Shown: in pieces, positions 1 through 64,000 of the stretch
How positions within the stretch are numbered: position 1 is the stretch's first letter
Layout of the letters: each line of letters starts with the position of its first letter
NCBI GenBank assembly: GCA_947627155.1
Contig: CANQUX010000005.1
Span: forward strand, 13,513-77,512
Source of the DNA: an uncultured Alphaproteobacteria bacterium
Lineage (GTDB): Bacteria; Pseudomonadota; Alphaproteobacteria; CAAHEQ01; UBA3637
Direction: 5' to 3'
Length of the DNA stretch: 64,000 nucleotides
Notes under the pieces: model-generated
Databases searched by the model: none
Told to the model about the DNA's origin: nothing
Seen by the model: the letters and a program-made list of their open reading frames with translations, nothing else
Program-made: the position numbers and the translations under genes

Positions 1-846
1 ATTACAACGGGGTCTGCTTGAATCCTTGCAATCCGTATGCTCTATACATTCCACACACTCGTGATTTGCTACATCACAAACAGATCTTGGAGCACTGCAA
101 TTGCCATCTCCCACACACTCCACACACGTATTACTCTCTTTATCGCATACCTGTGACTCTTCACAATCTTCATCTTTTGCACACCAACCTTCGGGACGAT
201 TCGAATCATAATTGCCGTTCACATCCGCCGCATCGAACTCAACATAAATTTCATTATTTTCATCACTGGTACATGAATCACCTCCTGTGTAGGACAAACC
301 ATTGATATCCATTTCCAAACGGCCGTCCATGGCGGCAACAAGCGTTGTGAGGGGCTTACAAACACCTTTTGAAATGTTCCCCACGACAATATAATAAGCA
401 TCTGCCTCACGACAATTATAAAGCTCATTTTTACTCTCTTTATTACCTCTGATGATACAATCATAATCAACGGGATAACGATCATATTGTGTTGATAAAT
501 GCCCGCTGTAATCTTCATTTTCTGGTGTATCATCATAAGGATCACCTAATAACAATTCTTCATTCCCCAAAGCGTATTTTACCTTTAAATCGTTACGCAT
601 TAAGTTAATTTCATTGGCAATTTGATCGGCTTGATAGTAGTTCATGGCTAATTTATAGCCGACAATCCCGCCGATTGATAAAATAGCAATAATGGCGAGC
701 ACCCCGAGCATTTCAATCATGCTCCGCCCGCTTTGCGATTGTGTTTTGATGCTATTTTGCTTTTCTTCTTCCCCGCTCACGATTTGTTCTTTATTTCTTT
801 GCATTTCTGCGTAGTTTAGCTGATTTTTTCTTGCATATTTCGTCAT
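1..846 (-). CDS. Modular type IV pilin-like protein, paralog A. Partial: start codon at 846, 3' end lies beyond the window start. Carries a prepilin-type N-terminus followed by Cys-rich repeats
   Basis: Reverse-strand translation from the ATG at 846 gives MTKYARKNQ...SQSG|RSMIEMLGVLAIIAILSIGGIVGYKLAMNYYQADQIANEINLMRNDLKVKYALGNEELLLGDPYDD.... This is >95% identical to paralog D over about 270 aa. It then becomes C-like (CVEC..DC..P.C) repeats. A conserved RBS (aaagggag) and leader lie upstream. It is missing from the ORF track only because no stop codon falls in the window. Confidence 0.7.
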   Translation of the reverse strand, partial: MTKYARKNQLNYAEMQRNKEQIVSGEEEKQNSIKTQSQSGRSMIEMLGVLAIIAILSIGGIVGYKLAMNYYQADQIANEINLMRNDLKVKYALGNEELLLGDPYDDTPENEDYSGHLSTQYDRYPVDYDCIIRGNKESKNELYNCREADAYYIVVGNISKGVCKPLTTLVAAMDGRLEMDINGLSYTGGDSCTSDENNEIYVEFDAADVNGNYDSNRPEGWCAKDEDCEESQVCDKESNTCVECVGDGNCSAPRSVCDVANHECVECIEHTDCKDSSRPRCN

Positions 847-882
847 TTTTGACTCCCTTTCACTCTACGAATAGCATAAAAT

Positions 883-1038
883 AAACGTACCTTTAATGCA
901 ACGCGGATTCGGGGGTAAAATTACCCTCAAAAATTGTTGAAATAGCCTTTTTATAACTATTTGATATTGCATTTATTTTCCTCTAAACTAAATTTTTTTT
1001 GAAAGAATCAAAAAAAGTGTTGCAAAAATCGTACGTTT
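883..1038 (-). promoter_or_regulatory. Conserved leader segment of paralog A, bounded by 20 bp imperfect inverted repeats. The arms are AAACGTACCTTTAATGCAAC and GTTGCAAAAATCGTACGTTT. This is a candidate invertible or operator-controlled promoter/5'UTR
   Basis: The same about 156 bp IR-flanked segment is present upstream of all four pilin-like paralogs. The arms are almost invariant while the interior diverges. Confidence 0.5.
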
Positions 1039-1077
1039 TTTTTGTGCAACACTCCCCAAAATAAAACTCTTTTTTGC

Positions 1078-1105
1078 TTGACATTATTTTGAATATCCTT
1101 ATACT
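1078..1105 (+). promoter_or_regulatory. Sigma70-like promoter (TTGACA-16 bp-TATACT) firing rightward toward the IR hairpin and repeat R1
   Basis: Consensus -35 TTGACA at 1078-1083 and -10 TATACT at 1100-1105. Confidence 0.4.
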
Positions 1106-1192
1106 TTTAGACAGGGTAACTGATATGCGCCCCCAAAGTGTAAACTTTTCTTGTAAAAGAATAGATTTTATGCTTTTTTTATAAAACCGGAT

Positions 1193-1255
1193 GATCGAAA
1201 GATGGTAAGATTTAGTATTAACATTATTTCGAATGATAATTACCATCTTTCGGTC
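1193..1255. repeat. 16 bp inverted repeat (GATCGAAAGATGGTAA / TTACCATCTTTCGGTC, 15/16 matches) with an about 31 nt spacer; predicted large hairpin
   Basis: Direct inspection of the sequence. Confidence 0.6.
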
Positions 1256-1333
1256 GCCTCTCATTAAAGTCATTATTTTTTCTCTATTGTTCACAATATT
1301 TTCCCCCTTTTAACAGGCGATGATTCTTTTCTT

Positions 1334-1672
1334 TTATTTTCGACGGAAAGTGCTGTCCCGTGAAACGTGGGATAGCGCGGTGTGCCGAAAATAAGAAACG
1401 GAAAGCAGCAATATTGATATTTTCTCTGATTTTCGGCACATAGCGGGACGTCACTTTTCGCGACGTCCCACACCCGCCGAGAATCAGAGAAAGGAAGCAA
1501 GGCAAACAGATAATTTTTCTCTTTCATGGGTGAAAATCGTGTTGTTAAGCAATTTTCCCCTTTGTCGGTGGGTGGAAAGTAATGAAACACTCCCTCTTTT
1601 CCTCTATCGGCGGGTGTGATGCGCTGCTGAAAGGAGCGCATCGCTATGGGCCGATAGGAGAAAATGAGCGGC
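1334..1672. repeat. GC-rich structured repeat element R, copy 1 (about 339 bp). Candidate ncRNA or regulatory element; the second copy is at 48563..48902
   Basis: About 93% nucleotide identity to copy 2. It contains several perfect or near-perfect hairpins: GGGACGTCACTTTTCGCGACGTCCC, GATGCGCT..AGCGCATC, and TCTCTGATTTTCGG..CCGAGAATCAGAGA. GC content is far above that of the surrounding intergenic DNA. Confidence 0.6.
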
Positions 1673-1685
1673 AGGCGGGCTGGTC

Positions 1686-3098
1686 TCACTCACATAACGC
1701 GGAGTAGGAGGCGTTGCCATTGGTGGTGTAGACGTAACCATAGTCAAGGGAGACGTTGTACGCGAAGCAGGAATCTATTTTATTTTCCAACCAGACTCTG
1801 TCTCTTGTCTTACTGCTAAAATCATCTTTCAAATCCGTCCTTGTCTGACTGTTACATGTGCCAAGCCCCACCACACTGCCACACCCGATGCTTGCCCGCG
1901 TTGCTTGCTTCCTTCCTAATGCCTCGCAGAACCGCCCTGCACTCCACCAGTTCATCTCCGTACTTTCTGCATCTTCCGGCCACGCTAATGCAAAGCCGGT
2001 TTTCTTTCCTATTACTTTATCTTTGCTCGCATTCCGGCATTCACTCTTATGAAAGCTATTTCCTCCAAATTTATTAGGGTCAAATTCTTTGCCGTCACCA
2101 CATTGATACCCCCAATACATGTAGCAATACTCTCCCAGCCCGCAATCAGCATTGCTTTCGCATTCTCCGACGCGCTCCTTATCACATCCGCCGTTTTCAA
2201 GTGATGCTTTCCATTCTTTACTTGTGTCACTGCTACAAACGCATTTTCCACCCTCCGGTTTACTGTCTTCCGGACATTCTGTGCATTTAGTGCCGTCCCA
2301 ATATGGTGTAGCAGTGCTGCATACACAGTCTTCGCCATCTTCGCTAAGCTCTGCTCCCGCCGGACAAGCACACTTTCTACCGGTCCATACCTTTCCGCCC
2401 GAACAACCCGCGCAACAGCCGCCGTTACAGGTTTTCTCGGTGTCCTCACAGGTGCATTCGCCCTTATCGTCACTCAACGTTGTACCTCTCGGACATTCTG
2501 CCGGCACGGGGTCATCATCTTGCGGCGCATCGCCTTGTTCCGTGTCTGTTGGCGGATTGCTGCTTCCGCCGCTCACCCCGCCTATATCTTTGGTCGAAAA
2601 GGCGACCATTACTTCATTCGTTTCACCGCAGAAATTATCCTGCTCATCATAATAACTTTTGTCACCTATTTTTATATCAGCCGTATCGTCCATGTTATCT
2701 AACAAGGCTACCAACGGTTTACACACTCCCTCAGGAATGTTTGATAACGTAAACGAATAGCCTTTTTCCGTTTCACCCAATATCTCAATCGGATAAGCTA
2801 TCTCAATGCCATAATTACTGCCAAAATTTAAGTGTTTTTCATCGTCGTATGGCGAGCCGAGCAATAATTCGTCCACCCCGCGCGCAACTTTCATTTTTGC
2901 ATCGGTACGCATCAGGTTAATTTCATTTGCAATCTGATTCGCTTGATATCGATTCATGGCCATTCTGTATCCTGCTATACCGCCAATGCTTAACACCCCG
3001 ATAATAGCCAAAACGCCCAACATTTCAATCATTGAACGGCCTTCTTGAGCTTGATTTTGAACTTGTTTGAACTCTTTTTTCTTTATTTTATTGCTCAT
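1686..3098 (-). CDS. Modular type IV pilin-like protein, paralog B (470 aa). Domains in order: prepilin-type N-terminus, Cys-rich region, C-terminal C-type-lectin-like domain
   Basis: The N-terminus QEG|RSMIEMLGVLAIIGVLSIGGIAGY has the prepilin peptidase site and Glu+5. Many CxxC/DC motifs follow. The C-terminus MNWWSAGRFCEALG...SALCE is CTLD-like. An RBS and the conserved leader lie upstream. Confidence 0.8.
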   Translation of the reverse strand: MSNKIKKKEFKQVQNQAQEGRSMIEMLGVLAIIGVLSIGGIAGYRMAMNRYQANQIANEINLMRTDAKMKVARGVDELLLGSPYDDEKHLNFGSNYGIEIAYPIEILGETEKGYSFTLSNIPEGVCKPLVALLDNMDDTADIKIGDKSYYDEQDNFCGETNEVMVAFSTKDIGGVSGGSSNPPTDTEQGDAPQDDDPVPAECPRGTTLSDDKGECTCEDTEKTCNGGCCAGCSGGKVWTGRKCACPAGAELSEDGEDCVCSTATPYWDGTKCTECPEDSKPEGGKCVCSSDTSKEWKASLENGGCDKERVGECESNADCGLGEYCYMYWGYQCGDGKEFDPNKFGGNSFHKSECRNASKDKVIGKKTGFALAWPEDAESTEMNWWSAGRFCEALGRKQATRASIGCGSVVGLGTCNSQTRTDLKDDFSSKTRDRVWLENKIDSCFAYNVSLDYGYVYTTNGNASYSALCE

Positions 3099-3131
3099 TT
3101 TCTGCTCCCTTTCATAACAAATAGCATAAAT

Positions 3132-3288
3132 TAAACGTACCTTTAATGCAACGCGGTTTCGGGGATAATTTTACCCCTAAAAAGTGTTGAAACAAGCCTG
3201 TTATAACCCGTTGATATTGCATTAAAATTACCTCCATATAAATTTTTTTTGAAAAAATCAAAAAAAAGTGTTGCAAAAATCGTACGTT
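3132..3288 (-). promoter_or_regulatory. Conserved IR-flanked leader segment of paralog B
   Basis: Arms AAACGTACCTTTAATGCAAC (3132-3151) and GTTGCAAAAATCGTACGTTT (3269-3288). It is homologous to leaders A, C and D. Confidence 0.5.
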
Positions 3289-3303
3289 TTTTTGATGCAT
3301 ATT

Positions 3304-3330
3304 CAAAAAAAATCGCCTTGATGAGAGGCG
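3304..3330 (-). terminator. Putative Rho-independent terminator on the minus strand (CGCCTCTCATCAAGGCG hairpin followed by a T-run). No upstream minus-strand gene is evident
   Basis: GC stem with an A8 run on the plus strand (T-run on minus). Confidence 0.3.
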
Positions 3331-3637
3331 ACCGGAAGTTGCTAACTATCTATTCGACATAGTGCAGTATATTGACCAAAAGGTTTATTTTACTACCTTC
3401 CGGCCAGTTGACCATTTCCTTTTTTGATATCAATCAAAAAAGGCACAATTATTTATCCTTTTTCAAGGATACGAATAGAGAGGTTAGCATACCTCGGGGC
3501 ACACATCACTTGCCTTGCCTTTGAGTATAAAGGCAGTCAAAACTAATGTCAAGCAGAAAATTTGCCTCCTTTCACAAATGAAAAGGCCATTAAAATAACA
3601 ATAAACAAAACAACCGGAGCGTTTTTCAAAAAACAAC

Positions 3638-3665
3638 TTGATTTTTTGGGCCTTTTGCATATAAT
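3638..3665 (+). promoter_or_regulatory. Sigma70-like promoter (TTGATT-16 bp-TATAAT) upstream of the SNF transporter gene
   Basis: Hexamers at 3638-3643 and 3660-3665. Confidence 0.35.
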
Positions 3666-3702
3666 ACGATTGAAATATTCATTTTTTTCAAAGGATTTTT
3701 AA

Positions 3703-5109
3703 ATGAAACGAGCACAATGGGGCGGACAAATCGGTTTTATTCTGGCAACGGCCGGATCGGCTATCGGATTGGGTAATGTTTGGCGTTTTCCCTATATGGC
3801 CGGCCAAAACGGCGGCGGTACATTTTTATTTTTATATCTGCTCTGTGTGTTCGGGTTGGGCTATTTTTTACTGTTGTCCAAACTGGCTTTCGGCCGATGC
3901 GCTCATACAAATATGGTTGACGGTTTTTCGGTTGTTGCCGCCAAAAATAAAAAAATTATCTCGCCTTGGTGGGGAAAAACGGCCGGCGCGTTAACTTTGT
4001 TTAACACATTACTGGTTCCCGGGGTTTATGTGGTTGTCATCGGCTGGACTTTGTTTTATTTGGTTCATGCCGTTTTATATTTGCTTCATCTTTCCGATAC
4101 GCCTTTAAACAAAACCTTGTTTGAAGGTTTAACTGCCTCTTTCGGCGAACAGTTGTTTTGGAGTGTTATTTGCATTGTTGCCACTATGGGCATTATTATG
4201 CGCGGCATTCGAAAAGGCATTGAAAAAATATCGCTGCTGCTGATGCCGATTTTATTTGTTTTGCTTGTTTTTATGGCCGTTCGAATGCTTCTGATGCCCG
4301 ATGCTTTTAAAGGCATTGAATTTTTCTTAAAACCCGATTTCACCGCCATGGGCTTCACCGCCGACGGCTTTCAATTTAAAACGTTCGCAGCGTTATTGTT
4401 ACAAGTGATGGGGCAAGCCGTTTATTCTTTATCGTTGGGCTTGGGTGTTTTGTTTGTTTACGGATCATATTTATCCGATAAAGAAAATTTGTTGAAATCC
4501 ACTGCGTGGATTGCCTCACTGGATACGTTGGTTGCGCTGCTTTCCGGCTTTATTGTTTTACCGGCCGTTTTTGCCTTTCATTTACCGCCCGAATCCGGCC
4601 CGACTTTGAGTTTTATTACGCTGCCGATGGTGTTTGAACAAATGCTCGGCGGTGCTTTTTTAACGGTTGTTTTCTTTGCACTGCTTTTTATTGCCGCCAT
4701 TACGTCGTTAATTTCCATGTATGAAGCCGCCGTGAACGTTATTTCCGAAAAAATGCATTTAAATCGCACACACGCTGTTTGTCTTGTCGGCGGGTTGAAC
4801 AGTATGATAACCGGTATTATTTTGCTTTCTTTTTCAAAAACGGTTCCGTGGCAAATTAACAATATGGACCTGTTTTCTTTTGCCGATGTTTTAACCGGTT
4901 CTTTTACCATGGGATTTTTGGTTTTATATACAACACTGTTTATGGGCTGGGTTGTTTCAACGGCAGTGATTCAAAACATTCAAAAGGGTCTTTCCAAACC
5001 GTTGCCGAAGTTTTTTAAACGCTATTTAAGATTTACGTTGCGTTTTACCGCGCCGCTTCTTTTAATTGTTTTGTTTATCACGGCATTGACCGATTTAATC
5101 AATCAATAA
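3703..5109 (+). CDS. Sodium-dependent transporter, neurotransmitter:sodium symporter (SNF/NSS) family
   Basis: N-terminal hallmark GSAIGLGNVWRFPY; polytopic hydrophobic protein. Confidence 0.85.
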   Translation: MKRAQWGGQIGFILATAGSAIGLGNVWRFPYMAGQNGGGTFLFLYLLCVFGLGYFLLLSKLAFGRCAHTNMVDGFSVVAAKNKKIISPWWGKTAGALTLFNTLLVPGVYVVVIGWTLFYLVHAVLYLLHLSDTPLNKTLFEGLTASFGEQLFWSVICIVATMGIIMRGIRKGIEKISLLLMPILFVLLVFMAVRMLLMPDAFKGIEFFLKPDFTAMGFTADGFQFKTFAALLLQVMGQAVYSLSLGLGVLFVYGSYLSDKENLLKSTAWIASLDTLVALLSGFIVLPAVFAFHLPPESGPTLSFITLPMVFEQMLGGAFLTVVFFALLFIAAITSLISMYEAAVNVISEKMHLNRTHAVCLVGGLNSMITGIILLSFSKTVPWQINNMDLFSFADVLTGSFTMGFLVLYTTLFMGWVVSTAVIQNIQKGLSKPLPKFFKRYLRFTLRFTAPLLLIVLFITALTDLINQ

Positions 5110-5118
5110 CACGCATCA

Positions 5119-5153
5119 AAAAAGGCGATTCGAAAAATTCAAACCGCCTTTTA
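5119..5153. terminator. Bidirectional Rho-independent terminator between the SNF gene and atpF
   Basis: AAAGGCG..CGCCTTT stem flanked by A- and T-runs. Confidence 0.5.
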
Positions 5154-5167
5154 AAACACTCTTTTTT

Positions 5168-5668
5168 TTATTTAAATGTTGCCTGCTCCAAAACATGAAA
5201 GACTTTATCCAAAGCCTTATCCATTTCCTTTTCGGAGGGAGGCGCCGATTCATCTTGAAGCAATTCTTTTGTTTTATTCACAACCTGCTTTAACAAAACA
5301 GCCGTGATATCCTGCCCGGCGTTTGTTTCAATGGCTTTGATTCTGTCTTGCACGTCTTTTTTACGCACTGCCAAACGTTGACAGATTTTTTCATCGGCAT
5401 CTTGCTGAATTAAAACAGCCTCTTTTTTCGCTTCGTTGATAATTTCAAGACATTCTTTATCCGAATTTTTGGTGCGTTCCCGATATTCTTCATACAGTGC
5501 TTCCGCCTGCTCTCTTAACTGATGCGACTCATCTATTTCTTTTTTAATGAGCGCCGCACGGGATTTTCCCCAACCAGAGAGCTTTTGTTTCAAGGGTTTT
5601 ATCATAATTAAAACCACCGCACAAAATGCAAAGGCAACCCAAAATTCCGGATTTTGCAATTCTGTCAT
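5168..5668 (-). CDS. atpF: F0F1 ATP synthase subunit b
   Basis: Single N-terminal TM helix followed by a long charged coiled-coil. Sits last in the atpI-B-E-F'-F cluster. Confidence 0.75.
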   Translation of the reverse strand: MTELQNPEFWVAFAFCAVVLIMIKPLKQKLSGWGKSRAALIKKEIDESHQLREQAEALYEEYRERTKNSDKECLEIINEAKKEAVLIQQDADEKICQRLAVRKKDVQDRIKAIETNAGQDITAVLLKQVVNKTKELLQDESAPPSEKEMDKALDKVFHVLEQATFK

Positions 5669-6126
5669 TTCTTATCCTTTTGACTTTTTCGTTCTTTTCC
5701 GATAAGTTTATGCGTTAACTCTCGAGCCAGAACGGCCGCAACCTGATCGGATTCGCGCATCACCGATTCTTTGACCCGTTTCATTTTTCGTTCGGCTTCT
5801 TCAATTTGCAGCCGAAACGTTTGTTCATGATCGGAATCAATGTGCGCCGCATATTTTTGAATATCCTGATATGTTTCATTCAAAATCTCGGCTTTAGTTT
5901 GCCGTGCCGAATAAATGCGACCGTTATAATCCTGAATGAGCTGCGCTGCCTGATTATTGACCGCTTCCGCAACCGATAAATCATTTTTAATTTTATGTTC
6001 GCGTTCCGCAAAAACATCTTGAATGAGCGGCATAAGAATAGAAACCGTCAAGACGTAAAAAACGCCGAAACATAAAAGCATCCAAAAAGCTTCGCCCAAA
6101 AACCAGTTCGTATCAAACTGCGGCAT
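5665..6126 (-). CDS. atpF2: F0F1 ATP synthase subunit b'
   Basis: Second b-type subunit (N-terminal TM helix plus coiled-coil) adjacent to atpF. A b/b' pair is typical of Alphaproteobacteria. Confidence 0.7.
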   Translation of the reverse strand: MPQFDTNWFLGEAFWMLLCFGVFYVLTVSILMPLIQDVFAEREHKIKNDLSVAEAVNNQAAQLIQDYNGRIYSARQTKAEILNETYQDIQKYAAHIDSDHEQTFRLQIEEAERKMKRVKESVMRESDQVAAVLARELTHKLIGKERKSQKDKK

Positions 6127-6146
6127 TGATTTTTAACCCGAATTGC

Positions 6147-6392
6147 TTATAAGAATAACAACATAATGGCCAAACCCAACGCATATAACGCGATGGCTTC
6201 CGTCATGGCGGCACCGCCCCACGCAAACACGCTGACATCTTGCTTAACATTCGGATTGCGACTGACACAGGTGATAATTGTCGTAAACACCGATGCCACG
6301 CCTTTGGCCACCGATAACATAACCAGACTGATTAAACCGACTGATAAATATTTAACGGCTTCGGCAATATAATTCATTGATTCTGTTTCCAT
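6147..6392 (-). CDS. atpE: F0F1 ATP synthase subunit c
   Basis: Small two-helix hairpin proteolipid (about 75-80 aa) lying between atpB and atpF'. Confidence 0.8.
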   Translation of the reverse strand: METESMNYIAEAVKYLSVGLISLVMLSVAKGVASVFTTIITCVSRNPNVKQDVSVFAWGGAAMTEAIALYALGLAIMLLFL

Positions 6393-6414
6393 TTTAATTC
6401 TCCTTATTTCAATA

Positions 6415-7137
6415 TTAATGCGAATGCACCGCTTCTCCGATATAAATACTGGTTAAAATCGTATAAATATACGCTTGCAGAAAAGCAATGAACACCTCAA
6501 ACAAAAGTAACACCCCCACAACAAGCAGAGGTAGTCCGCCGGCCAGTCCCAGCGAATAAACGAAGCCGGCAATAATTTTCAACAGAATATGGCCGACAAT
6601 CATATTCATAACCAATCGTACCGTTAAACTGAACGGTTTGGCCAGAAACGAAAAAATTTCAATTGGAACAACAATCGGCGCCATAATCAACGGAATGCCC
6701 TCCGGCAAAAAGGTGCGAAACCAACGCACACCGTGATTGGCTAATCCGATGCCGATTGACACGATTAAGCCTAAAACGGCAAACGTGCCGACCGGTGCCA
6801 ATTGACTGGTATATGTAAACGCATAGGGAAACAAACCCAGAAAGTTTCCGAAAAATACCATTAAAAAAACCGTTAAAATAAAGGGCAAATACCGTTCATA
6901 TCCCGCACCGATACAATCTTTTGCCGTTGTTCGGACAAAGCCGAATAACGCTTCACCCACCGATTGAGCCGTTGAGGGAATTAACAACTGCCGCCGCATT
7001 AAAAACCACATAATGCCAAAACCGCATAATACGGATAAAACCATAAACAAAGAAGCGTTTGTAAAACTTAAATCAATTCCGTCTATTTCAATCGGAATAA
7101 TGGATTTCACTTCAAACTGGTGCAGCGGACTGCTCAT
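6415..7137 (-). CDS. atpB: F0F1 ATP synthase subunit a
   Basis: 240 aa polytopic protein with a conserved Arg-containing C-terminal helix region; fits the operon context. Confidence 0.85.
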   Translation of the reverse strand: MSSPLHQFEVKSIIPIEIDGIDLSFTNASLFMVLSVLCGFGIMWFLMRRQLLIPSTAQSVGEALFGFVRTTAKDCIGAGYERYLPFILTVFLMVFFGNFLGLFPYAFTYTSQLAPVGTFAVLGLIVSIGIGLANHGVRWFRTFLPEGIPLIMAPIVVPIEIFSFLAKPFSLTVRLVMNMIVGHILLKIIAGFVYSLGLAGGLPLLVVGVLLLFEVFIAFLQAYIYTILTSIYIGEAVHSH

Positions 7138-7145
7138 ATTTTACC

Positions 7146-7412
7146 CTACCGTTTCATGGCATACCGAATCACCGACCATAAGCCGGCAAATCCGCCGAAA
7201 ATTGTTAAGCCCGCCGTTAAAAGAGACGATGTGTTAAACAGATTTTGACACAAAACACCCAACGAAAGTCCGATTAAAACGCACCCGAACAAATTTGTAA
7301 TCATTTCAACAATGGTTTGATAGCCGTGCAAATTCGAACCCGTTTTTTGGGGTTCCTGTTGCTTTTTTTGAGCCGCAATTTTTTTTGCCAAATCATCTGT
7401 TCTTTTTGTCAT
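7146..7412 (-). CDS. atpI: AtpI-like small hydrophobic protein encoded upstream of atpB
   Basis: 88 aa with two TM helices, at the expected operon position. Confidence 0.4.
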   Translation of the reverse strand: MTKRTDDLAKKIAAQKKQQEPQKTGSNLHGYQTIVEMITNLFGCVLIGLSLGVLCQNLFNTSSLLTAGLTIFGGFAGLWSVIRYAMKR

Positions 7413-8080
7413 TTTCCCTCCAACTTTTTTTGAACGTCTCTTAAAATAATTGCCGTATCCGTGCCGACAATTCTTTCAGGAACCTGTTGATTTAAAACAA
7501 CAATGGTCGGCGTGGCGCGGACAACATATAACTCGGATAAATTGTTGCGTTGCTGCATAATTTGCTTGCGCAGCGCCTCATTGGAAACACAAGCTTCGAT
7601 GGCCTGTTCGTTTTCGGCATTAACACCGGCAAATTCCGCAATGATTTTCCGCGGTTTTTCAGCATACGCCAACTCTTTTTGATGCGTAAACATTTTTTCC
7701 ATAAAGGCTTCATAGTTTTGAGGCGGAATACACCGTGCATAAATGGCACCCGTCATAGCGCGCGAGTCATAGGGCATATCAACATAAATCAATTTTGCCT
7801 GATTGGTTGCCACAAAGTTTTTTAACAACTCCGGCCACACCTGTTGATGAAAAACCGCACAATGAGAACAACTCATTGAGGAAAAAACATAAATTGTTTT
7901 CGGATTGCTTTTATCGCCGAAAATTCTTAAATCAAACGGCTTTAAATCCGTTGCGATTAAAGAAGTCGGAACGGTATTTTCTTGTGCATTCGTTTCAACG
8001 GCGAACGCAGACTTTATTTGCAACATGCCGCAAATAACGCCCGTCAGTAAAATACCGCAAAGTGTTTTTTGAAAACGCAT
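7409..8080 (-). CDS. DsbA-like thiol:disulfide oxidoreductase (periplasmic, CSHC active site)
   Basis: Signal peptide and the thioredoxin-fold CxxC motif in FSSMSCSHCAVFH. Confidence 0.6.
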   Translation of the reverse strand: MRFQKTLCGILLTGVICGMLQIKSAFAVETNAQENTVPTSLIATDLKPFDLRIFGDKSNPKTIYVFSSMSCSHCAVFHQQVWPELLKNFVATNQAKLIYVDMPYDSRAMTGAIYARCIPPQNYEAFMEKMFTHQKELAYAEKPRKIIAEFAGVNAENEQAIEACVSNEALRKQIMQQRNNLSELYVVRATPTIVVLNQQVPERIVGTDTAIILRDVQKKLEGK

Positions 8081-8802
8081 TATCGTCTTTCGCCTAAAAA
8101 ATTTAATAAAAATTGAAACAAGTTCACAAAATCCAAATACAGAGATAACGCCCCTGTAATAACAACCGTATCTTGCACCTCCGTATTGCCGAGGGATTGA
8201 TAATAAAACGTTTTCAACCGTTGCGTATCATAAGCAACCAGACCTGCAAAAATGAAAACACCCAAAACGGATACGACAAACGAAACCATTGAGGAAGCCA
8301 AGAAAATATTCACAATCATCGCCACAATCATACCGATTAAGCCCATCACCAAAAACGAGCCGAAACCGGTTAAATCCCGCTTTGTGGCACTGCCCCAAAC
8401 ACTTAATCCCAAAAATGAAACCGCCGTAATTAAAAATGTTTGTACAACGGAAGACGGCACATAAACGGTAAAAACACTGCCCATGGATAAACCGAACAAA
8501 GCGGCAAACAACCAAAAATAAAAATTCGCTTTGGCAACATTTAAATGACCGGCCGCATTTTGAATCATAAAAATTAACACAAACGGTGCCAATAACACCA
8601 CCCACCCCAATACCGACAAACTCACTTTATCGGGTTGTACGGTATAAAGCAGGCGCACGAGCGGTTCCTGCGTGGAGGCATACGCCGTTAAGCCGGATAA
8701 AACAAGGCTGCCCGCCATATATTGATAAATTTTACCGAAAAATGCCCGCAGACCCTCCGCCGGACGTTCAACGGCTTTTGTTCGGGGTAAATTCATATTC
8801 AT
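8080..8802 (-). CDS. Bax inhibitor-1/YccA family membrane protein
   Basis: Seven TM helices and the motif AGLVAYDTQRLK. Confidence 0.6.
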   Translation of the reverse strand: MNMNLPRTKAVERPAEGLRAFFGKIYQYMAGSLVLSGLTAYASTQEPLVRLLYTVQPDKVSLSVLGWVVLLAPFVLIFMIQNAAGHLNVAKANFYFWLFAALFGLSMGSVFTVYVPSSVVQTFLITAVSFLGLSVWGSATKRDLTGFGSFLVMGLIGMIVAMIVNIFLASSMVSFVVSVLGVFIFAGLVAYDTQRLKTFYYQSLGNTEVQDTVVITGALSLYLDFVNLFQFLLNFLGERR

Positions 8803-8945
8803 TTGTTTCTCCTTTAATAAATGGTAAGTTATTATATCTCATTATACGCAAAATACAAGTTATTTTTTCATAAAAACAAAAAAATAAATGCCTTTTCGAT
8901 ATCCTTGTAAGGCTGATTTTCATAAAAATCAAGAAGAAAGCGTAT

Positions 8946-8986
8946 AAAAAACCCCGCTTTTACCGAGCGGGGCTTTTCTTTTTTGA
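8946..8986. terminator. Rho-independent terminator downstream of lpxC
   Basis: CCCCGCT..AGCGGGG stem with flanking A- and T-runs. Confidence 0.5.
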
Positions 8987-8996
8987 TATAAATCAC

Positions 8997-9950
8997 TTAT
9001 GCCGATGCTTTTCGGGACTGAAACAGAGATTCTTCATAATCATCGGCATTCACAATTTCATAAGCCGATTTATCGGCCATCAGCTTGCGTAATAAAGCAT
9101 TGGTATGCATATGCCCCGACTTAACACCGGAAAAACACCCGATAATCGGCATTCCCAATTGATATAAATCACCGATGGCATCTAACGTTTTATGCACCAC
9201 AAATTCGTTTTCGCTGCGCAAGCCTTCTTTGTTTAACACCATATCGCCTTCAACAACAACCACATTATCCAACGAACCGCCGCGACCCAATCCCATGGCG
9301 CGTAACATTTCAACCTCCTGTGCAAAACCGAACGTACGGGCATAGGCCACCGATTCTTTAAACGCTCTTTCCGTTAAAACAATGGAATATTCCTGCCGAC
9401 CGATGACCCGGGATTGTTTAAAATCAATCATAAAGTTAACCGATAAATCTTTTTCCGACGGATATAAACAAACGCCGGCGCCGTTTTTATCTTCAAACGA
9501 AACATCTTTTAAAATTTTCACGGCTTTTAACGGTGCATCTTGTTTGACAATGCCGGCACATTCGATTAATGTAACAAAATCCATTGCCGAACCGTCCATA
9601 ACGGGAACTTCCCCGCTATCCAACTCAATTAAAATATTCGTAATGCCGAAACCGGCTAATGCGGCCATTAAATGTTCAATTGTTCCCACCGTAACACCGT
9701 CTTTGTTTCCGACACACGTACACATACGCGTATCAACAACCGTTTCATATGACACCGGCACCAAATTATCTTTATCCGTTACATCAACACGCTTAAAAAC
9801 AATACCGTGTCCGACAGAAGCCGGTTTTAACGTCATGTGAACTTTTTGCCCGCCGTGCAAACCGATTCCGACGCACGGAATGGCGTTTTGTAATGTTTTT
9901 TCGCAATTTTTATAAGCGGTTAATGTTTTAATTTCAGCAATCATGCTCAA
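8997..9950 (-). CDS. lpxC: UDP-3-O-acyl-N-acetylglucosamine deacetylase
   Basis: N-terminal GIGLHGGQKV...GIVFKRVD and C-terminal HTNALLRKL motifs. Confidence 0.9.
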   Translation of the reverse strand: MSMIAEIKTLTAYKNCEKTLQNAIPCVGIGLHGGQKVHMTLKPASVGHGIVFKRVDVTDKDNLVPVSYETVVDTRMCTCVGNKDGVTVGTIEHLMAALAGFGITNILIELDSGEVPVMDGSAMDFVTLIECAGIVKQDAPLKAVKILKDVSFEDKNGAGVCLYPSEKDLSVNFMIDFKQSRVIGRQEYSIVLTERAFKESVAYARTFGFAQEVEMLRAMGLGRGGSLDNVVVVEGDMVLNKEGLRSENEFVVHKTLDAIGDLYQLGMPIIGCFSGVKSGHMHTNALLRKLMADKSAYEIVNADDYEESLFQSRKASA

Positions 9951-10129
9951 CTCCTTGTTTATCAGATTTGTTCACAGATTACTGCCGTTTTCGTTTTTTG
10001 GCAAATCAAAACTTATTTCAAAATATTTCAAAAACAATTTTCATTTTTTTTCGTTTTCTATCAATATATTCGTATGTGTTTTTCAAAATAAACTTGACTT
10101 ATGGCAAAAAATATTAGAGAGTAGAACCT

Positions 10130-11605
10130 ATGAGTTTAATAAACAGAATTCGTAAAGCATCACAACAAACAAAGATTTTTCGGTATAAAACATACAAAAA
10201 AATCGGCTGTGTCGGATATCGCAAAAAAGTTGATCGGATAATTATGAGCCTGATGGTTTTTTTGCTGATTGTCGGTGCTTTTTTCATTATTAAAAGAGAT
10301 ACGTCAACGGTTGATTCTTTAAATTGTGCACCCGACTGCCCGATTGAACCCGTTATTAACGAAGAGGCACAAGAGGTTGTACATTCCGATTTGGGAGATG
10401 AACCCGTTATTGAGGAAGAAAATTCCGAATTAACCCTCAATGATCTGGAAAATCGCGTTCGGCAAAATACTGCCAAAGTGAAAACACTTTCTTTAAATAA
10501 AAATGAATCGTTTGCCGCTCTTTTAGCGCGGGCTAATTTGGCAAAACCCAATCAAACGGGGGTTTTGGAAACAATGAATAATTTGATGGACGTTAAAACG
10601 CTTAAAAAGGGTACAACGGTTATTTTCTTCTTTGATAAAAAAAACGATTCGTTTTTAGGCTTATCCGTCGGACTTGATCATCAGGAATTTATTGCCGTCA
10701 TTAAAAATGAAAACGGCGAATTTAACGCTTCTTATCAAGAAGGCGCGCCCGAAACTCAAAATAAACGAATTACCGGTAAAATCGAACGGACGTTCAGCGG
10801 TTCGGCACAAAAATACGGCGTTCCGAAACAGGTTGTCGATCAATTGCTGAACGCGTTAGGATCGGAAATTAATTTAAGAAACGGCGTTCGCAAAGGCGAT
10901 AAATTCGAAATTATTTATTCTCAAAAAATAACGCCCGGCGGTTTGGAATTGGATTCCGGTCGACAGGCGCTTTATCTCGGTATTAAAATGGGCAAACAAG
11001 AACATCATCGCTATTTATATACCGATAAATCCGGTACACCCGCTTTTTATAATCCTTTCGGACAACGCGGCCAACGCACACTGGAAAAACGACCCGTCAA
11101 AGCCGTTCCGCGCCTATCTTCACCGTTCGGCTGGCGCATTCATCCCGTTTTAATGTATCGCATTTTTCACAGCGGTGTTGATTTGGCCTGTCCGCGCGGC
11201 ACGCCCGTTTATGCCGGCGGTGACGGCACTATTGTTCATTTGGGACGCAAAGGTGCTTACGGTAAATACATTAAAATCAGGCACGCACCCGGGCTTGAAA
11301 CGGCTTACGGGCATTTAAACGGCTATAAAGCCGGCTTAAAAGCCGGATCTCGCGTAAAACAAGGCGATATTATTGCTTATGTGGGTTCAACCGGTCGGGC
11401 AACCGGTCCGCATTTGCATTATGAAGTGTGGAAAAACGGTAAAACAACCAATCCGTTTAATACGCATGTTCTTTCGGGCAAACAATTGACGGGTTTTGAA
11501 TTGGAGCAGTTTCAATCTTTTGCCGAAAGTATCAATCCCGACTTTCAAAAACATTTATTCGGAAAATTTCCGCCCATTCCGCCCATGCGACCGAAAAACA
11601 TTTAA
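10130..11605 (+). CDS. M23 family (LytM-domain) metallopeptidase; precise start codon uncertain
   Basis: C-terminal HSGVDLA...GTPVYA...YGHL...GSTGRATGPHLHYEV. Confidence 0.8.
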   Translation: MSLINRIRKASQQTKIFRYKTYKKIGCVGYRKKVDRIIMSLMVFLLIVGAFFIIKRDTSTVDSLNCAPDCPIEPVINEEAQEVVHSDLGDEPVIEEENSELTLNDLENRVRQNTAKVKTLSLNKNESFAALLARANLAKPNQTGVLETMNNLMDVKTLKKGTTVIFFFDKKNDSFLGLSVGLDHQEFIAVIKNENGEFNASYQEGAPETQNKRITGKIERTFSGSAQKYGVPKQVVDQLLNALGSEINLRNGVRKGDKFEIIYSQKITPGGLELDSGRQALYLGIKMGKQEHHRYLYTDKSGTPAFYNPFGQRGQRTLEKRPVKAVPRLSSPFGWRIHPVLMYRIFHSGVDLACPRGTPVYAGGDGTIVHLGRKGAYGKYIKIRHAPGLETAYGHLNGYKAGLKAGSRVKQGDIIAYVGSTGRATGPHLHYEVWKNGKTTNPFNTHVLSGKQLTGFELEQFQSFAESINPDFQKHLFGKFPPIPPMRPKNI

Positions 11606-12031
11606 TTATTCATTCGTTTCGTCGGGTTCGGAAATCGGTTTTTCCAAATCGGCTTTCACACGCGGCGTATTTAACAATTGTTCAATATATTGAGAAGATT
11701 CAAATCCCGAATCGGATTTAAAAACAATTTCCGGTACAATCCGCAACCGAATTCGTTTGCCGATTTCATATCGAAACGCCCCTTTATGTTTATTCAACAA
11801 CATAATTTGTTCATCGGTATCAACGGCACCGATACCTTGAATATAAATCACGGCAAAAGACAAATCCGGCGAAACGGAAACTTCCGTAACCATAATATAA
11901 GAGGATTTTAAACCGGTAATAAATAAATTATCCGCCATCAGCATTTTGCCGATGACATGTCGGATTTCTTCCCCGACGCGCAACTGCCGTTGGGACGGTT
12001 CTTTTGTCTGCCCTTTTTGAACGTGTGTCAT
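11606..12031 (-). CDS. rbfA: Ribosome-binding factor A
   Basis: Lies downstream of infB; RbfA-like sequence LRVGEEIRHVIGKML. Confidence 0.8.
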   Translation of the reverse strand: MTHVQKGQTKEPSQRQLRVGEEIRHVIGKMLMADNLFITGLKSSYIMVTEVSVSPDLSFAVIYIQGIGAVDTDEQIMLLNKHKGAFRYEIGKRIRLRIVPEIVFKSDSGFESSQYIEQLLNTPRVKADLEKPISEPDETNE

Positions 12032-12041
12032 TTTTTATCCT

Positions 12042-14489
12042 TTATGCTTCTTCAAAATTTAATTTAACGGCAATTTGCTCCATTTCAAAACACTCAATGA
12101 TATCATCAACCTTAATATCATCATAATTATCAAAGTTAATACCGCAATCAAAGCCTTCTTTCACTTCTTTCGTATCATCTTTTTGCCGTCTTAATTGATC
12201 AATGGCACCGGTATAAATAACCACACCGTCACGCAACAGGCGTGCCTTGGCTCCCCGACGAATAACACCCTCCTTCACCATACATCCGGCAATGTTGCCG
12301 ACTTTGGAAATATGGAAAACCTGTCGAATTTCGGCATAACCCAAAATCTTTTCACGCAACTCGGGCTCCAACAATCCTTCAACGGCGCGTTTCATATCAT
12401 CGGCCACATCATACACAATAGAATAATATCGAATATCCACACCGTCTCTCTTGGCCATTTCCCGTGCACCCGGATTGGCGCGAACGTTAAATCCGATAAC
12501 AATGGCTTTTGACGCCCGTGCCAAAGCAATATCCGATTCGTTAATGGCACCGACGGCACTATGCAACACATGCACCTTCACTTCATTGTTGGCAATTTTG
12601 GATAAAATACCGTTCAGCGCCTCAACCGAACCTTGCACATCGCCTTTAATCAAAACGGGCAACTCTTTAATTTCGCCGGCCTTAATTTTAGCCAACAAAT
12701 GCTCCGCCGTGCTGATGGTTTTTACCTGCAACGTTTCCCGCGCTTTTCTTTGACGATAGGCCGATATTTCCCGCGCCCGATTTTCCGAATCGACCACAAT
12801 AAAATCATCGCCGGCAGCCGGTGTACCCTGCAAACCGATAACTTCCACCGGTTCGGACGGTAAAGCTTTATTCACACGTTGCCCTTTATCGTTAAACAAC
12901 GAGCGCACACGCCCCCATTCCTGCCCCGAAACAAAAATATCGCCGACGGATAACGTTCCTTTTTGAATTAAAACCGTTGCAACCGATCCGCGCCCTTTAT
13001 CCATACGCGCTTCAACGACAACCCCCTCCGCCGTTCTGTCCGGATCGGCTTTCAGCCCCAAAATTTCCGCCTGTAATAAAATGGTTTCAATCAATTTATC
13101 TAAATTTAAGCGCTTTTTGGCAGAAACTTCAACATCTAACACATCACCGCCCATTGATTCGACAACCACCTCATGTTGCAACAAATCGGTTCGCACTTTT
13201 TGCGGATTCGCACCCGGCACATCAATTTTATTGATGGCAACCACAATCGGCACACCGGCCGCTTTGGCATGATGAATCGCCTCAATGGTTTGCGGCATAA
13301 CACTGTCGTTTGCCGCCACGACCAACACAACCAAATCGGTCACCTTGGCACCGCGCGCCCGCATAGCCGTAAAGGCGGCATGTCCCGGTGTATCAATAAA
13401 AGTCACCTTTTGATTATCGGGCAACGTCACCTGATAAGCACCGATGTGTTGCGTAATTCCGCCCGATTCGCCTTCGGCAACGTGCGCCGAACGCAAGGCA
13501 TCCAACAAAGAGGTTTTACCGTGATCAACGTGTCCCATAACGGTTACAACCGGCGGCCGCGGCACCATGTGTTCGGGATTATCTTCTTCTTTTTTCAAAA
13601 TATCTTCCACATCGGATTCGGCCACCCGTTTAAACTTATGTCCCAGTTCCGACACCACCAATTCCGCCGTATCGGCATCGATGGTTTGCGTGATGGTAAC
13701 CATCATACCGAGTTTCATTAAAATTTTAACGACCGTTGCACCCTTTTCACTCATACGGTTTGCTAATTCCTGCACCGTAATGGTTTCGGGAATAATCACT
13801 TCGCGCACGATTTTTTCGGCAGATTTCAATTGCTCCTGATGCTTTAAACGCTCTTTTTCGTGCGCCCGCCGAATGGAGGCTAATGACCGCCGTTGATGCG
13901 GTACGCCGTCATTATCGTCATCATCATCGCCGTCGGATATGCGAATGTTCCGATAAGCATTCATATTCATTTTGCTGTTGCGTTTTTCTTCATAAGAGCT
14001 GCGGGTGTTTCTGCCCATTTTGCTCTCATCGTTCAGCTCACGCTCTTTTTTGCGGGAAAATGAAGAAGAATCGTCCGAAAAGTTTTTACGCTCTTCCCGC
14101 GTATTTTCTTTCGGTGTATTGACAACCGAAACTTCTTCTGCTGCCGCCGCTGCTGCCTTTTCCTCAGCCGCTTTGGCGGCGGCTTCTTTTGCTTCGGCTT
14201 CTTTTTTCTTTTGTTCCTCCAACTCTTGTTGTTTGGCTATTGCAGCGGCTTTTTCCAATTCCCGTTGTTTGGCTTCCTGAATTAAACGCAATTTTTGAGC
14301 GGCATCTTCCGATAAACTGCCGACGGGTGATTCCGGCGTTATAACTCTTTTTTTACGCACCTCCACCTGTACAATATTTGTTTTACCGGCCCCCATATTT
14401 TGCCGAACCCGTCCGGTTAAGGAAAGGGTTGATTTTTTCAACTCCAAGGTTTTTCCTGTTAAGGTAAGCGGTTTCTTTTCTTCCGTCAT
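12042..14489 (-). CDS. infB: Translation initiation factor IF-2
   Basis: GTPase motifs [12 protein letters not shown] and DTPGH, with a long charged N-terminal region. Confidence 0.95.
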
Positions 14490-14504
14490 CGTTTATCCTT
14501 TCGT

Positions 14505-15107
14505 TCAATCCTGTGTATAAAGGGTTATTTTTGTTGCTGTCTGCTTTAATTTTTCTGCTAACTTGCTTTCTGTCACCCAAACGTGTACCTGTTCTGCCTG
14601 CCCCGTGATTTGTCCCAACTCTTCCCGAGATAAAAAAGAAAAAACGGGAAAAGAATCCGTCGGTCGAAACAATTTATTTTTACCGTTTTCGGCAGCATCA
14701 CTTGCTTCAAAAGCAACACCCGTTTCACCCGAGGCCAACCTTTTTTTCACGTTTTCAAACCCGAAGACAAGCAAACCGGCTTTTCGAGCCATTCCTAATA
14801 AAGACAAACAATAGTCTTTCAACGCCGTTTCAACGCTTTCAATAAATGCTTCATTTATTTTCACGCTGCCGCCGGCGGCTTTATTGAATATATGTTTTGA
14901 CACGGCCGTTTGCAAAACAGCTTTATCGGCTTTAATCCACAAACCGGCACCGGGCAAACGTTCGGCAACGTCAAAAACAACCGTACCGACGGGAGAAATA
15001 ACAAAACGCAGCATTTCTTCCCGCGGTAACGATTCTCTTGTCACCAAACAAACTTTGAAGCCGTTTTCGGCTGCCCGTTTTCGCATCTGTCTATTTTTCG
15101 TTTGCAA
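14505..15107 (-). CDS. YlxR/DUF448-type RNA-binding protein fused to an L7Ae-like domain
   Basis: Positioned between nusA and infB; motif CLVTRESLPREEMLRFV. Confidence 0.6.
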   Translation of the reverse strand: MQTKNRQMRKRAAENGFKVCLVTRESLPREEMLRFVISPVGTVVFDVAERLPGAGLWIKADKAVLQTAVSKHIFNKAAGGSVKINEAFIESVETALKDYCLSLLGMARKAGLLVFGFENVKKRLASGETGVAFEASDAAENGKNKLFRPTDSFPVFSFLSREELGQITGQAEQVHVWVTESKLAEKLKQTATKITLYTQD

Positions 15108-16599
15108 ACCAGTGTTCCCGTGCTTTCATAATTAACGTATTGGCTTCTTCCAATGAAATCATTTCATTGCCCAACAGTTCAACCAACTCATCACCGGCCA
15201 AATCAGCCAAATCATCAAGCGTTTTAATGCCTTTGTTCCCCAACTTGACCAATTTATCCAAAGATAAGCCGTCAAAATGACGTAAATCATCTTTAATCTT
15301 TAATTCGGCAATTTCTTTTTCCAAATTATCCTGACGAACAATCAGATAAGCCTTGGCGCGATTTTGTAATTCTTCCGCCAATGCTTCGTCAAAACCTTCA
15401 ATATCGGCCAATTCCGCTAATGAAATATAGGCAATGTCTTCCACTTTGGAAAAACCCTCTTGAATAAGTAAATGCGCCATCATTTCATCGATATCCAATG
15501 CCTGCATAAACAAATCGACGCGTTCTTTCGTTTCATTCATCCGGTGTTCCGATTCCTGCGCCTCGGTCATCATATCAATATGCCAACCGGTTAATTGACT
15601 GATGAGCTTAATGTTTTGTCCTCTGCGACCGATAGCCATAGACAATTGTTCATCGCTTAAAACAATTTCCACGTTTTTGGATTCTTCATCAATCACAATT
15701 TTCAACACTTCGTTCGGCGCCAACGCATTCACGATAAAGGTTGCCGGATCGGAAGACCATTGAACAACATCAATTTTTTCGCCTTGCAATTCCTGCACGA
15801 TAGCTTGAACCCGCACACCGCGCATACCGATACAAGCACCGCGCGCATCTAATGTGTTATCTTTAGACCAAACGGCAATTTTCGCCCGCGAACCGGGATC
15901 CCGGGCAACAGATTTAATTTCAATGGTACCGTCATAAATTTCCGGCACCTCCGCCGTAAACAATTGCGCCAAAAATTGCGGATGCGAACGCGATAAAAAC
16001 ACTTGCGGCCCTTTAATTTCCGGACGCACATCCAACACATATGCCCGTAATCTGTCACCGATACGATACGTTTCGCGCGGAATGAGTTCATCTCGCCGCA
16101 ACAATGCTTCCACACGGCCGATTTCCAAAATTAAGTTACCGCCTTCAACGCGTTTCACAATTCCGTTCACGATTTCGCCTTTTTTGTTTTTCATTTCGTT
16201 ATATTGACGCAACCGTTCGGCTTCCCGCACTTTTTGGGTAATAACCTGTTTGGCTGTTTGTGCCGCAATACGTCCGAAATCCATCGGCGGCAAAATATCA
16301 ACAATTTCATCACCGAGCTTTAAATTTTTATCTTTTTTCCGGGCATCGGCCAAAGAAATTTGCGTAAATTCATCTTCAACCGTTTCCGTTACCGTTAAAT
16401 ACCGAGCCATTTTAATGGCGCCGGTGTTGGGATCGATTTGAGTGCGAATATCATAATCCGGCCCGTATTTTGACCGTCCCGCTTTTGAAATACCTTGTTC
16501 CATTGCTTCCAAAACATCGGCTTTGGTAATGTCTTTTTCACGCGCCAAAGCGTCTGCCATTTGAATAAGTTCCGGTCTGGGAAGAGTTGCTACTTGCAT
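15091..16599 (-). CDS. nusA: Transcription termination/antitermination factor NusA
   Basis: S1 and KH domains plus a C-terminal acidic repeat; conserved operon context. Confidence 0.95.
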   Translation of the reverse strand: MQVATLPRPELIQMADALAREKDITKADVLEAMEQGISKAGRSKYGPDYDIRTQIDPNTGAIKMARYLTVTETVEDEFTQISLADARKKDKNLKLGDEIVDILPPMDFGRIAAQTAKQVITQKVREAERLRQYNEMKNKKGEIVNGIVKRVEGGNLILEIGRVEALLRRDELIPRETYRIGDRLRAYVLDVRPEIKGPQVFLSRSHPQFLAQLFTAEVPEIYDGTIEIKSVARDPGSRAKIAVWSKDNTLDARGACIGMRGVRVQAIVQELQGEKIDVVQWSSDPATFIVNALAPNEVLKIVIDEESKNVEIVLSDEQLSMAIGRRGQNIKLISQLTGWHIDMMTEAQESEHRMNETKERVDLFMQALDIDEMMAHLLIQEGFSKVEDIAYISLAELADIEGFDEALAEELQNRAKAYLIVRQDNLEKEIAELKIKDDLRHFDGLSLDKLVKLGNKGIKTLDDLADLAGDELVELLGNEMISLEEANTLIMKAREHWFANEK

Positions 16600-16617
16600 A
16601 ATGTTTTCCTTTCTTTA

Positions 16618-17115
16618 TTAATGATTTTTTTTAGAATGTTGTTTAGAAGTGCCGACATCAGCCGTCAGCAGTTTTGCTTTTGCGATATTTGAAAAATCAA
16701 TCACCATTTCCGATTCTTCAAACGCAAACGTTAAACGCATTTGAGTCATATCAAAAGCCGTAATTCGACCTTTAAATCTTTTACGACCGTTTATTTCCGA
16801 TACCGTTTCAATTTTGGCATTTGATCCTTGAAACCGCACATAATCGGCCGGCTTTACTAACGGACGATCAATACCGGGGGAAGAAACCTCCAACATATAT
16901 TTTCCGGGAAAAGGATCGGCAACATCAAGCAATGCCGATACCGTTCGACTGACTTTTTCACAATCACTTAACGTCATGCTTTTTCGATCCGCGCGCTCTG
17001 CCATAATTTGAACGGTTTTCACATCACCGCCTTGCAGAACAATTCTCACAATTTCATAGCCGAGTGCCGTTAAAGACGGTGCTAACTGTTCTTCTAATTC
17101 GGTACACAATTCCAT
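16618..17115 (-). CDS. rimP: Ribosome maturation factor RimP
   Basis: Begins MELCTELEEQLAPSLTALGYEIV. The tracked ORF extends further upstream, but the ATG at 17115 matches RimP. Confidence 0.8.
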   Translation of the reverse strand: MELCTELEEQLAPSLTALGYEIVRIVLQGGDVKTVQIMAERADRKSMTLSDCEKVSRTVSALLDVADPFPGKYMLEVSSPGIDRPLVKPADYVRFQGSNAKIETVSEINGRKRFKGRITAFDMTQMRLTFAFEESEMVIDFSNIAKAKLLTADVGTSKQHSKKNH

Positions 17116-17319
17116 TTTCTTTCCTTTTTCTATCAAAAAAGGCGAGCTTTTCAGCTCACCCCCACTATAAATTATATTGAAGATTAATGTTATTATGCAC
17201 AAAATTTTAAAAAAGACAAGCTTTTTTTTCAAAAAAACAAAAAAAAATGAAAAAAGGTTGCAAAATTTAAAAAATTATGCCAAAACATAAAGAAAGAACA
17301 AAGTGAGAGAGGGACAATT

Positions 17320-18624
17320 ATGTTTTTTAAAGCACCAAATCCGGTTAAATTAACACAACCGACAACACCAACGGCCATGCCCATACCAACACCCATGCCG
17401 CAACAACAGGCTTCTTTTACACCCGAACCGATACCGAGTGCTCCGGCTCCTTTGCCGGAATCGACGGTACCGCCGGAACAAACGGAAACGCCAGCAATTT
17501 CACCCGTTCAGGTCACAGAAGCACCGGCCGTAAATCCGTATGCAAAACCGGCCGGCTATGTTGAGCCGCAGCAACAGGAACCTGCGCCGGAAACACATGT
17601 TACGGTAAATACTATAGAGCCGCATGAAGAAATTTTACCGAACGGTGATAAAGTCTTCAAGGCAGCTTCTTTAAAAGATGTCAGTTTTTCGGATATTTGG
17701 TATACACCCGAAAAAATAGCCTATATTCGGGATAAATCCACCAAATTTGCACTTATTCCGTTTGAAACGAACGATTTGGAAGATTTTTACAAAATGTTGG
17801 AACAAGGCTATACGGGCGCTTCCTCCTATGCCTGCCGATTTAAAGGCGAATCGTATCGTATCGAACGAGTCGTTACAACAACGGGCATTCAATACAATTG
17901 CCGTAAAATGCCTGTTTCAACACCGAATTTATATACATTGGGCATTCCCGATCCGATTACAAAATATTTGGCAACATTGGCAACGGAAGCCGGCTTAATT
18001 TTGTTTGCCGGTCCGACGGGTATGGGAAAAACAACCACAGCCTCTGCTTTAATGAGAGAATTTTTGGAAAATCACGGCGGCTTTTTATATACGATTGAAG
18101 ATCCGCCGGAAATGCCGCTGGACGGTTTATATCACGCCAGAAACGGCGCATTGGGATTGTGCAAACAATCACCGGTGGAAAACGAGCGCTGGGAAGACGG
18201 CTTAAAATCGGCGTTACGTTCTCGTCCGCGTTATATTTTGGTTGGCGAAATCAGAGCGCCGGAGGTTGCCTCGCAGGTTTTACGGGCAGCCACTTCCGGA
18301 CACTTGGTGTTATCCACCATTCACGCCACCAGCGTGGAAGATGCTTTGAATTCCATGATTAAGTATGCCTCCGGTGCCGGATTAGATGAAAAACTGGTCG
18401 CTGACTTGTTGGCACGCGGTATTTTAGCGGTTGTTCATCAAAAACTGGAAGGTACACTCACATTACACCCTGTTGTTCAAACGTGTTTTGCCAATCCGAA
18501 TCCGTTAATGCCCGATCAAATGCGCAACGCCATTCGGGAGGGACGAATCAGCTTGGGAACTTTAATGGAGGCGCAACAAACAAAATTGTTCCGCGGGGCT
18601 TCCATGTTTAAAGAAATGCGTTAA
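17320..18624 (+). CDS. PilT/VirB11-family secretion ATPase with an about 130 aa Pro-rich N-terminal extension
   Basis: Walker A GPTGMGKTTT, Asp box TIEDPPE, Walker B ILVGEIR, His box GHLVLSTIHA, and PilT-like C-terminal motif MRNAIRE. Confidence 0.75.
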   Translation: MFFKAPNPVKLTQPTTPTAMPIPTPMPQQQASFTPEPIPSAPAPLPESTVPPEQTETPAISPVQVTEAPAVNPYAKPAGYVEPQQQEPAPETHVTVNTIEPHEEILPNGDKVFKAASLKDVSFSDIWYTPEKIAYIRDKSTKFALIPFETNDLEDFYKMLEQGYTGASSYACRFKGESYRIERVVTTTGIQYNCRKMPVSTPNLYTLGIPDPITKYLATLATEAGLILFAGPTGMGKTTTASALMREFLENHGGFLYTIEDPPEMPLDGLYHARNGALGLCKQSPVENERWEDGLKSALRSRPRYILVGEIRAPEVASQVLRAATSGHLVLSTIHATSVEDALNSMIKYASGAGLDEKLVADLLARGILAVVHQKLEGTLTLHPVVQTCFANPNPLMPDQMRNAIREGRISLGTLMEAQQTKLFRGASMFKEMR

Positions 18625-18633
18625 AAAATCAAA

Positions 18634-18667
18634 ATGCCCGTTTTGAAAAAAGCGGGCATTTTTTTTA
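18634..18667 (+). terminator. Rho-independent terminator following the PilT-like gene
   Basis: ATGCCCG..CGGGCAT stem followed by T8. Confidence 0.55.
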
Positions 18668-18746
18668 TTTTTTTAATCATACATATTGCTTTTTGTTCAA
18701 AACAACCTATATGTGTATGTCATCAAAAAAAGAAAGAAGGTTACTC

Positions 18747-20603
18747 ATGACGGAAAAAGAAGAACAAAAAATCGAGTTTAAAGCCGAAGTCAGCAAGGTT
18801 TTGGATATTGTGATTCATTCATTATATTCCAATAATGAAATTTTCTTACGCGAATTGATTTCAAACGCCTCGGACGCGTGTGACAAATTGCGTTATGCCC
18901 TGCTCATTCACCCGGATTTATCCAAAGAAGCTTCGGCGTTTAAAATTACGTTAACTCCCGATTCGAAAGCCGATACGCTCACCGTTACCGATAACGGCAT
19001 CGGCATGGATAAAGAAGATTTAATCAATCATTTGGGCACCATTGCCCGATCGGGTTCTGCCGAATTCATCAAATCTTTAACGGGGGATAAACAAAAAGAT
19101 ATGGCCTTAATCGGACAATTCGGCGTGGGATTTTATGCCGCTTTTATGGTGGCGGACAGCGTGACCGTCAAAACGCGGAAAGCCGGCACCGATACCGGTT
19201 ATGTGTGGACATCGGCCGGCGCCGATTCGTTCACGATAACGCCGGCGGAAAAATTGCCGGTCGGCACCAGCGTGATTTTGCACTTAAAACCCGATGCCAA
19301 AGAATATTTGGAACCGATTCGGTTGCGTCATCTTGTACGACAATATTCCGATCACATTTCTTTACCGATTATTTTGAAAGAAGGCGATAAAGAAGAAACA
19401 ATCAATTCGGCCAGCGCTTTATGGACGCGCAAAAAAACCGATATCACGCCTGAACAATATAAAGATTTTTATCAATCCGTTTCGCATGCTTTTGATGATC
19501 CGTGGATGACGCTTCATTATAAAGCCGAAGGCGTGATTGACTATACGGCTTTATTGTTCGTGCCGACAAAACCGCCGTTTAATTTATTTCAACCCGATCG
19601 AAAATCCGGCCTGCAATTATATGTCAACAAAGTGTTTATTTCCGATGATATTCCCGATTTAATGCCGTTCTATCTGCGGTTTGTGACCGGGGTTATCGAC
19701 ACCAACGATTTACCGCTGAACGTAAGTCGTGAAATGTTGCAAAAAACGCCCGTGATGAGTAAAATTAAAAAGGGCATTGTCAAACATTTATTAACGGAAT
19801 TGAAAAAACGTGCCGAAGATAAAGCCGATTACCAAAAGTTTTGGGACAGTTTCGGTATTGTCTTTAAAGAAGGTCTTTATGAACCGATTGACGAAAGAGA
19901 AGAAGTTGCCGAATTATGCCGATTCCACGTTTCCGCCTCCGATGATCTCATCAGTTTTGCCGATTACGTAGGGCTGATGAAACAAAATCAGGAAAATATT
20001 TATTATTTATCCGGCTCCGATTTGGCCACCTTAAAAACAAATCCGCAACTGGAAGGATTTTCGGCACGCGGTATTCCCGTTTTATTGTTGACTGATCCGA
20101 TTGATGAGTTCTGGGTGCAAACATTTACGGAATATAAAGGCAAAAAAATTATTTCGGTCATGCATGCCAAAAACGATTTGGAAAAAATTAAACCCGAATC
20201 GGAACCGGCGGGTGATAAATTGGAAAAAGCCGATGAATTAACCAAACGAATCAAAGAAATTTTAGGCGATAAAATCAATTCGGTACAAGTGACCGATCGA
20301 CTCACCAAAAGCCCCATGGCGCTTATCACGCCCGAAGGACAAATGAGCCTTCACCTGGAACGCTTAATGAAAGCCAACGGACAACAAATTGCCTATGCCA
20401 GCGACCGAATCGTCGAGATTAATCCGCGTCATCCGCTGATTCATAAACTGGCCGAGCTTGTCAGCCGGAAAGAAGCGCCGGAAAAAGTGGCCGATGCCGT
20501 TTGGGTGTTGTATGATCAAGCCTTAATTGCGGAAGGCGAAAATATTTCCGATCCGGCGGCCTTTACCGACCGACTCGGAAAATTTATGTTGTCAGGTTTA
20601 TAA
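18747..20603 (+). CDS. htpG: Molecular chaperone HtpG (Hsp90)
   Basis: GHKL ATPase motif LISNASDACDKLRY; RBS-supported start MTEKEEQ at 18747. Confidence 0.95.
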   Translation: MTEKEEQKIEFKAEVSKVLDIVIHSLYSNNEIFLRELISNASDACDKLRYALLIHPDLSKEASAFKITLTPDSKADTLTVTDNGIGMDKEDLINHLGTIARSGSAEFIKSLTGDKQKDMALIGQFGVGFYAAFMVADSVTVKTRKAGTDTGYVWTSAGADSFTITPAEKLPVGTSVILHLKPDAKEYLEPIRLRHLVRQYSDHISLPIILKEGDKEETINSASALWTRKKTDITPEQYKDFYQSVSHAFDDPWMTLHYKAEGVIDYTALLFVPTKPPFNLFQPDRKSGLQLYVNKVFISDDIPDLMPFYLRFVTGVIDTNDLPLNVSREMLQKTPVMSKIKKGIVKHLLTELKKRAEDKADYQKFWDSFGIVFKEGLYEPIDEREEVAELCRFHVSASDDLISFADYVGLMKQNQENIYYLSGSDLATLKTNPQLEGFSARGIPVLLLTDPIDEFWVQTFTEYKGKKIISVMHAKNDLEKIKPESEPAGDKLEKADELTKRIKEILGDKINSVQVTDRLTKSPMALITPEGQMSLHLERLMKANGQQIAYASDRIVEINPRHPLIHKLAELVSRKEAPEKVADAVWVLYDQALIAEGENISDPAAFTDRLGKFMLSGL

Positions 20604-20634
20604 AAACCTCATCTCGTTTTCTTTCAGTTTTAAA

Positions 20635-20664
20635 ATCCCTGCCGATTCGCAGGGATTTTTTTTA
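20635..20664 (+). terminator. Rho-independent terminator following htpG
   Basis: ATCCCTGC..GCAGGGAT stem followed by T8. Confidence 0.6.
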
Positions 20665-21060
20665 ATGTATTCAAAAGAACAAAAAAATAATTCGATTTAT
20701 TAAAAAAATATTTAAAAAAGTAAATAAAAACAACCTGTTTTTCAAAAAAATATTCATAAAACACCCCTTTTTCGAAAAAACGAATCAAAAAATAAAATAA
20801 AAATTTTTAAATTCAAAAGATTATAATTATATGCGTTTTTTTGCCTTTCCTATTTTTCGGCTTTTATACCTTTTTGTCCAGTTTGTCAAAAACCATACGA
20901 AAAAATCGTTCAAAAAAATGCTTATTTTTGAATGCATTTTAAAAAAAATTTTTTTTATGGCAAAAAACGTTTGACATTTTAATATCAGACATGCTAACTG
21001 GAATCAGTAAAAACAAATTTTCTACCATATCTTGTGTTTATTTGATAAAAGGAGTACTAT

Positions 21061-23121
21061 ATGTTGGGCGTTGTACAAGGCGAAGACAAAAACAATATTG
21101 ATTTGGGACCTTTAACCGAAGTCATTAAACGGGACGGTGCCCGGCATGCATTTGATGCCTCCAAAATTGCCATGGCCATCACGCGCGCCGGTGAAGCCAC
21201 AAACGAATTCGGCACCGATGAAGCTTGGTTATTAACACGGCAGGTCATTAAGGTTTTAAAACATAAATTTGCTTTCGGACATATTCCCGCCATTGAGCAA
21301 ATTCAAGATGTTGTCGAACAGGTTTTAATTTCCTCGAATTACTATAAAACGGCGCGCTCTTATATTGTTTATCGCGAACAACGGGATAAAATTCGCAAAG
21401 ACAAGCATGCTGCCATTGATGCCATTTCCTCCATTAACGAATATTTGGATCGTTCCGATTGGCGGGTGAATGCCAATGCCAATCAGGGTTATTCGCTCGG
21501 CGGCTTAATTTTAAACGTGTCGGGAAAAGTGGTTGCCAACTATTGGTTAAATCACGTTTACACGCCGGAAATCGGTGAAGCGCACCGCAACGGTGATTAT
21601 CACATTCACGATTTGGATATGTTATCGGGTTATTGTGCCGGCTGGTCGTTACGGGTGTTATTAACGGAAGGATTTAACGGCGTACCGAATAAAGTGGAAT
21701 CAAAACCGCCGCGTCATTTGGTTTCGGCATTCAGTCAAATGATTAACTTTTTAGGAACGCTGCAAAACGAATGGGCAGGCGCACAAGCCTTTTCATCGGC
21801 CGATACTTATTTAGCACCCTTCGTACGCATTGAAAAACTATCGTATGAAGATGTCAAGCAAGCCATGCAATCTTTTATCTTCAACTTAAACGTGCCGTCA
21901 CGCTGGGGAACACAAACACCGTTTACGAATTTAACGTTTGACTGGACGTGTCCCGATGATTTAAAAGATCGTCATCCGATTATCGGCGGTGTGGAACAAG
22001 ATTTTGTTTACGGCGATTTACAAAAAGAAATGGATATGATCAATCGGGCCTTTTTGGAAGTAATGGGTGCCGGTGATGCCAAAGGTCGACCGTTTACATT
22101 CCCGATTCCCACTTATAATATTACCGATGAGTTTCCGTGGGATTCGCCCAACACCGAATATTTGTTTGAAATGACGGCAAAATACGGCCTGCCTTATTTT
22201 TCAAACTATTTAAATTCCGATATGAAGCCGAGTGACATTCGTTCCATGTGCTGCCGGTTACGGTTAGACTTAACCGAATTGAAAAAACGGGGCGGAGGTT
22301 TATTCGGTTCGGCCGAACAAACGGGATCCATCGGCGTTGTCACCATTAACTGCGCCCGACTGGGTTATTTATTCAAAGGACAGAAAGAAGCGTTATATAA
22401 ACGGTTGGACGAATTATTGGATTTAGCCAAAACATCGTTGGAAATTAAACGGAAAACCATTTCCATGCATATGGACAGAGGGTTATATCCCTATACGCGG
22501 CGGTATTTGGGAACCTTCCGCAACCACTTTTCAACCATCGGTGTGAACGGTATCAATGAAATGATTCGTAACTTCACAAATGATATGGAAAACATTACCA
22601 CCGAATACGGTCGTACGTTTGCCAAAGATTTTTTAACGCATATTCGTGAAAAAATGCTGGAATTCCAAGCTGAAACAGGTAATATGTATAATTTGGAAGC
22701 AACCCCGGCGGAAGGAACGACATATCGTTTTGCCAAGGAGGATCAAAAACGGTACAGCGGTATTATTCAAGCCGGCACCAAAGAGGCGCCTTACTATACC
22801 AACTCTTCTCAATTGCCGGCCGGCTTTACGGATGATCCGTTCAAAGCACTGGATTATCAGGATGACTTACAAACGCAATATACCGGCGGCACCGTTTTAC
22901 ACTTATACATGAGTGAACGCATTTCATCGGCATCAGCTTGTAAAGCGCTGATTCGGCGTGTTCTGGAAAATTATCGGTTACCTTATGTATCGGTCACACC
23001 GGTTTATTCCATTTGCCCGAAACACGGCTACATTGCCGGCGAACACAAATACTGCCCCCTCTGCGATCAGGAATTGATTGAGAAAAAACGCAAAGAATTG
23101 GAAGCGGCAGGTAACTTTTAA
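21061..23121 (+). CDS. nrdD: Anaerobic ribonucleoside-triphosphate reductase (class III) large polypeptide. It ends after the Zn-ribbon and lacks the glycyl-radical motif
   Basis: Class III RNR core, plus a C-terminal CxxC...CxxC ribbon (ICPKHGY...CPLC). Confidence 0.9.
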   Translation: MLGVVQGEDKNNIDLGPLTEVIKRDGARHAFDASKIAMAITRAGEATNEFGTDEAWLLTRQVIKVLKHKFAFGHIPAIEQIQDVVEQVLISSNYYKTARSYIVYREQRDKIRKDKHAAIDAISSINEYLDRSDWRVNANANQGYSLGGLILNVSGKVVANYWLNHVYTPEIGEAHRNGDYHIHDLDMLSGYCAGWSLRVLLTEGFNGVPNKVESKPPRHLVSAFSQMINFLGTLQNEWAGAQAFSSADTYLAPFVRIEKLSYEDVKQAMQSFIFNLNVPSRWGTQTPFTNLTFDWTCPDDLKDRHPIIGGVEQDFVYGDLQKEMDMINRAFLEVMGAGDAKGRPFTFPIPTYNITDEFPWDSPNTEYLFEMTAKYGLPYFSNYLNSDMKPSDIRSMCCRLRLDLTELKKRGGGLFGSAEQTGSIGVVTINCARLGYLFKGQKEALYKRLDELLDLAKTSLEIKRKTISMHMDRGLYPYTRRYLGTFRNHFSTIGVNGINEMIRNFTNDMENITTEYGRTFAKDFLTHIREKMLEFQAETGNMYNLEATPAEGTTYRFAKEDQKRYSGIIQAGTKEAPYYTNSSQLPAGFTDDPFKALDYQDDLQTQYTGGTVLHLYMSERISSASACKALIRRVLENYRLPYVSVTPVYSICPKHGYIAGEHKYCPLCDQELIEKKRKELEAAGNF

Positions 23122-23288
23122 AACAGGGAGAAAACCATGAGTCAAAAACCTCAACAAACAAAAAAGAAAATCTCAACGCAAAAGCCGTTTGTTTGGCTCC
23201 CTCGTTCCGAAAAGAAAGAAAAGGGACTTCGGCAATTGTCGTTTGATGATTACTTGAAAAAAACAAACCAACATACGAAAGGATAACC

Positions 23289-23477
23289 ATGACAGATACC
23301 GAAATTTTAAAAAACCACGAACAAGAACGTCAACCCGTCGAATGCTGGACACGCGTAATGGGTTACTTCCGTCCGTACAGTCAATTCAATAAAGGGAAAA
23401 AATCGGAATTCAACGAACGCCAATGGTTCCTTGAAGAAAAATGCAATTGTGCCCGTACAACCGAAAAAGCTGCTTAA
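23289..23477 (+). CDS. Small protein carrying an NrdD-type glycyl-radical motif; candidate stand-alone radical domain
   Basis: TRVMGYFRPYSQFNKGKKSEFNERQ resembles the NrdD C-terminal RVCGY...N.GK..EF region. It lies between nrdD and nrdG. Confidence 0.55.
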   Translation: MTDTEILKNHEQERQPVECWTRVMGYFRPYSQFNKGKKSEFNERQWFLEEKCNCARTTEKAA

Positions 23478-23489
23478 TCGGAGTTTATC

Positions 23490-24179
23490 ATGTTAACGCC
23501 GGCCGGATTGGTTCCCTTCACCACCATTGATTTTCCGAACCGTCTGGCCGCCGTTATTTTTTTTCAGGGATGTCCGCTCAGATGTCCCTTTTGTCATAAT
23601 CCGAATTTGCAACCGGCCCATGCGCAAAGCACAACCGATTGGGAGGAAATCATTTCTTTTTTAAAATCCCGTCAAAAGCAGCTGGACGGCGTTGTTTTCA
23701 GTGGCGGCGAACCTTTAATGCAGCCGGATTTAAAAAAAGGCATGCAAACAATTAAAGATATAGGCTTTCAAGTTGCCATTCATACCAGCGGTGTTTTTCC
23801 CGATAAGTTTGCCGAAGTGTTACCGCTCATTGATTGGGTCGGGTTAGATATTAAAGCGCCATGGGAAAAATATGCCCTGCTGACGGGGCGCGCCGATATA
23901 ACGGCAGCGGTACAAAAAAGTTTACGTCTTGTGTTGCAATCACAAACGGATTATGAAGTTCGCACCACTTTGGATCCCCGATATTTAACCGTTGATGATG
24001 TTTATCATCTGGCCGATGAATTAACGGCCGAAAAGGTGCAAACTTACACATTGCAAAAATATCGCACGTTTGATACGGATCAAAATCCGCCGCAACAAAG
24101 TCAAATCGATTCGTTTTTCAAAGATACCGCCTTAATGACTTATTTACAAAATCATTTTTTGCACTTTACCTGTCGATAA
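23490..24179 (+). CDS. nrdG: Anaerobic ribonucleotide reductase activating protein (radical SAM)
   Basis: Radical SAM motif CPLRCPFCHN; located downstream of nrdD. Confidence 0.85.
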   Translation: MLTPAGLVPFTTIDFPNRLAAVIFFQGCPLRCPFCHNPNLQPAHAQSTTDWEEIISFLKSRQKQLDGVVFSGGEPLMQPDLKKGMQTIKDIGFQVAIHTSGVFPDKFAEVLPLIDWVGLDIKAPWEKYALLTGRADITAAVQKSLRLVLQSQTDYEVRTTLDPRYLTVDDVYHLADELTAEKVQTYTLQKYRTFDTDQNPPQQSQIDSFFKDTALMTYLQNHFLHFTCR

Positions 24180-24269
24180 CAAATAAAAAGCTTGTCTTTT
24201 CTTCTTTTTTCGGGTATAATGGAAAAAGAATAAATTGAAACAGGTTTTTATGAAAGACAGAGGCCCCAA

Positions 24270-25487
24270 ATGGCGGAGATAAAACAAACACCCGATATTC
24301 CCGTTGAAGAAACCGAATTGAATCTCTCTTCTTTTGATTTTCAACAACAGTTGGAACTGTTAAATCGTCAAAAAGCCGATTTGTTGCATCGAAAAAAAGT
24401 GGCCGATCATTTTTCTCAAACCGCCCAGCGAAAATTAGATGAAATTGATGAGCAAATTTTAATTATTAAAGGCTTTTTGGGCGAAAAAGACACCAATGAA
24501 ATCAAGCCTTTGGAAGTGTTTGATGATAAAACAAACGAACGCTTCCAGGCAAATCCCGCACCCCAAAAATTTGAGCCGCGTTTAATTGTGAAAGGCAAAC
24601 AGGAGGAAGACGCGGAAAACGAAGAAACCGAAAAGAAAGAAAAAGAAGCTTTCACGCAACAAGCGCAGCCCAATCAGCCGCAACAACCGCAACAGCCGCG
24701 AACACCCCCGCAACCCAATCAACCGCAGCAACCGCAACAGCAGCCGGAATTAACCCCTGCCGAACGATTGGAACAAATTCGGCAAAAACTTACGCAACGC
24801 GATCCGCGCAAGCAAAAAGAAGGGTTGGAGGAGTTGAAAAAACCCGAAAACAAAGAGCTGGGTAAAGATGATCCGGTGTTTCAAAAATTGAAAAAAAATG
24901 CCGAAAAACGTGTCCAACGTTTTGATAAGATTCGCGAGAGTTTGCGCAAAAACTTAAAAACGTTAATGCAGTCCGATTCGGAAGTCGTTAAAAAAAATTT
25001 GGATCACATTCGTGCCGGTCGAATCGGTATGGGTATGGCCGGTATGAAAGAAATCGGCAAAACAACCGATCCGCGTTTTAATGATGTTGCCAAAGCAGCC
25101 CAGGGATTGTTTGAAAACGTCAGTGCCCTTTATAAGGAATTCGGCATTAAGCCCGAAGAAGCACTTTCTCGGGAAGCGCTTAATGAAGCAAAACCCACAT
25201 TTACCCGACAAATGGGCTTTAAATCGAAAGAAGATAAAGACATTGATCGCAATTCGGGTCAAAACCGTTGGTTAGGACAATCGAACGAGTTGAGCGAAGA
25301 AGAACGACACACTTATAAGAAAATTAAAGATATTTACGGTGTTGAGGTGGATAAATTACCGCCGGTTGATGCGCAAACACAAAAAGATATGTGGATTATA
25401 CGGGAAATTATTAAAGAAACAGCCCAAACAACCACAACCAAAATTAAACCGGCTTTATTGATGCAATCGGGCGGAAACTCTTTATAA
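24270..25487 (+). CDS. Hypothetical charged protein with Gln/Pro-rich tandem repeats (QPQQPQQP...)
   Basis: ORF only. Low-complexity repeats at about 24660-24750; no recognizable domain. Confidence 0.5.
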   Translation: MAEIKQTPDIPVEETELNLSSFDFQQQLELLNRQKADLLHRKKVADHFSQTAQRKLDEIDEQILIIKGFLGEKDTNEIKPLEVFDDKTNERFQANPAPQKFEPRLIVKGKQEEDAENEETEKKEKEAFTQQAQPNQPQQPQQPRTPPQPNQPQQPQQQPELTPAERLEQIRQKLTQRDPRKQKEGLEELKKPENKELGKDDPVFQKLKKNAEKRVQRFDKIRESLRKNLKTLMQSDSEVVKKNLDHIRAGRIGMGMAGMKEIGKTTDPRFNDVAKAAQGLFENVSALYKEFGIKPEEALSREALNEAKPTFTRQMGFKSKEDKDIDRNSGQNRWLGQSNELSEEERHTYKKIKDIYGVEVDKLPPVDAQTQKDMWIIREIIKETAQTTTTKIKPALLMQSGGNSL

Positions 25488-25833
25488 AATAAAACCGTTT
25501 TTAAAATTTTTGTGTCAATACAACACATATCTTAAAAAAACACCTTCTCTACCTTTGGTTATGTTTTAACAGACGAGTCGTTTTTATTCTTGTCCCGAGT
25601 CGTTTTACAGCACTTCTTTATTTTTCAAAAAAGTGTTTATTATTTTCTTTTTTTGCGTTTAATAATACCATATATTGATTCTTTGAATCTATATGTTGGG
25701 TCAAGAATTTTATTTTTAAAAATTAACAAAAAGTTAATTGCATTTTTAAGAGAACCCTTTAATATGATTCTTGTGAGAGAAAAGAAAAATCACAAAAGGA
25801 ATAAAATAAAAAAGACAAAAGTCAGGGTTAATA

Positions 25834-27273
25834 ATGGAAGAACAGACACAAATTATCGGCGAGTGGGAAAAAGTATACGGTGCTTTGGAAAAAGAAGTCA
25901 ATAACCGATTGGTTATGAAGTGGCTGAAACGCAGTATTCCCGAAAAAACCGATTCGAATCGCGTTTGTTTGGCCTTTCCGTCTCCCTGTATCGAAGAGGT
26001 GATTAAGCGCAATTATGCACATCAGATTTTAAATATTTGGCAACGGGAAAATCCGGCCGTCACTGCTCTTGATTTTAAAGTTTTATCACCTCAAAATAAA
26101 AATAACAGCGCTCCTTTACCGGCCGCCGACTCTTGTGAATTGCAACCGATTGTCGATTCTGCCGAATCACAACCGATTGTTGTCGATAAAATGAAGCGTT
26201 ACGGCTTCTCAAAGGTTGAAATTGATGTAACGAGCGATAGCGAAACAATTCCCTGTTATTTAGACGAATCGCATACGTTTGATCAATTTGTTGTCGGGCA
26301 ATCAAATGTTTTTGCTTATGAAGCCGCACGCCGGGTGGCCGAAGATGAAAAAGATGTGTTTAATCCGCTTTACATTCATGCGCCGGTGGGATTGGGCAAA
26401 ACGCATTTATTACATGCCGTTGCCTGGCGCGTAAAAGAACTGTATCCCGATAAAAACGTGCTTTATATTTCCTCGGAACAATTTTTCCAATATTTTTTAA
26501 AGGCGTTACGAAACAAAAAAACCGATTCGTTTCGTGATTTATTCCGCGCGGTCGATATTTTAATGATTGATGATATTCAATTTATCTGCGGGAAAAAAGC
26601 AACGCAGGAAGAGTTTTTTCACACGTTTAATCAACTGATTGCCTGCGGGAAAAAAGTGATTTTATCATCCGATTCGCACCCCATGGATCTGGTTGAAATG
26701 CAAGAACGCTTAAAAACCCGTATTGCCCAAGGGCTGGTTGTTCATATTGAGCCGACAACTTATGAATTGCGACTGGGTATTTTACGGGAAAAAGGAAAGC
26801 ATTTACCCGTTCAAATCAGTGACGAAGTTTTAGATTTTCTGGCAAAAAACATTACCGGCAGCATTCGGGAATTGGAAGGGGCATTAAAGCGATTGACGGC
26901 ACATGCGCAAATTATGGGAACGCCCATCAATCCGCAAACCACCCGAAGCGTTTTAAAAGATATGTTGCAAGTTTATGATCGGCAATTTTCAGTAAACGAA
27001 ATTCAACGTGTTACGGCCGATTACTATCATTTAAAATTATCTGACATACAATCATCCCGTCGAGATCGAAAAATTGCGCGGCCGCGGCAAATGGCCATGT
27101 ATTTGGCCAAAACGGCAACGGCTTTATCGCTTCCCGATATCGGTCGGCGATTCGGGCGTGATCACACTACGGTCATGCATGCCGTTAAAACCATTGAAGA
27201 TTTAATGAGTCGGGATAAGCAATTATGCCAAGATAAAGAAAACATTTTAATGCGGTTAAGGGAGGGTGTATGA
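25834..27273 (+). CDS. dnaA: Chromosomal replication initiator protein DnaA
   Basis: AAA+ Walker A GLGKTHLLHAV and a C-terminal DnaA-box-binding domain (MAMYLAK...HTTVMHA). Confidence 0.95.
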   Translation: MEEQTQIIGEWEKVYGALEKEVNNRLVMKWLKRSIPEKTDSNRVCLAFPSPCIEEVIKRNYAHQILNIWQRENPAVTALDFKVLSPQNKNNSAPLPAADSCELQPIVDSAESQPIVVDKMKRYGFSKVEIDVTSDSETIPCYLDESHTFDQFVVGQSNVFAYEAARRVAEDEKDVFNPLYIHAPVGLGKTHLLHAVAWRVKELYPDKNVLYISSEQFFQYFLKALRNKKTDSFRDLFRAVDILMIDDIQFICGKKATQEEFFHTFNQLIACGKKVILSSDSHPMDLVEMQERLKTRIAQGLVVHIEPTTYELRLGILREKGKHLPVQISDEVLDFLAKNITGSIRELEGALKRLTAHAQIMGTPINPQTTRSVLKDMLQVYDRQFSVNEIQRVTADYYHLKLSDIQSSRRDRKIARPRQMAMYLAKTATALSLPDIGRRFGRDHTTVMHAVKTIEDLMSRDKQLCQDKENILMRLREGV

Positions 27274-27713
27274 GCAATTCAAATCCGTTTCACAATCCGT
27301 TTATGCTGGGTTTTGACGAACTGGAAGATATTTTTTTAAGTATATCCAAAGGAGCAGAGAGTTTTCCGCCGTATAATATTGAACAAACGGGAACACGTAC
27401 GTTACGCATTACATTGGCAGTGGCGGGATATAGGGAAGACGATTTGGAAGTTGTATTGGAGGAGAATCGATTGATTATCCGCGGGCGTCAAACACCGGAT
27501 GAAAATCGGCATTTTCTATACCGCGGCATTGCGGGGCGGACGTTTTTAAAATCTTTTGTTTTGGCGCAAGGGTTAAAAATAACGGGTGCTTCTTTGGAAA
27601 ACGGTTTATTGAATATTGATTTGGAACGACCCGAATCAGTTAAAAACATTCAAAAAATTACCATTCAAACAAAAGGAAAAGAAAAAAAATTATTAAAGGG
27701 GAAAATTTCATGA
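27270..27713 (+). CDS. Hsp20/alpha-crystallin family small heat-shock protein
   Basis: Alpha-crystallin domain (NIEQTGTRTLRITLAVAGYREDDLEV). Confidence 0.85.
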   Translation: MSNSNPFHNPFMLGFDELEDIFLSISKGAESFPPYNIEQTGTRTLRITLAVAGYREDDLEVVLEENRLIIRGRQTPDENRHFLYRGIAGRTFLKSFVLAQGLKITGASLENGLLNIDLERPESVKNIQKITIQTKGKEKKLLKGKIS

Positions 27714-27931
27714 CAAAAGAAATTGAAATAGCCTTATCATATGTGCAAGATGCTTTGGTGCATTCGTCCGACGGAATGGAACCGGCATATATCAAGAAAG
27801 AAATGTTGAATAACAATGCCGTGTGGTCCATTTATAATGTACAAGGGGAAAAAATGGGTTATGCGGCAACGCGAGAAATGGCATTTGCCATTGCAAAACA
27901 AAATGCCTATACCGGCACAAGTGTGCATTAA
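27710..27931 (+). CDS. Hypothetical small protein (73 aa), translationally coupled to the hsp20 gene
   Basis: ORF with a 4 nt overlap. Confidence 0.35.
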   Translation: MTKEIEIALSYVQDALVHSSDGMEPAYIKKEMLNNNAVWSIYNVQGEKMGYAATREMAFAIAKQNAYTGTSVH

Positions 27932-27952
27932 GTGAACGATATTCAAAAAAAA

Positions 27953-27982
27953 CTTGCAAAATAAAAACAATCAACATATACT
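27953..27982 (+). promoter_or_regulatory. Sigma70-like promoter for tRNA-Gly (TTGCAA-18 bp-TATACT)
   Basis: Hexamers 8 nt upstream of the tRNA 5' end. Confidence 0.4.
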
Positions 27983-27990
27983 GGTAAAGT

Positions 27991-28064
27991 GCGAGTGTAG
28001 CTCAATGGCAGAGCGGAAGCTTCCCAAGCTTAAGACGAGGGTTCGATTCCCTTCACTCGCTCCA
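27991..28064 (+). tRNA. tRNA-Gly (anticodon CCC), 74 nt with CCA encoded
   Basis: Manual cloverleaf: acceptor stem GCGAGTG/CACTCGC, anticodon loop TTCCCAA, T-loop TTCGATT. Confidence 0.85.
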
Positions 28065-28150
28065 TTTTTTTGAATAAGATATCATGCGAAAGTATGTAAA
28101 AATGCAGGGGCATCTACTTTGTTTTGAAATATTTTAAAGCGGAGTTAAAC

Positions 28151-28858
28151 ATGATATATGGCTACATTCGTGTTTCTTCCGACAAGCAAACGTTGGAAAA
28201 TCAAAAATTTGAAATTCGCAAATTTGCTTTACGCAACAGCATTCACATTGATCGCTGGGTTGAAGAAACCATTTCCACGCGCAAACCGCTTGAAAAGCGC
28301 AAATTAAGTCGATTATTAAATATCTTAACGGCAAATGATATTTTAATTACGTCCGAAATATCACGACTGGGGCGTTCATTATTGGAAGTAATGGGTATTT
28401 TACAAAATTGTTTATTAAAGGGGTGTCAAATCTGGACGATTAAAGAAAACTATCGGCTGGGTGCTGATTTACAATCCAAAGTAATGGCATTTGCGTTTGG
28501 TTTATCGGCAGAAATCGAGCGACAACTTATTTCCGATCGCACGCGGTCATCATTGGAAAATTTAAAGGCAAAAGGTATTAAGCTGGGGCGGCCGGTGGGT
28601 GCAAACGGTGCTGTTTTAAAATTACCGGAGAGTTTGGAAAAAATATTTCTTCTGATTAAAAACGGTTGTTCACAAGCCGAAGTTTCACGCATTATGGGTG
28701 TTCACAAGTCAACTATTTGTCGTTTGGTTAAGAAAAATTATCCGGAACTGATGGAAGAGGAAGAAGATTTATTGTTTACGTTGGAATCGCCACTCTCCGT
28801 TCCGTCCGATTTAATGCTTGATTCAACAACTTATCCGCCGTCTACAAACGAAAATTAA
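28151..28858 (+). CDS. Serine recombinase of the resolvase/invertase family
   Basis: N-terminal catalytic motif YGYIRVSSDKQ and a C-terminal HTH region. RBS-supported ATG at 28151. Confidence 0.85.
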   Translation: MIYGYIRVSSDKQTLENQKFEIRKFALRNSIHIDRWVEETISTRKPLEKRKLSRLLNILTANDILITSEISRLGRSLLEVMGILQNCLLKGCQIWTIKENYRLGADLQSKVMAFAFGLSAEIERQLISDRTRSSLENLKAKGIKLGRPVGANGAVLKLPESLEKIFLLIKNGCSQAEVSRIMGVHKSTICRLVKKNYPELMEEEEDLLFTLESPLSVPSDLMLDSTTYPPSTNEN

Positions 28859-30054
28859 AAATGCTTCGGCAACCGGCGTTGACGAGGAGTAACAATACCT
28901 AACTCCATCAATCGTTTCATATATAATGACCCGCGAATAAATAAAATTTTTTCAGGCGGAATTAAAAAATACAAAGAAGAAGTAAATCCGCCGACCCAAT
29001 CGGGTTCATGACCGGTTAAGAAAAACGCTTCAACAGGAATTTGAGAATTAAGCGTATCATATTTCGGAAGAGCTTTTTGCAACAAATGACATTCTTTTTT
29101 GGCACTATAAGAAGGATGGCATTTTAAAAACACACGCGCAGGAATATTTTTGAAAAAAGAGAAAACACTTATTTCCTGATTGACTGATTTTTCATTTCCG
29201 AAAAAATATCCGGCAGTTAAAAACACCTTTTTTTGCGGCGTTGATAAAGCTTGAACGGTTACCGAATCAATTTCAAAAAAATGCTCCAACAACTTTTTTT
29301 CATGCGGAGCAAGCCGAGCAGCTTCCGATTTTAAACTGATATTTTTAATATTCTTACGACCTATCCAATTGACAAACGTTTTTAATTTTTTATCTTTAAT
29401 AATTTCATCAGCACGACACAAATGGTAGGTAGCCGGCACCAACTTTCCGATAGAAGCTTTCCAAAATGCCACATCTTCATTTTTAATTTCACTGAAAAAA
29501 TTCGGATTTTTTTCAAAATTCCGTAAAATTTTAACATCGGGTTTAAACCGCATCCAAAAACCATATTCATTCCCGATAACATTACAAGCGCCGTCTTCAT
29601 ATAAATGAATATGCTCAATTCGAGAGGGGAGTTCTTTAATCAGCCGTAACAAGAAATAGCGCGTTTGATTGATATTTGAATAAACTTCAAATTGAGCTTT
29701 CGGATATCGATCGGCAATTCTTTTTAATGTTTTGATAAAAGAAGCCGAATGATACCCCCATAAACCTTCCGACGCCGCCAGATTAACTTCAACGGCATTT
29801 ATTTTGGATAAATCAAAAATTCTTGCGCGATTGGGGTAGCGATGAAAGAAAAAAACTTTTAATTCATTTTTTTCATGAGCCGCTTTAATAAATTCCACAC
29901 TTTCCCAAAGAACAGGTGAAGTAGCATAAACTTCAAAAAAAACTTTAATTTTACGAATATGTTGGGGGGGGGGGGTATTGTATAAGCATAAGAGAAGAAC
30001 GGTCAAAACCGTTAAAATAAATGTCTTTAAAAAAACTCTAACGGAATGTTTCAC
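28855..30054 (-). CDS. Membrane-anchored hypothetical protein with a C12 tract in codons 26-30. Possibly a glycosyltransferase-like LOS-modifying enzyme (uncertain); candidate for phase variation
   Basis: N-terminal signal-anchor. The poly-C tract encodes TPPPQ. No confident family assignment was possible by eye. Confidence 0.5.
   Translation of the reverse strand: MKHSVRVFLKTFILTVLTVLLLCLYNTPPPQHIRKIKVFFEVYATSPVLWESVEFIKAAHEKNELKVFFFHRYPNRARIFDLSKINAVEVNLAASEGLWGYHSASFIKTLKRIADRYPKAQFEVYSNINQTRYFLLRLIKELPSRIEHIHLYEDGACNVIGNEYGFWMRFKPDVKILRNFEKNPNFFSEIKNEDVAFWKASIGKLVPATYHLCRADEIIKDKKLKTFVNWIGRKNIKNISLKSEAARLAPHEKKLLEHFFEIDSVTVQALSTPQKKVFLTAGYFFGNEKSVNQEISVFSFFKNIPARVFLKCHPSYSAKKECHLLQKALPKYDTLNSQIPVEAFFLTGHEPDWVGGFTSSLYFLIPPEKILFIRGSLYMKRLMELGIVTPRQRRLPKHF
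29964..29975. repeat. Homopolymeric G12 tract (C12 on the coding strand) inside the 5' end of the 28855..30054 CDS
   Basis: Counted directly in the sequence. Confidence 0.9.
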
Positions 30055-30520
30055 GCGAGTAAGCTCCGTAAAAATCTTCCTTATTTAACCAACCTTCATA
30101 TTCTCTGTCATTAAAGATGAAAGAAACACGACATGCATCAACTTCACATTCTTCCAACTTTCCCAACGCGCCTTTTTGAACAAAGGCCACCGGTGAAGCT
30201 GTTGAATTAATGTTTTTGCGCAGAACGGAATCTTCCGTCAGAATAACATACCGTCCGGAACTGAGCATGCGACGATGAACCCAACCAACAGTTCCGTCTA
30301 CTTCGCGAATTTGACGCCATAATTCATATTCATCAATCACTTCAACGGGATAATTTTTCATACGATAAACAAATTTAATCGGATAACGATTTCCGGGACC
30401 CGTTCTTAAATTCACATCCGCTCGACGAAATGAAACGAATCGGGGAATAGCCAATTCCTGCGCCGAAACAGCACCGGCCAGACAAAGAACGCCGAAACAG
30501 AGCCAATATTTAACTTTCAT
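30038..30520 (-). CDS. Secreted SH3b-like domain protein
   Basis: Signal peptide MKVKYWLCFGVLCLAGAVSA. Start placed at the ATG at 30520. Confidence 0.5.
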   Translation of the reverse strand: MKVKYWLCFGVLCLAGAVSAQELAIPRFVSFRRADVNLRTGPGNRYPIKFVYRMKNYPVEVIDEYELWRQIREVDGTVGWVHRRMLSSGRYVILTEDSVLRKNINSTASPVAFVQKGALGKLEECEVDACRVSFIFNDREYEGWLNKEDFYGAYSRETFR

Positions 30521-31046
30521 TTGAAGCTTTGACCCTTTCGCGAACGGTTTTGACGGTACGTTTATGAATGGCTGCATTTTTTTGAGATCCCTCTTCCGTA
30601 TTTTCCTCATCGGTATCTAATGTTAATTCATGGGTTTCCTGCACCATTTGACCGGTAATTTCATTCCAACAGACCTGATAAACGGGAATAATCAGCATTT
30701 GAGCAAATTCTTCCCCGCGACGTAAAATTAACTGCCGACGAGAAGCATTTTGCACCAAAACAAAAAGAGCTTCTCTGTCAGCGGGATTAAGAATTTGCGG
30801 TGCATCAAGCACAATTAACCCCTTTTCAACAGCAATTTGAGGCAGCGACACAATTTGCCCGCACAAACCGTCGGGAACACCGAATCCGAAACCGACCGGA
30901 ACCAATGCGCGCTCGTGGGGATCCAATTTCAGCACGGTCGGAACAGCAGCACGCAACACCAAGCCGACATGATGCCGAGATGTGTAGGACGGCAAAGGAA
31001 AATCAACGCCGTCAGGTGTGCGAATGATGTGAATTTTCGGAATCAT
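30510..31046 (-). CDS. dut: dUTP diphosphatase (divergent, with an acidic C-terminal extension)
   Basis: DFPLPSYTSRHHVGLVLRA aligns with Dut motif 1-2 (EFPLPTYATSGSAGLDLRA). Confidence 0.75.
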   Translation of the reverse strand: MIPKIHIIRTPDGVDFPLPSYTSRHHVGLVLRAAVPTVLKLDPHERALVPVGFGFGVPDGLCGQIVSLPQIAVEKGLIVLDAPQILNPADREALFVLVQNASRRQLILRRGEEFAQMLIIPVYQVCWNEITGQMVQETHELTLDTDEENTEEGSQKNAAIHKRTVKTVRERVKASNES

Positions 31047-31215
31047 TTTTTACCTTTCGTATTTTTTTTATTTTGCCGTATTAAATTTTTTTTGTCAAGG
31101 AGTTTTTTTTAAAGATTACCCTCCAACAAAATATTTTGAAGCATTTAAAAATAAAAAGTACATACAAAAAACCGTTTGAAAAATATAACAGGCTTAATTT
31201 ATAAGGATCTGACAA

Positions 31216-31671
31216 TTATTCATCGGGGGTATTTAAATCAAACTTATATATTTTAACATCTCTGCCCAAGGGGAAAAAAACAATATCACCGACAGCATAT
31301 TTAACTTTTTCGCAAGCAAGTAAAAACGAACAAGATATGGAATGACCGTATTTTGAAACAAATTTATCTTTTTGCGGCATACGATCACCCGCCAGACAAG
31401 CTCCGACATTTTGAATTCGGCAAGAACCCAAAACCGATTTAATTTCAACCAAACTGCGGGCAATTTGTTTAAATTGGGCACCATCCACAAACAACAGGGG
31501 CGCTCGCGATAAATCCCAGGTGTTCACAAAATCGGAAAACGGTCCTTTCAGAACGGCGGTTGCCGCCGATTCACGGATTCGAATTTTTTGCGCGGCAAAA
31601 TATTTACTGCCAACAATACCGAACAAAATAATCAAACAAATAACAACAAGAATTATTATCCCTTTTTTCAT
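31216..31671 (-). CDS. Hypothetical membrane-anchored protein
   Basis: ORF with an N-terminal TM helix. Confidence 0.4.
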   Translation of the reverse strand: MKKGIIILVVICLIILFGIVGSKYFAAQKIRIRESAATAVLKGPFSDFVNTWDLSRAPLLFVDGAQFKQIARSLVEIKSVLGSCRIQNVGACLAGDRMPQKDKFVSKYGHSISCSFLLACEKVKYAVGDIVFFPLGRDVKIYKFDLNTPDE

Positions 31672-31881
31672 TCATTTTCTCCTTAAAAAAAGTGTTTTAC
31701 TCCCGTTAAAGGAACGGAACTTCTGTTGTTCGTTTTATTGTACAGTGACAAAAGATTCTTGTCAAGTTTCCTTTGCAAAAAAAATTTTATTTATTTTTTA
31801 TCAGTTTCTTATTTAAACCAAAATATCAAAATATTTTATACGATTGTCCATATTTTTTTATGAAAAAATACCCTCATAGCC

Positions 31882-34800
31882 CTATTGAAATAATCGTCCC
31901 AATATGCCCGGTGCTATACTCGATAACGGATGAAAATCAATTTTGGCGCTTGATGGTTCTCCTTTAATGGAATAACTTGCACCCACCAATCCTCCGTGTG
32001 CCGATGAGCGAAACAATCCCCCGATAACGGGGATTTTCCCCGGCAAACTGTTTAATGCATACGCCGGTATGACCGACCCTTTGATATTCATGTATCCCTG
32101 CTTTAAATAACCCTCAAATGTTATTCCCAGCGAATTACCGTATAATGCGCCGTCGGTTATCATCACCACAAAATTCGGTGTTAACGTGAACGGGACGCTT
32201 GCATGGCTGAAATGCAACTCCTTCCCCCGAAACGCATCAATAATGCCGATAATTGAAAGCGCCTGCATCACAAAACCCGGATCTTTTAAGTTCATGTTTT
32301 TCACTTTAATGTTGCCTTTAATCAATCCGTTGACATCTTGCGCTGCTGACAACGTTGCTTTGCCCGATGCGAAATCATCTGTTAAATTCAATCGATTCAA
32401 AATATCTCCCGTGTCATAGGCAACGCCTGTCAGCGCTTTGCCGTCGGGTCCTAAACTCACCGATATTGACCCCGTTCCCTGCGCAAAAATAAAAAACTCT
32501 TTCCACACGCGCCCTGTTCGATTCGCTTTCACCGCCACCTGCTTTAACGGCATATTCGGGTTAAGAGTTAACGAATCCATGGCCACGTTTAACCGAATGA
32601 GCGGCAAAATCGGCTCTTGTTTCGGCTCTGCTTCAATGGCCTTACTCTTAAAATACGGCATATTTTTCAATTCCGTTAACAACCAGCTTTTTCCCTTTAA
32701 ATCAAGCGATAATTCTTGCCCCGAAATATATGTTATTTGCCCCGAAAAATTCGTACCCGGTGCCTGTGCTTTGGTCATGTTAATTTTTACTCCGTTATCC
32801 GGAAATGAAATTTCTCCCTGCACGTCTAATGCTTTTTTATCCGCCCTTACATCAAAAGTGATTGATTCGGGCGCATTTCCGTTCAGTCGAATAAATGCCT
32901 CCGCCTCCGCCGGAACCCCCTTGAATTTGGTATAAGCCAACGGATATAACATTAATTCCGAATCGGTTAAGTCGGCTTTCACACGCAAACTCTTCTCACC
33001 TGCTTGCGTTTGCTCATATATGACTTGACCCTTTATCATACCGATGAAATAATCGGATATATCTTTATAATAAGGTTTGAAAAACAAATCGTTTGCTTTT
33101 CCTTGCGCCTCCAAGCGCCGTTGCAGCGGATTTTTTTTCGTCGGTGCAAAAAATTCCGTCCATTCCACATCCAGCGGCATATCTTTATATTGCCCGCTGC
33201 CCTTCACAATCATTTGCGTATTATCAATCACAACCCCGAGCGCCGCATTTGTTAACGCCTGTGATTTATCTTTCGTTTGAAACATGCCGTTCGAAACCGA
33301 TGCCGTTATGTTGGCTTGTACTTCTTTTGCCGTTAACGATTCAGTTAACGGAAAACGCAATTTCGCTTCGCCCGATACGTCGCCCGCCGTGTTCACCGGA
33401 TTAATATCAAACCCCGATAATAATTCTAACGGCTTTTCATCAATTAACGCTAAAATCTCGGGCGCCGGTCCGTCAGCCTGCAACTCAATGCGCGCATTTG
33501 ATATATCATCTTTCAGCTCTGTTAAATAAACATTTCCCGCGTGCAATTGAATGTTATCAATAATCCCGCTTTGTGCAAAAATTTCAACCTTATCGGGATA
33601 CAGCATCACTTTACCCGCCGCATTCTTCACCGGCTTCATCGGCGATAAATAATCAACCGTCATATCTTGAAAATCAATGTCACCCAATAAATCCGTCAGT
33701 TCCGCACCCGTAAAATATAACTTAAAAACAGCATTCGTTGCCTTTCCGTCCCTCAAATTTTGCTTGACCCATGCATGTGCATCCGGCCCCAACCCTGACG
33801 GCCAAACCCCCGGCACCAAATGCACCGGTATGTCTTGTATTTGCGCATTTAATGTTGTTTTGACACTGCTGATATCAAACGTATCCAAAAATGAACCTAA
33901 ATTTTGTATTTGTATGTCTGCCACTGCTGTTAATTTGTTCGTTAACCCCGCATGAATCGGCTGAATGCTCAATGATTCCAAATTTTCGGCAAACGTACCC
34001 GTTGCTTTGATAAACGAAACATTATAAGTGGCCGTATCCAACGGTGGCGGTAAGACAACACTGCCGCTTTGTTCCGTTTCCACCGTAAATGACAACGATT
34101 TAAAAATATTCCGCCATTGTTGCAGTGAAAAAGTATGAAAATCAATTTCACCTTTCACCGTACCTTGCACATTTAACCGAATACCCTTCATTAAATCAGC
34201 AATTCTTCCTGCCTTCTCCAAATTGATTTGATCAAACGCGAGTTCAAATTCAGCCGTGCGCGCTCCTAAATTTATCAGCGCATTACCGTTCAGGTGCATT
34301 AAATCTTCATCAATTAACAAATTTGTTTTAAAATCAAACAAATATTGTGTAAATCGTTGTCGCTCTAATGTAGCGGTTAATTCCGGAATCATAATCCGGC
34401 GCCCGTTTAATTCATCGGCAATAATCACTCCTGCTCGATCCAAAATAATATGACGAATAGTCATTAACTTTTTAATATATTGATTGTGATGATAAATCAC
34501 TTTCGGCGCCGCCCCTTCTTTTTGAACTTGCGCAATCGGAACAGCTTTTCCTTTCTGCCCCTGCAACAACAACCGTCCGTCCGTTGTTAAAGTTAACTGC
34601 AACAGCATATCCGACACATAGGCACTGAGCGGCATATAATTTAAAGTGAACAAATTTCTTAATCCGTATGATAATTGAATGTCCGGAATATCTAAAATTA
34701 AGGAATTATCTTTCCCCATTAACGATAAATTATGAACAGATATGTGAAACAAACCGCGCCGCGAAAACCGTGCCGATAATAAAACGGAATCAGCCTCTAA

Positions 34801-34986
34801 TTTCAATCCCTCATCGGCCGGCAAAACATATCCCTGTATTTCGGGCATTAAAAATTCCAAATCCAACGGCTTGACGGATAACCGCCAAAACAAAAGTACA
34901 AGACCTAAAAATAAAAGCGTTAAAAAAATCATAAGTGTTCGACTGAAAAATTTCCAAAGAAAGATCAGAGATTTTTTTGCGCTCAT
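31882..34986 (-). CDS. AsmA-family / DUF3971-like large envelope biogenesis protein
   Basis: 1034 aa with an N-terminal TM anchor and a long beta-rich body. Confidence 0.65.
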   Translation of the reverse strand: MSAKKSLIFLWKFFSRTLMIFLTLLFLGLVLLFWRLSVKPLDLEFLMPEIQGYVLPADEGLKLEADSVLLSARFSRRGLFHISVHNLSLMGKDNSLILDIPDIQLSYGLRNLFTLNYMPLSAYVSDMLLQLTLTTDGRLLLQGQKGKAVPIAQVQKEGAAPKVIYHHNQYIKKLMTIRHIILDRAGVIIADELNGRRIMIPELTATLERQRFTQYLFDFKTNLLIDEDLMHLNGNALINLGARTAEFELAFDQINLEKAGRIADLMKGIRLNVQGTVKGEIDFHTFSLQQWRNIFKSLSFTVETEQSGSVVLPPPLDTATYNVSFIKATGTFAENLESLSIQPIHAGLTNKLTAVADIQIQNLGSFLDTFDISSVKTTLNAQIQDIPVHLVPGVWPSGLGPDAHAWVKQNLRDGKATNAVFKLYFTGAELTDLLGDIDFQDMTVDYLSPMKPVKNAAGKVMLYPDKVEIFAQSGIIDNIQLHAGNVYLTELKDDISNARIELQADGPAPEILALIDEKPLELLSGFDINPVNTAGDVSGEAKLRFPLTESLTAKEVQANITASVSNGMFQTKDKSQALTNAALGVVIDNTQMIVKGSGQYKDMPLDVEWTEFFAPTKKNPLQRRLEAQGKANDLFFKPYYKDISDYFIGMIKGQVIYEQTQAGEKSLRVKADLTDSELMLYPLAYTKFKGVPAEAEAFIRLNGNAPESITFDVRADKKALDVQGEISFPDNGVKINMTKAQAPGTNFSGQITYISGQELSLDLKGKSWLLTELKNMPYFKSKAIEAEPKQEPILPLIRLNVAMDSLTLNPNMPLKQVAVKANRTGRVWKEFFIFAQGTGSISVSLGPDGKALTGVAYDTGDILNRLNLTDDFASGKATLSAAQDVNGLIKGNIKVKNMNLKDPGFVMQALSIIGIIDAFRGKELHFSHASVPFTLTPNFVVMITDGALYGNSLGITFEGYLKQGYMNIKGSVIPAYALNSLPGKIPVIGGLFRSSAHGGLVGASYSIKGEPSSAKIDFHPLSSIAPGILGRLFQ

Positions 34987-34990
34987 CTTA

Positions 34991-35974
34991 TCATCCTTTC
35001 ATTAAAAACAATAATCCGTAACAAAGCAATCCGGCACCCGTCGGAGCCATAAACCACGATAAAACAACCGTTCCCGCTTTCTTCCATTTAAGTCCGTTCG
35101 GCCCTTTTGACAAGGCTATACCGAATACAGTCCCGATTAAAACACCCGATAACGGAACCGGCACCAACGGAAACGTCGGTAAATGACAATTGATTAAAAA
35201 ACGCTCCAACGTCACACTTGAAAAACAAAGCAATGTGACGGCACTCATTAAAACCGCAATTAAAGCCTCCGTCGGTGATAATTTAAAAACGCCGGTGGAA
35301 ACGGTTTCAATAACACGCCTGTCCGCAAAGAAAAAACCTAAGGCAATAAACAAACCGGCACCGTAAAATAATTCCTCCGGCGGTAAAGCATTCAACTCAA
35401 CAAGCGGACCGATAACGCTGCCGATATTATTTGCCCCGAAAGCATACGCCGAAAACGCACCGACACTCAAAAGTCCGATTCGAATTAACTTATCTCGCAA
35501 TAAAAGCCGAATTGGAAAGCGATGTAACAAAAATCGAAACACTTTAAAGCCGAAAAACGATAAAAACAAGCCGATTAAAGGCGTATAAATCCACCCGAAA
35601 ACACTTTGTGTCAATAAAGAAATCGGTTGCGGAGCCTGATAAAAAAAGTTAAAAGCAACATAAGCGCCCGTTGTTGTTTGCACCACCGATGCGGGACATC
35701 CCGATTTACCCAAAAGCCATAACAAAATACCCGCACTGAAACAAATGGCAAACGCATCTTGAAATGTTTGAACGTTTCCTAAATTCGTCACGTTTTGTGT
35801 GACCGCCGATCCGCTGAATACGGCGCCCGCAATCACAAAAATCGAGGCGATTAAAGCGCCTGTTTGAAACGACAGCATACGCGTTCCGATGGCAGAACCG
35901 AACAGATTGCTTAAATTGTTCCGTCCCAACATAACTGCCAAAAAAAAGACCGTTATAACCGCCAAAGTCATCAT
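34991..35974 (-). CDS. Inorganic phosphate transporter, PiT family
   Basis: PHO4 signature YAFGANNIGSVIGPL. Confidence 0.75.
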   Translation of the reverse strand: MMTLAVITVFFLAVMLGRNNLSNLFGSAIGTRMLSFQTGALIASIFVIAGAVFSGSAVTQNVTNLGNVQTFQDAFAICFSAGILLWLLGKSGCPASVVQTTTGAYVAFNFFYQAPQPISLLTQSVFGWIYTPLIGLFLSFFGFKVFRFLLHRFPIRLLLRDKLIRIGLLSVGAFSAYAFGANNIGSVIGPLVELNALPPEELFYGAGLFIALGFFFADRRVIETVSTGVFKLSPTEALIAVLMSAVTLLCFSSVTLERFLINCHLPTFPLVPVPLSGVLIGTVFGIALSKGPNGLKWKKAGTVVLSWFMAPTGAGLLCYGLLFLMKG

Positions 35975-36651
35975 ATTAAATGTTTCACCGCCATAATTTT
36001 TAACACGTCCGCCACATCTTCCGCGATATCGGAAATTTTTTCAATGTTATAAATAAATTCTTTGAGCTGTAATTGTCGCGCCAAAGGCAAGTCTTTATTT
36101 TCAAAAACAACCTCCTTCAAATGATAGGCTTGTTTATCAACCAAATGTTCGTAATGATATGTGCGGAGCGTATATTCCCCCACATCGGGTTGTCCCGCAA
36201 AAAAATCTTTCACGCCCGAAATTAAAGCGCCAACACAATCCAAATTCGTTTGCACCATTTTTAATAAATTAATGGAAAGATCATCAATCAGCTGTGGTTT
36301 TTCAACTGTCATTAAAAGCAAATTCGATTCATATTTATTGATAATTTTATCGCACCCTTCCAACAATTTTAAAATATCCGACCGCATATCGGGCAACAGC
36401 ATGTATTCATATAAATCGTTTTCAATTTCACGTCGATACGAATCGTTTTCGCTTTCCAGCTTCGAAACGGTTTTTCGAATGTTTAAAAAATCTGCCGAAC
36501 ACCCCTCTCGGGTATAAGTTTCAATGCCTTGCGCGTAATACACACCGGCTTCGATAATGTTCATTAAAAATGCCGTTATTTTGGCCTCCAATTTTTGCGT
36601 GCGCTTAAATAAATCACGACTTAAAAAACTTAATCGTCCTTTTTTGATCAT
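35971..36651 (-). CDS. DUF47/TIGR00153-type Pit accessory protein
   Basis: Conserved pairing upstream of pit; helical PhoU-like protein. Confidence 0.5.
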   Translation of the reverse strand: MIKKGRLSFLSRDLFKRTQKLEAKITAFLMNIIEAGVYYAQGIETYTREGCSADFLNIRKTVSKLESENDSYRREIENDLYEYMLLPDMRSDILKLLEGCDKIINKYESNLLLMTVEKPQLIDDLSINLLKMVQTNLDCVGALISGVKDFFAGQPDVGEYTLRTYHYEHLVDKQAYHLKEVVFENKDLPLARQLQLKEFIYNIEKISDIAEDVADVLKIMAVKHLI

Positions 36652-37749
36652 TTTGCCCCCAAATCTGCTAACGCCGCCCGCATAAAGCCGTTTAAATCAC
36701 CGTCCAACACGCCGGCGGTATCTGATGTTTCATAGTTTGTTCGTAAATCTTTAACCAATTGATACGGTTGTAACACATATGAGCGAATTTGATTGCCCCA
36801 ACCGTTATCGCCTTTCGATAAATCAATAGCACCTTGTGCCGCTTGTCGTTTTTGCAGCTCCGCTTCATATAAACGCGACCGCAACATATTCCATGCCTCT
36901 TCTTTATTTTGAAATTGCGATCGACCGGTTTGACTTTGCACCACAATGCCCGTCGGCAAGTGCGTAATACGCACCGCGCTTTCCGTACGGTTAATGTGTT
37001 GTCCGCCGGCACCCGATGCCCGAAACACATCAATGCGACAATCTGCCGGATTGATATCGATTTGAATGGAATCATCCACAACCGGATAAACCCAAACCGA
37101 AGCAAAACTCGTATGCCGCCGCGCATTGGAATCAAACGGTGAAATCCGCACCAGCCGATGAACGCCCGATTCATATTTTAACCACCCGTAAGCATTCAAG
37201 CCTTTAATTTTCAGCGTACTCGATTTAATACCCGCCTCCTCGCCGATATTTTCTTCCAGCAAGGCCACCGACATTTTGTTTTTTTCCGCCCAGCGCATAT
37301 ACATCCGTCGCAACATATCTGCCCAATCCTGCGATTCGGTTCCGCCGGCACCGGCATGAATTTCCAAGAAGGCATCATTTGCATCACCCTCGCCGGATAA
37401 CAAACTTTCCAACAACATATTTTCTATGGTTGTATCCAGTGCCAAAAATTGATTTTCGGCTTCCGAAAGCAAGGCTTCATCATTTTCGCTTTCGGCAAAC
37501 TCAACCATTTCATATAATTCATCGACTTGTTGAATCAAATCTCGTAAAGAATTGATTTGATCGCTTAATCGCGTGCGTTCGCTAATCAACTTTTGCGCCC
37601 GTTCCGGATTGTCCCACAAATGCGCATCTGCCGTTAACGAATCCAATTCGTCTTTGCGTAACAGGGCATTATCCCAGTCAAAGACGCTCCTTCAGCAGTT
37701 GAACCGCTGTCAGGTATTTTTGCTTGCTTTGTATAATTTCCGCTTTCAT
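36648..37749 (-). CDS. prfB: Peptide chain release factor 2, with programmed +1 frameshift. Frame 0 runs 37749..37681 (MKAEIIQSKQKYLTAVQLLKERL), then shifts at CTT-TGA-C to continue 37679..36648
   Basis: SPF and GGQ motifs. An SD-like AAGGAG sits 3 nt upstream of CTT TGA C at 37678-37683. Confidence 0.9.
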
Positions 37750-37768
37750 CAAAAATCCTTTGTTAAAG

Positions 37769-48342: not shown

Positions 48343-48497
48343 AAACGTACCTTTAATGCAACGCGGATTCCGGGGCAAAATTACCTTTAAAAAGCAAAAA
48401 ATCACCCTTAAAAAACAATCGAAAAATCAATGAATTCCGGCCAAAATAAATTTTTTTTGAAAAAATCAAAAAAAAGTGTTGCAAAAATCGTACGTTT
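48343..48497 (-). promoter_or_regulatory. Conserved IR-flanked leader segment of paralog C
   Basis: Arms at 48343-48362 and 48478-48497. Confidence 0.5.
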
Positions 48498-48562
48498 AAT
48501 TGAGGAAAGAGAAGCAGGGAAAATATGTTTGTTTTATTTGGTATTCGTTGGGCTACTCTCTG

Positions 48563-48902
48563 TTATTTTCGGCGGGAAGTGCTGTCCCGTGAAACGTGGG
48601 ACAGCGCGGTGTGCCGAAAATAAGAAACGGAAAGCGGCAATATTGATATTTTCTCTGATTCTCGACACATAGCAGGACGTCACTTTTCACGACGTCCCAC
48701 ACCCGCCGAGAATCAGAGAAAGGAAGCAAGGCCAACAGATAACTTTTCTCTTTCATGGTTGAAAATTGTGTTGTTAACGAACTTCCCCCTTTTGTCGGTG
48801 GGTGGAAAGTAATGAAACACTTCCTCTTTTCCTCTATCGGCGGATGTGATGCGCTGCTGAAAGGAGCGCATCGCTATGGGCCGATAGGGGGAAAGTGAGC
48901 GG
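48563..48902. repeat. GC-rich structured repeat element R, copy 2; lies between the divergent leaders of paralogs C and D
   Basis: About 93% identical to 1334..1672, with a compensatory change in the TCTCTGATT(C/T)TCG(A/G) stem. Confidence 0.6.
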
Positions 48903-48929
48903 TTTATTTTGGGAAGCGTTGCACAAATT

Positions 48930-49085
48930 AAACGTACGATTTTTGCAACACTTTTTTTTGATTTTTTCAAAAAAAATTTATTTTGGACGGAATTCATTGA
49001 TTTTTCGAGTGTTTTTTAAGGGTGAATTTTGGCAGTTTGAAGGCAAATTTTGCCCCCGAAACTGCGTTGCATTAAAGGTACGTTT
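48930..49085 (+). promoter_or_regulatory. Conserved IR-flanked leader segment of paralog D
   Basis: Arms AAACGTACGATTTTTGCAAC (48930-48949) and GTTGCATTAAAGGTACGTTT (49066-49085). Confidence 0.5.
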
Positions 49086-49121
49086 ATTTTATGCTATTCG
49101 CAGAGTGAAAGGGAGTCAAAA

Positions 49122-50669
49122 ATGACAAGACAATTCAAAAAAAATCAATTAAAACAATTTCAAAATCAAGCGCAACAAGGCCGGTCAATGGTTGAAATGC
49201 TCGGCGTACTGGCTATTATTGCTATTTTGTCAATCGGCGGGATTGTCGGCTATAAATTAGCCATGAATTATTATCAGGCCGATCAGATTGCGAATGAAAT
49301 TAACTTAATGCGTAACGATTTAAAGGTTAAATACGCTTTGGGAAATGAAGAATTGTTGCTCGGGGATCCTTATGATGATACACCAGAAAATGAACATTAC
49401 CGCGGGCATTTATCAACACAATATGATCGTTATCCCGTTGATTATGATTGCATCATCAGAGGTAATAAAGAGAGTAAAAATGAGCTTTATAATTGCCGCG
49501 AAGCAGATGCTTATTATATTGCCGTGGGGAACATTTCAAAGGGTGTTTGTAAACCGCTTACAACGCTTGTTGCCGCCATGGACGGCCGTTTGGAAATGGA
49601 TATCAATGGTTTGTCCTACACAGGAGGTGATTCATGTACCAGTGATGAAAATAATGAAATTTATGTTGAATTCGATGCGGCGGATGTAAACGGCAATTAC
49701 GATTCGGGGCGCCCAAAAGGCTGGTGTGCCAAAGATGACGATTGCGAAGGATTATCAACCCCTGTTTGCGATAAGGAAAACAATACGTGTGTGGAATGTA
49801 CGGAAAATACGCATTGCGCCTCAAATATATGTCGGAAAGATCACACTTGCGGTGAATGCACAAAAGATTCGGATTGTGTCAATCCGCGCCCGATATGCGA
49901 TACGGAATCGGCAACATGTATGAGATGTGCTGTTGACGATGAATGTCAAAGAGCCAACGTGAATAAACCTGTTTGCGACATGGGTACCGGCGCTTGTTGC
50001 GATGATCCGCTCATGACATGGAATGGCAGCGAATGCGTTTGCCCCGAAGATTATGCCAAATCGGAAACCAGTTCCGGTCAAGCTATTTGTTTACCTTATT
50101 GCGAGGAAAATAATATCGGTATTATTTTAATGACGGATACTTCCGGCTCAATGACTCTGCAAATGTTTGAAAATGCCAACAAAGCCAAAGAGGCGCTTCA
50201 TATTCCGGAAGATATTCCGTCAGCCGTTTATTGGTGTGCTGCTTGTTATGATGCACATTGTTTGAAAAACACGCCATCCGGTCCGGTAAATGAACATCTT
50301 TCTTACGGAAAACATTCTGTCAGTGAAATTCGCGCTGCTCTTCAAACAAATGTATCGGACAGGCTCAAAGTAACCGGTGATTTTGGTGGCAGTATTTATA
50401 AAATTATGGATTATTGCTCAACCATTAAAGAAAAACTCATTATTATTGTTTGGTGGGATAATCAAAAACCGGCCGATACCGGTAATGATATACCTGCATT
50501 TTCAAAATTGAAAGAAAAATGCCCCGAAACGGTTATTTATAATGTATCACCGAATGCCAAATCATTTGCAAGCGCTGATAAATCTTTTGATTTAAATGAC
50601 ATTACAACGGAATATACGGAAGTTTTAAATCAATTCATTCAAAAAGAAGGTTGTGTTGAGCGAGAATAA
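49122..50669 (+). CDS. Modular type IV pilin-like protein, paralog D (515 aa). Domains in order: prepilin N-terminus, Cys-rich repeats, C-terminal vWA-like domain
   Basis: MTRQFKKNQLKQFQNQAQQG|RSMVEMLG...; vWA MIDAS-like motif IILMTDTSGSMT. Confidence 0.8.
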   Translation: MTRQFKKNQLKQFQNQAQQGRSMVEMLGVLAIIAILSIGGIVGYKLAMNYYQADQIANEINLMRNDLKVKYALGNEELLLGDPYDDTPENEHYRGHLSTQYDRYPVDYDCIIRGNKESKNELYNCREADAYYIAVGNISKGVCKPLTTLVAAMDGRLEMDINGLSYTGGDSCTSDENNEIYVEFDAADVNGNYDSGRPKGWCAKDDDCEGLSTPVCDKENNTCVECTENTHCASNICRKDHTCGECTKDSDCVNPRPICDTESATCMRCAVDDECQRANVNKPVCDMGTGACCDDPLMTWNGSECVCPEDYAKSETSSGQAICLPYCEENNIGIILMTDTSGSMTLQMFENANKAKEALHIPEDIPSAVYWCAACYDAHCLKNTPSGPVNEHLSYGKHSVSEIRAALQTNVSDRLKVTGDFGGSIYKIMDYCSTIKEKLIIIVWWDNQKPADTGNDIPAFSKLKEKCPETVIYNVSPNAKSFASADKSFDLNDITTEYTEVLNQFIQKEGCVERE

Positions 50670-50672
50670 AAA

Positions 50673-50693
50673 AAGCGCCATCAATGCGCTTTT
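50673..50693. terminator. Short hairpin terminator between paralog D and tRNA-Ser
   Basis: AGCGC..GCGCT stem followed by a T-run. Confidence 0.4.
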
Positions 50694-50695
50694 CG

Positions 50696-50783
50696 TGGCG
50701 GAGAGTACAGGACTCGAACCTGTGCATCCTTTTAGGGGATGACGGATTAGCAATCCGCTGCATTACCGCTCTGCCAACTCTCC
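50696..50783 (-). tRNA. tRNA-Ser (anticodon GCU), class II with a long variable arm, 88 nt
   Basis: Manual cloverleaf: acceptor stem GGAGAGT/ACTCTCC, anticodon loop TTGCTAA, variable arm CATCC..GGATG, T-loop TTCGAGT. Confidence 0.85.
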
Positions 50784-50831
50784 GTATTTTTGTATTTTAC
50801 TTATTTTTTTTAAAAAGTCAATTTTTATTTC

Positions 50832-51131
50832 TTAATATGCAAATATTTTTTGTATAATCTCTACAATCTGCCGATGAATTTGATCGGGCAACAAACCGAT
50901 TTTCAGTTTTAAATCTTTTTGATTAACGGGTTGAATTAAATCCATGGCAATATAGGCTTTTTTTCCACGTAATCCGATTCCGACCCGCGTCGGTAATTGA
51001 CTGGAACTAACGGTGATAGGAGCTACCAAAGCATACGGCAATGCCTCGTTTAATTCATCGGGCGAAACAATTAAACAAGGCTTTTCAACACCTTGAAACA
51101 CACCCATATAAACTTCAAATCTTTTTACCAT
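50832..51131 (-). CDS. mazF: MazF/PemK-family toxin (mRNA interferase)
   Basis: MVKRFEVYMGVFQGVEKPCLIVSPDELNEALPYALVAPITVSS. Confidence 0.7.
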   Translation of the reverse strand: MVKRFEVYMGVFQGVEKPCLIVSPDELNEALPYALVAPITVSSSQLPTRVGIGLRGKKAYIAMDLIQPVNQKDLKLKIGLLPDQIHRQIVEIIQKIFAY

Positions 51132-51340
51132 ATCCACTCCGCTTGCCAATTTTGTTGTCCGTTTAAATCGGGATGAATTTTCTCGCGCCAATTTGCCCGA
51201 TCTTGACTTTGAGCCGTTAAAATAACGCGTTTTTGTTCAACCGTTAAATTGATTTCCGATTCAAATCCGCATTCGGCAATCACGCTTTTAGGCAATCGAA
51301 TGCCGTGTGAATTTCCTATTTTCGTGAGTTTCACAAGCAT
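51125..51340 (-). CDS. mazE: MazE/AbrB-family antitoxin
   Basis: LTKIGNSHGIRLPKSVIAE matches the SpoVT/AbrB swapped-hairpin motif. Overlaps the toxin start. Confidence 0.65.
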   Translation of the reverse strand: MLVKLTKIGNSHGIRLPKSVIAECGFESEINLTVEQKRVILTAQSQDRANWREKIHPDLNGQQNWQAEWIW

Positions 51341-52870
51341 TTATAACTCCTTTTTCAAAACATCGGCCAACACCATATATAACCGGCCGACATCGGAACC
51401 GATTAAAACACTCATCAGCAAATTGCTTTCTTCGCTTTCGCTGGCTTTTTTGGTCATACCCTCAAACTCGGACATATAACGCGCAACGGCTAAACGAAAA
51501 TCTTCATTTTGTTTATAAAATTCAATGATTTTCTTGTGTTGCGATTCACTGATCATTTTTGTAATATGCCGCATAAACACGGCTTTATCGCCGTCATAAT
51601 ATTTTTGCCATAAACCATCTTCCGATTTCGGTGTAAAAATATGAGCCATATCAACGGAGAATGACTGCAAATGATTTAAAATAACGGTAGCATCTTGCAA
51701 CAAATCGGCTTGGGCTTGTTTTTTGGCACTCGGAAACACCGTTGTTGCCTTTTGAACGGTCTCTTTAACGGCAGTTTCAATTGATTCCACATCGGTTTTA
51801 ATTGTTGTAATTGTTTTTTGAATTTTTAAAATCGTTTCTTCAAACGCGTTATTAACCAGTGATAACTCTTTCAAAGCGGCCGCAGATTTTTGAATCATAC
51901 CGTCGGCATTGTTTCCGAGCGATTCTTCCAAAACGCCGATTCGGTTGGCTGTTTGCTGAACTTCGTTATCTAACAACACCCCTTGATTTTTAAAAACAGA
52001 TAAAATCTTTTCCAAATTGGTATATAATTTTTGCGTGTGTTGCGTTAAATCGGCAGCATATTTTTGCATAACGGTTTCAATTTCTTTTCCGGATTGATCC
52101 ATATTTTGAACAAGAAGCCCGGCCGTTTTTATGGCTTCGTTTGTTCTGTTATTGGCTGTTTCCATGGCATGAGCCAAATTTTGCACGTCGCTTGTTTGAT
52201 TTTGCAACGATAATGAAACCGCCCCTATTTTCTGACGGGATTCCTCCGTTACAACCGTTAACGATTGAACCTGATCGGCGAACAGTCTTAACGTTTCTTC
52301 CGTGGCATCGTTTGCCTTTTCCGTCATCGCGGTTAAATTTTGAACATGATCGGCAATTTCACGAATGGAAGAAATGGTTTTCGTATCAACATGCTTAATT
52401 ATTTTGCTTAAATCACCGATCCATTGCTTCAAATCATCGCGTACCAACACCGTTTCCTTATTTACCTGCGCAAAAACCGAGCGAAATTCTTTTATTTGCA
52501 TGCGTAAAGCAGCAGTAAGCGATTTTGTATAATCCGTGCCGGATGGTGACATAATAATTTCATTTAACAATTCTTTCCAATAATCGGCATCAACAGACGA
52601 TTGGCCTGAATGATCAACAAAATTTGACAATAAAAACGCAATCACAATCGGCAAAAACAATCCGCAAAAACTGCCGACAAATTCGGCCGGTGACAAATCA
52701 TACCGACTGCTCCACCAACCCGAATAAAAAACGTAATCAAAAATAAACGCCAGCCAAACGGTTGAAAACAAACTGGCAACCATAAAACCTTTTTTCTCCC
52801 AAAAGGCCTGCCGATCATTATTTTCCGAAATAAAATCTTCCGGTTCTCTAATTTTTCGACGTGAATACAT
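51341..52870 (-). CDS. Hypothetical membrane protein with an extended coiled-coil
   Basis: Two N-terminal TM helices followed by heptad-rich sequence. Confidence 0.45.
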   Translation of the reverse strand: MYSRRKIREPEDFISENNDRQAFWEKKGFMVASLFSTVWLAFIFDYVFYSGWWSSRYDLSPAEFVGSFCGLFLPIVIAFLLSNFVDHSGQSSVDADYWKELLNEIIMSPSGTDYTKSLTAALRMQIKEFRSVFAQVNKETVLVRDDLKQWIGDLSKIIKHVDTKTISSIREIADHVQNLTAMTEKANDATEETLRLFADQVQSLTVVTEESRQKIGAVSLSLQNQTSDVQNLAHAMETANNRTNEAIKTAGLLVQNMDQSGKEIETVMQKYAADLTQHTQKLYTNLEKILSVFKNQGVLLDNEVQQTANRIGVLEESLGNNADGMIQKSAAALKELSLVNNAFEETILKIQKTITTIKTDVESIETAVKETVQKATTVFPSAKKQAQADLLQDATVILNHLQSFSVDMAHIFTPKSEDGLWQKYYDGDKAVFMRHITKMISESQHKKIIEFYKQNEDFRLAVARYMSEFEGMTKKASESEESNLLMSVLIGSDVGRLYMVLADVLKKEL

Positions 52871-53023
52871 TGTTATTCTCCTTTTTTAAAATTTTCTCTT
52901 CTTTTTACACCTAAATAAAACGCTCGTCAACCATTAAATGATAAAATCAACAAAAAAGTTATTACAAAATATTTATATTATATTAACAACGTTCTTTCAA
53001 GTTAAAAATTACAAAATAATTAC

Positions 53024-53860
53024 TTAAAAAACAAATTCTTCCGGATTGACAACTTCCGTTTTATCCTTTATTTGATGCGTAAACCAAGTTACCTGCCTTT
53101 TGGCATAATGACGCGTTACCCGTTGACCTGTTTCACATAATTGATGAAAATCGCATTCATGATATAAATAAGAAATAATCTGCTCAACACCGATTGCTTT
53201 CATCACACCGCCCGTGGCATGAATCTCCAACAAATGTTTTACTTCCTCTATAGCTCCGTTTTGAAGCATTTTTTCAAAACGTGAATCACATTGTTCATAC
53301 AATTTATCACGCGGCGGATTGATAAAATAAACTTTAAAATCGGCATCAATTTCTTTAATTTTAGGCTTATTTTGAAAATAAGATAACGGTTTTCCGGTGG
53401 ATAATTGAACCTCCAAAGCCCGCCGTAACCGTTGAGAATCGTGGTAAAAACAATTTTTAACCTGTTGCCGAACTTCATTAATATCCATTTGCCGCACTTT
53501 TTCCCGAACATTTAAATCAATCGGCGGAATCGGCGAAATACCGTTCATTAAAATATCAATATATAATCCCGTACCGCCGATCAAAATCGGATTTTCAATT
53601 TTTTGAATAATTTGAATCACCTTCTTTAACCAATCATATGCCGAATTTTTTTCATGAGAACCCAAATAACCGTATAAATGATGTGTAATACCGTTCATTT
53701 CACTTTCAAGCGGACGCGCGGACAAAATTTTTAAATCCTGATAAACCTGCATTGAATCGGCATTGATGATTTCTCCCTTTATTTTTTCCGCCAATCGCAG
53801 TCCGAATGACGATTTTCCGCTTGCTGTCGGTCCGACAATGATATTTATTTTTTGCTTCAT
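53024..53860 (-). CDS. miaA: tRNA dimethylallyltransferase
   Basis: P-loop IIVGPTASGKSS. Confidence 0.9.
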   Translation of the reverse strand: MKQKINIIVGPTASGKSSFGLRLAEKIKGEIINADSMQVYQDLKILSARPLESEMNGITHHLYGYLGSHEKNSAYDWLKKVIQIIQKIENPILIGGTGLYIDILMNGISPIPPIDLNVREKVRQMDINEVRQQVKNCFYHDSQRLRRALEVQLSTGKPLSYFQNKPKIKEIDADFKVYFINPPRDKLYEQCDSRFEKMLQNGAIEEVKHLLEIHATGGVMKAIGVEQIISYLYHECDFHQLCETGQRVTRHYAKRQVTWFTHQIKDKTEVVNPEEFVF

Positions 53861-53928
53861 TCAGATATAATCCTTGTTTTTTTCAAAAAAATGAATTATG
53901 ATGAGTTAAACACGAAAAGGATAACATA

Positions 53929-54456
53929 ATGTTTTATAAAAATCTACTGATATTTGCAATGATTTTATTGAGCGGTTGCGGTTTTACCCCGATGAATCGC
54001 ATCAATAACGGACAAAATATAACGACGGTTACAGAAAAAATTGCCATCGGAAACATTCCGAATCACGACGGATATCTTCTGAAAAAAGAACTGCAAAATC
54101 TGTTAAATCCGGAAAAAACGGCCGGACAGAAAGATTATTTTCTTTCTATTACATTAAAATCCCCAATCTATGAAGATCAAACCATTCAGGGCGATAATTT
54201 TGCCAGTCGGGAAACGATTACAATTCAAGCTTCTTTTCAGTTAAAAGAAATTAAAACAAAAAAAATTATTTTATCCGATTCCACAATGGCAACCGGCGCC
54301 TATAACATTGTTCATGAGCCATACGCCACACAAATGGCTCGCAATAAATTAAAAGATAATTTAATTAAAATTATTTCAAATAACATTTCCGTGCGAATCG
54401 TCTCTTTCTTAAAATCAAATGAGGAAAAAGATGAAGGCGAAACCCATACAAATTGA
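53929..54456 (+). CDS. lptE: LptE-like outer-membrane lipoprotein
   Basis: Lipobox LLSGCG; conserved position immediately upstream of holA. Confidence 0.45.
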   Translation: MFYKNLLIFAMILLSGCGFTPMNRINNGQNITTVTEKIAIGNIPNHDGYLLKKELQNLLNPEKTAGQKDYFLSITLKSPIYEDQTIQGDNFASRETITIQASFQLKEIKTKKIILSDSTMATGAYNIVHEPYATQMARNKLKDNLIKIISNNISVRIVSFLKSNEEKDEGETHTN

Positions 54457-55465
54457 GGCTTTGAGAAAACAATTAACCGAACAATATCATGTTGTTTTGT
54501 TGTTCGGATCTGATTTCGGTGTCGTGTCGGATTGTGCGGAAAAAATTATTCAAATTATTTTACCGAAAAAAGATGATTTTTCGTTAATTAAAGTTTCCAA
54601 AACACAGCTTAAAGAACATCCCTCCTTGTTAATTGATGAAGCCAATACCGTTTCTTTTTGGACCGACAGAAGAATTATTTGGCTGAAAGATGCCGATAAT
54701 AATCAAACGAATGCCGTTGAATCATTTTTGGAAAATATTCAAACCAACACTGTTTTACTTCTGACAACGGAAAATTTAATGAAAAACGCTTCTCTGCGTG
54801 TTTTATGCGAGAATCATGCCGATGCTTTGGCCATAGCCTGTTATGAAGACAGTGAAAGTGATATGCGTTTTTTAATTAAAGAATATTTAAAATCAAATAA
54901 TTATTACTGTTCAACCGAAGTGTTAGATGTTTTGGTTACCCGGTGTAACGAAAATCGACTGATTACAAAAAATGAATTGACAAAACTATTGACATATATG
55001 GGAGAAAATAAAGAAATAACCGTTTCCGATGTCGAAAACATCATTCCCGATTTAAAAAATTCAACTTTGGAAAATTTATGTTTTTGTGTGGCGGGCGGCG
55101 ATCAGAAACAAGCAGATAAAGCTACAAAAATTCTATTGGATAACAATGAAATTCCGGTCACAATCGTACGGGCTTTATCGCAATATTTTAATAAGCTTTT
55201 AATCGGAAAAGATTTATTGCTCAAAAAAACCGGCAGTGACGTGATTTTTAAAAAATTACTGCGTGCCAATCAATATATGTTTAAAGAAACGTTTTTCAAT
55301 CAACTTCAATTGTGGAATAAGGAACTTCTTTTAAAAACACTTCTTTTATTGAATGAAACGGAAGAACAAATTAAAAGTACAGGTACTCCGGCCGAAGTGG
55401 TGTTGCACAGAACAATTACTGCTATCAGCGGTTTGGCAAGAAAACTCAAAAGACAATCTTTTTAA
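54419..55465 (+). CDS. holA: DNA polymerase III delta subunit
   Basis: Expected size, and the conserved lptE-holA context. Confidence 0.65.
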   Translation: MRKKMKAKPIQIEALRKQLTEQYHVVLLFGSDFGVVSDCAEKIIQIILPKKDDFSLIKVSKTQLKEHPSLLIDEANTVSFWTDRRIIWLKDADNNQTNAVESFLENIQTNTVLLLTTENLMKNASLRVLCENHADALAIACYEDSESDMRFLIKEYLKSNNYYCSTEVLDVLVTRCNENRLITKNELTKLLTYMGENKEITVSDVENIIPDLKNSTLENLCFCVAGGDQKQADKATKILLDNNEIPVTIVRALSQYFNKLLIGKDLLLKKTGSDVIFKKLLRANQYMFKETFFNQLQLWNKELLLKTLLLLNETEEQIKSTGTPAEVVLHRTITAISGLARKLKRQSF

Positions 55466-55466
55466 G

Positions 55467-56339
55467 TTATTTTTTTAAGGCGCCGCCGACACTGATTCGT
55501 TGTAAAATAACATCTAATTGATCGGCAGATTGACAATCAATAATTACTTTTCCCGTTAATCCCGCCCAATGAATGGAAATTTTGGTATTCAACAATGCGC
55601 TGAATTGAGCTGCTAACGATTCAATATGTTTATTTTTTTCTTTTTGAACCGGTTGTGCTTTATTTTTTTGAGTTGCCAATTTTTCGGTTTGACGCACATT
55701 TAATCCCTTTTTAATAACCTCGCGAGATAGGATAACGGGATTATCGGCAGCCAATAAAGCACGCGCATGTCCGACCGTAATTTCCTTTTTTTCCAACAAT
55801 GTTTTAATTTCTTCGGGTAAATCCAATAAACGCATCATATTTGCCAAATAACTTCGGCTTTTACCGATCACACGGGATAAATCTTCCTGTTTATAATGAA
55901 ATTCTTTAATTAAACGTTTATAAGCTTCGGCTTCCTCCAACGGATTTAAATCCTCCCGTTGTAAATTTTCAATAATGGCAACTTCCAATGCTTCTTTATC
56001 GGTCAAATTTTTAACAATAACGGGAATTTTGGTTAATCCCGCCATTTTGGAAGCCCGAAATCGACGCTCTCCGGCAATAATTTCATATAAATTATTTCGA
56101 GCGCTTTTTCGCACCAATAAAGGTTGTAACACACCTTTTTCTTTAATGGAAACAACTAAATCCGCCAATGCTTCGGTGGTAAAAACACGACGCGGTTGAA
56201 AAGAACCGGCAACCAGTTCAGAAATATCTTTATATAAAACAGTATTAACGGAATCATTTTGAACAACCGGTGTTTCCTCAAACTCTTCATCTCCCATCAA
56301 TGTTTGTAAACCCCGCCCTAATCCTAAATTTTTATCCAT
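55467..56339 (-). CDS. parB: Chromosome partitioning protein ParB
   Basis: ParB box GERRFRA and an HTH. Confidence 0.9.
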   Translation of the reverse strand: MDKNLGLGRGLQTLMGDEEFEETPVVQNDSVNTVLYKDISELVAGSFQPRRVFTTEALADLVVSIKEKGVLQPLLVRKSARNNLYEIIAGERRFRASKMAGLTKIPVIVKNLTDKEALEVAIIENLQREDLNPLEEAEAYKRLIKEFHYKQEDLSRVIGKSRSYLANMMRLLDLPEEIKTLLEKKEITVGHARALLAADNPVILSREVIKKGLNVRQTEKLATQKNKAQPVQKEKNKHIESLAAQFSALLNTKISIHWAGLTGKVIIDCQSADQLDVILQRISVGGALKK

Positions 56340-57111
56340 TTAATAACTCCTTTTCTCTGTTTAAAATTTCTGCCGCCAATCGAATATAACTTTTGGCTCC
56401 CATACTTTTCACATCGTATATAATAACCGGTTTTCCATGCGACGGCGCTTCCGGAATACGAACGTTTCGGGGAATAATCGTATCATAAACATAGTCTTTA
56501 AAATAAGACTTCACATCAGCCACAATTGATTTTGATAAATTGGAACGACCGTCAAACATTGTCATGACAATTCCGTGTAATGCCAATTTTGCATTAAAGT
56601 TTTGTTGCACTTTTTGAATGGTTTTCATTAAATCGGCAACACCTTCCAAAGCTAAATATTCGCATTGAACCGGTATAATCACATAATCGGAAGCCACAAG
56701 CGCATTTAACGTTAATAAACCGACGGCGGGCGGACAATCAATAAAAACATAATCAAAATCTTTAATATCTTTTAAAGCTTTTTTCAAAAAGAATTGCGGC
56801 TTTTTTTTATCGGCCAATTCAATATCAATACCTAATAATTCTTTGCCGGAAGGCATAATATATAGTTGGGGAATTTGTGTTTCGACAATCACATCCGATA
56901 AAGAATTATGTCCCGTGATAAAGGTGTAAGAATTCAATCCTTTTTTTCTTTTAGAACCGACACTGACAGTTGCATTTCCCTGCGGATCCAAATCAATAAT
57001 CAAAACTTTCTTTCCGATAGCAGCTAAAGCCGTTGCCAAATTGACGGTTGTTGTTGTTTTTCCAACCCCTCCTTTTTGATTTGAAACTGAAAAAATACGT
57101 GGTTTAATCAT
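56332..57111 (-). CDS. parA: Chromosome partitioning ATPase ParA
   Basis: Deviant Walker A NQKGGVGKTTT; start MIKPRIF. Confidence 0.9.
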   Translation of the reverse strand: MIKPRIFSVSNQKGGVGKTTTTVNLATALAAIGKKVLIIDLDPQGNATVSVGSKRKKGLNSYTFITGHNSLSDVIVETQIPQLYIMPSGKELLGIDIELADKKKPQFFLKKALKDIKDFDYVFIDCPPAVGLLTLNALVASDYVIIPVQCEYLALEGVADLMKTIQKVQQNFNAKLALHGIVMTMFDGRSNLSKSIVADVKSYFKDYVYDTIIPRNVRIPEAPSHGKPVIIYDVKSMGAKSYIRLAAEILNREKELLNG

Positions 57112-57712
57112 TATTTTTAACCTCTGATATTTGAACAATATAACTTCCGTTAATACCGGCCGAACAGGTCGTATGAAAAGATTTTTCAATATCTTTTATT
57201 TCTTCCGATACTTTTTCTCCTTTTAATAACAAATAAACGGTCTTTTCCTTAAAAAAAGAATAACCGTATTGAAGAATACGATCAATTTGAGCAAATCCGC
57301 GTGCTGTAATCACATCGGCTTTCAACTGTTTTACATTTTCTATTCTGTCATTGACAATATGAACATTCACACCTAATTCTCGGGCAGCTTCCTGCAAAAA
57401 AACACATTTTCGACCATCACTTTCAATTAAATAAAAATCGGTTAAATTTCCCTTTAAACATTTATTTAAAACAGCTAAAACCAAAGCCGGAAAACCGCCG
57501 CCTGATCCGAAATCAACCAAAACTTTCGCATTTGTCGGTATATAAAAATAAAGTTGAGCGGAATCTAAAATATGACGTATCCATAAATTTTTAATATCAT
57601 TTTTTGAAACAAGATTCAGTGCTTTTTGCCAGCGCAAAATTATTGTTTCATATTGCTTCAAAAGTTTGACGGCCGGCTTAATTTTTTGACTTAATTGTTC
57701 CATGTGAAACAT
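57104..57712 (-). CDS. rsmG: 16S rRNA m7G527 methyltransferase RsmG (GidB)
   Basis: SAM-binding motif DFGSGGGFP; context with parAB. Confidence 0.85.
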   Translation of the reverse strand: MFHMEQLSQKIKPAVKLLKQYETIILRWQKALNLVSKNDIKNLWIRHILDSAQLYFYIPTNAKVLVDFGSGGGFPALVLAVLNKCLKGNLTDFYLIESDGRKCVFLQEAARELGVNVHIVNDRIENVKQLKADVITARGFAQIDRILQYGYSFFKEKTVYLLLKGEKVSEEIKDIEKSFHTTCSAGINGSYIVQISEVKNND

Positions 57713-57834
57713 TCCTTATAAATGCATTAACAAAACATTAACTTTTTTTTATTTTAATTGCAAGCATTATTTTTCATCTGAAAATGTTTCCCGTGAAACA
57801 TTCATAAAAAACATAAATAAAAACAATAAATTAT

Positions 57835-58260
57835 CTAAAATATAAATTTTAGACTGTTTTTATCATCACACTCTTTTTTTGAGGTTTGATTGATTAAAAG
57901 AGACTGATATTGAAGAGAATGAATCAATTTTGAACAAAACTGTTTGTCAACGTTTTGAAAAATAAGCGCAAATTTTTGATGATCAATTCCTTGAATATCC
58001 CAATTAAGCGGATTTAACGCGTATGAAAATTGTGATTTTTTAATATTTTTTTTATCCGACAACAAAGAAGCTTCCATTATTAACAAATTGATTTTATTTA
58101 TTAATTCATTCTGCTGTATCATCGTAAACCCTGTTTTTAATTGTTTGGCCGATTGAGCATTCATCTGTCCCTGAATAGCCATATTTGATAATAAATCAAT
58201 CATTTGACTCATTGCTGTTGAAGAAAATAATAAACAAGACAAAAAAATAATTTTTTTCAT
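57835..58260 (-). CDS. Hypothetical secreted protein
   Basis: Signal peptide. Confidence 0.4.
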   Translation of the reverse strand: MKKIIFLSCLLFSSTAMSQMIDLLSNMAIQGQMNAQSAKQLKTGFTMIQQNELINKINLLIMEASLLSDKKNIKKSQFSYALNPLNWDIQGIDHQKFALIFQNVDKQFCSKLIHSLQYQSLLINQTSKKECDDKNSLKFIF

Positions 58261-58961
58261 TCAATCCCCCATAAATTATTTTTAATTCTTCGCATAAACT
58301 CTTTATGTTGTTCTTCCTCTTCCGGTGAAACAGGAAAAGGGCGCGGTTCATGATAGGTTAAATTGTCAGCTTTTAAAGTTACAGACACGGTCGACACCGG
58401 TTGATTTTCACCTTTTGTCTTTGTTTTTTCAGATAAAAAGTCCGGTTCTCTGCCTCCAACCAATTCCAAATAAACTTCAGCCAACAATTCACTGTCCAAC
58501 AAGGCACCGTGTTTTGTTCGAGACGAATTATCTATATGAAAACGTTTACATAATTCATCTAAATTCACTCGTGCTCCGGGAAACATTTTCCGTGCCATTA
58601 AAAGTGTATCCAAAACACGATCGGACGGAATAACCGATCGGTGACATCTGGCCAACTCGGCGTTAATAAATTTCATATCAAACCCAACGGCATTATGGGC
58701 AATTAAAACCGAATCTTCACCGATAAAATCTAAAAAATCATCAACAATTTCTTCAAATTTCGGCTTATCAGACAAAAATTCTTCCGTTAAACCGTGAACA
58801 GCAATAACTTCCTCGCTCATAGCACGATCGGGATTAATATAACATTGATAAGTTTTTCCCGTCGGAATATGATTGACCAATTCAATGCATCCGATATCAA
58901 CAATTCTGTCAAAATCAGGATTCAACCCTGTTGTTTCCGTATCAAAAACAATTTCTCTCAT
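58257..58961 (-). CDS. dnaQ: DNA polymerase III epsilon subunit (3'-5' exonuclease)
   Basis: Exo I motif FDTETTG. RBS-supported start MREIVFD at 58961. Confidence 0.85.
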   Translation of the reverse strand: MREIVFDTETTGLNPDFDRIVDIGCIELVNHIPTGKTYQCYINPDRAMSEEVIAVHGLTEEFLSDKPKFEEIVDDFLDFIGEDSVLIAHNAVGFDMKFINAELARCHRSVIPSDRVLDTLLMARKMFPGARVNLDELCKRFHIDNSSRTKHGALLDSELLAEVYLELVGGREPDFLSEKTKTKGENQPVSTVSVTLKADNLTYHEPRPFPVSPEEEEQHKEFMRRIKNNLWGIE

Positions 58962-59018
58962 TTTTTCCTCTTTTTTATACCATACAAAAATTTTTTTAAA
59001 GACGCAAGATTTTTTCGC

Positions 59019-59027
59019 TGTGGATAA
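59019..59027 (+). promoter_or_regulatory. Perfect DnaA box TGTGGATAA
   Basis: Exact consensus 9-mer. Confidence 0.6.
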
Positions 59028-59228
59028 TGTGAATTTTGAGGATAACTTATAAAAACACAAACAAAAGAGGTGAAGAGAAAAAAATTTATGCCGTTTCTTA
59101 AAAAAAAATTAAACAAACCTCCTTTCAAATAAGTTTAAAAAGAAAAAATACAGAAATTCTGACAAAGAATATCAAATTCAACGAGTCGGAAACAGATAAA
59201 AAAAGCTGTCAACAAAAATAAATTTTTT

Positions 59229-59237
59229 TTATCCACA
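59229..59237 (+). promoter_or_regulatory. Perfect DnaA box TTATCCACA, inverted relative to the box at 59019
   Basis: Exact consensus 9-mer in an AT-rich intergenic region. Confidence 0.6.
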
Positions 59238-59367
59238 TTATGCGCAGGGATAACTATCACTATTTTAATTTTTTTATAGGAACAGGAAATGAAAAAGTGG
59301 ATAAGTTTTGCTTGCAAAAAAATAAGGAACGTGATATATATTGCTTAACTTTTTATTGGAGGAAAAT

Positions 59368-60762
59368 ATGCTTTCTTTTTATAATACGGCAACTCATCAG
59401 AAGCAGGAATTTAAACCTGTTCGCGAAAATGAAGTTCGTTTTTACGGCTGCGGGCCGACAATCTATAACTATGCGCATATCGGTAATTTCAGAGCATATG
59501 TTTTTTATGATTTGATGAATCGTTATTTGCGTTATAAAGGTTTTAAAGTAACGTTTGCCATGAATTTAACCGATGTTGATGATAAAACCATTCGCGATTC
59601 GCGAGCCAAAGGAATTTCTTTACGTGCTTTTACCGATTTTTTTGCCGAAGCTTTCTTTAAAGATATAGAAGCCTTGCATATTCAAAAGCCGGATTATATT
59701 ATTCGAGCTACCGAAGAAATTGATGCCATGATTGAGTTGATTAATTTATTATTGGAAAAAGGATATGCCTATAAATCAAAAACGGGTGATATATTCTTTA
59801 AAATCAGTGCTTTTAAAGAATACGGACAAATGGCGGGTATACAATCTGCGCAATTGAAGGCAAATGCCGACGGTCGGTTGTCGGATGAATATGAAAAAGA
59901 AGATGTGAATGATTTTGCGTTATGGAAAGCATATACCGAAAAAGACGGTGATGTTTTTTGGGAGGCGCCGTTCGGAAAAGGGCGTCCGGGTTGGTCTTTG
60001 GAGTGTTCGGCCATGGCGCGTAAATATTTGGGACAACCGCTTGATATGCATTTGGGCGGTGTTGATTTAATTTTTCCGCATCACACAAATGAAATTGCTC
60101 AATCCGAGTGTGCTTACGGATGTAAATTCGTGAATTATTGGGTTCATAACGCACATTTAATGGTGAATGGTCAGAAAATGTCAAAATCAGCCCATAATTT
60201 TTACACGTTACGGGATTTAACCGATAAAGGATATTCACCGGAAGCCGTGCGATATGAATTGTTAAAGGCACATTATCGGGTGACAATGGATTTTAAAGAA
60301 GAAAATTTATCAGGAAATCAAACGGTTATTGATAAGTTTGTCAATTTAATTCATCGATTGGATGAACCCAAAGACGGGCAAGGTTGGCAAGATTGTGAGA
60401 AAGCGCTTGAAACGGTTGCAAATAAGTTTGAAACCGCGCTTGATGATGATTTAAATATGCCGATGGCGTTGGCCGCATTTTTTGATTTTACATCGGAAGT
60501 CAATAAAAACTTTAATAGTTTAACAACCGAACAAGCGAATAAAATCAAACAACAATTATTAAAGTTTGATACTGTTTTAGCTTTGTTGCCGAAACAAAAA
60601 GAGCAAAAATTAACGGCCGAACAGGAGGCTCTCATTCAAAAACGGCAGGAATATCGAGCCGCTAAAGATTGGGCGAATGCCGATGCCGTGAAAAAACAGT
60701 TGGCAGATATGGGTGTTTTTATTAAAGATACGCCGAACGGGCCTGTTTGGACAATCGGTTAG
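59368..60762 (+). CDS. cysS: Cysteine--tRNA ligase
   Basis: HIGN and KMSKS motifs. RBS GGAGGA precedes the ATG at 59368. Confidence 0.95.
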   Translation: MLSFYNTATHQKQEFKPVRENEVRFYGCGPTIYNYAHIGNFRAYVFYDLMNRYLRYKGFKVTFAMNLTDVDDKTIRDSRAKGISLRAFTDFFAEAFFKDIEALHIQKPDYIIRATEEIDAMIELINLLLEKGYAYKSKTGDIFFKISAFKEYGQMAGIQSAQLKANADGRLSDEYEKEDVNDFALWKAYTEKDGDVFWEAPFGKGRPGWSLECSAMARKYLGQPLDMHLGGVDLIFPHHTNEIAQSECAYGCKFVNYWVHNAHLMVNGQKMSKSAHNFYTLRDLTDKGYSPEAVRYELLKAHYRVTMDFKEENLSGNQTVIDKFVNLIHRLDEPKDGQGWQDCEKALETVANKFETALDDDLNMPMALAAFFDFTSEVNKNFNSLTTEQANKIKQQLLKFDTVLALLPKQKEQKLTAEQEALIQKRQEYRAAKDWANADAVKKQLADMGVFIKDTPNGPVWTIG

Positions 60763-61679
60763 TGAAAATCAAGTAAAAATTTTTCGGCACCCAGTGCGGC
60801 AATGCAACCGCTGCCGGCGGCAATAACGGCTTGCCGATATTTTTCCTCCTGCACATCACCGCATGCAAAAACGCCGGGAACAGATGTTTCCATGGTTCGC
60901 TTGTTTGTTTCGATATATCCGGCGGACGTGATTTGAAGCTGATCTTTCACCAAATCAATTTGCGGAACGGTGCCAACAGCTTCAAAAACGCCCTGTACGA
61001 ATAATTCATATTCTTGGTTTGTTTGTGTATTCTTCCACACCAGTTTTTCCAATCGTTCATTGCCTTGAAACGACAAAACATCGGCATTTTTATAAATAAC
61101 AATTTTTTCGTTTTGAAGAACTTGTTCCTGCAACAGTTTCTCGCCGGAAAAAACATCAAATTTATTTAATAAATAAACTTTATCGGCCACTTTTGATAAA
61201 AATAATGCTTCATATAAAGCCGTATTCCCGCCACCGATAACGGCAACCGTTTTTCGACGATAAAAAAAGCCGTCACAAGTGGCACAAACGGAAATGCCCG
61301 ATCCTTTAAACTTTTCTTCTCCCTCAACATTAAGCCATCTGGCCTTGGATCCGGTTGCAATAATCACGCTTTTTGCCGTTCCGCCGCCGGTTTCCGATTT
61401 AAAAGAAAAGGGATGTGTTTTTAAATTGATTTCGGTAATGATTTCATTAAAAATTGTTGTTCCGACCTGTTGATTTTGTTTGTGAAAAATATCGGTCAGT
61501 TCAATACCGGATATTTTATCAAAACCGGGAAAATTTTCAATTTCATGCGTGTAAATTAATTGTCCGCCGACATTCGGACCGGTAAAAAGGGTTGTATGTA
61601 AACCCGCGCGTGTTGCATAAAGACCTGCCGTATAACCGGCAGGCCCCGAACCGATAATAAGAACGTCTGTTTCAATCAT
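60759..61679 (-). CDS. trxB: Thioredoxin reductase
   Basis: FAD and NAD(P) binding motifs GSGPAGYTA and GGGNTA; redox-active site CATCDG. Confidence 0.9.
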   Translation of the reverse strand: MIETDVLIIGSGPAGYTAGLYATRAGLHTTLFTGPNVGGQLIYTHEIENFPGFDKISGIELTDIFHKQNQQVGTTIFNEIITEINLKTHPFSFKSETGGGTAKSVIIATGSKARWLNVEGEEKFKGSGISVCATCDGFFYRRKTVAVIGGGNTALYEALFLSKVADKVYLLNKFDVFSGEKLLQEQVLQNEKIVIYKNADVLSFQGNERLEKLVWKNTQTNQEYELFVQGVFEAVGTVPQIDLVKDQLQITSAGYIETNKRTMETSVPGVFACGDVQEEKYRQAVIAAGSGCIAALGAEKFLLDFH

Positions 61680-61709
61680 ATAAAGCCTCCTTTAAGGCTT
61701 TATATAGGA

Positions 61710-62186
61710 TTAAATAAATTGAACGTCCAGTATTTCGTAAGATTTTTCGCCTTTCGGTGTTTTAACATCAACAAAATCACCTTTTTGTTTACCGATTAAA
61801 GCATGTGCAATCGGAGAAAGCAGGGAAATATGCCCTTTTTCAAGATTTGCTTCGTATTTACCGACAATTTTATATGTATGTTCGGTACCGGTTTCCGAAT
61901 CCTCCAGTTTAACCGTTGATCCGAACAAAACTTTATCGCCGGATAAGGTTTTCACATCAATTACCTGGGCATGAGAAAGCGCGCTTTCCAATTCCATAAT
62001 GCGCCCTTCGTTAAAACTTTGTTGTTCACGCGCCGAGTGATATTCAGCATTTTCGGATAAATCGCCGTGGCCGCGGGCCTCTTCAATGGCCGCCACAATA
62101 CGCGGTCTTTCAACAAATTTTAATTTTTTTAATTCTTCCGTTAAATCGGCATATCCTTGAGTTGTCATCGGAATTTTTTCTTCCAT
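61710..62186 (-). CDS. greA: Transcription elongation factor GreA
   Basis: Typical GreA N-terminal coiled-coil and C-terminal FKBP-like domain. Confidence 0.9.
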
Positions 62187-62380
62187 GGTTATGTTCCTTT
62201 TCGGTTTGGTTTGAAAAATAAAACTACGGCTTTTTGAACCGTAGCGGTTACTGTTTTTTTTATTTTTATCATTATAATGGAAATAAAATAAAAAAGCAAG
62301 GTTATTTTTTTAAAAAAGGTATTGATTTTTTAAAAATGCTTTGTTATCCTGAAAAAAATTTTTTGAGTAAGGATTATTTT

Positions 62381-64000
62381 ATGCACGAACTTCATTCTCT
62401 TTTGGTTGATTTAACGTTAATTTCCGTTTATGCCGCCATTATTACATTGATTTTTAAAAAATTAAAACAACCGACTGTTTTAGGATATATTTTAGCGGGA
62501 ATTTTTGCCGGACCTTTTCTGGCGTTTTTACCGACGGTGACCGAAAAAGAAAATTTAACGATTTGGGCAGATATCGGCGTGATTTTTCTTTTGTTCGGTT
62601 TGGGGTTGGAATTTAGTTTTAAAAAAATGATGAATGTCGGAAAAGCTGCCATTATTACGGCAACATCCAATGTATTTTTTCTGTTGTTTTTAGGATATAA
62701 TACCGGTTTATTGCTCGGTTGGCCCACATCGGACAGTTTTTTTCTGGGCAGTATGATTTCCATGTCTTCAACAACAATCATCATTAAAGCGTTTGAAGAC
62801 TTAAACATTAAAAAACAACCGTTTACAAATCTTGTATTCGGTGTTTTGGTGGTGGAAGATTTAGTCGGTATTTTACTGTTGGTTTTGTTGCCGACCGTTG
62901 CTTTAAGTAATGCCATTAACGGTTCTGCTTTAATATTAAGCGCGTTAAAATTGGCCTTTTTCCTTGTTTTATGTTTTATTACGGGCATTTACCTTATTCC
63001 GACGTTTTTTAAAAAAATTCAAAATTATTTAAATGAAGAAATTTTGCTTTTGGTAACGTTGGCGCTTTGTTTTACCATGGTGTGGCTTGCCACGTCATTT
63101 GGTTTTTCATCGGCGTTAGGAGCCTTTATCATGGGATCGATTTTGGCAGAAACCGGTTGTGTCGAGAAAATTGAAAAAATCATTAAACCGTTAAAAGACT
63201 TTTTCGGTGCCGTCTTTTTTGTTTCGGTCGGTATGATGGTTAATCCGGCTATGTTTATACAATATGCTTATCCGATTTTAATGATTACTTTAATTGTGAT
63301 TTGCGGACAAATTTTCTTTTCCTGCATGGGATTTTTAATATCGGGGCAAAGTTTAAAAACAGCCGTTCAAGGTGGTTTTTCATTGGCACAAGTCGGTGAG
63401 TTTGCATTTATTATTGCTTCTCTCGGTATGAGTTTAGGAGTTATTAACGAACGGGTTTATCCGATTATTATTGCCGTTTCCGTTATCACAACGTTTTTAA
63501 CACCGATGATGATTAAAACCGCTATGCCGACATATCGGTTTTTATCTCGTATTTTGCCGGAAAAATGGTTGTTATTTTTGGAACAGAATACACAAAGCAA
63601 TCAAAGTACCAAACATGAGGAGCGGTTGTGGAATATATTGTTTAAAAATTATTTTATTCGATTTATTTTGTTTGTGATGATTAATTATGCTTTAATCGGT
63701 GTCGGAAAATATTTAATTAAACCGGGGGTTTACTTCTTATTGCCGAATGTGCCGGCACGGATTGTCGTAACCGGTTTAACGCTGATGATTATGGCGCCTT
63801 TTTTAAAAGCTTTACTGGGATGGGAAACATTGTTACCTCAAGCATTAAAAGAAAAGGTTCCGAATGCTTCTCTTATGAAAGAAGCGTTGTTTTCAAAATA
63901 TTTGAAACATCAACTTGTTCAAAAAGTTGAAGAAACAATTACCGAAAAAACCAATCTTTTAAATATGTTCAGCTTTCATAATCGCTTGGAAAAAATTTAT
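62381..64000 (+). CDS. Monovalent cation:proton antiporter (CPA2/KefB-like). Partial: the 3' end lies beyond the window end
   Basis: Uninterrupted hydrophobic ORF starting at ATG 62381 with an RBS. Absent from the ORF track because it has no stop codon within the window. Confidence 0.7.
   Translation, partial: MHELHSLLVDLTLISVYAAIITLIFKKLKQPTVLGYILAGIFAGPFLAFLPTVTEKENLTIWADIGVIFLLFGLGLEFSFKKMMNVGKAAIITATSNVFFLLFLGYNTGLLLGWPTSDSFFLGSMISMSSTTIIIKAFEDLNIKKQPFTNLVFGVLVVEDLVGILLLVLLPTVALSNAINGSALILSALKLAFFLVLCFITGIYLIPTFFKKIQNYLNEEILLLVTLALCFTMVWLATSFGFSSALGAFIMGSILAETGCVEKIEKIIKPLKDFFGAVFFVSVGMMVNPAMFIQYAYPILMITLIVICGQIFFSCMGFLISGQSLKTAVQGGFSLAQVGEFAFIIASLGMSLGVINERVYPIIIAVSVITTFLTPMMIKTAMPTYRFLSRILPEKWLLFLEQNTQSNQSTKHEERLWNILFKNYFIRFILFVMINYALIGVGKYLIKPGVYFLLPNVPARIVVTGLTLMIMAPFLKALLGWETLLPQALKEKVPNASLMKEALFSKYLKHQLVQKVEETITEKTNLLNMFSFHNRLEKIY

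What the first reader, a model, noticed from the sequence alone, without database searches (positions are those of the whole stretch)
1..3300. Family of large modular type-IV-pilin-like proteins (prepilin N-terminus, Cys-rich repeats, C-type-lectin or vWA module); locus 1
Genes A (1..846, partial) and B (1686..3098) belong to a four-member paralogous family, together with genes C and D at 46759..50669.

The shared architecture has four parts:
1. An N-terminus that matches the class III (prepilin) signal. A basic leader ends in Gly, followed by RSMIEMLGVLAIIAILSIGG with the diagnostic Glu at +5. This is the site cut by prepilin peptidase in type IV pilins and pseudopilins.
2. A conserved roughly 110 aa N-terminal module.
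3. Tandem Cys-rich repeats (C.EC...DC....P.C, about 22-25 aa each), reminiscent of EGF-like or extracellular Cys-rich modules.
4. A C-terminal adhesive module. In B and C this is a C-type-lectin-like domain (MNWWSA.RFC.ALG ... ALCE/ALCW). In D it is a vWA domain with MIDAS motif DTSGSM.

Such 470-550 aa pilins with eukaryote-like binding modules grafted onto a pilin N-terminus are unusual. They resemble the modular pilins of Streptococcus sanguinis. Neither Cys-rich repeats nor CTLD modules are classical pilin components.

They could form or tip a type IV filament or pseudopilus used for host or particle adhesion. No prepilin peptidase or assembly ATPase lies next to them. A PilT-family ATPase is present elsewhere, at 17320.
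Basis: partly seen in the sequence, partly recalled or inferred. Interest (0 to 1): 0.8.

Follow-up and report, generated by a model that had tools for sequence, protein, structure and literature searches.

The report
Modular type IVb pilin adhesin family
An uncultured gut alphaproteobacterium carries several copies of a large pilin-like gene: each copy has the same pilus-subunit front end but a different sticky end (lectin-like, von Willebrand A-like or unknown), and is probably an interchangeable adhesin carried on a type IV pilus.

Summary

- **The genes.** A (1-846, partial), B (1686-3098), C (46759-48306) and D (49122-50669) are paralogs.
- **N-terminus.** All four carry an invariant prepilin-type motif, G|RSM(I/V)EMLGVLAII…. 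The same motif occurs in 224 of 224 relatives examined.
- **Pfam sees none of this.** N_methyl scores below its cut-off, and there is no Lectin_C or VWA hit.
- **Machinery in related gut MAGs.** Short PilS/bundlin pilins with the same N-terminus sit inside a complete type IVb pilus cluster. A prepilin peptidase is a conserved core gene of the lineage. Neither was found in this window, which holds only a PilT-like ATPase.
- **Family size.** The family is large: more than 562 loci in species-representative genomes, and at least 10 copies in one MAG.
- **Module swapping.** A and D are 98% identical in the pilin module, yet their C-terminal ends are unrelated.

Verdict: a new variant of the known "modular pilin" kind.

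The parts
1..846 (-). Gene A, the 5' part (282 codons): long leader, G|RSMIEML signal, pilin module, first Cys-rich repeats. The full-length product is P0020 (486 aa), whose C-terminal module is neither CTLD nor vWA.
882..1038 (-). Conserved upstream cassette of gene A: IR-left 1038-1017 (AAACGTACGATTTTTGCAACAC), a 112-nt AT-rich spacer, and IR-right 904-882 (GCGTTGCATTAAAGGTACGTTTA). It is followed by TATGCT, the RBS AAAGGGAG and the ATG at 846.
1330..1664 (.). About 335 nt of conserved non-coding DNA between B and A, duplicated at 48559-48894 (93-95% identical). It is built from roughly 70-nt sub-repeats that are dispersed around family genes in rabbit-gut MAGs.
1686..3098 (-). Gene B, 470 aa, complete modular pilin.
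3039..3098 (-). B leader peptide (aa 1-20, basic/polar, ends in Gly20). The predicted prepilin-peptidase cut is between G20 and R21.
   Evidence: model disordered over residues 1-21
2583..3038 (-). B pilin module (aa 21-172): alpha1 helix 22-72, a beta-sheet head, and the conserved Cys pair C126/C157.
2139..2504 (-). B Cys-rich repeat stalk (aa about 199-320), predicted as small beta-hairpins. It follows a disordered Pro/Asp-rich linker (aa 175-198).
1689..2138 (-). B C-terminal compact C-type-lectin-like domain (aa about 321-470, pLDDT 90-98).
3132..3289 (-). Upstream cassette of gene B (IR-left 3289-3268, IR-right 3154-3132). A terminator-like hairpin lies just upstream at 3333-3311.
46759..48306 (-). 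Gene C, 515 aa: pilin module, Cys-rich repeats, CTLD-like module (assigned by sequence motifs shared with B; no model was made of C).
48342..48497 (-). Upstream cassette of gene C (IR-left 48497-48476, IR-right 48364-48342).
48930..49086 (+). Upstream cassette of gene D (IR-left 48930-48951, IR-right 49064-49086).
49122..50669 (+). Gene D, 515 aa: pilin module (98% identical to A's), Cys-rich repeats, and a C-terminal vWA-fold module (about nt 50106-50666) with DTSGS.
17320..18624 (+). T2SSE-superfamily, PilT-like ATPase (434 aa). It is 51-52% identical to the ATPase that closes the type IVb pilus clusters of L065 and L080.
7409..8080 (-). DsbA-type thioredoxin (PF13462). It is a plausible periplasmic disulfide catalyst for these proteins, which carry 28-43 Cys each. 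Inferred link only.

Best explanation
A, B, C and D are modular type IV pilins of the type IVb class.

**Proposed pathway (all steps inferred; none is shown directly)**
1. Each protein is made with a hydrophilic leader (13-70 aa).
2. It is inserted in the inner membrane by the hydrophobic alpha1-N segment.
3. It is cut after the invariant Gly by the lineage's A24 prepilin peptidase.
4. It is taken up through its pilin module by a type IVb pilus machine: secretin/TcpQ, PilO, assembly ATPase, platform protein and a PilT-like ATPase.

Because a disulfide-rich stalk and a bulky binding module hang off the pilin head, they most likely sit at the pilus tip. This is where CofB, TcpB, R64 PilV and S. 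sanguinis PilB are placed.

The paralogs keep the pilin module and exchange the distal module (CTLD-like, vWA, or a third type). This would give the cell a menu of alternative tip adhesins for host, mucus, particle or microbial ligands.

**Shown here:** the sequence motifs, the predicted folds, and the machinery and peptidase in relatives.
**Inferred:** cleavage, incorporation into pili, tip location, and the ligands.
For: **Signal motif**
- G-1, R+1, E+5 and the following ~20-residue hydrophobic segment (+8 to +24) are invariant or nearly so in 224 of 224 sequences.

**Same N-terminus on real pilins**
- In L065 and L080, 190-199-aa pilins (182-184 aa from the conserved Gly) carry it; the one scanned (L065 9184-9762, 192 aa) hits Pfam PilS (2.6e-12) and Bundlin (8.5e-11) above cut-off.
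- These lie in a cluster of TcpQ, secretin, PilO, T2SSE ATPase (8e-65), T2SSF platform and a PilT-like ATPase.

**Peptidase**
- A Peptidase_A24 (PF01478, 1.6e-14) lies 7 kb from a family member in L012.
- It has 165 close homologs (E<=1e-10); in the three contigs read around one of them (P0139; one is a pig-gut metagenome) it sits in the same rpoD-dnaG-yqeY | A24-rodZ-prfA-prmC context, whose downstream part (HTH protein, prfA, prmC) recurs at L012.

**Pilin head (gene B model)**
- alpha1 helix 22-72 plus a beta head, pLDDT 83-93.
- Foldseek probability 0.92-0.98 for TcpA, S. Typhi PilS and CofA.
- The best PDB sequence hit of the module profile is TcpA, E 0.034.

**Distal modules**
- vWA fold: E 1.2e-6, probability 1.0, with DxSxS and the beta4 Asp conserved.

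**Module swapping**
- A and D are 98% identical in the pilin module and about 21% in the last 150 aa.

**Supporting genes in the window**
- A PilT-like ATPase and a DsbA-like protein are present.

**Precedent**
- Modular and tip pilins are described in PMC8179133.
Against: - Pfam N_methyl and TIGR02532 score below their curated cut-offs for all four proteins.
- Arg at +1 is unusual for a pilin. From established knowledge, the +1 position tolerates substitution for cleavage.
- No peptidase, assembly ATPase, platform protein or secretin lies in the 64-kb window, or in the 10 kb beyond its right end. None could be tied to this MAG.
- The large genes have no conserved machinery neighbours in 82 loci.
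- Known type IVb tip pilins are single genes inside the pilus operon. These are 4 to 10 or more scattered copies per genome, up to 1,667 aa.
- The fold assignments rest on AF2 models with pTM about 0.5. The Foldseek E-values for the pilin and CTLD parts are weak (0.025-0.2).
Confidence: 0.62

Rival explanations
1. Pilin-like proteins that are processed by the prepilin peptidase but not built into long pili. They would stay anchored in the inner membrane or form a short pseudopilus or bindosome-like surface layer. The class III signal would then serve as a general export and anchoring tag for many Cys-rich binding proteins, as in the archaeal Sulfolobus bindosome.
For: - The same N-terminus is attached to a very wide range of passengers, 95 to 1,633 aa from the conserved Gly, with many copies per genome.
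- The genes are scattered away from the pilus genes.
- Passengers with up to four tandem CTLD modules (P0254, P0263) look too bulky for a filament subunit.
Against: - The pilin head is strongly conserved beyond the helix, with the conserved GVCKPL…C pair, and is type IVb-like. That argues for subunit-subunit packing.
- Large tip pilins of about 520 aa are known, for example CofB (PMC8179133).
- The organism is diderm (LpxC, YhdP), so an inner-membrane anchor would not reach the surface without a filament and a secretin.
Confidence: 0.2
2. Ordinary signal-anchored (uncleaved) or Sec-cleaved periplasmic or outer-surface proteins whose N-terminus only resembles a prepilin signal.
For: - N_methyl and TIGR02532 HMMs are below threshold.
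- Arg at +1 is atypical.
- One relative of the CTLD module (P0264) carries a normal Sec-type signal.
Against: - G-1 and E+5 are invariant in 224 sequences.
- An identical N-terminus occurs on PilS/bundlin-domain pilins inside a pilus operon.
- The predicted head is a type IVb pilin fold.
- A charged Glu at position 5 of a plain membrane anchor would not be conserved without a function.
Confidence: 0.08
3. Mostly silent donor copies for recombination into one expressed pilin locus, in the manner of Neisseria pilS, rather than independently expressed adhesins.
For: - Near-identical 5' modules with divergent 3' modules.
- Dispersed short repeats around the genes.
- Assemblies break at these genes.
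Against: - Every copy is a full-length intact ORF with its own conserved promoter-like cassette, RBS, start codon and leader.
- Silent pilS cassettes lack exactly these features (established knowledge).
Confidence: 0.05

Closest known systems
Large type IVb minor (tip) pilins: CofB (ETEC CFA/III), TcpB (V. cholerae TCP), PilV (plasmid R64 thin pilus)
   Same: - A type IVb-class pilin module, a flexible linker, and extra beta-rich domains ending in a binding domain.
- Similar size (about 420-520 aa).
- Presumed tip location.
- PilV likewise keeps a constant N-terminal part and swaps C-terminal ends to change binding specificity.
- The head of gene B matches CofA and TcpA best.
   Different: - No detectable sequence homology in the extra domains.
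- The stalk is made of Cys-rich hairpin repeats, and the end is a CTLD-like, vWA or unknown module rather than a beta-repeat plus beta-sandwich.
- The genes are scattered and multi-copy, not one gene inside the pilus operon.
- Variation is by whole-gene paralogs, not a shufflon.
- Arg at +1.
Modular pilins of Streptococcus sanguinis (PilB with a vWA module, PilC with a ConA-like lectin module) and the InterPro-defined modular pilins of Raynaud et al. 2021 (PMC8179133)
   Same: - The concept is identical: a pilin carrier module with a grafted adhesive module.
- Gene D repeats the pilin+vWA architecture with a DxSxS MIDAS motif.
   Different: - S. sanguinis pilins belong to a monoderm type IVa-like system with a canonical IPR012902 signature and a short linker.
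- Here the signature HMMs fail, so these proteins would have been missed by that survey.
- The class is type IVb.
- A long disulfide-rich stalk is interposed.
- The lectin-like module has a CTLD fold, not a ConA-like one.
Compact bacterial C-type-lectin-like or Link-like domains: Bdellovibrio Bd2740 fibre tip domain (8oks), Legionella Lcl C-terminal domain (8q4e), intimin/invasin D-terminal domains
   Same: - The domain sits at the distal tip of an extended adhesin.
   Different: - No sequence similarity.
- The carrier is a pilin rather than a trimeric fibre, collagen-like stalk or autotransporter-type protein.
- No EPN/QPD or WND Ca2+/sugar motifs are seen, so lectin activity is not implied.
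Myxococcus cysteine-rich repeats (as in the outer-membrane exchange protein TraA, NF033759)
   Same: Local match of the CxxCxxxxDCxxxxPxC repeats to the Cys-rich region of TraA (E 1.5e-8 to 2.9e-5).
   Different: - Only the repeat region matches (23-34 bits against a 750-bit family cut-off).
- There is no PA14-like domain or MYXO-CTERM.
- The N-terminal targeting is different.

Membership tests
Type IV pilin (class III signal; Pfam PF07963 N_methyl / TIGR02532) | Hydrophilic leader ending in Gly, then about 20 hydrophobic residues with Glu at +5 | tested here: met
   G-1 and E+5 are invariant in 224 of 224 sequences. The median leader is 20 aa. The hydrophobic stretch runs from +6 to +24.
Type IV pilin (class III signal; Pfam PF07963 N_methyl / TIGR02532) | Signature HMM at or above its curated cut-off | tested here: not met
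   PF07963 scores 11.1-15.4 bits against 21.2. TIGR02532 scores 10-14 bits against 16.3. The signal is real but sub-threshold, so annotation pipelines will miss the family.
Type IV pilin (class III signal; Pfam PF07963 N_methyl / TIGR02532) | Pilin fold: a long alpha1 helix packed on an antiparallel beta-sheet | tested here: met
   [not shown]
Type IV pilin (class III signal; Pfam PF07963 N_methyl / TIGR02532) | Cognate A24 prepilin peptidase in the same genome | tested here: inconclusive
   A peptidase is present in the related rabbit MAG L012, 7 kb from a family member, and is conserved across the lineage. It is not in the window and could not be linked to this MAG.
Type IV pilin (class III signal; Pfam PF07963 N_methyl / TIGR02532) | Assembly machinery (extension ATPase, platform protein, secretin) in the same genome | tested here: inconclusive
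   A complete type IVb-like cluster lies next to same-N-terminus pilins in L065 and L080. The window has only the PilT-like ATPase at 17320-18624.
Type IV pilin (class III signal; Pfam PF07963 N_methyl / TIGR02532) | Leader cleavage and incorporation into filaments | not testable with these tools
   Needs N-terminal sequencing or mass spectrometry of pili.
Type IVb pilin subclass | Long leader, non-Phe +1 residue, larger head with a C-terminal disulfide, and best similarity to TcpA/CofA/BfpA/PilS | tested here: met
   Leaders are at least 13 aa (median 20); the longest values are inflated by gene calls that start in the upstream DNA. +1 is Arg. A conserved Cys pair is present (C126/C157 in B). 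The best fold and profile hits are type IVb pilins. Short paralogs hit Pfam PilS and Bundlin above cut-off.
Modular pilin (sensu Raynaud et al. 2021) | An N-terminal pilin module plus one or more additional, non-pilus-specific modules | tested here: met
   Pilin module plus Cys-rich repeats plus a CTLD-like, vWA or third module. Definition from PMC8179133.
C-type lectin-like domain (Pfam PF00059 Lectin_C) | Sequence match to the family HMM | tested here: not met
   No hit at E<=1. No PDB sequence hit.
C-type lectin-like domain (Pfam PF00059 Lectin_C) | CTLD fold: two helices, two beta-sheets, conserved WxxA…C and C-terminal …C motifs | tested here: met
   [not shown]
C-type lectin-like domain (Pfam PF00059 Lectin_C) | Ca2+/carbohydrate site (EPN/QPD plus WND) in the long-loop region | tested here: not met
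   These motifs are absent from the C-termini of B and C (sequences). The best matches include loop-less CTLD/Link domains (LYVE-1, Bd2740). Lectin activity is therefore not implied.
von Willebrand factor A domain | Sequence match to the Pfam VWA models | tested here: not met
   No hit at E<=1.
von Willebrand factor A domain | Rossmann-like vWA fold with a MIDAS (DxSxS…T…D) | tested here: met
   91 Foldseek PDB hits with E<=1e-3 (NorD, VWF A1, integrin I domains; TM-score to target up to 0.57). DxSxS is in 12 of 12 members and the beta4 Asp is conserved. The MIDAS Thr position is ambiguous.
PilT/PilU retraction ATPase (TIGR01420), for 17320-18624 | Score at or above the family cut-off | tested here: not met
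   114.5 bits against 319.1. It is a T2SSE-superfamily ATPase (PF00437, 6e-31), and is 51-52% identical to the 320-325-aa ATPase of the L065 and L080 pilus clusters.

The most novel reading that the evidence does not exclude
The paralogs form a switchable repertoire of pilus-tip adhesins, a 'distributed shufflon'. Each gene carries the same 157-bp upstream cassette: 22-nt inverted repeats with an AAACGTACG core around a spacer of fixed length (110-113 nt). A resolvase/invertase-type serine recombinase (28124-28858) might flip this cassette; homologs of that recombinase lie within 0.5 kb of pilin genes in three other MAGs. Cells would then display one or a few adhesins at a time. New specificities would arise by recombination between the near-identical pilin modules. 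This would be phase and antigenic variation of type IV pilus tips in an uncultured gut commensal, or possibly an epibiont of other microbes.
Probability: 0.15. Interest if true: 0.8.

Novelty: new variant of a known kind. Interest (0 to 1): 0.58.

Why it matters
Type IV pili are usually thought of as one filament with one or a few adhesive specificities. Here an uncultured but widespread group of gut Alphaproteobacteria (rabbit, ruminant, pig, mouse, human) appears to invest heavily in dozens of pilin-carried binding modules. These include folds best known from animal cell-surface recognition: C-type-lectin-like and vWA.

- **Hidden from annotation.** The family is invisible to Pfam, NCBIfam and hence InterPro-based surveys. 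The diversity of modular pilins is therefore underestimated.
- **Colonisation.** If these are tip adhesins, they are prime candidates for how these bacteria bind mucus, epithelium, food particles or other microbes.
- **A natural experiment.** The constant-carrier, variable-module design shows how new pilus specificities can evolve.
- **Assembly problems.** The repeats around these genes break metagenome assemblies, so the family is probably under-represented in MAGs.

Tried and rejected
- Pfam and NCBIfam on all four proteins gave only sub-threshold N_methyl and a local TraA repeat match. There was no Lectin_C, VWA or EGF hit.
- Pfam on P0020 and on five large relatives (455-1,667 aa) gave nothing.

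**Machinery in or near the window**
- Annotation of about 40 ORFs found none apart from the PilT-like ATPase.
- The contig beyond 64000 holds none either.
- Look-ups to go beyond position 1 failed: P0020 is not on record, and other assemblies break at gene B.

**Linking a prepilin peptidase to this MAG by sample accession**
- Searches returned different samples, so no link could be made.

**Conserved neighbours of the large genes**
- Clustering 1,174 ORFs from 82 loci showed no machinery neighbours and only scattered contexts.

**Structured RNA in the conserved intergenic DNA**
- No Rfam family at gathering score, and nothing credible at E<=1.

**Inversion of the upstream cassette**
- All 27 or so copies have the spacer in the same orientation.
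- The cassette has no match in JGI metagenome contigs.
- My recollection that B. fragilis Mpi sites share the core ARACGTWCGT could not be verified in the paper library. It remains a lead only.

**Sequence searches of the distal modules against PDB**
- Nothing was found.

**Ideas rejected**
- Silent recombination cassettes: every copy has a promoter-like region, RBS and leader.
- A plain Sec signal.

Full report
**1. What is in the sequence**

The four ORFs exist as described.
- A: 1-846 (-). It runs off the window; its full product is P0020, 486 aa.
- B: 1686-3098 (-), 470 aa.
- C: 46759-48306 (-), 515 aa, identical to P0001.
- D: 49122-50669 (+), 515 aa.

All four begin with a basic/polar leader that ends in Gly. 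This is followed by RSM(I/V)EMLGVLAII(A/G)(I/V)LSIGGI(V/A)GY.

An alignment with relatives shows five successive parts:
- the leader;
- a conserved module of 150-167 aa, with a nearly invariant GVCKPL…C…N…F pattern;
- a linker;
- Cys-rich repeats;
- a C-terminal module.

The window is a chromosomal stretch of a diderm anaerobe. It encodes LpxC, YhdP, NrdD, DnaA, NusA/IF-2, ATP synthase a/b/b' and PBP1A. G+C is about 40%.

**2. The organism and the size of the family**

A word-indexed search found 328 homologs, none with a Pfam domain or a name.

A scan of one genome per GTDB species found more than 562 loci. Almost all are titled "MAG: Alphaproteobacteria bacterium", from rabbit, ruminant, mouse and human guts; a pig-gut metagenome contig of the lineage turned up. 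Full-length relatives with the Cys-rich and C-terminal modules are concentrated in rabbit-gut MAGs. More distant species share the N-terminal 60-130 aa.

The loci I fetched encode 107 proteins with this N-terminus. Measured from the conserved Gly, they range from 95 to 1,633 aa. One MAG, Lapin-024 bin64, has at least 10 copies.

Across 224 sequences, G-1, R+1 and E+5 are invariant and the hydrophobic segment from +8 to +24 is nearly so. Positions +2 to +7 were used to select the set, so only the others count as evidence.

**3. Is the N-terminus a prepilin signal?**

PF07963 gives 11-15 bits against 21.2, and TIGR02532 gives 10-14 bits against 16.3.

Context in relatives supports the prepilin reading instead. 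Two MAG loci (L065, roe deer caecum; L080) hold the following genes in a row:
- TcpQ (PF10671);
- a secretin (PF00263);
- PilO (PF06864);
- a 562-aa T2SSE ATPase (8e-65);
- a T2SSF platform protein;
- a bundlin-like small protein;
- one or two short pilins (190-199 aa);
- a 320-325-aa PilT-like ATPase.

The short pilin scanned (192 aa) hits Pfam PilS and Bundlin above cut-off, and all three carry the same SGRSMVEMLGVLAIIGVLSVGGISGY N-terminus. That arrangement is a type IVb pilus operon.

The window's ATPase at 17320-18624 is 51-52% identical to the PilT-like ATPase of those clusters. It is not a TIGR01420 member by score.

A 234-aa Peptidase_A24 (GAGDVK motif; PF01478, 1.6e-14) lies 7 kb from a CTLD-bearing family member in the rabbit MAG L012. 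It has 165 close homologs. One source names a homolog "prepilin peptidase [Alphaproteobacteria bacterium]". In the three contigs read around one homolog it sits in the same housekeeping context, rpoD-dnaG-yqeY | A24-rodZ-prfA-prmC, and the downstream genes recur at L012. It therefore looks like a core gene of the lineage.

These enzymes show only the A24 peptidase domain. N-methylation may therefore be absent, which would fit the odd Arg at +1. This is inference.

I could not show that this particular genome has either the peptidase or the pilus cluster.

**4. Predicted structures**

Gene B, with a 123-sequence alignment, gave mean pLDDT 79:
- the leader (1-21) is disordered;
- a helix spans 22-72;
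- a four-stranded head with one helix follows (pLDDT 83-93);
- a disordered Pro/Asp-rich linker spans 175-198;
- small beta-hairpin Cys repeats follow;
- a C-terminal domain has pLDDT 90-98.

Foldseek shows the same two groups with weak E-values (0.025-0.2) but high probabilities.

A profile of the pilin module finds TcpA as its best PDB sequence match (E 0.034). It aligns GVCKPL with the AQCKTL stretch of TcpA, whose Cys is, from memory, one partner of TcpA's disulfide.

The CTLD-like module lacks the EPN/QPD and WND motifs, so lectin activity is not implied.

Gene D has the same head. Its C-terminal Rossmann-like domain gives 91 Foldseek hits at E<=1e-3; those listed are all vWA-fold domains (best 1.2e-6; VWF A1 TM-score 0.57). 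DxSxS and the beta4 Asp are conserved in all 12 members of this subtype. The MIDAS Thr is ambiguous.

**5. Modules are exchanged**

- Clustering the C-terminal 170 aa gives three module types: the CTLD-like type is the majority (that cluster is probably inflated by matches in the Cys-rich repeats), 12 members are vWA, and 13 carry a third type that includes gene A (P0020).
- The third type has no Pfam hit and no PDB sequence hit.
- A and D are 98% identical over the 167-aa pilin module but unrelated at the C-terminus.
- The A and C loci are a segmental duplication.
- The CTLD-like module is rare. There are only 35 hits at E<=1e-3 among 1.84 billion representative proteins. It sits mostly on proteins with the pilin N-terminus, sometimes in 2-4 tandem copies, and once behind a Sec signal.

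**6. How it most likely works**

These are modular type IVb-class pilins. After insertion in the membrane and cleavage by the A24 peptidase, the pilin module would dock into a type IVb pilus. Given the bulk of the passenger, this would most likely be at the tip. The disulfide-rich stalk would then hold out a binding module.

This matches what is known or proposed for CofB, TcpB, R64 PilV and S. sanguinis PilB/PilC (PMC8179133). A DsbA-like protein at 7409-8080 fits the need to oxidise 28-43 cysteines per protein.

Cleavage, incorporation, tip location and ligands are all inferred.

The main rival is that the class III signal is used as a general display or anchor tag, without assembly into long filaments.

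**7. Comparison with what is known, and novelty**

The concept is known: modular pilins, type IVb tip pilins, and a vWA-pilin. The following features are new.
- The class and module combination: a type IVb head, a Myxococcus-type Cys-rich stalk, and a CTLD-like, vWA or unknown module.
- The family cannot be detected by signature databases.
- The scale of the paralog expansion and module swapping.
- The host lineage: uncultured gut Alphaproteobacteria.

I rate it a new variant of a known kind.

**8. Side observations**

Every paralog here, and about 25 homologs in rabbit MAGs, carry the same upstream cassette. It consists of two 22-nt inverted repeats (AAACGTACG(A/T)TTTTTGCAACAC and its near reverse complement) around a 110-113-nt AT-rich spacer. 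These are followed by TATGCT, an RBS and the ATG.

All spacers have the same orientation, so inversion is not shown.

A resolvase-family recombinase lies at 28124-28858. Its homologs sit next to short pilin genes in three other loci.

Genes C and D sit in what looks like an island with a VirD4-type coupling protein, a tRNA gene and a PemK toxin pair.

Noticed in passing
window 882-1038, 3132-3289, 48342-48497, 48930-49086; also L002-L012, L025, L027, L046, L063: Each paralog carries the same upstream cassette: two 22-nt inverted repeats (AAACGTACG(A/T)TTTTTGCAACAC and GYGTTGCATTAAAGGTACGTTTA) flanking an AT-rich spacer of fixed length (110-113 nt) but variable sequence. About 45 nt then lead to the ATG, including a weak TTGCAT-N17-TATGCT promoter-like site. 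It could be an invertible promoter, a pair of operator sites, or a MITE-derived promoter. All 27 or so copies have the same orientation.
   Followed up: partly
window 28124-28858 (+), next to the tRNA at 27991-28061; L068 4205-4801; L054 93-689; L040 6398-6970: A resolvase/invertase-family serine recombinase (PF00239, 4e-30, with a C-terminal HTH). Its homologs lie within about 0.5 kb of short GRSM-type pilin genes in three other MAG loci. L040 has a 29-nt inverted repeat with a 118-nt spacer beside it. This may link to phase variation of pilin genes.
   Followed up: partly
window 1330-1664 and 48559-48894; sub-repeats in L003, L005, L006, L007, L027, L046 and others: A conserved non-coding element of about 335 nt (93-95% identical between the two loci), built from roughly 70-nt units. 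These units are dispersed many times around family genes in rabbit-gut MAGs, with 13 hits in L006. There is no Rfam match. Other assemblies break at these genes, giving 2-2.7-kb contigs.
   Followed up: partly
window about 40900-51340: Genes C and D lie in an island-like region. It holds a VirD4/TraG-type type IV secretion coupling protein (43142-45325), several proteins of unknown function (40905-41468, 42308-43141, 45329-46525), a DUF6362 protein, a low-GC stretch (34% at 40-42 kb), a tRNA gene (50699-50783) and a PemK/MazF toxin with its antitoxin (50832-51340).
   Followed up: no
window 7409-8080 (-): A DsbA-type thioredoxin (PF13462, 1.6e-24) in an anaerobe. It may be relevant to folding the many disulfide-rich surface proteins.
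   Followed up: no
P0006, P0009, P0010, P0036, P0048, P0097 and gene A (window 730-846): The leader peptides vary from 13 to about 70 aa through duplicated modules of the type QNNEPQ…GE..K.NRIKT.SQSG. Some gene calls suggest two or three in-frame Met starts. Such long, repetitive prepilin leaders are unusual.
   Followed up: no
window 28855-30054 (-): A PM0188-like sialyltransferase (PF11477, 8e-9) lies next to the recombinase. It hints at sialylated surface glycans in this gut bacterium.
   Followed up: no
L014 73-1440; L011 and L025 family members: Some family members replace the Cys-rich stalk with long Thr/Pro-rich, mucin-like low-complexity regions.
   Followed up: no

Follow-up and report, generated by a model that had tools for sequence, protein, structure and literature searches.

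In the pilE/pilS system of Neisseria, a single expression locus receives variable 3' segments from silent cassettes, which are promoterless and truncated at the 5' end, and the pilin variation starts at a G4 structure. Modular type IV pilins, in which a binding module is grafted through a linker onto an N-terminal pilin module, are represented by PilB (vWA module) and PilC (lectin module) of Streptococcus sanguinis (PMC8179133, PMC9934059), and a published survey of modular pilins reported more than 1,200 proteins with 264 architectures (Raynaud et al., PMC8179133). Extra C-terminal domains follow the pilin domain in a group of large type IVb pilin-like proteins, namely the minor pilins CofB and TcpB of ETEC and Vibrio cholerae and the shufflon adhesin PilV of IncI plasmids (PMC5207764, PMC9045228). 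The chimeric fibre (MAT) proteins of Bdellovibrio bacteriovorus are trimeric and have a peptidase S74 domain according to the PDB entry (PMC10769870).

The window, that is, the whole 64-kb stretch of DNA analyzed here, contained four genes (A to D), each composed of an N-terminal pilin module and a linker-grafted C-terminal module as in the modular pilins. They differed from the S. sanguinis proteins in having a type IVb-like module, a long cysteine-rich stalk, and, as predicted for gene C, a C-type-lectin-like instead of a concanavalin-like head, and from the published modular pilins in forming a dispersed multigene family whose heads have no Pfam/InterPro-type signature. Because no signature detects their heads, a domain-based survey would miss these genes. 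Whereas CofB and TcpB are encoded by single genes in a pilus operon, the genes described here were separate, complete, and scattered among housekeeping genes. The PilV variants, whose alternative C-terminal ends set the binding specificity, are produced by Rci-mediated inversion behind one constant 5' part, but no Rci-type recombinase was found here. The Bdellovibrio MAT proteins are not pilin-like, and their carrier module is not homologous to that of this family. With the Neisseria system, the family shares multi-copy pilin-family genes and mosaics that would arise by non-reciprocal homologous recombination. We consider it likely that the genes belong to a dispersed, modular pilin-like family whose copies exchange patches by ordinary recombination, and that gene A is a mosaic outcome of this exchange.

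Organization of the genes and their products

The coordinates of the four genes and of their parts are shown in Table 1. A and B were arranged in tandem, and C and D were divergent. The 486-aa protein P0001 represented the full-length product of A, and its residues 1–282 were 100% identical to the translation of the window. When full-length A, B, C, and D were used as queries in tblastn, no further copies, fragments, or 5'-truncated or promoterless copies were found in the 64 kb. The rest of the window was ordinary chromosome with the ATP synthase F0 operon, lpxC, infB (IF-2), nusA, htpG, nrdD, dnaA, a PBP1-type gene, miaA, holA, parAB, gidB, and cysS. A lone PilT-like ATPase was encoded at 17320–18624, and there was neither a prepilin peptidase gene nor a pilus assembly operon in the window, nor were there pilus assembly genes adjoining A–D. 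An Rfam search of the window detected two tRNAs only, and scans for sigma-70 promoters and terminators gave sites that were no commoner than in shuffled sequence.

Table 1. Positions of the family members and of their parts in the window.
Feature	Position	Strand	Description
Gene A	1–846	−	282 codons from the ATG at 846 on; remainder beyond the window edge (translation)
Linker and first cysteine-rich stalk repeats of A	1–208	−	Nearest to P0002/P0004
Candidate D-like conversion tract of A (globular head of the pilin module)	209–543	−	Codons 102–213; supported by dS and A+D bootstrap
Conserved N-terminal helix (alpha1) of the A pilin module	544–740	−	Begins GRSMIEMLGV; codons 40–101
Leader region of A	741–846	−	Codons 1–35; 20–24-codon insertion relative to C and D (alignments)
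Upstream region of A	847–1080	−	Box 1 AAACGTACGATTTTTGCAACAC, 114-nt A/B-type spacer, box 2 GTTGCATTAAAGGTACGTTTA, ribosome-binding site GAAAGGGAG
Gene B	1686–3098	−	Distant paralog of another pilin subfamily, 33% identical to A overall
Upstream region of B	3099–3330	−	Both boxes, A/B-type spacer
Gene C	46759–48306	−	Type IVb-like pilin module, cysteine-rich stalk, head with predicted C-type-lectin-like fold
Upstream region of C	48307–48540	−	C/D-type spacer
Upstream region of D	48890–49121	+	C/D-type spacer; divergent from that of C, with which it forms long inverted repeats
Gene D	49122–50669	+	Pilin module with 97–98% protein identity to that of A; different stalk; third head type

Every copy was complete: each had its start codon and ribosome-binding site and was preceded by the same upstream region. 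This region of approximately 200 nt was conserved across species and across subfamilies with less than 50% identity in protein, and contained two invariant boxes, AAACGTACG(A/T)TTTTTGCAACAC and GTTGCATTAAAGGTACGTTTA, which were 113–115 nt apart and formed an imperfect inverted repeat, in addition to the ribosome-binding site. An exact-pattern scan of the JGI metagenome collection for box 2 gave no match. The inverted repeats detected were formed by the paralogous 5' regions, with the exception of one 48-nt pair inside a hairpin-rich element; those between C and D measured 300 nt and were 91% complementary. An invertible promoter was considered and rejected, as the two spacer types were not reverse complements of each other (alignment score of 48 in the direct and 14 in the reverse-complement orientation).

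In all four copies, the N-terminal sequence read Q(S/Q/E)G-RSM(I/V)EMLGVLAII, with Glu at position +5 after the Gly. The scores of this motif were below the cut-offs of both N_methyl (PF07963; 15.4 versus 21.2 bits) and TIGR02532 (14 versus 16.3), and the motif is therefore atypical for type IV pilins. Type IVb pilins are marked by a long leader and by a +1 residue that is not Phe; in this family, the leaders consisted of 16–40 residues and the +1 residue was Arg. More distant relatives of about 200 aa had Bundlin (PF05307) and PilS_N (PF08805) domains. In the predicted structure, a long N-terminal helix was packed on an antiparallel beta-sheet, as in the pilin fold. The AlphaFold model of C, calculated from 70 sequences (pLDDT 75.8), consisted of four parts: a 50-residue N-terminal helix (C residues 20–69), a beta-sheet domain, a stalk of short hairpins, and a compact C-terminal domain. 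At the level of this model, the pilin module of C was shown to be type IVb-like and its head to have a C-type-lectin-like fold. The lectin-like head of C was not detected by Pfam, and blastp found heads of the same kind in about 60 of 124 family proteins, with the head of B among this kind. The model of A was built from 12 sequences; its quality was low (pLDDT 57), the head was not resolved, and only the pilin part was used. With this low-confidence model, Foldseek returned CofB as a weak match (E = 1.3).

A D-x-S-x-S motif was kept in the head of D and in a 41% identical paralog in L085, and a profile search of the D head against PDB sequences gave only non-significant vWA matches (MIC2, E = 0.95; collagen VI, E = 1). 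Judging from the D-x-S-x-S motif only, the D head may have a vWA-like fold. Neither the heads of the four proteins nor the stalk had a Pfam match at E values up to 10, PDB sequence searches gave nothing significant, and in NCBIfam only the cysteine-rich repeats of Myxococcus TraA were matched. Head-only homologue queries were nearly empty, with one match for the D head and none for the A head, which through a word-index limit missed even P0001. The encoded proteins are modular and pilin-like: a class-III-type leader precedes a type IVb-like pilin module, which is followed by a cysteine-rich stalk and a head that varies among copies. The family has at least three unrelated C-terminal head types. 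The proteins are probably displayed on a type IV filament as adhesins.

Mosaic structure of gene A

The preliminary description of this DNA had proposed that A is D-like at its 5' end and C-like at its 3' end. In the nucleotide alignment of A, C, and D, A showed 303/316 (95.9%) identity with D and 70.9% with C at positions 529–214 of the window, and 81.7% identity with C and 63.3% with D at positions 213–40. The abrupt change of the nearest relative was thus reproduced, but the D-like part was internal only, at 543–209. In this tract, A differed from D at 13 of 335 nt (96.1% identity), with a perfect run of 110 nt at 348–239, and the second-best match was P0002 with 89.9% identity. P0002 (L083) and P0004 (L085) are paralogs from sample ERZ27249386, which holds the strain of the window, too. 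They were closest to the stalk of A, with 86 and 85% identity by blastn, respectively, followed by C with 82%, whereas D was unlike at about 60%; in sliding windows of the stalk, P0002/P0004 showed 88–91% nucleotide identity versus 71–84% for C, and protein identity was 85 versus 73%. The likeness of the 3' end to C accordingly holds relative to the other genes of the window only. The true C-terminal head of A lies outside the window; the last 145 residues of P0001 showed no detectable similarity to the head of C and were akin to the heads of P0004 (47% identity) and P0013 (57%).

The boundaries and the 5' part of A also differed from those described earlier. The identity with D, which had been assigned to the first ~270 codons, switched near codon 210–230, and GWCAKDEDCE began at residue 220 of A. 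The similarity was not specific to D from codon 1, because codons 40–101 matched every paralog with 98–100% protein identity, and the leaders that had been regarded as identical were not, A having its own insertion and only 8/19 identity to D and 7/15 to C (about 42–47%). The leader of A consisted of 39 residues, up to the conserved Gly40. A paralog in L066 and P0123 had comparably long leaders. The alternate-frame open reading frames at 18–305 and 47565–47849, which had been called spurious, were indeed antisense and alike only as they lie opposite homologous stalk regions of A and C. The upstream spacer of A best matched the L006/L009 type (B-like within the window) and its leader a paralog in L006, so that every segment of A had its own, different best donor. 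The reading frame of A was unbroken over both junctions.

Recombination between family members, as had been suggested, was examined with several statistics. The maximum chi-square for informative sites was 54.7 and placed the breakpoint between positions 223 and 220 of the window (Fisher p = 1.5e-13), where the identity profile jumped abruptly instead of showing uniform divergence; none of 10,000 permutations reached this value, and the largest was 19.2. With P0002 and P0004 added to A, C, and D, the PHI test was significant (p = 5e-4), and the four-gamete condition failed for 38% of informative site pairs, which were thus incompatible. In neighbour-joining trees of the pilin head, A was grouped with D (99% bootstrap) and C with P0004 (100%); in the stalk tree, in conflict with this topology, P0002 was grouped with P0004 (100%) and A joined these two (82%). 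The dS between A and D was 0.59 in alpha1 and 0.18 in the tract, and was saturated in the stalk. Because synonymous divergence differs between the tract and its flanks, the question of recombination is settled: the mosaic structure of A is real, recombination among family members is well supported, and the D-like tract of A has a common and more recent origin than its flank. Since the D-like tract is bounded on both sides, conversion of a patch fits A better than a single crossover does. The dS of 0.18 shows that the A–D event was not recent.

The block pattern could have been explained without recombination, by selective constraint or convergence after duplication and divergence. Selection does account for part of the profile: the protein identity of alpha1 was 98–100% among A, C, D, P0002, and P0004, despite a dS of 0.48–1.16. 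Because synonymous sites in alpha1 have diverged to this extent, the constancy of the protein reflects purifying selection and not conversion, and the similarity of alpha1 as a mark of recent conversion was rejected. An origin of the whole pattern by selection is, however, very improbable, given the contrast between tract and flank at synonymous sites, the conflict of the segment topologies at 99–100% bootstrap, the significant PHI and maximum chi-square tests, the proportion of site pairs that failed the four-gamete condition, and a 17-fold jump in divergence among alleles at the rpmE locus described below.

Both junctions of A are known from one metagenome-assembled contig only, and a short-read assembler might have joined pieces of paralogs or of strains over shared k-mers. 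SPAdes contigs from other samples indeed ended in the repeated 5' region: L083 began 17 nt before its gene, L086 began 159 nt before C, and L001 ended at window position 624, short of both junctions of A. In addition, P0001 was recorded from one contig only, the coverage of L089 was 4x, and an exact-pattern scan of the JGI metagenome collection for the A-specific junction gave no match. On the other hand, the tract of A differed from D at 13 sites, the stalk differed from P0002/P0004 by approximately 14%, and the leader was unique; because all three differ from the known copies, A was not stitched from these copies. No segment of A was identical to another known copy, contrary to the expectation for a simple chimera, and the frame was intact over both junctions. 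The strain of the window was present in at least two further samples (ERZ27249386 and ERZ27249684), with contigs that were 100% (L001 and L002) or 99.98% (L086) identical to the window, and C was reproduced at 99.98% on an independent 45-kb contig. Among other family members, P0009 was found on 4 contigs and P0123 with both of its flanks. A join made during assembly thus retains a small probability, and we regard it as unlikely. Short-read assemblies and orthology calls can be expected to be unreliable across the family.

Chimeric alleles at the rpmE locus and decoupling of pilin modules from heads

Variant chimeras in related strains, which the preliminary description had named as a check, were found, but at another family member. 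The comparison covered a cluster at 90% identity consisting of P0009 (L088), P0124 (L089), and P0123 (L090, the GTDB representative Lapin-024 bin64). P0009 and P0123 were both located just upstream of rpmE. The P0009 protein was identical on its 4 contigs, one of which was 192 kb long, and P0123 was internal to its contig, with both flanks present; P0124 was found on a 2-kb contig with no other gene, and its sample also contained a strain with about 95% identity to that of the window. The alleles diverged by 1.0–5.2% in the 3' 699 nt, which begin at nucleotide ~748 and end with the stop codon, and in the sequence beyond; in the first 747 nt they diverged by 16.7–18.9%, and the leader contained an indel (Fisher p between 1e-29 and 5e-14). 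The 17-fold rise took place at one point. Related strains carry different chimeras: the head remains at its locus, and what is replaced is the 5' module. Whole binding domains, which had been proposed as the exchanged cassettes, were therefore not the exchanged part at this locus. In the related strain with about 95% identity, the D head was kept at the D locus.

The homologue search detected 501 proteins at E ≤ 0.001, and the GTDB representative genomes contained more than 569 loci; related loci there belonged to uncultured Alphaproteobacteria MAGs of rabbit, ruminant, and human gut. The window and the contigs of sample ERZ27249386 together contained at least eight genes or gene fragments. 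A and D had 98% identical pilin modules and unrelated heads; A and P0013, conversely, had 57% identical heads on pilin modules with only 53% identity. The same two head types recurred on 91–92% identical modules in two other pilin subfamilies: the modules of P0024 and P0021 were 92% identical and bore unrelated heads, and those of P0013 and P0016 were 91% identical and bore heads of different types. The nearest pilin modules to that of C, P0007 (95%) and P0005 (94%), had only distantly similar heads, and the nearest head to that of C (P0021, 56%) was on a pilin module just 50% identical to that of C. These sequence comparisons indicate that the relationships of pilin modules and heads are decoupled family-wide. 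Heads of the same type were only 39–64% identical between paralogs, and head exchange would therefore be ancient.

Mode and meaning of the exchange

The preliminary description had likened the genes to the pilE/pilS type of antigenic variation. In programmed variation of the pilE/pilS or shufflon kind, a dedicated, high-frequency movement of cassettes within a clone would change the expressed head. Several features of the family are compatible with such a system: the genes are pilin-like and mosaics exist, alleles whose heads diverge by 1% have very different 5' halves and so imply events on the timescale of a population, the divergent genes C and D have the 300-nt inverted repeats, a small serine recombinase is encoded in the window at 28124–28858, and the two invariant upstream boxes stand at a fixed spacing as an imperfect inverted repeat in all copies. 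In Neisseria the donors are silent cassettes, but here all copies were complete, with their own upstream regions, and truncated or promoterless copies were absent from the window; in the 64 kb, neither strand contained a G4 motif (G3+N1-7 x4). The open reading frames of at least 250 aa included no tyrosine recombinase, and the serine recombinase, the only recombinase found, was approximately 20 kb from either locus. With respect to the shufflon and invertible-pilin systems (Rci/PilV and Piv/TfpQ-I), no site-specific recombinase adjoined A–D, and the spacer types were not mutual inversions. The contigs from two other samples were 99.98–100% identical to the window. At rpmE, the polarity was opposite to that in Neisseria, as the 5' pilin module was replaced and the 3' head stayed in place; the ~95% identical strain kept the head of D at the D locus. 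The analogy with pilE/pilS is accordingly not supported, and we consider programmed variation improbable. No sign of programmed cassette switching was found; what is seen is evolutionary shuffling among expressed-type paralogs. As a whole, the earlier observation is partly confirmed: it was largely right and mis-located, and the window limited what could be seen.

For exchange of patches by ordinary recombination, the 5' ~750 nt of the genes, comprising the upstream region, the pilin module, and the first stalk repeats, would serve as homology, with 80–96% identity and perfect runs of 40–110 nt. General homologous recombination, presumably of the RecA type, would repeatedly copy patches from paralog to paralog in non-reciprocal gene conversion. 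In E. coli, the minimal processing segment for RecA-dependent recombination is approximately 25 nt; since the perfect runs exceed this length, recombination of the RecA type would be feasible. A would have been assembled from a B-type upstream spacer, its own long leader, the family-wide alpha1, a D-like pilin head, a P0002/P0004-like stalk, and a head of the kind found in P0004 and P0013. The transfer between A and D would have been from a D-like donor into A, or the reverse.

A more far-reaching reading is that the family constitutes a combinatorial repertoire of pilus-tip adhesins, in which the many complete genes share one strictly conserved regulatory cassette, the two upstream boxes at their fixed spacing; this cassette and the shared 5' module would both coordinate expression and act as a recombination handle. 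One gene might be expressed at a time, and modules, stalks, and heads may be re-paired between strains. We hold this reading to be speculative and rather doubtful; if it is true, the family would correspond, among pilins, to such multigene adhesin families as the var genes or the fibre set of Bdellovibrio.

Modular pilins are a recently recognised route to new binding functions of type IV filaments and are mostly known as single genes with domains that databases recognise. The present gene family is a noteworthy form of modular pilins, and gene conversion among paralogs is an ordinary and familiar mechanism. One uncultured gut bacterium seems to carry at least eight such genes, with heads invisible to Pfam on a type IVb-like carrier. 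The family offers targets for the study of attachment to host or partner cells in gut Alphaproteobacteria, namely expressible lectin-like heads and a conserved upstream element. The record shows the evolution of a repertoire, in which homologous recombination re-pairs carrier, stalk, and head, and in which 5' modules differ between strains.

Conserved region upstream of the pilin-like genes

The approximately 200 nucleotides 5' of every member of the modular pilin-like gene family, including the four paralogs A, B, C, and D of the window, were more highly conserved than the coding sequence. This region contained two invariant boxes that formed an imperfect inverted repeat, AAACGTAC-N6-TGCAAC, with 16 of 20 positions matching, and were separated by a fixed spacing of 113-115 nucleotides. 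The box pair and its spacing were retained across species and also between pilin subfamilies whose proteins are under 50% identical. Two sequence types of the spacer between the boxes occurred, which assorted independently of the coding subfamily; neither type was an inverted form of the other. The upstream region is probably a regulator-binding or promoter cassette shared by the family.

Coordinates of the upstream regions, repeat elements, alleles, and neighbouring genes (L-numbers: comparison loci outside the window)
Feature	Location	Remark
Upstream region (~200 nt)	window 847-1080, 3099-3330, 48307-48540, 48890-49121	window copies
Upstream region	L003-L009, L019, L021, L023, L066	outside the window
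Non-coding element, ~340 nt	window 1338-1675, 48567-48905	two copies
Three alleles of one family member	L088:181-1626, L089:312-1754, L090:2182-3714	outside the window
Additional family members	L085:3-788, L085:3890-4120, L090:112-1521	beside other members of the family
Three genes downstream of C	window 42308-46525	398-aa protein, VirD4/TraG-like protein, 277-aa protein
Type IV secretion coupling protein	window 43142-45325	VirD4/TraG-like
tRNA-Ser(GCT)	window 50696-50783	directly after D
Small serine recombinase	window 28124-28858	resolvase/invertase type; immediately after tRNA-Gly(CCC)
Sialyltransferase-like gene	window 28855-30054	next after the recombinase gene
PilT/PilU-like secretion ATPase	window 17320-18624	T2SSE domain, score well below family cut-offs

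A non-coding element was also present in two copies of about 94% identity, one between B and the upstream region of A and the second in the interval separating C from D, which are divergent. The element contained several near-perfect hairpins (folding-energy z-score -7.3, both strands); it had no conserved ORF, and there was no match in Rfam. Among the other comparison loci, only those representing this same strain carried the element. A MITE, a REP-like repeat and a structured RNA are possible identities.

Genes surrounding the family members in the window

The C/D pair may lie within or beside the remnant of an integrated conjugative element; the 398-aa and 277-aa proteins downstream of C showed no family match. 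The region of the serine recombinase and sialyltransferase-like genes (27991-30054) had a lower G+C content (0.37) and may be a small island; no connection with the pilin genes was found. The PilT/PilU-like ATPase gene stood alone, flanked by rimP-nusA-infB on one side and htpG on the other; its surroundings contained no further pilus genes.

Alleles and further members of the family

In a related strain, which showed approximately 95% identity to the window over 8.8 kb with the same gene order, the D ortholog had one extra T in a short run of Ts (L087:185-200, corresponding to window position ~50085; TTTT versus TTT in the window), resulting in a frameshift just before the head. This could represent a pseudogene, a slippage variant, or an assembly error at low coverage (5x). 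The three alleles from L088, L089, and L090, two of which were next to rpmE, diverged by 17-19% in the 5' half and by 1-5% in the 3' half and the sequence beyond it. The change in divergence was abrupt and fell at about nucleotide 748.

Upstream of the paralog P0004 (L085) there was a second D-type head with 42% identity to that of D, and P0123, the L090 allele, had a divergent family partner on its upstream side. Another family 5' end was located after rpsI-rplM. Divergent and tandem family pairs adjoining ribosomal-protein genes seem to be a recurrent arrangement.

Follow-up and report, generated by a model that had tools for sequence, protein, structure and literature searches.

Inverted repeats upstream of pilin-like genes in an uncultured gut alphaproteobacterium: a candidate Mpi-type inversion switch

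Results

Pilin-like genes and their leaders

The DNA analysed here (the window, 64,000 nucleotides over its whole length) comes from an uncultured alphaproteobacterium and carries four pilin-like genes, each preceded by a leader element bracketed by inverted repeats, as well as the gene of a small serine recombinase. The features are listed by position; promoter, hairpin and inversion-element assignments are predictions read from the DNA.

1..846, minus strand: pilin-like gene 1, N-terminal part only, running off the window start
901-896 and 878-873, minus strand: equivalents in element 1 of the -35 and -10, respectively, of the promoter predicted for gene 4
883..1038, minus strand: leader (putative inversion element) 1, 5' of the pilin-like gene at 1-846, interior type 1; proximal arm 883-902, distal arm 1019-1038, extended inverted repeat 874-902 / 1019-1047
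1686..3098, minus strand: pilin-like gene 2, 470 aa
3133..3289, minus strand: leader (putative inversion element) 2, 5' of the gene at 1686-3098, interior type 1; proximal arm 3133-3152, distal arm 3270-3289, extended inverted repeat 3124-3159 / 3263-3298
3311..3333, minus strand: intrinsic-terminator-like hairpin GGTCGCCTCTCATCAAGGCGA, then T8, immediately upstream of the distal arm of element 2
28151..28858, plus strand: small serine recombinase, resolvase/invertase fold, C-terminal helix-turn-helix, N-terminal YIRVSSDKQ
46759..48306, minus strand: pilin-like gene 3, 515 aa
48343..48497, minus strand: leader (putative inversion element) 3, 5' of the gene at 46759-48306, interior type 2; proximal arm 48343-48362, distal arm 48478-48497
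48930..49085, plus strand: leader (putative inversion element) 4, 5' of the gene at 49122-50669, interior type 2; distal arm 48930-48949, proximal arm 49066-49085
48950..48980, plus strand: A/T-tract palindrome block ACT8GAT6CA8TTTA, abutting the distal arm of element 4
49042..49054, plus strand: small GC-rich palindrome/hairpin GGCAAATTTTGCC, just inside the proximal arm, followed by conserved GAAaCtGC
49067..49095, plus strand: predicted sigma-70-type promoter of gene 4, TTGCAT-17-TATGCT
49108..49115, plus strand: ribosome-binding site AAAGGGAG, 6 nt 5' of the ATG at 49122
49122..50669, plus strand: pilin-like gene 4, 515 aa

The N-terminus of the four gene products is pilin-like and common to all (QGRSM(I/V)EMLGVLAII..); the C-terminal parts, rich in cysteine, vary from one to the next. 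The N-terminal prepilin cleavage/methylation motif scored below threshold with both Pfam N_methyl (E 0.014 to 0.33, 11 to 15 bits; cut-off 21.2) and TIGR02532 (10 to 13.6 bits; cut-off 16.3), and 'pilin-like' denotes only a resemblance, judged by eye from the pattern G/RSM(I/V)EML...hydrophobic with E at +5. All four leaders that a first-pass annotation had placed upstream of these genes are present, leader 2 being shifted by one base (3133-3289). In gene orientation, each of these leaders (155 to 157 bp) consists of the distal arm, the A/T block ACT8GAT6CA8TTTA, about 85 nt of further interior and the proximal arm (GTTGCATTAAAGGTACGTTT), followed 3' of the proximal arm by ATTTTATGCTATTCG..GAAAGGGAG, 6 nt and the ATG; the strong ribosome-binding site reported earlier was found as AAAGGGAG, at 6 nt, in 4/4 leaders. 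As had been noted, the arms are near-invariant: the distal arm is AAACGTACGATTTTTGCAAC in all four window copies, and the reverse-complemented proximal arm is AAACGTACCTTTAATGCAAC in all four. The two arms of a pair match at 16 of 20 positions, as annotated, and lie 115 to 117 nt apart (about 115 nt in the annotation). The window holds four inverted arm pairs, that is eight arms of 20 bp, and a degenerate arm pattern (at most three mismatches) matched exactly eight times in the 64 kb, relative to 0.23 matches expected and with eight or more matches in 0 of 100 shuffles.

The inverted repeat had been given as 20 bp, which is correct for the arms, but the repeat itself reaches outward to 24 to 36 nt. 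Conservation also takes in TTTATGCTATT, the 12 nt that flank the proximal arm on its outer side, and each site together with its outer flank forms an imperfect palindrome of about 26 to 30 bp with a 2-bp centre (for example ATCAAAAAAACG-TA-CGATTTTTGCAA), the centres being TA/TA in the window. Elements 3 and 4 are 92% identical, and the A/T-tract block of element 4 recurs in elements 1 to 3; the perfect A/T palindrome described for the enclosed segment is present as a block, but takes a variant form in element 1. The picture of conserved boundaries around a drifting interior was upheld for the arms and had to be revised for the interior, which is of two types, each conserved across species. Nor is conservation confined to the boundaries, as it is equally strong in the A/T block and, over about 9 nt (GAAwynGC), on the inner side of the proximal arm. 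An Rfam search returned two tRNAs as its sole matches.

A Mpi-like serine recombinase

The annotation of a serine recombinase at 28151..28858 was confirmed by matches to Pfam Resolvase (3.9e-30) and a helix-turn-helix. The gene adjoins a tRNA-Gly (27991-28064) and lies 20 to 28 kb from the four elements. The best model for its product was NCBIfam NF009949, the master DNA invertase Mpi family (3.3e-79), with a score (265.3 bits) slightly below the curated cut-off of 272 bits and with 198 of 203 model positions covered. Relatives at about 60 to 65% identity number in the thousands; some homologues in metagenome-assembled genomes (MAGs) of gut Alphaproteobacteria carry the NCBI name Mpi family (for example P0059), and at two loci (L059 and L075) recombinase homologues are encoded directly 5' of pilin-like genes. 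The window recombinase is the candidate enzyme for all arms.

The Mpi consensus has reportedly also been written with W at position 7. The version with T, ARACGTTCGTN, is the repeat as quoted in PMC8375218, according to which the invertible capsule promoters of Bacteroides intestinalis measure 183 to 186 bp, are bracketed by GTTCGTTTAA, and have their transcription start inside the proximal repeat. The Mpi master invertase of Bacteroides fragilis and its invertible promoters go back to Coyne et al. 2003, as cited in PMC4747536 and PMC8375218. In the present elements, the arm sequence is AAACGTACG(A/T) when read inward and GTACGTTTAA/T when read outward. The window arms, AAACGTACGA and AAACGTACCT, each match the T version of the consensus at 8 of 10 positions, and AAACGTACGT, found in relatives, matches at 9 of 10; the Mpi half-site cited in the first-pass annotation was thus essentially right, as judged by the repeat quoted in PMC8375218.

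Homologous elements in related genomes

Relatives were collected by a protein-based scan with one genome per species, in which only uncultured gut Alphaproteobacteria MAGs were found, the closest being from rabbit gut. Some 35 to 40 homologous elements lie 5' of pilin-like genes in at least eight related MAGs, with at least 10 in one of them (bin64). The 21 aligned elements of the rabbit-gut clade are 154 to 157 bp long, and those of the L015/L017 clade 158 to 160 bp. Among the 21, the arms are near-invariant and the middle differs; the distal side reads (near-)invariantly TGCAyCAAwwAAACGTACGwTTTTTGCAAC-AC-T7-8, followed by phased A/T tracts, and the proximal side GAAwynGC-GTTGCATTAAAGGTACGTTTAwTTTATrCwATT, while the A/T-tract block is kept in 21/21. 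The GC palindrome inside the proximal arm varies between elements by two-sided changes of its stem (GGGTAA/TTACCC, GGAG/CTCC, AGCA/TGCT). The terminator-like hairpin of element 2 also precedes the distal arm in six related loci (L006, L009, L011, L018, L019 and L024).

The two types of middle are both conserved across species. The idea that type 1 is an inverted type 2 was rejected, since both align in direct orientation. The interior type is shuffled relative to gene class. In L086 and L087, the proximal arm and everything 3' of it, including the gene, show 100% identity, but the interiors belong to different types. The arm cores covary within an element and differ between elements. GTAG is found in both arms of L012 and GGTC in both arms upstream of a small pilin gene in L038, and the cores are GGGACG and CGGACG in L093, and GGGAGG and CGGAGG in L094; in five elements (L017, L023, L090, L093 and L094) the centre dinucleotides stand in inverted register (GA/TC). 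Such covariation is exactly what is expected from a serine recombinase that needs matching crossover dinucleotides. Exceptions to the matching centres are L015 and L089, in which the arm cores are mismatched and the switch state may be locked. Homogenised arms were found in L009 and L010, a hybrid arm in L024, and solo or decayed copies of the element in L038 (4808-4962) and L088 (2216).

Orientation of the interiors

All four window copies have the same orientation relative to their genes, as previously annotated. The A/T block is on the distal side (the standard orientation) in these four and in every one of about 25 elements from the rabbit-gut MAGs, which form the closest clade. No copy in the opposite orientation turned up in the window or in the assemblies (three from ENA, one from Logan) of the same or a near-identical strain, and the exact window proteins were found in public assemblies only with standard-orientation copies or on contigs ending at the leaders. 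Such contig ends cannot be used as a sign of inversion heterogeneity, because the contigs concerned stop at palindromes and repeats and have no k-mer overlap there. Searches of JGI metagenome contigs with the exact gene-side junction pattern and with the exact pattern of distal arm plus A/T block both gave 0 matches, the clade being absent from these contigs. The TA centre in the window is palindromic and therefore provides no polarity cue for a serine recombinase.

Overall, about 34 to 39 elements in standard orientation were counted versus two flipped ones (L015 and L090), both in more distant relatives and both with the A/T block adjacent to the gene. The interior of L015 corresponds to the reverse complement of that of L089 (81/98 matches; z 13.6 versus 1.4 forward), with alignment scores of 59.5 and -2.5 for the reverse-complemented and forward comparisons, respectively, and these two loci have homologous downstream genes (74% amino-acid identity) and near-identical 5' leaders. 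Likewise, the interior of L090 is reverse-complemented relative to L017, L088, L089 and L094 (z 7.8), whereas L088, L093 and L094, from the same metagenome as L090, are in standard orientation; the flipped junction of L090 was repeated in a Logan contig from another run. The inverted alignments cover the sequence between the sites from end to end, so the breakpoints lie within the sites. On comparative grounds, L015 and L090 point to inversion, and the proposal that the arms are recombination sites gains from both the Mpi-like recombinase and these homologous elements with the interior precisely inverted between the arms. The two flipped cases could nevertheless be rare fixed events.

A candidate promoter across the proximal site

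An invertible promoter segment had been proposed. Inverted interiors do occur in relatives, but the promoter candidate overlaps the proximal arm and is not in the interior. For gene 4, the candidate -35 (TTGCAT, 49067-49072) falls within the proximal arm's inner half, the 17-nt spacer holds the GTAC core, and the candidate -10 (TATGCT, 49090-49095) is outside the arm. The pattern TTG(C/T)A(A/T)-17-TAnnnT is present in every proximal site and is the sole promoter-like element common to all elements, with the variants TTGCAA-17-TACAAT in L017, L089 and L090, and TTGCAA-17-TATAAT in L088. A similar promoter at an equal distance to the ATG was seen in family members that have no element, and no promoter-like element is conserved inside both interior types. 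The candidate was not called by a consensus scanner, and its proposed -35 hexamers are weak (3 to 4 of 6 positions). The organism uses sigma-70 promoters of the ordinary kind; instances in the window include TTGATT-16-TATAAT, 5' of the transporter gene at 3703, and, at 1078, TTGACA-16-TATACT. Since the terminator-like hairpin is directly 5' of the distal arm, transcription of the gene would start within or after the element. From the sequence, the promoter thus appears to straddle the gene-proximal site rather than to lie inside the segment.

Other promoter classes were compared by eye and rejected. In the distal arm, CGTACG-N4-TTGCA has CG where a sigma-54 promoter requires GG; for the alphaproteobacterial EcfG motif (GGAAC-N16/17-CGTT) the spacing here is 19; the Bacteroides -7 box TAnnTTTG is absent; and for an ECF promoter of the form TGCAAC...CGT, the CGT is missing at the right distance. 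An antisense TTGCAT-16-TAAATT in type-1 interiors was set aside, as it is not conserved in type 2.

Discussion

Proposed mechanism

The paired arms are a real, non-random feature and most likely represent a Bacteroides-style phase-variation switch in another phylum. More specifically, we consider it probable that the leaders are inversion switches of the pilin-like genes, operated by a serine invertase of the Mpi family and with the promoter apparently split by the proximal site. Each leader would then be an invertible segment of about 156 bp between two hix-shaped sites of about 26 to 30 bp, each with its outer and inner halves separated by a 2-bp centre, so that the 20-bp arm of the first-pass annotation would correspond to the core plus the inner half-site. 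Like Mpi, which serves the capsule promoters of Bacteroides, the invertase encoded at 28151-28858 would work in trans on pilin-like genes at many scattered loci, with crossover probably at the TA centre. Crossover at the centre of the site would leave the -10 (TATGCT) fixed in the outer half and the -35 (TTGCAT) on the inner half-site that moves with the segment.

Inversion would thereby keep a promoter in place, with the -35 half-site changing from TTGCAT to TTGCAA, and would replace the upstream GC hairpin of the present state by phased A-tracts resembling an UP element. Once flipped, the A/T-tract block, which may be a bend or an UP-like element, would border the -35, the predicted flipped gene-side junction in the window being A8GTG-TTGCAA-AAATCGTACGTTTATTT-TATGCT, with a slightly better -35 and an A-tract before it. 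Exactly this predicted arrangement, with the A-tract next to the -35, is seen in the flipped L015 and L090. The orientation of the 4/4 window copies may be the low-expression state and the flipped one the high; although this assignment of the ON state is a guess, a low standard state would fit the orientation excess of about 20:1 if few of many loci were high at once. The predicted outcome would be phase and antigenic variation of a surface-protein family, and switching is presumably still ongoing in the source species. More doubtful, and offered tentatively, is the wider generalisation that a Mpi-related master invertase and this type of site occur in uncultured gut Alphaproteobacteria and serve a large family of pilin-anchored, cysteine-rich surface proteins with at least 10 loci per genome. 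In place of the classical cassette with an internal promoter, the crossover point would split the core promoter, most loci being low and few high.

Alternative explanations

The arms might instead be operators for a looping regulator, perhaps the recombinase acting purely as a repressor, with the protein bound both at the promoter-overlapping proximal site and, 136 bp off (13 helical turns), at the distal one, looping the DNA and repressing the pilin-like promoter, and no programmed inversion. The proximal arm indeed covers the -35 and spacer of the best promoter candidate, the length is held at 154 to 157 bp despite differing interiors, the phased A/T tracts would favour bending, and a single orientation is found in all copies of the source species and its closest relatives. 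Looping would not account for the flipped interiors of L015 and L090 with breakpoints exactly at the sites, or for the mosaic breakpoint at the arm between L086 and L087; neither would recognition by a single protein predict cores that covary within a locus and differ between loci of one genome, and the closest relatives of both protein and sites belong to a proven invertase system. Looping in place of inversion is therefore judged unlikely, but repression and inversion are mutually compatible, and a role of the recombinase as an additional repressor is plausible. About equally improbable is that the inverted repeats merely serve as substrates for occasional homologous recombination or gene conversion, the flips being accidental and the targets of the Mpi-like recombinase elsewhere. 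Such an origin would suit the low number of flipped elements (2 of about 40, both in distant relatives), the non-matching cores of L015 and L089, and the homogenised arms of L009 and L010 and hybrid arm of L024, which are typical of gene conversion. Repeats of 20 to 30 bp are poor substrates for homologous recombination, however, and the conservation across species of the arms, the core symmetry, the inverted-register centres and the fixed length implies selection on the sites; the core moreover resembles the Mpi repeat, and recombinase genes stand beside pilin-like genes in two MAGs.

Pairing of the arms in the mRNA as a long-range 5'UTR clamp for translation or stability, an option raised in the first-pass annotation, is very improbable. 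When the whole leader is taken as one RNA, the arms do pair in the minimum-free-energy fold (-56 kcal/mol, z -4.05), but this follows trivially from the repeat. In leader 2, and likewise in homologous elements from several relatives, a conserved terminator-like hairpin with T8 stands directly 5' of the distal arm; no promoter was found between the hairpin and this arm, and the promoter candidate is 3' of the distal arm, over the proximal arm, which would leave the distal arm untranscribed. The four conserved arm mismatches (G-G, A-A, T-T and T-T) include no wobble pair, and flipped elements retain the arms while reversing the interior. As little weight is given to the arms being the ends of a non-autonomous, MITE-like element or of recently duplicated blocks that have no regulatory role. 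Terminal inverted repeats around a short variable interior, together with the solo or decayed copies in L038 and L088, would suit a MITE; against it, the elements keep the same place and polarity with respect to the ATG, and no target-site duplication was found. Recent duplication of blocks identical throughout, which had been named earlier as an explanation that would undo the switch reading, is contradicted by arms that are identical across species around interiors diverged to 63 to 70% identity. The Mpi-type inversion switch remains the preferred reading.

Significance

If this reading is true, Mpi-type phase variation extends to an uncultured gut Alphaproteobacteria lineage. That two gut-dwelling phyla have similar recombinases and site cores suggests either horizontal spread or convergence of a host-adaptation mechanism. 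A split promoter, if real, would be a different way for inversion to tune expression and would matter for inverton-prediction software that seeks a promoter between inverted repeats. Metagenome assemblies break at the element loci. The products of the controlled genes are candidate variable adhesins of a not-yet-cultivable organism.

Comparison with known systems

In fimS of E. coli type 1 fimbriae, the tyrosine recombinases FimB and FimE invert a 314-bp segment between 9-bp repeats, with the promoter inside and a requirement for IHF and Lrp. The present elements, if invertible, share with fimS the arrangement of a short invertible element before a fimbrial or pilus-type gene, which in fimS gives ON/OFF phase variation, but differ in having a candidate serine recombinase and a straddling promoter candidate instead of tyrosine recombinases and an internal promoter. 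The Tn3/gamma-delta resolvase binds sites at res that overlap promoters, so that the recombinase doubles as a repressor. The predicted promoter-overlapping site is comparable, making repression a plausible second role here; resolution in Tn3/gamma-delta takes place between direct repeats at a single locus, in contrast to the inversion proposed for the leaders.

Closer in site architecture are Hin/hix of Salmonella, Gin/gix of phage Mu and Cin/cix of phage P1, the sites of which are imperfect palindromes of about 26 bp with a 2-bp centre. In these systems, the recombinase gene is in or beside one segment of about 1 kb to several kb, and a Fis-bound enhancer is needed. The A-tract half-site (ATCAAAAAAACG-TA-CGATTTTTGCAA here, TTATCAAAAACC for the hix half-site), the resolvase fold with a C-terminal helix-turn-helix, and 2-bp centres that are identical (in inverted register here, save in L015 and L089) are shared features, whereas the recombinase here is remote (20 to 28 kb) and the segments are many and only about 156 bp long.

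Global phase variation of the Mpi type is a hallmark of gut Bacteroidales. It differs from the system proposed here in its host (Bacteroidales rather than an alphaproteobacterium), in its targets (capsule operons rather than pilin-like proteins) and in the centre of its sites, which is TT in Bacteroides and the palindromic TA here. The promoter, inside the segment in Bacteroides, is here a predicted sigma-70-type promoter split across the proximal site, with no -7 TAnnTTTG, and both orientations are represented here only among homologues in related genomes, none flipped having been found in the source species. The likeness lies in a small serine invertase (a candidate here) whose gene is remote from its targets, in one repeat shared by many dispersed loci for surface structures, in segments of 150 to 190 bp, and in a similar repeat core (ARACGTTCGTN / GTTCGTTTAA in Bacteroides, AAACGTACG(A/T) / GTACGTTTAA/T here).

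Structured elements and a promoter beside the leaders

Three kinds of non-coding feature were located around the candidate inversion elements (leaders) of the pilin-like genes:

1078-1105 (+), near-consensus promoter TTGACA-16-TATACT, immediately beyond element 1's distal arm
1190-1262, and L007 3640-3700 (L-numbers denote sequences from related genomes or other assemblies), second small conserved repeat, containing GAGGCGACCG
1325-1685 and 48559-48894, structured non-coding element of approximately 340 nt, in two window copies 93-95% identical

The structured element lies between or beside pilin-like genes, and a third occurrence was found upstream of L005 1480. It is built from three similar long hairpin modules, each consisting of an A/T-rich outer stem, CGGC and an inner GC hairpin, and folds far better than shuffled sequences on both strands (z of -7.9 and -7.6). 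In the L005 copy the inner stem differs in sequence, although its pairing is kept. Comparison of the element with Rfam gave no match, and an ORF called over the first copy (1291-1689) is not preserved in the second. The promoter is directed away from gene 1, toward the structured element. The GAGGCGACCG of the small repeat is half of the terminator-like hairpin (3311..3333, minus strand); the repeat adjoins a long hairpin, GATCGAAAGATGGTAA...TTACCATCTTTCGGTC, and recurs close to leaders, both in the window and in the related MAG bin64.

Recombinase genes and their surroundings

Two further features concern the Mpi-like serine recombinase genes and possible mobile regions:

L075 2880-2945 and L059 30-95, palindrome TCGTTCGG-N8-CCGAACGA, upstream of Mpi-like recombinase genes
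43142-45325, VirD4/TraG-like coupling protein, directly beside pilin-like gene 3 (region 42308-46525)

The palindrome, which includes a CGTTCG core, may be an autoregulatory site for these L075 and L059 recombinase genes, both of which neighbour pilin-like genes; none like it was seen in the region upstream of the window recombinase. The latter gene is flanked, within 27991-30054, by a tRNA-Gly and, on the other strand, a PM0188-like sialyltransferase gene. Both this region and 42308-46525 may belong to mobile DNA or to DNA gained by horizontal transfer.

Assembly breaks and strain variation

In public SPAdes and MEGAHIT assemblies of this organism, contigs break off at leaders or within them (window 3298 and 48465; the starts of L001, L002 and L095), at positions coinciding with either the A/T palindrome or the distal site, which is itself nearly palindromic. 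Adjacent contigs ending at leaders share no k-mer overlap, and one public contig of 45 kb comprises exactly element 2 to element 3. The leader elements fragment assemblies.

Pilin-like gene content at the gene 2/transporter locus differs between strains. In L084 1-560 (Logan DRR848775), from another strain and compared with window 3000-3560, the DNA upstream of the sodium-dependent transporter gene holds neither gene 2 nor the leader of that gene; their place is taken by the 3' end of another pilin-like gene, which runs the opposite way.

The pilin-like protein family

Short family members (147-170 aa), which likewise have an element upstream (L024 2487-2642, L038 3752), look like a major pilin. 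Many members carry the motif MNWWSAxRFCxAL...C in a C-terminal domain (for example, window 1686-3098 and 46759-48306, and L015 and L024 proteins), which by eye looks C-type-lectin-like. It is preceded by cysteine-rich repeats, with a weak match to Myxococcus TraA (2e-5).

Follow-up and report, generated by a model that had tools for sequence, protein, structure and literature searches.

The two elements of about 340 nt in this 64,000-nt stretch of DNA (the window) are each a cluster of three hairpin modules of about 80–90 nt and one half-module, and not a single RNA gene. These modules are a new family of palindromic hairpin repeats, specific to one gene family, that of the pilin-like genes found at two loci of the window (Table 1). 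The earlier note had proposed a single RNA gene or leader of about 340 nt; the copies are instead made of three independent modules, and no promoter or terminator is common to them. In annotation, a cluster should not be entered as one RNA gene.

Table 1. Pilin-like genes, repeat modules and copies of the pilin-upstream structured RNA (PUL) in the window. The strand of a module is its better-folding ("model-sense") strand; bit scores are those of the covariance model R1.
Feature	Position	Strand	Details
Pilin-like gene A, 5′ part	1..846	-	3′ end beyond the window
Degenerate, inverted PUL copy	1070..1300	+	BLAST and alignment to intact copies
Module M3, copy 1	1324..1404	+	80.4 bits, E 1e-19; arms ATTTTCGG/CCGAAAAT, inner hairpin CTGTCCCGTGAAACGTGGGAYAG
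Module M2, copy 1	1417..1496	-	84 bits on minus vs 33.7 on plus; arms ATTCTCGG/CCGAGAAT, inner hairpin GGGACGTCGCGAAAAGTGACGTCCC; opposite in orientation to M1 and M3
Half-module remnant	1553..1577	+	TTTTCCCCTTTGTCGGTGGGTGG; read from sequence; within the 94-nt spacer 1497-1590
Module M1, copy 1	1591..1670	+	77.6 bits; arms CTATCGG/CCGATAG, inner hairpin GATGCGCTGCTGAAAGGAGCGCATC
Pilin-like gene B, 470 aa	1686..3098	-	ORF; prepilin-like N-terminus (..GRSMIEMLGVLAII..)
Intact PUL	3296..3560	-	upstream of gene B leader; promoter TTGACA-N17-TATACT
Pilin-like gene C, 515 aa	46759..48306	-	
Module M3, copy 2	48553..48633	+	84.8 bits
Module M2, copy 2 (inverted)	48646..48725	-	79.8 bits
Module M1, copy 2	48821..48900	+	83.7 bits
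Pilin-like gene D, 515 aa	49122..50669	+	

Alignment of positions 1324–1670 with 48553–48900 gave about 93.5% identity over some 340 nt (21 substitutions and one 1-nt indel), in agreement with the figure of about 93% given before, and the homology ends abruptly on either side. The elements are indeed GC-rich within AT-rich intergenic DNA (0.47 and 0.49 against 0.30–0.33 in the neighboring intergenic DNA; 0.40 for the window). All the strong hairpins that had been listed are present, and the region 1334–1672 folds far better than its shuffles as RNA of either strand, with −142.5 kcal/mol on plus (shuffles −98.6 ± 5.4; z −8.2) and −127.9 kcal/mol on minus (z −8.2). The pairing CCGAAAAT...ATTTTCGG is a cross-pairing between the arms of two neighboring modules. 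The change from U-G in copy 1 to C-G in copy 2 at position 1432 was confirmed; the pairing of this stem in copy 2 is not perfect, as had been stated, since G>A at 1436 breaks its last pair on the plus strand. Spacers have diverged about twice as fast as modules between the copies (9 of 106 positions against 11 of 241). A search of Rfam release 15 placed the element in no known RNA family at gathering thresholds, in line with the earlier note, which had matched it to none of several known RNA signatures. Matches at E ≤ 10 were chance ones to microRNA and snoRNA models, the best reaching 23 bits against thresholds of 56–80; two tRNAs were the only window sequences to attain a gathering threshold.

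Each module is a long hairpin comprising an 11-bp outer stem, an asymmetric internal loop, an inner stem and a small apical loop. The outer stem can be extended to about 20 bp through pyrimidine-rich and purine-rich flanks; the terminal inverted repeats have arms of 11–21 bp (for example, TTTATTTTTCTTATTTTCGGC / GCCGAAAATAAGAAAAATAAA). The inner stem measures 9–10 bp and is free to vary in sequence, while the internal loop is conserved (5′ GG(G)RWGUG, 3′ CGCKRUGKG) and is kept across sub-families despite a complete change of stems. An in-register alignment of 69 distinct modules shows loop positions that never vary, and all 69 have TCGGC / GCCGA at the base of the conserved stem. The half-module remnant resembles the 5′ half of the module consensus; the same remnant lies 5′ of the TCTA-type module in copy 2 (about 48783–48807) and at a related locus (L126).

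The two stems covary clearly. According to RNAalifold and pair counts, 95.7% and 95.8% of cells are paired, dropping to about 40–56% when the stem partners are slid against each other, and 356 cells are changed on both sides compared with 137 ± 10 in shuffles, which bears out the compensatory change suggested for the structure. Such changes can also arise in DNA palindromes by arm-to-arm template switching, without selection on RNA. Single modules fold well as DNA (z −2.3 to −8.8) and, as RNA, at about −43 kcal/mol on average. The strands are not equivalent: folding as RNA is about 10 kcal/mol better for 68 of 69 modules on the strand carrying G.U pairs, where core-stem wobbles comprise 64 G.U vs 29 A.C and loop-region oppositions 203 G.U vs 0 A.C. 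For modules at 3′ flanks this better-folding strand runs antisense to the gene, which would leave the pilin mRNA with the weaker form of the hairpin. Inheritance from two ancestral junctions can account for the orientation of modules, and for this reason the orientation rule carries little statistical weight.

Run with filters off on the window, R1 detected six modules only, every one of them at a pilin locus; the remaining intergenic regions, whether of the window or of the related loci L125 and L126, yielded no module copies. A further 96 modules were found in 24 contigs of alphaproteobacterial MAGs from rabbit gut, nearly always less than 1 kb from a pilin-like gene or beside a PUL or leader, thus supporting the proposed link to these genes both in the window and in relatives. 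The earlier note had counted additional copies in unrelated contexts and without covariation as evidence against its idea; the outcome is intermediate, as many more copies do exist, but they lie beside pilin-like genes and covary clearly. A scan of genomes with the raw pattern returned mostly chance matches in GC-rich genomes, which R1 rejected, and 19 control loci fitting the raw pattern contained zero modules by the same model. Two loci of 22 kb and 11.6 kb each possess exactly one R1 module, adjoining a pilin-like gene. In relatives, clusters range from a single module to 8 or more, and the modules vary in order and orientation, although the order TCTA-ATTC-ATTT was found again in several relatives; the extreme case is an 8-kb locus with only one long ORF (L025), which holds 16 modules scoring at least 40 bits and more at lower scores.

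BLAST searches of plasmid and phage collections produced no match to the modules, and viral and JGI metagenome contig collections contained no convincing relative. The sole covariance-model match (L115, 44 bits) turned out, once its sequence was read, to be a short hairpin of a Bacteroidales-like kind with no relation to the modules. Within the databases searched, the module family thus appears, as far as these sequence searches show, confined to one lineage of uncultured rabbit-gut Alphaproteobacteria. The bacterium is probably a host-cell-associated inhabitant of the gut. Short-read assemblies break at precisely these loci owing to the repeats and the gene family, and the system is consequently poorly represented in MAGs. 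A literature search on the repeat or the pilin-like gene family retrieved nothing specific.

The protein encoded by gene B has a Cys-rich C-terminal part ending in ..ALCE, gives sub-threshold matches to prepilin models and belongs to a family with 1263 relatives. The paralogs are mosaic, with N-terminal halves 89–91% identical and divergent sequence beyond. Each pilin-like gene possesses its own conserved leader with promoter-like boxes, and the genes occur in tandem, divergent and convergent orientations. At locus 2, a segment of 424 nt separates two inverted leaders (48372–48501 and 48926–49055). In most loci the first module begins 10–40 nt past the stop codon, other modules being placed just upstream of a promoter or leader region. 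In copy 1, 15 nt separate the end of module M1 from the gene B stop codon, in a conserved junction of ..ALCE stop, GC-rich linker and TCTA-type module that is seen too in L005, L040 and L050. In copy 2, M1 is followed by a recurrent junction, GAGCGGTTTATTTTGGGAAGCGTTGCAC, leading into the gene D leader and present also in L053, L056, L087 and L126. Genes C and D both lack 3′ modules, which are therefore not obligatory; gene D has a canonical terminator directly after its stop codon. Gene B, which carries modules, has no canonical terminator in the region scanned, down to position 700. At two related loci (L005 and L041) the stop codon precedes the modules and a canonical bidirectional terminator follows them, a 3′-UTR placement. 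Neighbors of the sampled loci include housekeeping genes and genes for ankyrin-repeat proteins, with no recurrent recombinase or transposase. The lineage encodes, besides ankyrin-repeat proteins, a type IV secretion coupling protein.

Upstream of the gene B leader lies an intact PUL, a predicted structured RNA of about 215 nt with a terminator (GGTCGCCTCTCATCAAGGCGA followed by T8). An alternative pairing, GACCGGAAG / CTTCCGGTC, is a candidate antiterminator. The promoter at 1078–1105 (11 of 12 consensus matches) and the hairpin at 1193–1255, both pointed out in the earlier note as lying just upstream of the element, exist as described; they are explained as parts of the degenerate PUL copy, which has lost its terminator stem, and neither has a counterpart at locus 2. 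We regard PUL as a stronger candidate than the clusters for a truly new structured regulatory RNA.

Several observations indicate past rearrangement at the modules. Within the window, the boundaries of the duplicated segment coincide exactly with module ends. Two related loci contain chimeric modules whose arms do not match (L003, 1840–1919; L020, 5508–5587), and the ATTC-type module, inverted both in the window and in L003, is not inverted in L041, L015 or L006. One junction, 34 nt before the PUL −35 box, holds different module types, and a 98%-identical strain has a different pilin-like gene end at window position 3569. The window contains a serine recombinase gene (28124–28858), 20–25 kb from either pilin locus, and no tyrosine recombinase. 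Neither a transposase nor a RAYT nor a reverse transcriptase is encoded in the 64-kb window or beside the sampled loci, and no Y1 HUH transposase domain was detected among the ORFs of the window or of sampled neighbors. About 40 copies printed with their flanks displayed no recurring direct repeat at the palindrome ends that could represent a target-site duplication.

Our preferred reading, held tentatively and at slightly less than even confidence, takes the modules for boundary hairpins of the REP/BIME kind at the edges of pilin-like gene cassettes; we infer from sequence that they may act in cis on transcript ends and serve as recombination substrates. Decay by 3′ exonucleases proceeds more slowly where a transcript has a stable 3′ hairpin such as REP/BIME. 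Modules at 3′ flanks would be transcribed as part of the pilin-like mRNA, whose 3′ end would gain a stable hairpin; this could influence the position of the transcript end and the lifetime of the transcript. Near-identical palindromes around every paralog could at the same time act as recombination substrates by which cassettes and clusters are duplicated, inverted and reshuffled. Several points weigh against this reading: the pilin mRNA would have the weaker hairpin, the hairpins are not followed by a run of U, genes C and D are without 3′ modules, and both the orientation rule and the compensatory changes allow other origins. REP-type repeats form hairpins in ssDNA or mRNA (PMC3116915).

Other cis-acting roles were considered and set aside. 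Intrinsic (Rho-independent) termination was ruled out, as the modules lack a U-tract: no run of U follows the hairpins, their 3′ flanks being purine-rich in both orientations, and a terminator scan in and at the ends of both clusters revealed no terminator-like site. Canonical terminators are present elsewhere in this genome. An insulator role against read-in transcription had some appeal, because on either side of the gene the better-folding strand points inward. The idea loses force because canonical bidirectional terminators already stand between the modules and neighboring genes in L005, L041 and L126, and also because the orientation rule comes down to two inherited junctions. A CsrA/RsmA sponge would call for a conserved GGA in the loops, which is absent, and the internal loop, judged by eye, does not fit a K-turn or another named loop motif.

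Selfish or hitch-hiking palindromic DNA of the REPIN or MITE kind, devoid of host function, is a less likely alternative. Modules of this sort would spread by local duplication or through a trans-acting transposase targeting existing modules, and would be carried along when cassettes duplicate. Hairpin-forming inverted arms, several sub-families, tandem clusters of variable length such as that of L025, and the existence of half-modules and chimeras are all consistent with this, as are the near-neutral changes between copies 1 and 2, which have no clear wobble bias. REPINs are hairpin-forming miniature mobile DNA of similar size (PMC3116915). However, the distribution is not genome-wide, and every informative copy adjoins a pilin-like gene or its PUL or leader. 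The missing target-site duplications and mobility genes noted above also argue against selfish DNA, along with an internal loop conserved across sub-families whose stems have changed wholly and junctions with the stop codon and the PUL promoter that keep a fixed spacing.

Less probable still, in our estimate, is that the modules are structure-specific recombination sites or enhancers for variation of the pilin-like genes by conversion, inversion or cassette exchange. The 5′ and 3′ border modules would then provide homology or a folded site for protein binding, resembling in role Neisseria Sma/Cla, a repeat that enhances gene conversion, and in architecture integron attC. Modules bracket gene units in inverted orientation, the paralogs are mosaic, and the breakpoints at module ends, the chimeric modules and the strain-level difference at a unit border point in the same direction. 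The architecture is also attC-like, with two helices, an unpaired asymmetric spacer, a variable tip and a better-folding strand that is antisense to the gene, and the window does encode a serine recombinase. Nevertheless, this gene is distant from both loci and no recombinase is linked to them; the attC signature RYYYAAC / GTTRRRY is absent; clusters run over several modules without an intervening gene; each gene comes with a leader and promoter of its own; and no silent promoterless donor copies were identified. We further speculate, as a long shot, that the modules could be folded strand-specific recombination sites whose internal loop is read by a putative recombinase or nuclease and which delimit mobile or exchangeable pilin-like cassettes, with attC-like shuffling and PUL as its regulatory part. 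If true, attC-like structure-directed shuffling would amount to surface-protein variation in an intracellular-type gut alphaproteobacterium.

It is highly improbable that each cluster is a single non-coding or cis-regulatory RNA of about 340 nt, transcribed from the plus strand and starting at the promoter at 1078. The whole region does fold very well, the plus strand is the better-folding one for M3 and M1, the TCTA-ATTC-ATTT order recurs in relatives, and at locus 1 the near-consensus promoter points into the cluster and the terminator of the degenerate PUL copy is lost, which makes read-through into M3, M2 and M1 plausible. Yet the promoter is missing at locus 2, both copies lack a terminator, the middle module is oppositely oriented, relatives vary in the number, order and orientation of modules, and the spacers diverge faster than the modules. 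The short plus-strand ORF said to begin each copy does not have a conserved start.

A protein encoded by the minus-strand ORF 1291–1689 (132 aa) and translationally coupled to gene B is effectively refuted: despite a 4-nt overlap with the gene B stop codon and similar ORFs from gene callers in three other assemblies (36–60% identity), the frame is open in copy 1 and split by a frameshift in copy 2, substitutions number 5, 12 and 4 at codon positions 1, 2 and 3 with no third-position excess, the "homologs" differ by module-sized insertions and deletions, the same modules occur in both orientations and all frames, and Pfam gives no match, in line with the earlier doubt about coding. This spurious ORF served as a handle for finding related DNA.

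The repeat family is unusual in accompanying a single multigene family, that of the pilin-like, Cys-rich surface proteins, and in combining a constant internal loop with fully replaced stems and a clear strand asymmetry. Should they influence transcript ends or promote the rearrangement of cassettes, the modules would be part of the surface variation of this bacterium.

Among known repeats, the REP/BIME/REPIN elements of E. coli and Pseudomonas, mobilized by RAYT, share several features with the modules: they are short imperfect palindromes forming hairpins in ssDNA or RNA, comprise several sub-families per genome, occur in clusters in both orientations with short linkers, often stand just after stop codons and, in the case of REPINs, have about the size of one module. 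The modules differ in being single hairpins of 80–90 nt with an asymmetric internal loop, compared with REPs of 20–40 nt bearing a GTAG-type motif. REPs are "randomly distributed in extragenic space" (PMC3116915), whereas copies of the modules are limited to the flanks of one gene family. Moreover, no RAYT was found in the window or sampled neighbors.

MITE-like repeats, such as the Neisseria Correia, enterobacterial ERIC/IRU and Rickettsia palindromic elements, resemble the modules in a length of about 100 nt, inverted arms, lineage specificity and the long hairpins formed when transcribed. Hairpin repeats of this kind can alter the stability or the ends of neighboring transcripts. Unlike them, the modules have no visible target-site duplication and no dispersed copies in unrelated contexts, and they form tandem clusters; unlike Rickettsia palindromic elements, they are not inserted into coding sequence.

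Integron attC sites likewise lie at the 3′ end of a gene unit and keep their structure while the stem sequence varies, with the same two paired regions, unpaired asymmetric spacer and variable tip and the better-folding strand antisense to the gene. However, the modules lack the attC boxes at the hairpin base, and integrase, attI site and common promoter are all absent; the genes have their own promoters in various directions, and modules stand in rows with no cassette between.

The variable pilin genes pilE and pilS of Neisseria are followed directly at their 3′ side by Sma/Cla, a conserved repeat of about 65–80 nt (PMC4023411). The modules occupy a comparable position after the stop codon in most loci; they differ in being hairpins, in being multiple and in occurring also upstream, and a sequence relationship is not expected. 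The arrangement upstream offers a further parallel, as a small cis-acting RNA lies upstream of Neisseria pilE and the PUL RNA lies upstream of the pilin-like genes here.

The GC-rich element beside the pilin-like genes, present as copy 1 (1324-1670) and copy 2 (48553-48900), is very probably a cluster of hairpin modules of about 80 nt, that is, a gene-family-specific palindromic repeat. As the earlier note described, the copies are about 93% identical (alignment of ~340 nt with 21 substitutions and one 1-nt indel; ~93.5% identity) and richer in GC (0.47 and 0.49) than the surrounding non-coding DNA (0.30-0.33) and the window average (0.40). Pairwise alignment shows a sharp loss of similarity at both ends. 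Each copy holds modules M3, M2 (inverted) and M1; the 94-nt spacer between M2 and M1 contains a half-module remnant, found also before the equivalent module in L126 (L numbers denote loci from other assemblies).

In related contigs, the repeated unit is a ~60-65-nt core recurring many times directly 3′ of pilin-like gene stop codons. An in-register alignment of 69 distinct modules yields a consensus fold in which an asymmetric, conserved internal loop separates an outer stem of 11 bp from an inner stem of 9-10 bp, the latter capped by a small apical loop. Paired cells reach 95.7% and 95.8% in the two stems; sliding the partners 1-3 columns lowers this to ~40-56%. Compensated double changes occur at 12 of the 20 stem pairs, and 356 cells are altered on both sides of pairs, versus 137 ± 10 in column shuffles. 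One loop is common to three arm types (..CTATCGG, ..ATTCTCGG, ..ATTTTCGG) and no fewer than six inner-stem sequences unrelated to one another. Judged from these alignment patterns, both stems are strongly supported.

A covariance model, a kind of check proposed in the earlier note, was built from this alignment and recovers modules in the window and in related genomes. With filters off, it finds exactly six modules in the 64-kb window, all else scoring below 20 bits; at the counting threshold for related loci (40 bits), it finds 96 further modules in 24 rabbit-gut loci and zero in 19 GC-rich control loci matching the raw pattern. Metagenome and viral pattern matches gave nothing convincing under the model. 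A 44-bit match in L115, considered as a relative, turned out to be an unrelated hairpin. When 185,579 species genomes were scanned without bias for the pattern, at least 104 DNA stretches matched; among those listed, true matches come only from rabbit-gut ("Lapin") MAGs that bear the label uncultured Alphaproteobacteria and from a few contigs, probably mis-binned, in other MAGs of the same study.

Features of the window and PUL copies at other loci
Feature	Position	Strand	Basis or context
Pilin-like genes A, B, C, D	1-846, 1686-3098, 46759-48306, 49122-50669	-, -, -, +	ORFs
Module M3, copy 1	1324-1404	+	covariance model
Module M2, copy 1	1417-1496	-	covariance model
Module M1, copy 1	1591-1670	+	covariance model
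Module M3, copy 2	48553-48633	+	covariance model
Module M2, copy 2	48646-48725	-	covariance model
Module M1, copy 2	48821-48900	+	covariance model
PUL, intact	3296-3560	-	upstream of gene B
PUL, degenerate inverted copy	1070-1300	+	
PUL copies	L041 859-1122, L020 5598-5860, L040 461-715		
PUL copies	L054 2190-2448, L015 6779-7032, L024 33-291		
PUL copies	L050 230-490, L073 4190-4453, L017 210-473		
dnaA, parB, parA and gidB, type IV coupling protein, T2SSE ATPase (listed jointly)	25834-27273, 55467-57712, 43142-45325, 17320-18624		
MazF/PemK-like toxin gene and small upstream partner ORF (listed jointly)	50832-51191, 51125-51340	-	

This structure-constrained palindromic module family borders pilin-like gene units. 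The linkage noted earlier holds beyond the window: a pilin-like gene lies within ~1 kb of modules in 19 of 24 module-bearing loci, the other five lying at contig ends or showing a Cys-rich ORF, a fragment of a gene or the element found upstream of pilin genes. Distant family members served as anchors for two longer loci, of 22 kb and 11.6 kb; apart from ordinary genes, each contains exactly one module, adjoining the pilin-like gene. Two junctions recur. At the first, the stop codon is followed by a ~25-nt GC-rich linker and a TCTA-type module, the first module beginning 10-40 nt past the stop; at the second, a module lies 34 nt before the -35 box of PUL (a pilin-upstream structured RNA-like element) or directly abuts the pilin leader at its distal end (GGTTTATTTTRGG..GTTGCAC). 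Further neighbours are housekeeping genes and genes for ankyrin-repeat proteins.

The A-D proteins possess a prepilin-like N-terminus (..GRSMIEMLGVLAII..; prepilin model matches sub-threshold only), a long Cys-rich repeat region and a C-terminal domain with ..WWSA.RFCEAL.., usually ending in ..ALCE. The family (450-720 aa; 1263 relatives at E<=1e-5 in the protein database; zero matches in a Pfam search) has mosaic paralogs with N-terminal halves 89-91% identical, and is possibly a family of variable surface proteins or adhesins. The window also carries dnaA, parA, parB and gidB, a chromosomal origin neighbourhood, as well as a TraG/TrwB-like coupling protein of type IV secretion and a secretion ATPase of the T2SSE family; with the ankyrin-repeat proteins at related loci, this content suggests a host-cell-associated lifestyle. 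Directly past gene D lies a tRNA gene (50699-50783, minus strand), then a MazF/PemK-like toxin gene preceded by a small partner ORF, typical island-border content.

Several features look like traces of DNA rearrangement. The segment common to both window copies stops at module ends; chimeric modules with non-complementary arms occur (L003 1840-1919, L020 5508-5587); the window and L003 have the ATTC-type module in inverted orientation, unlike L041, L015 and L006; the same spot before the PUL promoter is taken by different module types; and clusters range from one to at least eight modules. L025 (1-8000) packs 16 modules at >=40 bits, further weaker matches and only one long ORF, a pilin-like gene, into 8 kb; degraded cassettes may have accumulated there, or repeats may have expanded. 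In strain Logan DRR848775 (98% identical; L120 1-558), a different pilin-like gene 3′ end, in opposite orientation, meets window position 3569, the start of the PUL unit of gene B (PUL-B), and abuts the SNF transporter gene; by sequence comparison, this is an inversion or cassette replacement at strain level. Short-read assemblies break at module/pilin loci.

The divergent genes C and D have leaders that form inverted repeats of 130 nt (48372-48501 and 48926-49055; 92% complementary), 424 nt apart with a module cluster between them, and the intervening segment could be flippable by homologous recombination. No transposase, RAYT or reverse transcriptase was found in the 64-kb window. Its one serine recombinase, a small protein (Resolvase domain and HTH_38, 244 aa; 28124-28858, plus strand) whose gene adjoins a tRNA (27991-28061) and one that is sialyltransferase-like (28855-30054), may act as an invertase or island integrase; no link to the pilin loci was seen.

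We tentatively propose, at rather less than even probability, that these modules are cis-acting boundary hairpins, combining a 3′-end effect with service as a recombination substrate. Modules in the 3′ flank come after the stop codon and, where a canonical terminator exists, before the first such terminator. Gene D carries no module, and its canonical terminator lies immediately at the stop codon. Most probably, therefore, the pilin-like mRNA includes the modules in its 3′ region. A -33 kcal/mol hairpin there would alter the position and decay of the 3′ end. REP/BIME elements influence the position and decay of mRNA 3′ ends. REP repeats form hairpins in ssDNA or mRNA (PMC3116915). Since nearly identical palindromes occur at every paralog, the modules would also be natural recombination substrates, a role that the shared-segment ends, chimeras, inversions and strain difference fit.

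In 68 of 69 modules, one strand folds ~10 kcal/mol better as RNA (mean -42.7 vs. -32.6), while as ssDNA the strands differ by only 2-3 kcal/mol. Across the 20 core stem pairs, G.U wobbles number 64 and A.C 29 (34 modules richer in G.U, 9 in A.C), and loop-region oppositions number 203 and 0, respectively. Such asymmetry is the usual signature of a structure used single-stranded on one strand, and matters mostly for RNA. Puzzlingly, the better-folding strand is antisense to the pilin-like gene for 3′-flank modules and co-directional for upstream modules, a rule reducible to the two inherited junctions and therefore weak evidence for function. Since canonical bidirectional terminators between modules and neighbouring genes isolate the modules in L005, L041 and L126, no obvious transcript carries the better-folding strand. 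Purely selfish or hitch-hiking palindromes are the next reading, an unlikely one. Less likely again, and by analogy, the modules might be dedicated recombination sites, in a role like that of the Neisseria Sma/Cla repeat (PMC4023411) or a form like attC.

The earlier note's single ~340-nt RNA is improbable. Strong structure is indeed present in copy 1 (1334-1672 folds at -142.5 kcal/mol on the plus and -127.9 kcal/mol on the minus strand, each ~8 standard deviations below dinucleotide shuffles), and the Rfam search places the element in no known family at curated thresholds, with chance microRNA/snoRNA model matches only at E up to 10; but the covariance model and related contigs resolve each element into a module cluster. 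A protein-coding element, already doubted in that note, can be dismissed: the minus-strand ORF 1291-1689 (132 aa) is open in copy 1 and split by a frameshift in copy 2, substitutions between copies number 5, 12 and 4 at its codon positions 1, 2 and 3, and its "protein homologs" differ by module-sized indels, all of which argues against coding. Because gene callers had called this spurious ORF as a protein, it was usable as a query for related DNA, and the contigs of its "relatives" in other assemblies reveal the repeated unit.

A promoter and hairpin reported earlier at 1078-1255 are present, yet belong to a degenerate inverted PUL copy rather than to the module cluster. PUL is a conserved ~215-nt element just upstream of pilin-like gene leaders, intact before gene B and at ten other loci. 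Its parts are a near-consensus promoter (TTGACA-N17-TATWCT), a long helix closing the structure and a second long-range helix with numerous compensatory changes (pairs 39-187, 40-186, 48-179, 51-176 to 53-174, for example), two internal hairpins and an intrinsic terminator. GACCGGAAG is predicted to pair within its own hairpin or, in an alternative 9-bp pairing, with CTTCCGGTC at the terminator foot; as the latter could compete with the terminator, it hints at an attenuator or riboswitch-like switch. With no match in an Rfam search, PUL may be a new attenuator, riboswitch-like leader or small RNA, and outranks the module cluster as a candidate for a genuinely new structured RNA.

The modules resemble REP/BIME clusters and MITE-type hairpin repeats in look and proposed working, but differ from both in defining features. 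REP/REPIN sequences are dispersed through extragenic space, whereas the modules are not, and no RAYT for them was seen among window ORFs and sampled neighbours. A target-site duplication and a parent IS are expected of a MITE; in the loci sampled, neither was seen. Integron attC sites have attC boxes and an integrase, neither found with the modules, and intrinsic terminators have a U-tract after the hairpin, which the modules lack. Since each of these assignments fails, we file the modules as a gene-family-specific palindromic repeat, a variant of known repeat types.

Follow-up and report, generated by a model that had tools for sequence, protein, structure and literature searches.

A probable two-subunit anaerobic ribonucleotide reductase whose glycyl-radical loop is encoded by a separate small gene

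In the 64-kb window (the whole stretch of alphaproteobacterial DNA analysed here), the catalytic polypeptide of a class III ribonucleotide reductase (RNR), NrdD, is naturally divided between its zinc ribbon and its glycyl-radical loop. The two pieces belong to a block of four same-strand genes identified from the ORF listing and the sequence (nrdD, a 49-aa ORF, a 62-aa ORF and nrdG; Table 1), which in all likelihood form a functional operon for an obligate two-subunit reductase, with a separately encoded and probably replaceable radical piece. Glycyl-radical enzymes are usually described as single chains, in which a buried C-terminal loop must swing out to the activase. Each of the three genes behind nrdD follows a Shine-Dalgarno-like sequence of its own (GGGAG at 23126-23130 for the 49-aa ORF, AAGGA at 23279-23283 for the 62-aa ORF and GGAG at 23480-23483 for nrdG), and terminator and Rfam scans found no terminator-like sites or Rfam families inside the four-gene block. 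The product of nrdG, which the initial annotation rightly took to be intact, scores 202.5 bits against TIGR02495 NrdG2 (cut-off 131) and also matches PF04055, placing beside nrdD in the window the NrdG-type radical-SAM activase expected of a class III RNR.

Table 1. Coordinates of the nrdD block and its putative control elements in the window.
Feature	Position	Strand	Basis or remark
TTGACA hexamer, likely -35 element of the operon promoter	20971..20976	+	position shared with ~25 relatives
NrdR-box-like palindromic operator CTACCATATCTTGTGT	21022..21037	.	matrix score 13.3 bits
nrdD, large subunit, 686 aa	21061..23121	+	ATP-cone, catalytic barrel and zinc ribbon; without glycyl-radical loop
49-aa lysine-rich ORF, narrow lineage-specific small gene at the split junction	23137..23286	+	conservation, dN/dS
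Small subunit, 62 aa, with glycyl-radical loop ERQPVECWTRVMGYFRP and FN.GK.SEF..R tail	23289..23477	+	NrdD profile matches
nrdG, radical-SAM activase, 229 aa	23490..24179	+	TIGR02495 NrdG2 and PF04055

The large protein has the barrel of a class III NrdD by both profiles searched: PF13597 covers residues 139-671 (E 1e-173, profile positions 2-532 of 562) and NCBIfam NF006126 matches with 1135 bits (cut-off 548) over profile positions 3-661 of 684. The ATP-cone family PF03477 occupies residues 20-110. It aligns with residues 100-614 of the Thermotoga maritima NrdD chain (4COI). The finger-loop motif S395-M396-C397-C398-R399, for which a catalytic role is predicted, is invariant in nine homologues and fits the Met-Cys-Cys-Arg type (PMC9669993). 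Its zinc ribbon, initially read as CxxC...CxxC, proved to be C652-x2-H655 ... C665-x2-C668 (ICPKH...CPLC) with one histidine ligand, and all four residues are invariant across nine split and fused homologues. As had been claimed from the sequence, the chain ends 18 residues past CPLC and lacks a glycyl-radical segment; RVxGY is available only in trans.

That missing segment is found on the 62-aa ORF, a stand-alone protein with the radical glycine motif. The likeness to the NrdD C-terminus that had been noted for it was confirmed by matches at the very ends of both profiles: positions 531-561 of 562 in PF13597 (31.9 bits against a cut-off of 26.2, E 7.7e-8) and positions 649-681, the C-terminal end of the profile, in NF006126. 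It aligns with residues 612-644 of the 4COI chain, so that the two pieces adjoin each other like the parts of a fused enzyme, at the linker between ribbon and glycyl loop. PF13597 NRDD was the only significant Pfam match of the small protein, which has no homology to PF01228, and T. maritima NrdD gave its only PDB profile matches. Within its RVMGY loop, Gly25 is the predicted radical site; RVMGY is present in 30 of 30 homologues, across which 23 columns are invariant. The gene does lie downstream of nrdD, at an exact distance of 167 nt from stop to ATG, in place of the approximately 165 nt first estimated, and the 64-kb window holds no second copy.

The two-piece enzyme proposed as one option in the initial annotation is thus upheld, but its 'autonomous radical domain' needs qualification: an AlphaFold model of the 62-aa protein alone is largely unstructured (mean pLDDT 57, Gly loop below 50). 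Such disorder is consistent with folding upon docking, and on this model the protein looks more like a peptide subunit that folds when docked than a self-folding domain. As a separate observation, its C-terminal tail carries a C-x-C or C-C pair, which in the window is C-N-C at residues 52-54 (23442-23450). At least 90% of the gut alphaproteobacterial group retain C54; Ralstonia, Cupriavidus, Bradyrhizobium and many phage copies lack the pair. The arrangement is reminiscent of the redox-shuttle cysteine pairs that class I and II reductases bear on their tails.

A homologue search with the 62-aa protein returned 267 clusters (90% identity) of 57-86-aa proteins at 64-85% identity, and a profile search of 1.84 billion representatives (50% identity) yielded 3631 matches at E<=1e-3, of which 704 reached E<=1e-10. 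When the best 150 among these 704 strong representatives were inspected, almost all proved to be small proteins of 52-120 aa, and the small proteins have the common core ERQxCE[VI]WTRVMGY[FH]RP..FN.GK..E..R. Scanning one genome per species gave at least 569 matching stretches, from which 80 loci were kept for analysis. At every one of the 80, the small gene is a stand-alone ORF with its own Shine-Dalgarno sequence, and it is fused at none; where nrdD is present (52 loci), it invariably stops before the small gene and encodes a loop-less large subunit, and at almost all operon loci the small gene is followed by nrdG. Junctions between nrdD and the small gene range from -4 to 197 nt and fall into all three frame classes. 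Most relatives lack the 49-aa ORF and have junctions of 10-40 nt with a GGAGG-type Shine-Dalgarno sequence; the shortest are a 4-nt overlap in Ralstonia solanacearum and gaps of 1-4 nt at loci L016 and L018. Both nrdD pieces are under purifying selection, with dN/dS of 0.01-0.04 for the large and 0.05-0.15 for the small gene, and of 0.12-0.17 for nrdG, in comparisons where synonymous sites are near saturation. Aligned with the orthologues of its relatives, the split is therefore conserved, the opposite of a gene that is fused in all of them and degenerate only here, as had been considered initially.

The closest relatives of the window are loci L087-L092, which include a rabbit-gut alphaproteobacterial metagenome-assembled genome (MAG) whose NrdD is 98% identical to that of the window and whose DNA is 86-87% identical over ~7.5 kb of the 8.2-kb L087. 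Their layout is the same as that of the window (htpG-nrdD-49aa-62aa-nrdG-403aa-dnaA), in independent assemblies from NCBI, ENA and Logan. Farther afield, the small protein matches 161 records in a plasmid collection. Plasmid pHG1 of Cupriavidus necator H16 encodes a 676-aa 'ribonucleoside triphosphate reductase', a 66-aa 'nrdD' and nrdG, with the accessions WP_011154155.1, WP_011154154.1 and WP_011154153.1; the overlapping genes of R. solanacearum encode 685 aa and a 58-aa 'hypothetical protein'; and nrdD is split likewise in Bradyrhizobium and Paracoccus. Where it deals with NrdDG, a genome paper gives the C. metallidurans enzyme as Rmet_5137 and Rmet_5139, omitting the intervening gene, and states that C. 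necator H16 cannot denitrify without its NrdDG (PMC2864759). As H16 has the same split layout, this report offers indirect evidence of a split enzyme working in vivo. Fused members of the subfamily also exist: that of Actinomyces oris (...CDKCAELHPEAEPVECEVWTRVMGYFRP...) has a 10-residue linker from the ribbon to CEVWTRVMGY, and others are protein fragments P0194 and P0257 and 22 viral loci.

The presence of a 49-aa ORF between the two pieces had been described correctly, but its coordinates were off by one (23138..23287), and it does not lie in a different frame from nrdD. It begins at TAA + 15 nt after nrdD in the nrdD frame, and it is the small ORF and nrdG that occupy another. It keeps a constant length of 49 aa in L087-L092 and has a 60-aa syntenic homologue in L004, with which it shares the motif F.W ... 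Q[LM][ST]F[DG]DYLK. Its dN/dS is 0.11-0.12, with 12 synonymous and 8 non-synonymous differences between the window and L087. Only four near-identical clusters were found among 5.8 billion proteins, and no Pfam or NCBIfam family matched. In our reading it is a genuine small gene, young and lineage-specific, that has settled at the junction; a chance open frame was considered and rejected, given the retained length and a dN/dS of ~0.11 in the nearest relatives. Readthrough of the nrdD stop (window 23119-23139) would append ~54 residues, though the shared frame may be chance; in L004, the spacing between nrdD and the homologue is the stop + 12 nt, again in the same frame.

Approximately 26 of the 80 genome loci are orphans, in which the small gene stands with neither nrdD nor nrdG within 6 kb. 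Their contexts are conserved within lineages yet unrelated to each other, such as between a porin-like and a transglutaminase-like gene or beside rnhA and infC. Six MAGs hold an orphan together with a full operon, and a seventh is the nearest relative of the window itself (L007 with L087). Orphans retain the invariant core, with an orphan-orphan dN/dS of 0.26. Judged by sequence identities, several independent duplications appear to have occurred; L012 and L017, from the same MAG, are for instance separated by a dS of 0.30. On plasmid pALVIN01 of the cultured Allochromatium vinosum (102 kb), a 69-aa orphan annotated as 'nrdD' (L085, 2974-3183) adjoins a CHAP-domain gene, with the large subunit and activase absent nearby.

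Phages also carry the small gene. The loop sequence occurs at 80 loci in IMG/VR, and on ~49 viral contigs the small gene stands alone, without nrdD or nrdG within 4 kb. Phage genes adjoin it on all ten orphan contigs that were checked, including those for baseplate wedge, tail fibre, integrase, Holliday-junction resolvase, Cas4-like exonuclease, DNA ligase and DNA polymerase. Large subunits were sought on viral contigs with two peptide patterns only, which found 75 contigs; by contig name, none of these was among the ~49 orphan contigs, which may be incomplete. The nrdD-bearing viral loci examined (L173-L238) comprise 30 split, 22 fused and 14 that could be placed in neither class; most of the fused loci belong to a single group of 48-kb phages, whose NrdD has 606 aa and no cone. 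Gene order varies: on a 94-kb viral contig (L231, 638-3486) it is small gene (54 aa), nrdG and then nrdD (666 aa, ending after the ribbon), and in L117 and L229 (L229 1501-4496) it is nrdD-nrdG-small. In these permuted orders the small gene behaves as a mobile cistron of its own. Within the subfamily, many nrdD genes of phages (L203-L233) match in two to four pieces, 0.4-1 kb apart, which suggests interruption by introns, inteins or homing-endonuclease insertions and a possible route to the split form.

Upstream of nrdD, TTGAC(A) recurs ~85-95 nt 5' of the ATG in the window and in ~25 relatives, and the hexamer listed in Table 1 is likely to serve the operon promoter as its -35 element; the site at 20971 escaped the consensus promoter scan because its -10 hexamer is weak. 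A palindrome, aCAC[AT]ATATAT[AT]GTgt, lies 25-40 nt before the nrdD ATG at nearly every operon locus, and some have two, ~30 nt apart; this palindrome resembles the NrdR box consensus reported by Rodionov and Gelfand in 2005. We built an NrdR-like matrix from the boxes before nrdD in relatives and applied a cut-off of 11 bits. The box in the window is the sole site at or above this cut-off in the 64 kb, at a score that comes from a matrix of these same relatives; their own nrdD boxes, and those before some orphans, score much higher. A search upstream of nrdD for an FNR/CRP-type box (TTGAT-N4-ATCAA, up to two mismatches) found none. NrdR-like boxes also lie upstream of orphans L001, L009, L052, L056 and L058, none of which was used to build the matrix; those of L001 score 19.9 and 14.1 bits and are 30 nt apart. 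No upstream box reached 11 bits at orphans L003, L006, L007, L010, L011 and L019. At least some orphans therefore appear, from these predicted sites, to be co-regulated with ribonucleotide reduction. The matrix also hit AT[TA]CAAGATATTGT.G, ~230 nt inside nrdD at L025, L044, L048, L054, L057, L059 and L072; these hits correspond to the codons for IQDIV, which is conserved in the ATP-cone, and are probably a by-product of the coding sequence, not operators.

Could the division be an artefact or a wreck? The initial annotation had allowed for a sequencing error, and an indel that produced a false stop was a possibility a priori, but we regard its probability as negligible: the four-ORF structure is identical in the NCBI, ENA and Logan assemblies at 86-87% nucleotide identity, the split recurs in complete plasmid sequences of cultured strains, and a single indel cannot account for pieces that lie 167 nt apart with a conserved ORF between them. 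The other option raised there, a pseudogene in which an ancestral fused nrdD was broken in this genome by an insertion or frameshift and is now decaying, could draw on the existence of fused homologues and on a gap that is unusually long in the window and contains an extra ORF. It is nevertheless highly improbable, given that the split falls at one and the same junction in all 52 relatives with nrdD, that the small gene stands alone at all 80 loci with purifying selection on both pieces, that each gene has its own Shine-Dalgarno sequence, that nrdG is intact and that the same layout is found in bacteria that grow anaerobically. Equally improbable is that programmed frameshifting or stop readthrough fuses the pieces into one polypeptide. 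The adjacency of the genes and the overlapping or very short junctions in R. solanacearum, L016 and L018 would suit such recoding, but not the range of junction lengths and frames, nor the Shine-Dalgarno sequence and ATG that always precede the small ORF. In the window, recoding would have to bypass the 49-aa ORF; the gene order of L231 excludes frameshifting and readthrough at that locus, and where orphan or phage copies lack a neighbouring nrdD, recoding has nothing to join them to.

A neutral origin deserves more weight. Here, a mobile element would have inserted at the linker between ribbon and loop, the resulting genes-in-pieces would have been tolerated because their products can still assemble, and the orphan and phage copies would be incidental duplicates with no adaptive role as spare parts. 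Insertion followed by fixation would yield a conserved split equally well, phage nrdD genes of the subfamily are often interrupted by insertions of 0.4-1 kb, and the window has a small ORF inserted exactly at the junction; a precedent for a neutral split reportedly exists in phage Aeh1, whose nrdA was described by Friedrich et al. in 2007 as split by mobE. We nonetheless consider this account unlikely. Orphans are under purifying selection, hold lineage-conserved positions and in several cases sit behind putative NrdR-type operators, and dozens of viral contigs carry the small gene only; together, orphan selection, operators and phage copies suggest that the free-standing piece has a use of its own.

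We therefore favour the two-subunit reductase, and infer its assembly in trans, its site of activation and the rationale of replaceability as follows. The 686-aa subunit would provide allosteric control through its ATP-cone, the barrel with its cysteine finger loop and the zinc ribbon, and the 62-aa subunit the RVMGY loop and C-terminal tail. In glycyl-radical reductases, the activase recognises the RVxGY loop, which must exit the barrel for activation. NrdG would activate the small subunit, whether free or already docked, by removing a hydrogen atom from its Gly25; with the loop in the barrel next to the active-site cysteine, nucleotide reduction would start as in a fused NrdD. The glycyl-radical domain of NrdD is known to be mobile (PMC11226230), and oxygen cleaves a glycyl-radical chain at the radical glycine (PMC3019208). 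The split would thus put the sacrificial part on a cheap, replaceable protein of 62 residues and spare the 686-aa subunit, a rationale that we draw by analogy with known spare-part proteins. Orphan paralogues, some of them behind putative NrdR-type operators, and phage-borne genes could be an extra supply of the small subunit.

A bolder version, to which we give slightly less than even chances, is that the ~60-residue protein is an exchangeable radical 'cartridge': activated by NrdG off the enzyme, it would dock into a catalytic subunit that has no loop and be thrown away and replaced after cleavage by O2, with cells replenishing it from orphan genes, some of which seem to belong to the NrdR regulon. 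The existence of orphan and phage copies points to use of the free piece as an exchangeable part, and phages would carry the small gene alone to sustain anaerobic dNTP synthesis of the host during infection.

Compared with canonical single-chain class III NrdD and its NrdG, as known from T4, E. coli, T. maritima (4COI) and P. copri (8P23) and modelled in NF006126 and TIGR02487, the system shares the ATP-cone, the double-cysteine (MCCR) finger loop of the barrel and the C-terminal zinc ribbon. It also shares the RVxGY loop followed by the FN.GK..E tail and the adjacent radical-SAM activase, and has a putative NrdR-type operator. It differs in that loop and tail are encoded by a 62-aa ORF of their own, which has a separate ribosome-binding site, in its Cys-His-Cys-Cys zinc site, and in the further loop-gene copies found at other sites of related genomes and in phages. 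RNRs encoded in pieces include the class II NrdJa/NrdJb of Pseudomonas aeruginosa and the class I NrdA-a/NrdA-b of Aeromonas phage Aeh1, split by a homing-endonuclease gene. As in those, the catalytic chain of an RNR is predicted here to be made as two separately translated polypeptides that come together again; unlike in those, which differ in class and in the position of the split, it is the radical-bearing element itself that is isolated, and copies of the small piece have become dispersed as orphan genes and among phages.

A closer functional counterpart may be GrcA/YfiD, described in the passages of two papers that concern it as supplying the loop in trans to pyruvate formate-lyase (PMC8683613; PMC13450708). 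Like GrcA/YfiD, the protein studied here is a small, separately encoded carrier of a radical-glycine loop with a phage counterpart (T4 Y06I in the case of GrcA), and by analogy it would be expected to be activated by the cognate activase and inserted into a barrel that has no working loop. In contrast to GrcA/YfiD, it is about half the size and homologous to the NrdD C-terminus (PF13597) rather than to the PFL domain PF01228, and its partner never has a loop of its own, making the small protein an obligate subunit and more than a part for repair. According to the section of a June 2026 review that treats spare-part proteins (PMC13450708), formate lyases are the only enzymes for which they are known. 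Our search of the full-text-searchable literature, outside which much subscription literature lies, returned no description of a split NrdD or of an RNR spare part.

Split-NrdD genes have been in databases since pHG1 was sequenced, but are annotated piecemeal, with the small gene called a 'hypothetical protein' or a 60-aa 'nrdD', or omitted from genome papers (Rmet_5138). Annotation pipelines and RNR classifications could consequently score large subunits as truncated. If the cartridge reading holds, a spare-part system would be seen for the first time beyond the formate lyases, and no earlier glycyl-radical enzyme would be known to place its radical site obligately on another subunit. The 'spare part' idea would extend from pyruvate formate-lyase to the synthesis of DNA precursors. 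It could help to explain the upkeep of an oxygen-labile reductase in microaerotolerant gut and soil Proteobacteria, and would make the small gene a candidate auxiliary gene of phages. A free loop protein of 62 aa also offers an experimental handle, by which activation, docking and radical transfer become separable and the small piece alone can be isotope-labelled.

The operon lies between htpG (18693-20603), which is followed by a terminator-like hairpin at 20632-20659, and dnaA (25834-27270), whose start is ~1.65 kb past nrdG; with dnaA as a flank, the anaerobic reductase genes sit beside a probable replication-origin region. No NrdR-like site of at least 11 bits was found upstream of dnaA in the window; in L002, two NrdR-box-like sites 20 nt apart (8369-8404) lie ~110 nt before a 471-aa ORF that is dnaA by synteny. 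Between nrdG and dnaA, the window encodes a 405-aa protein (24270-25487) rich in Gln, Pro and Lys, with PQQPQQP repeats and 88% identity in relatives, whose counterparts have no Pfam family on record. The order of htpG, operon and dnaA is maintained in L087, L090 and L091.
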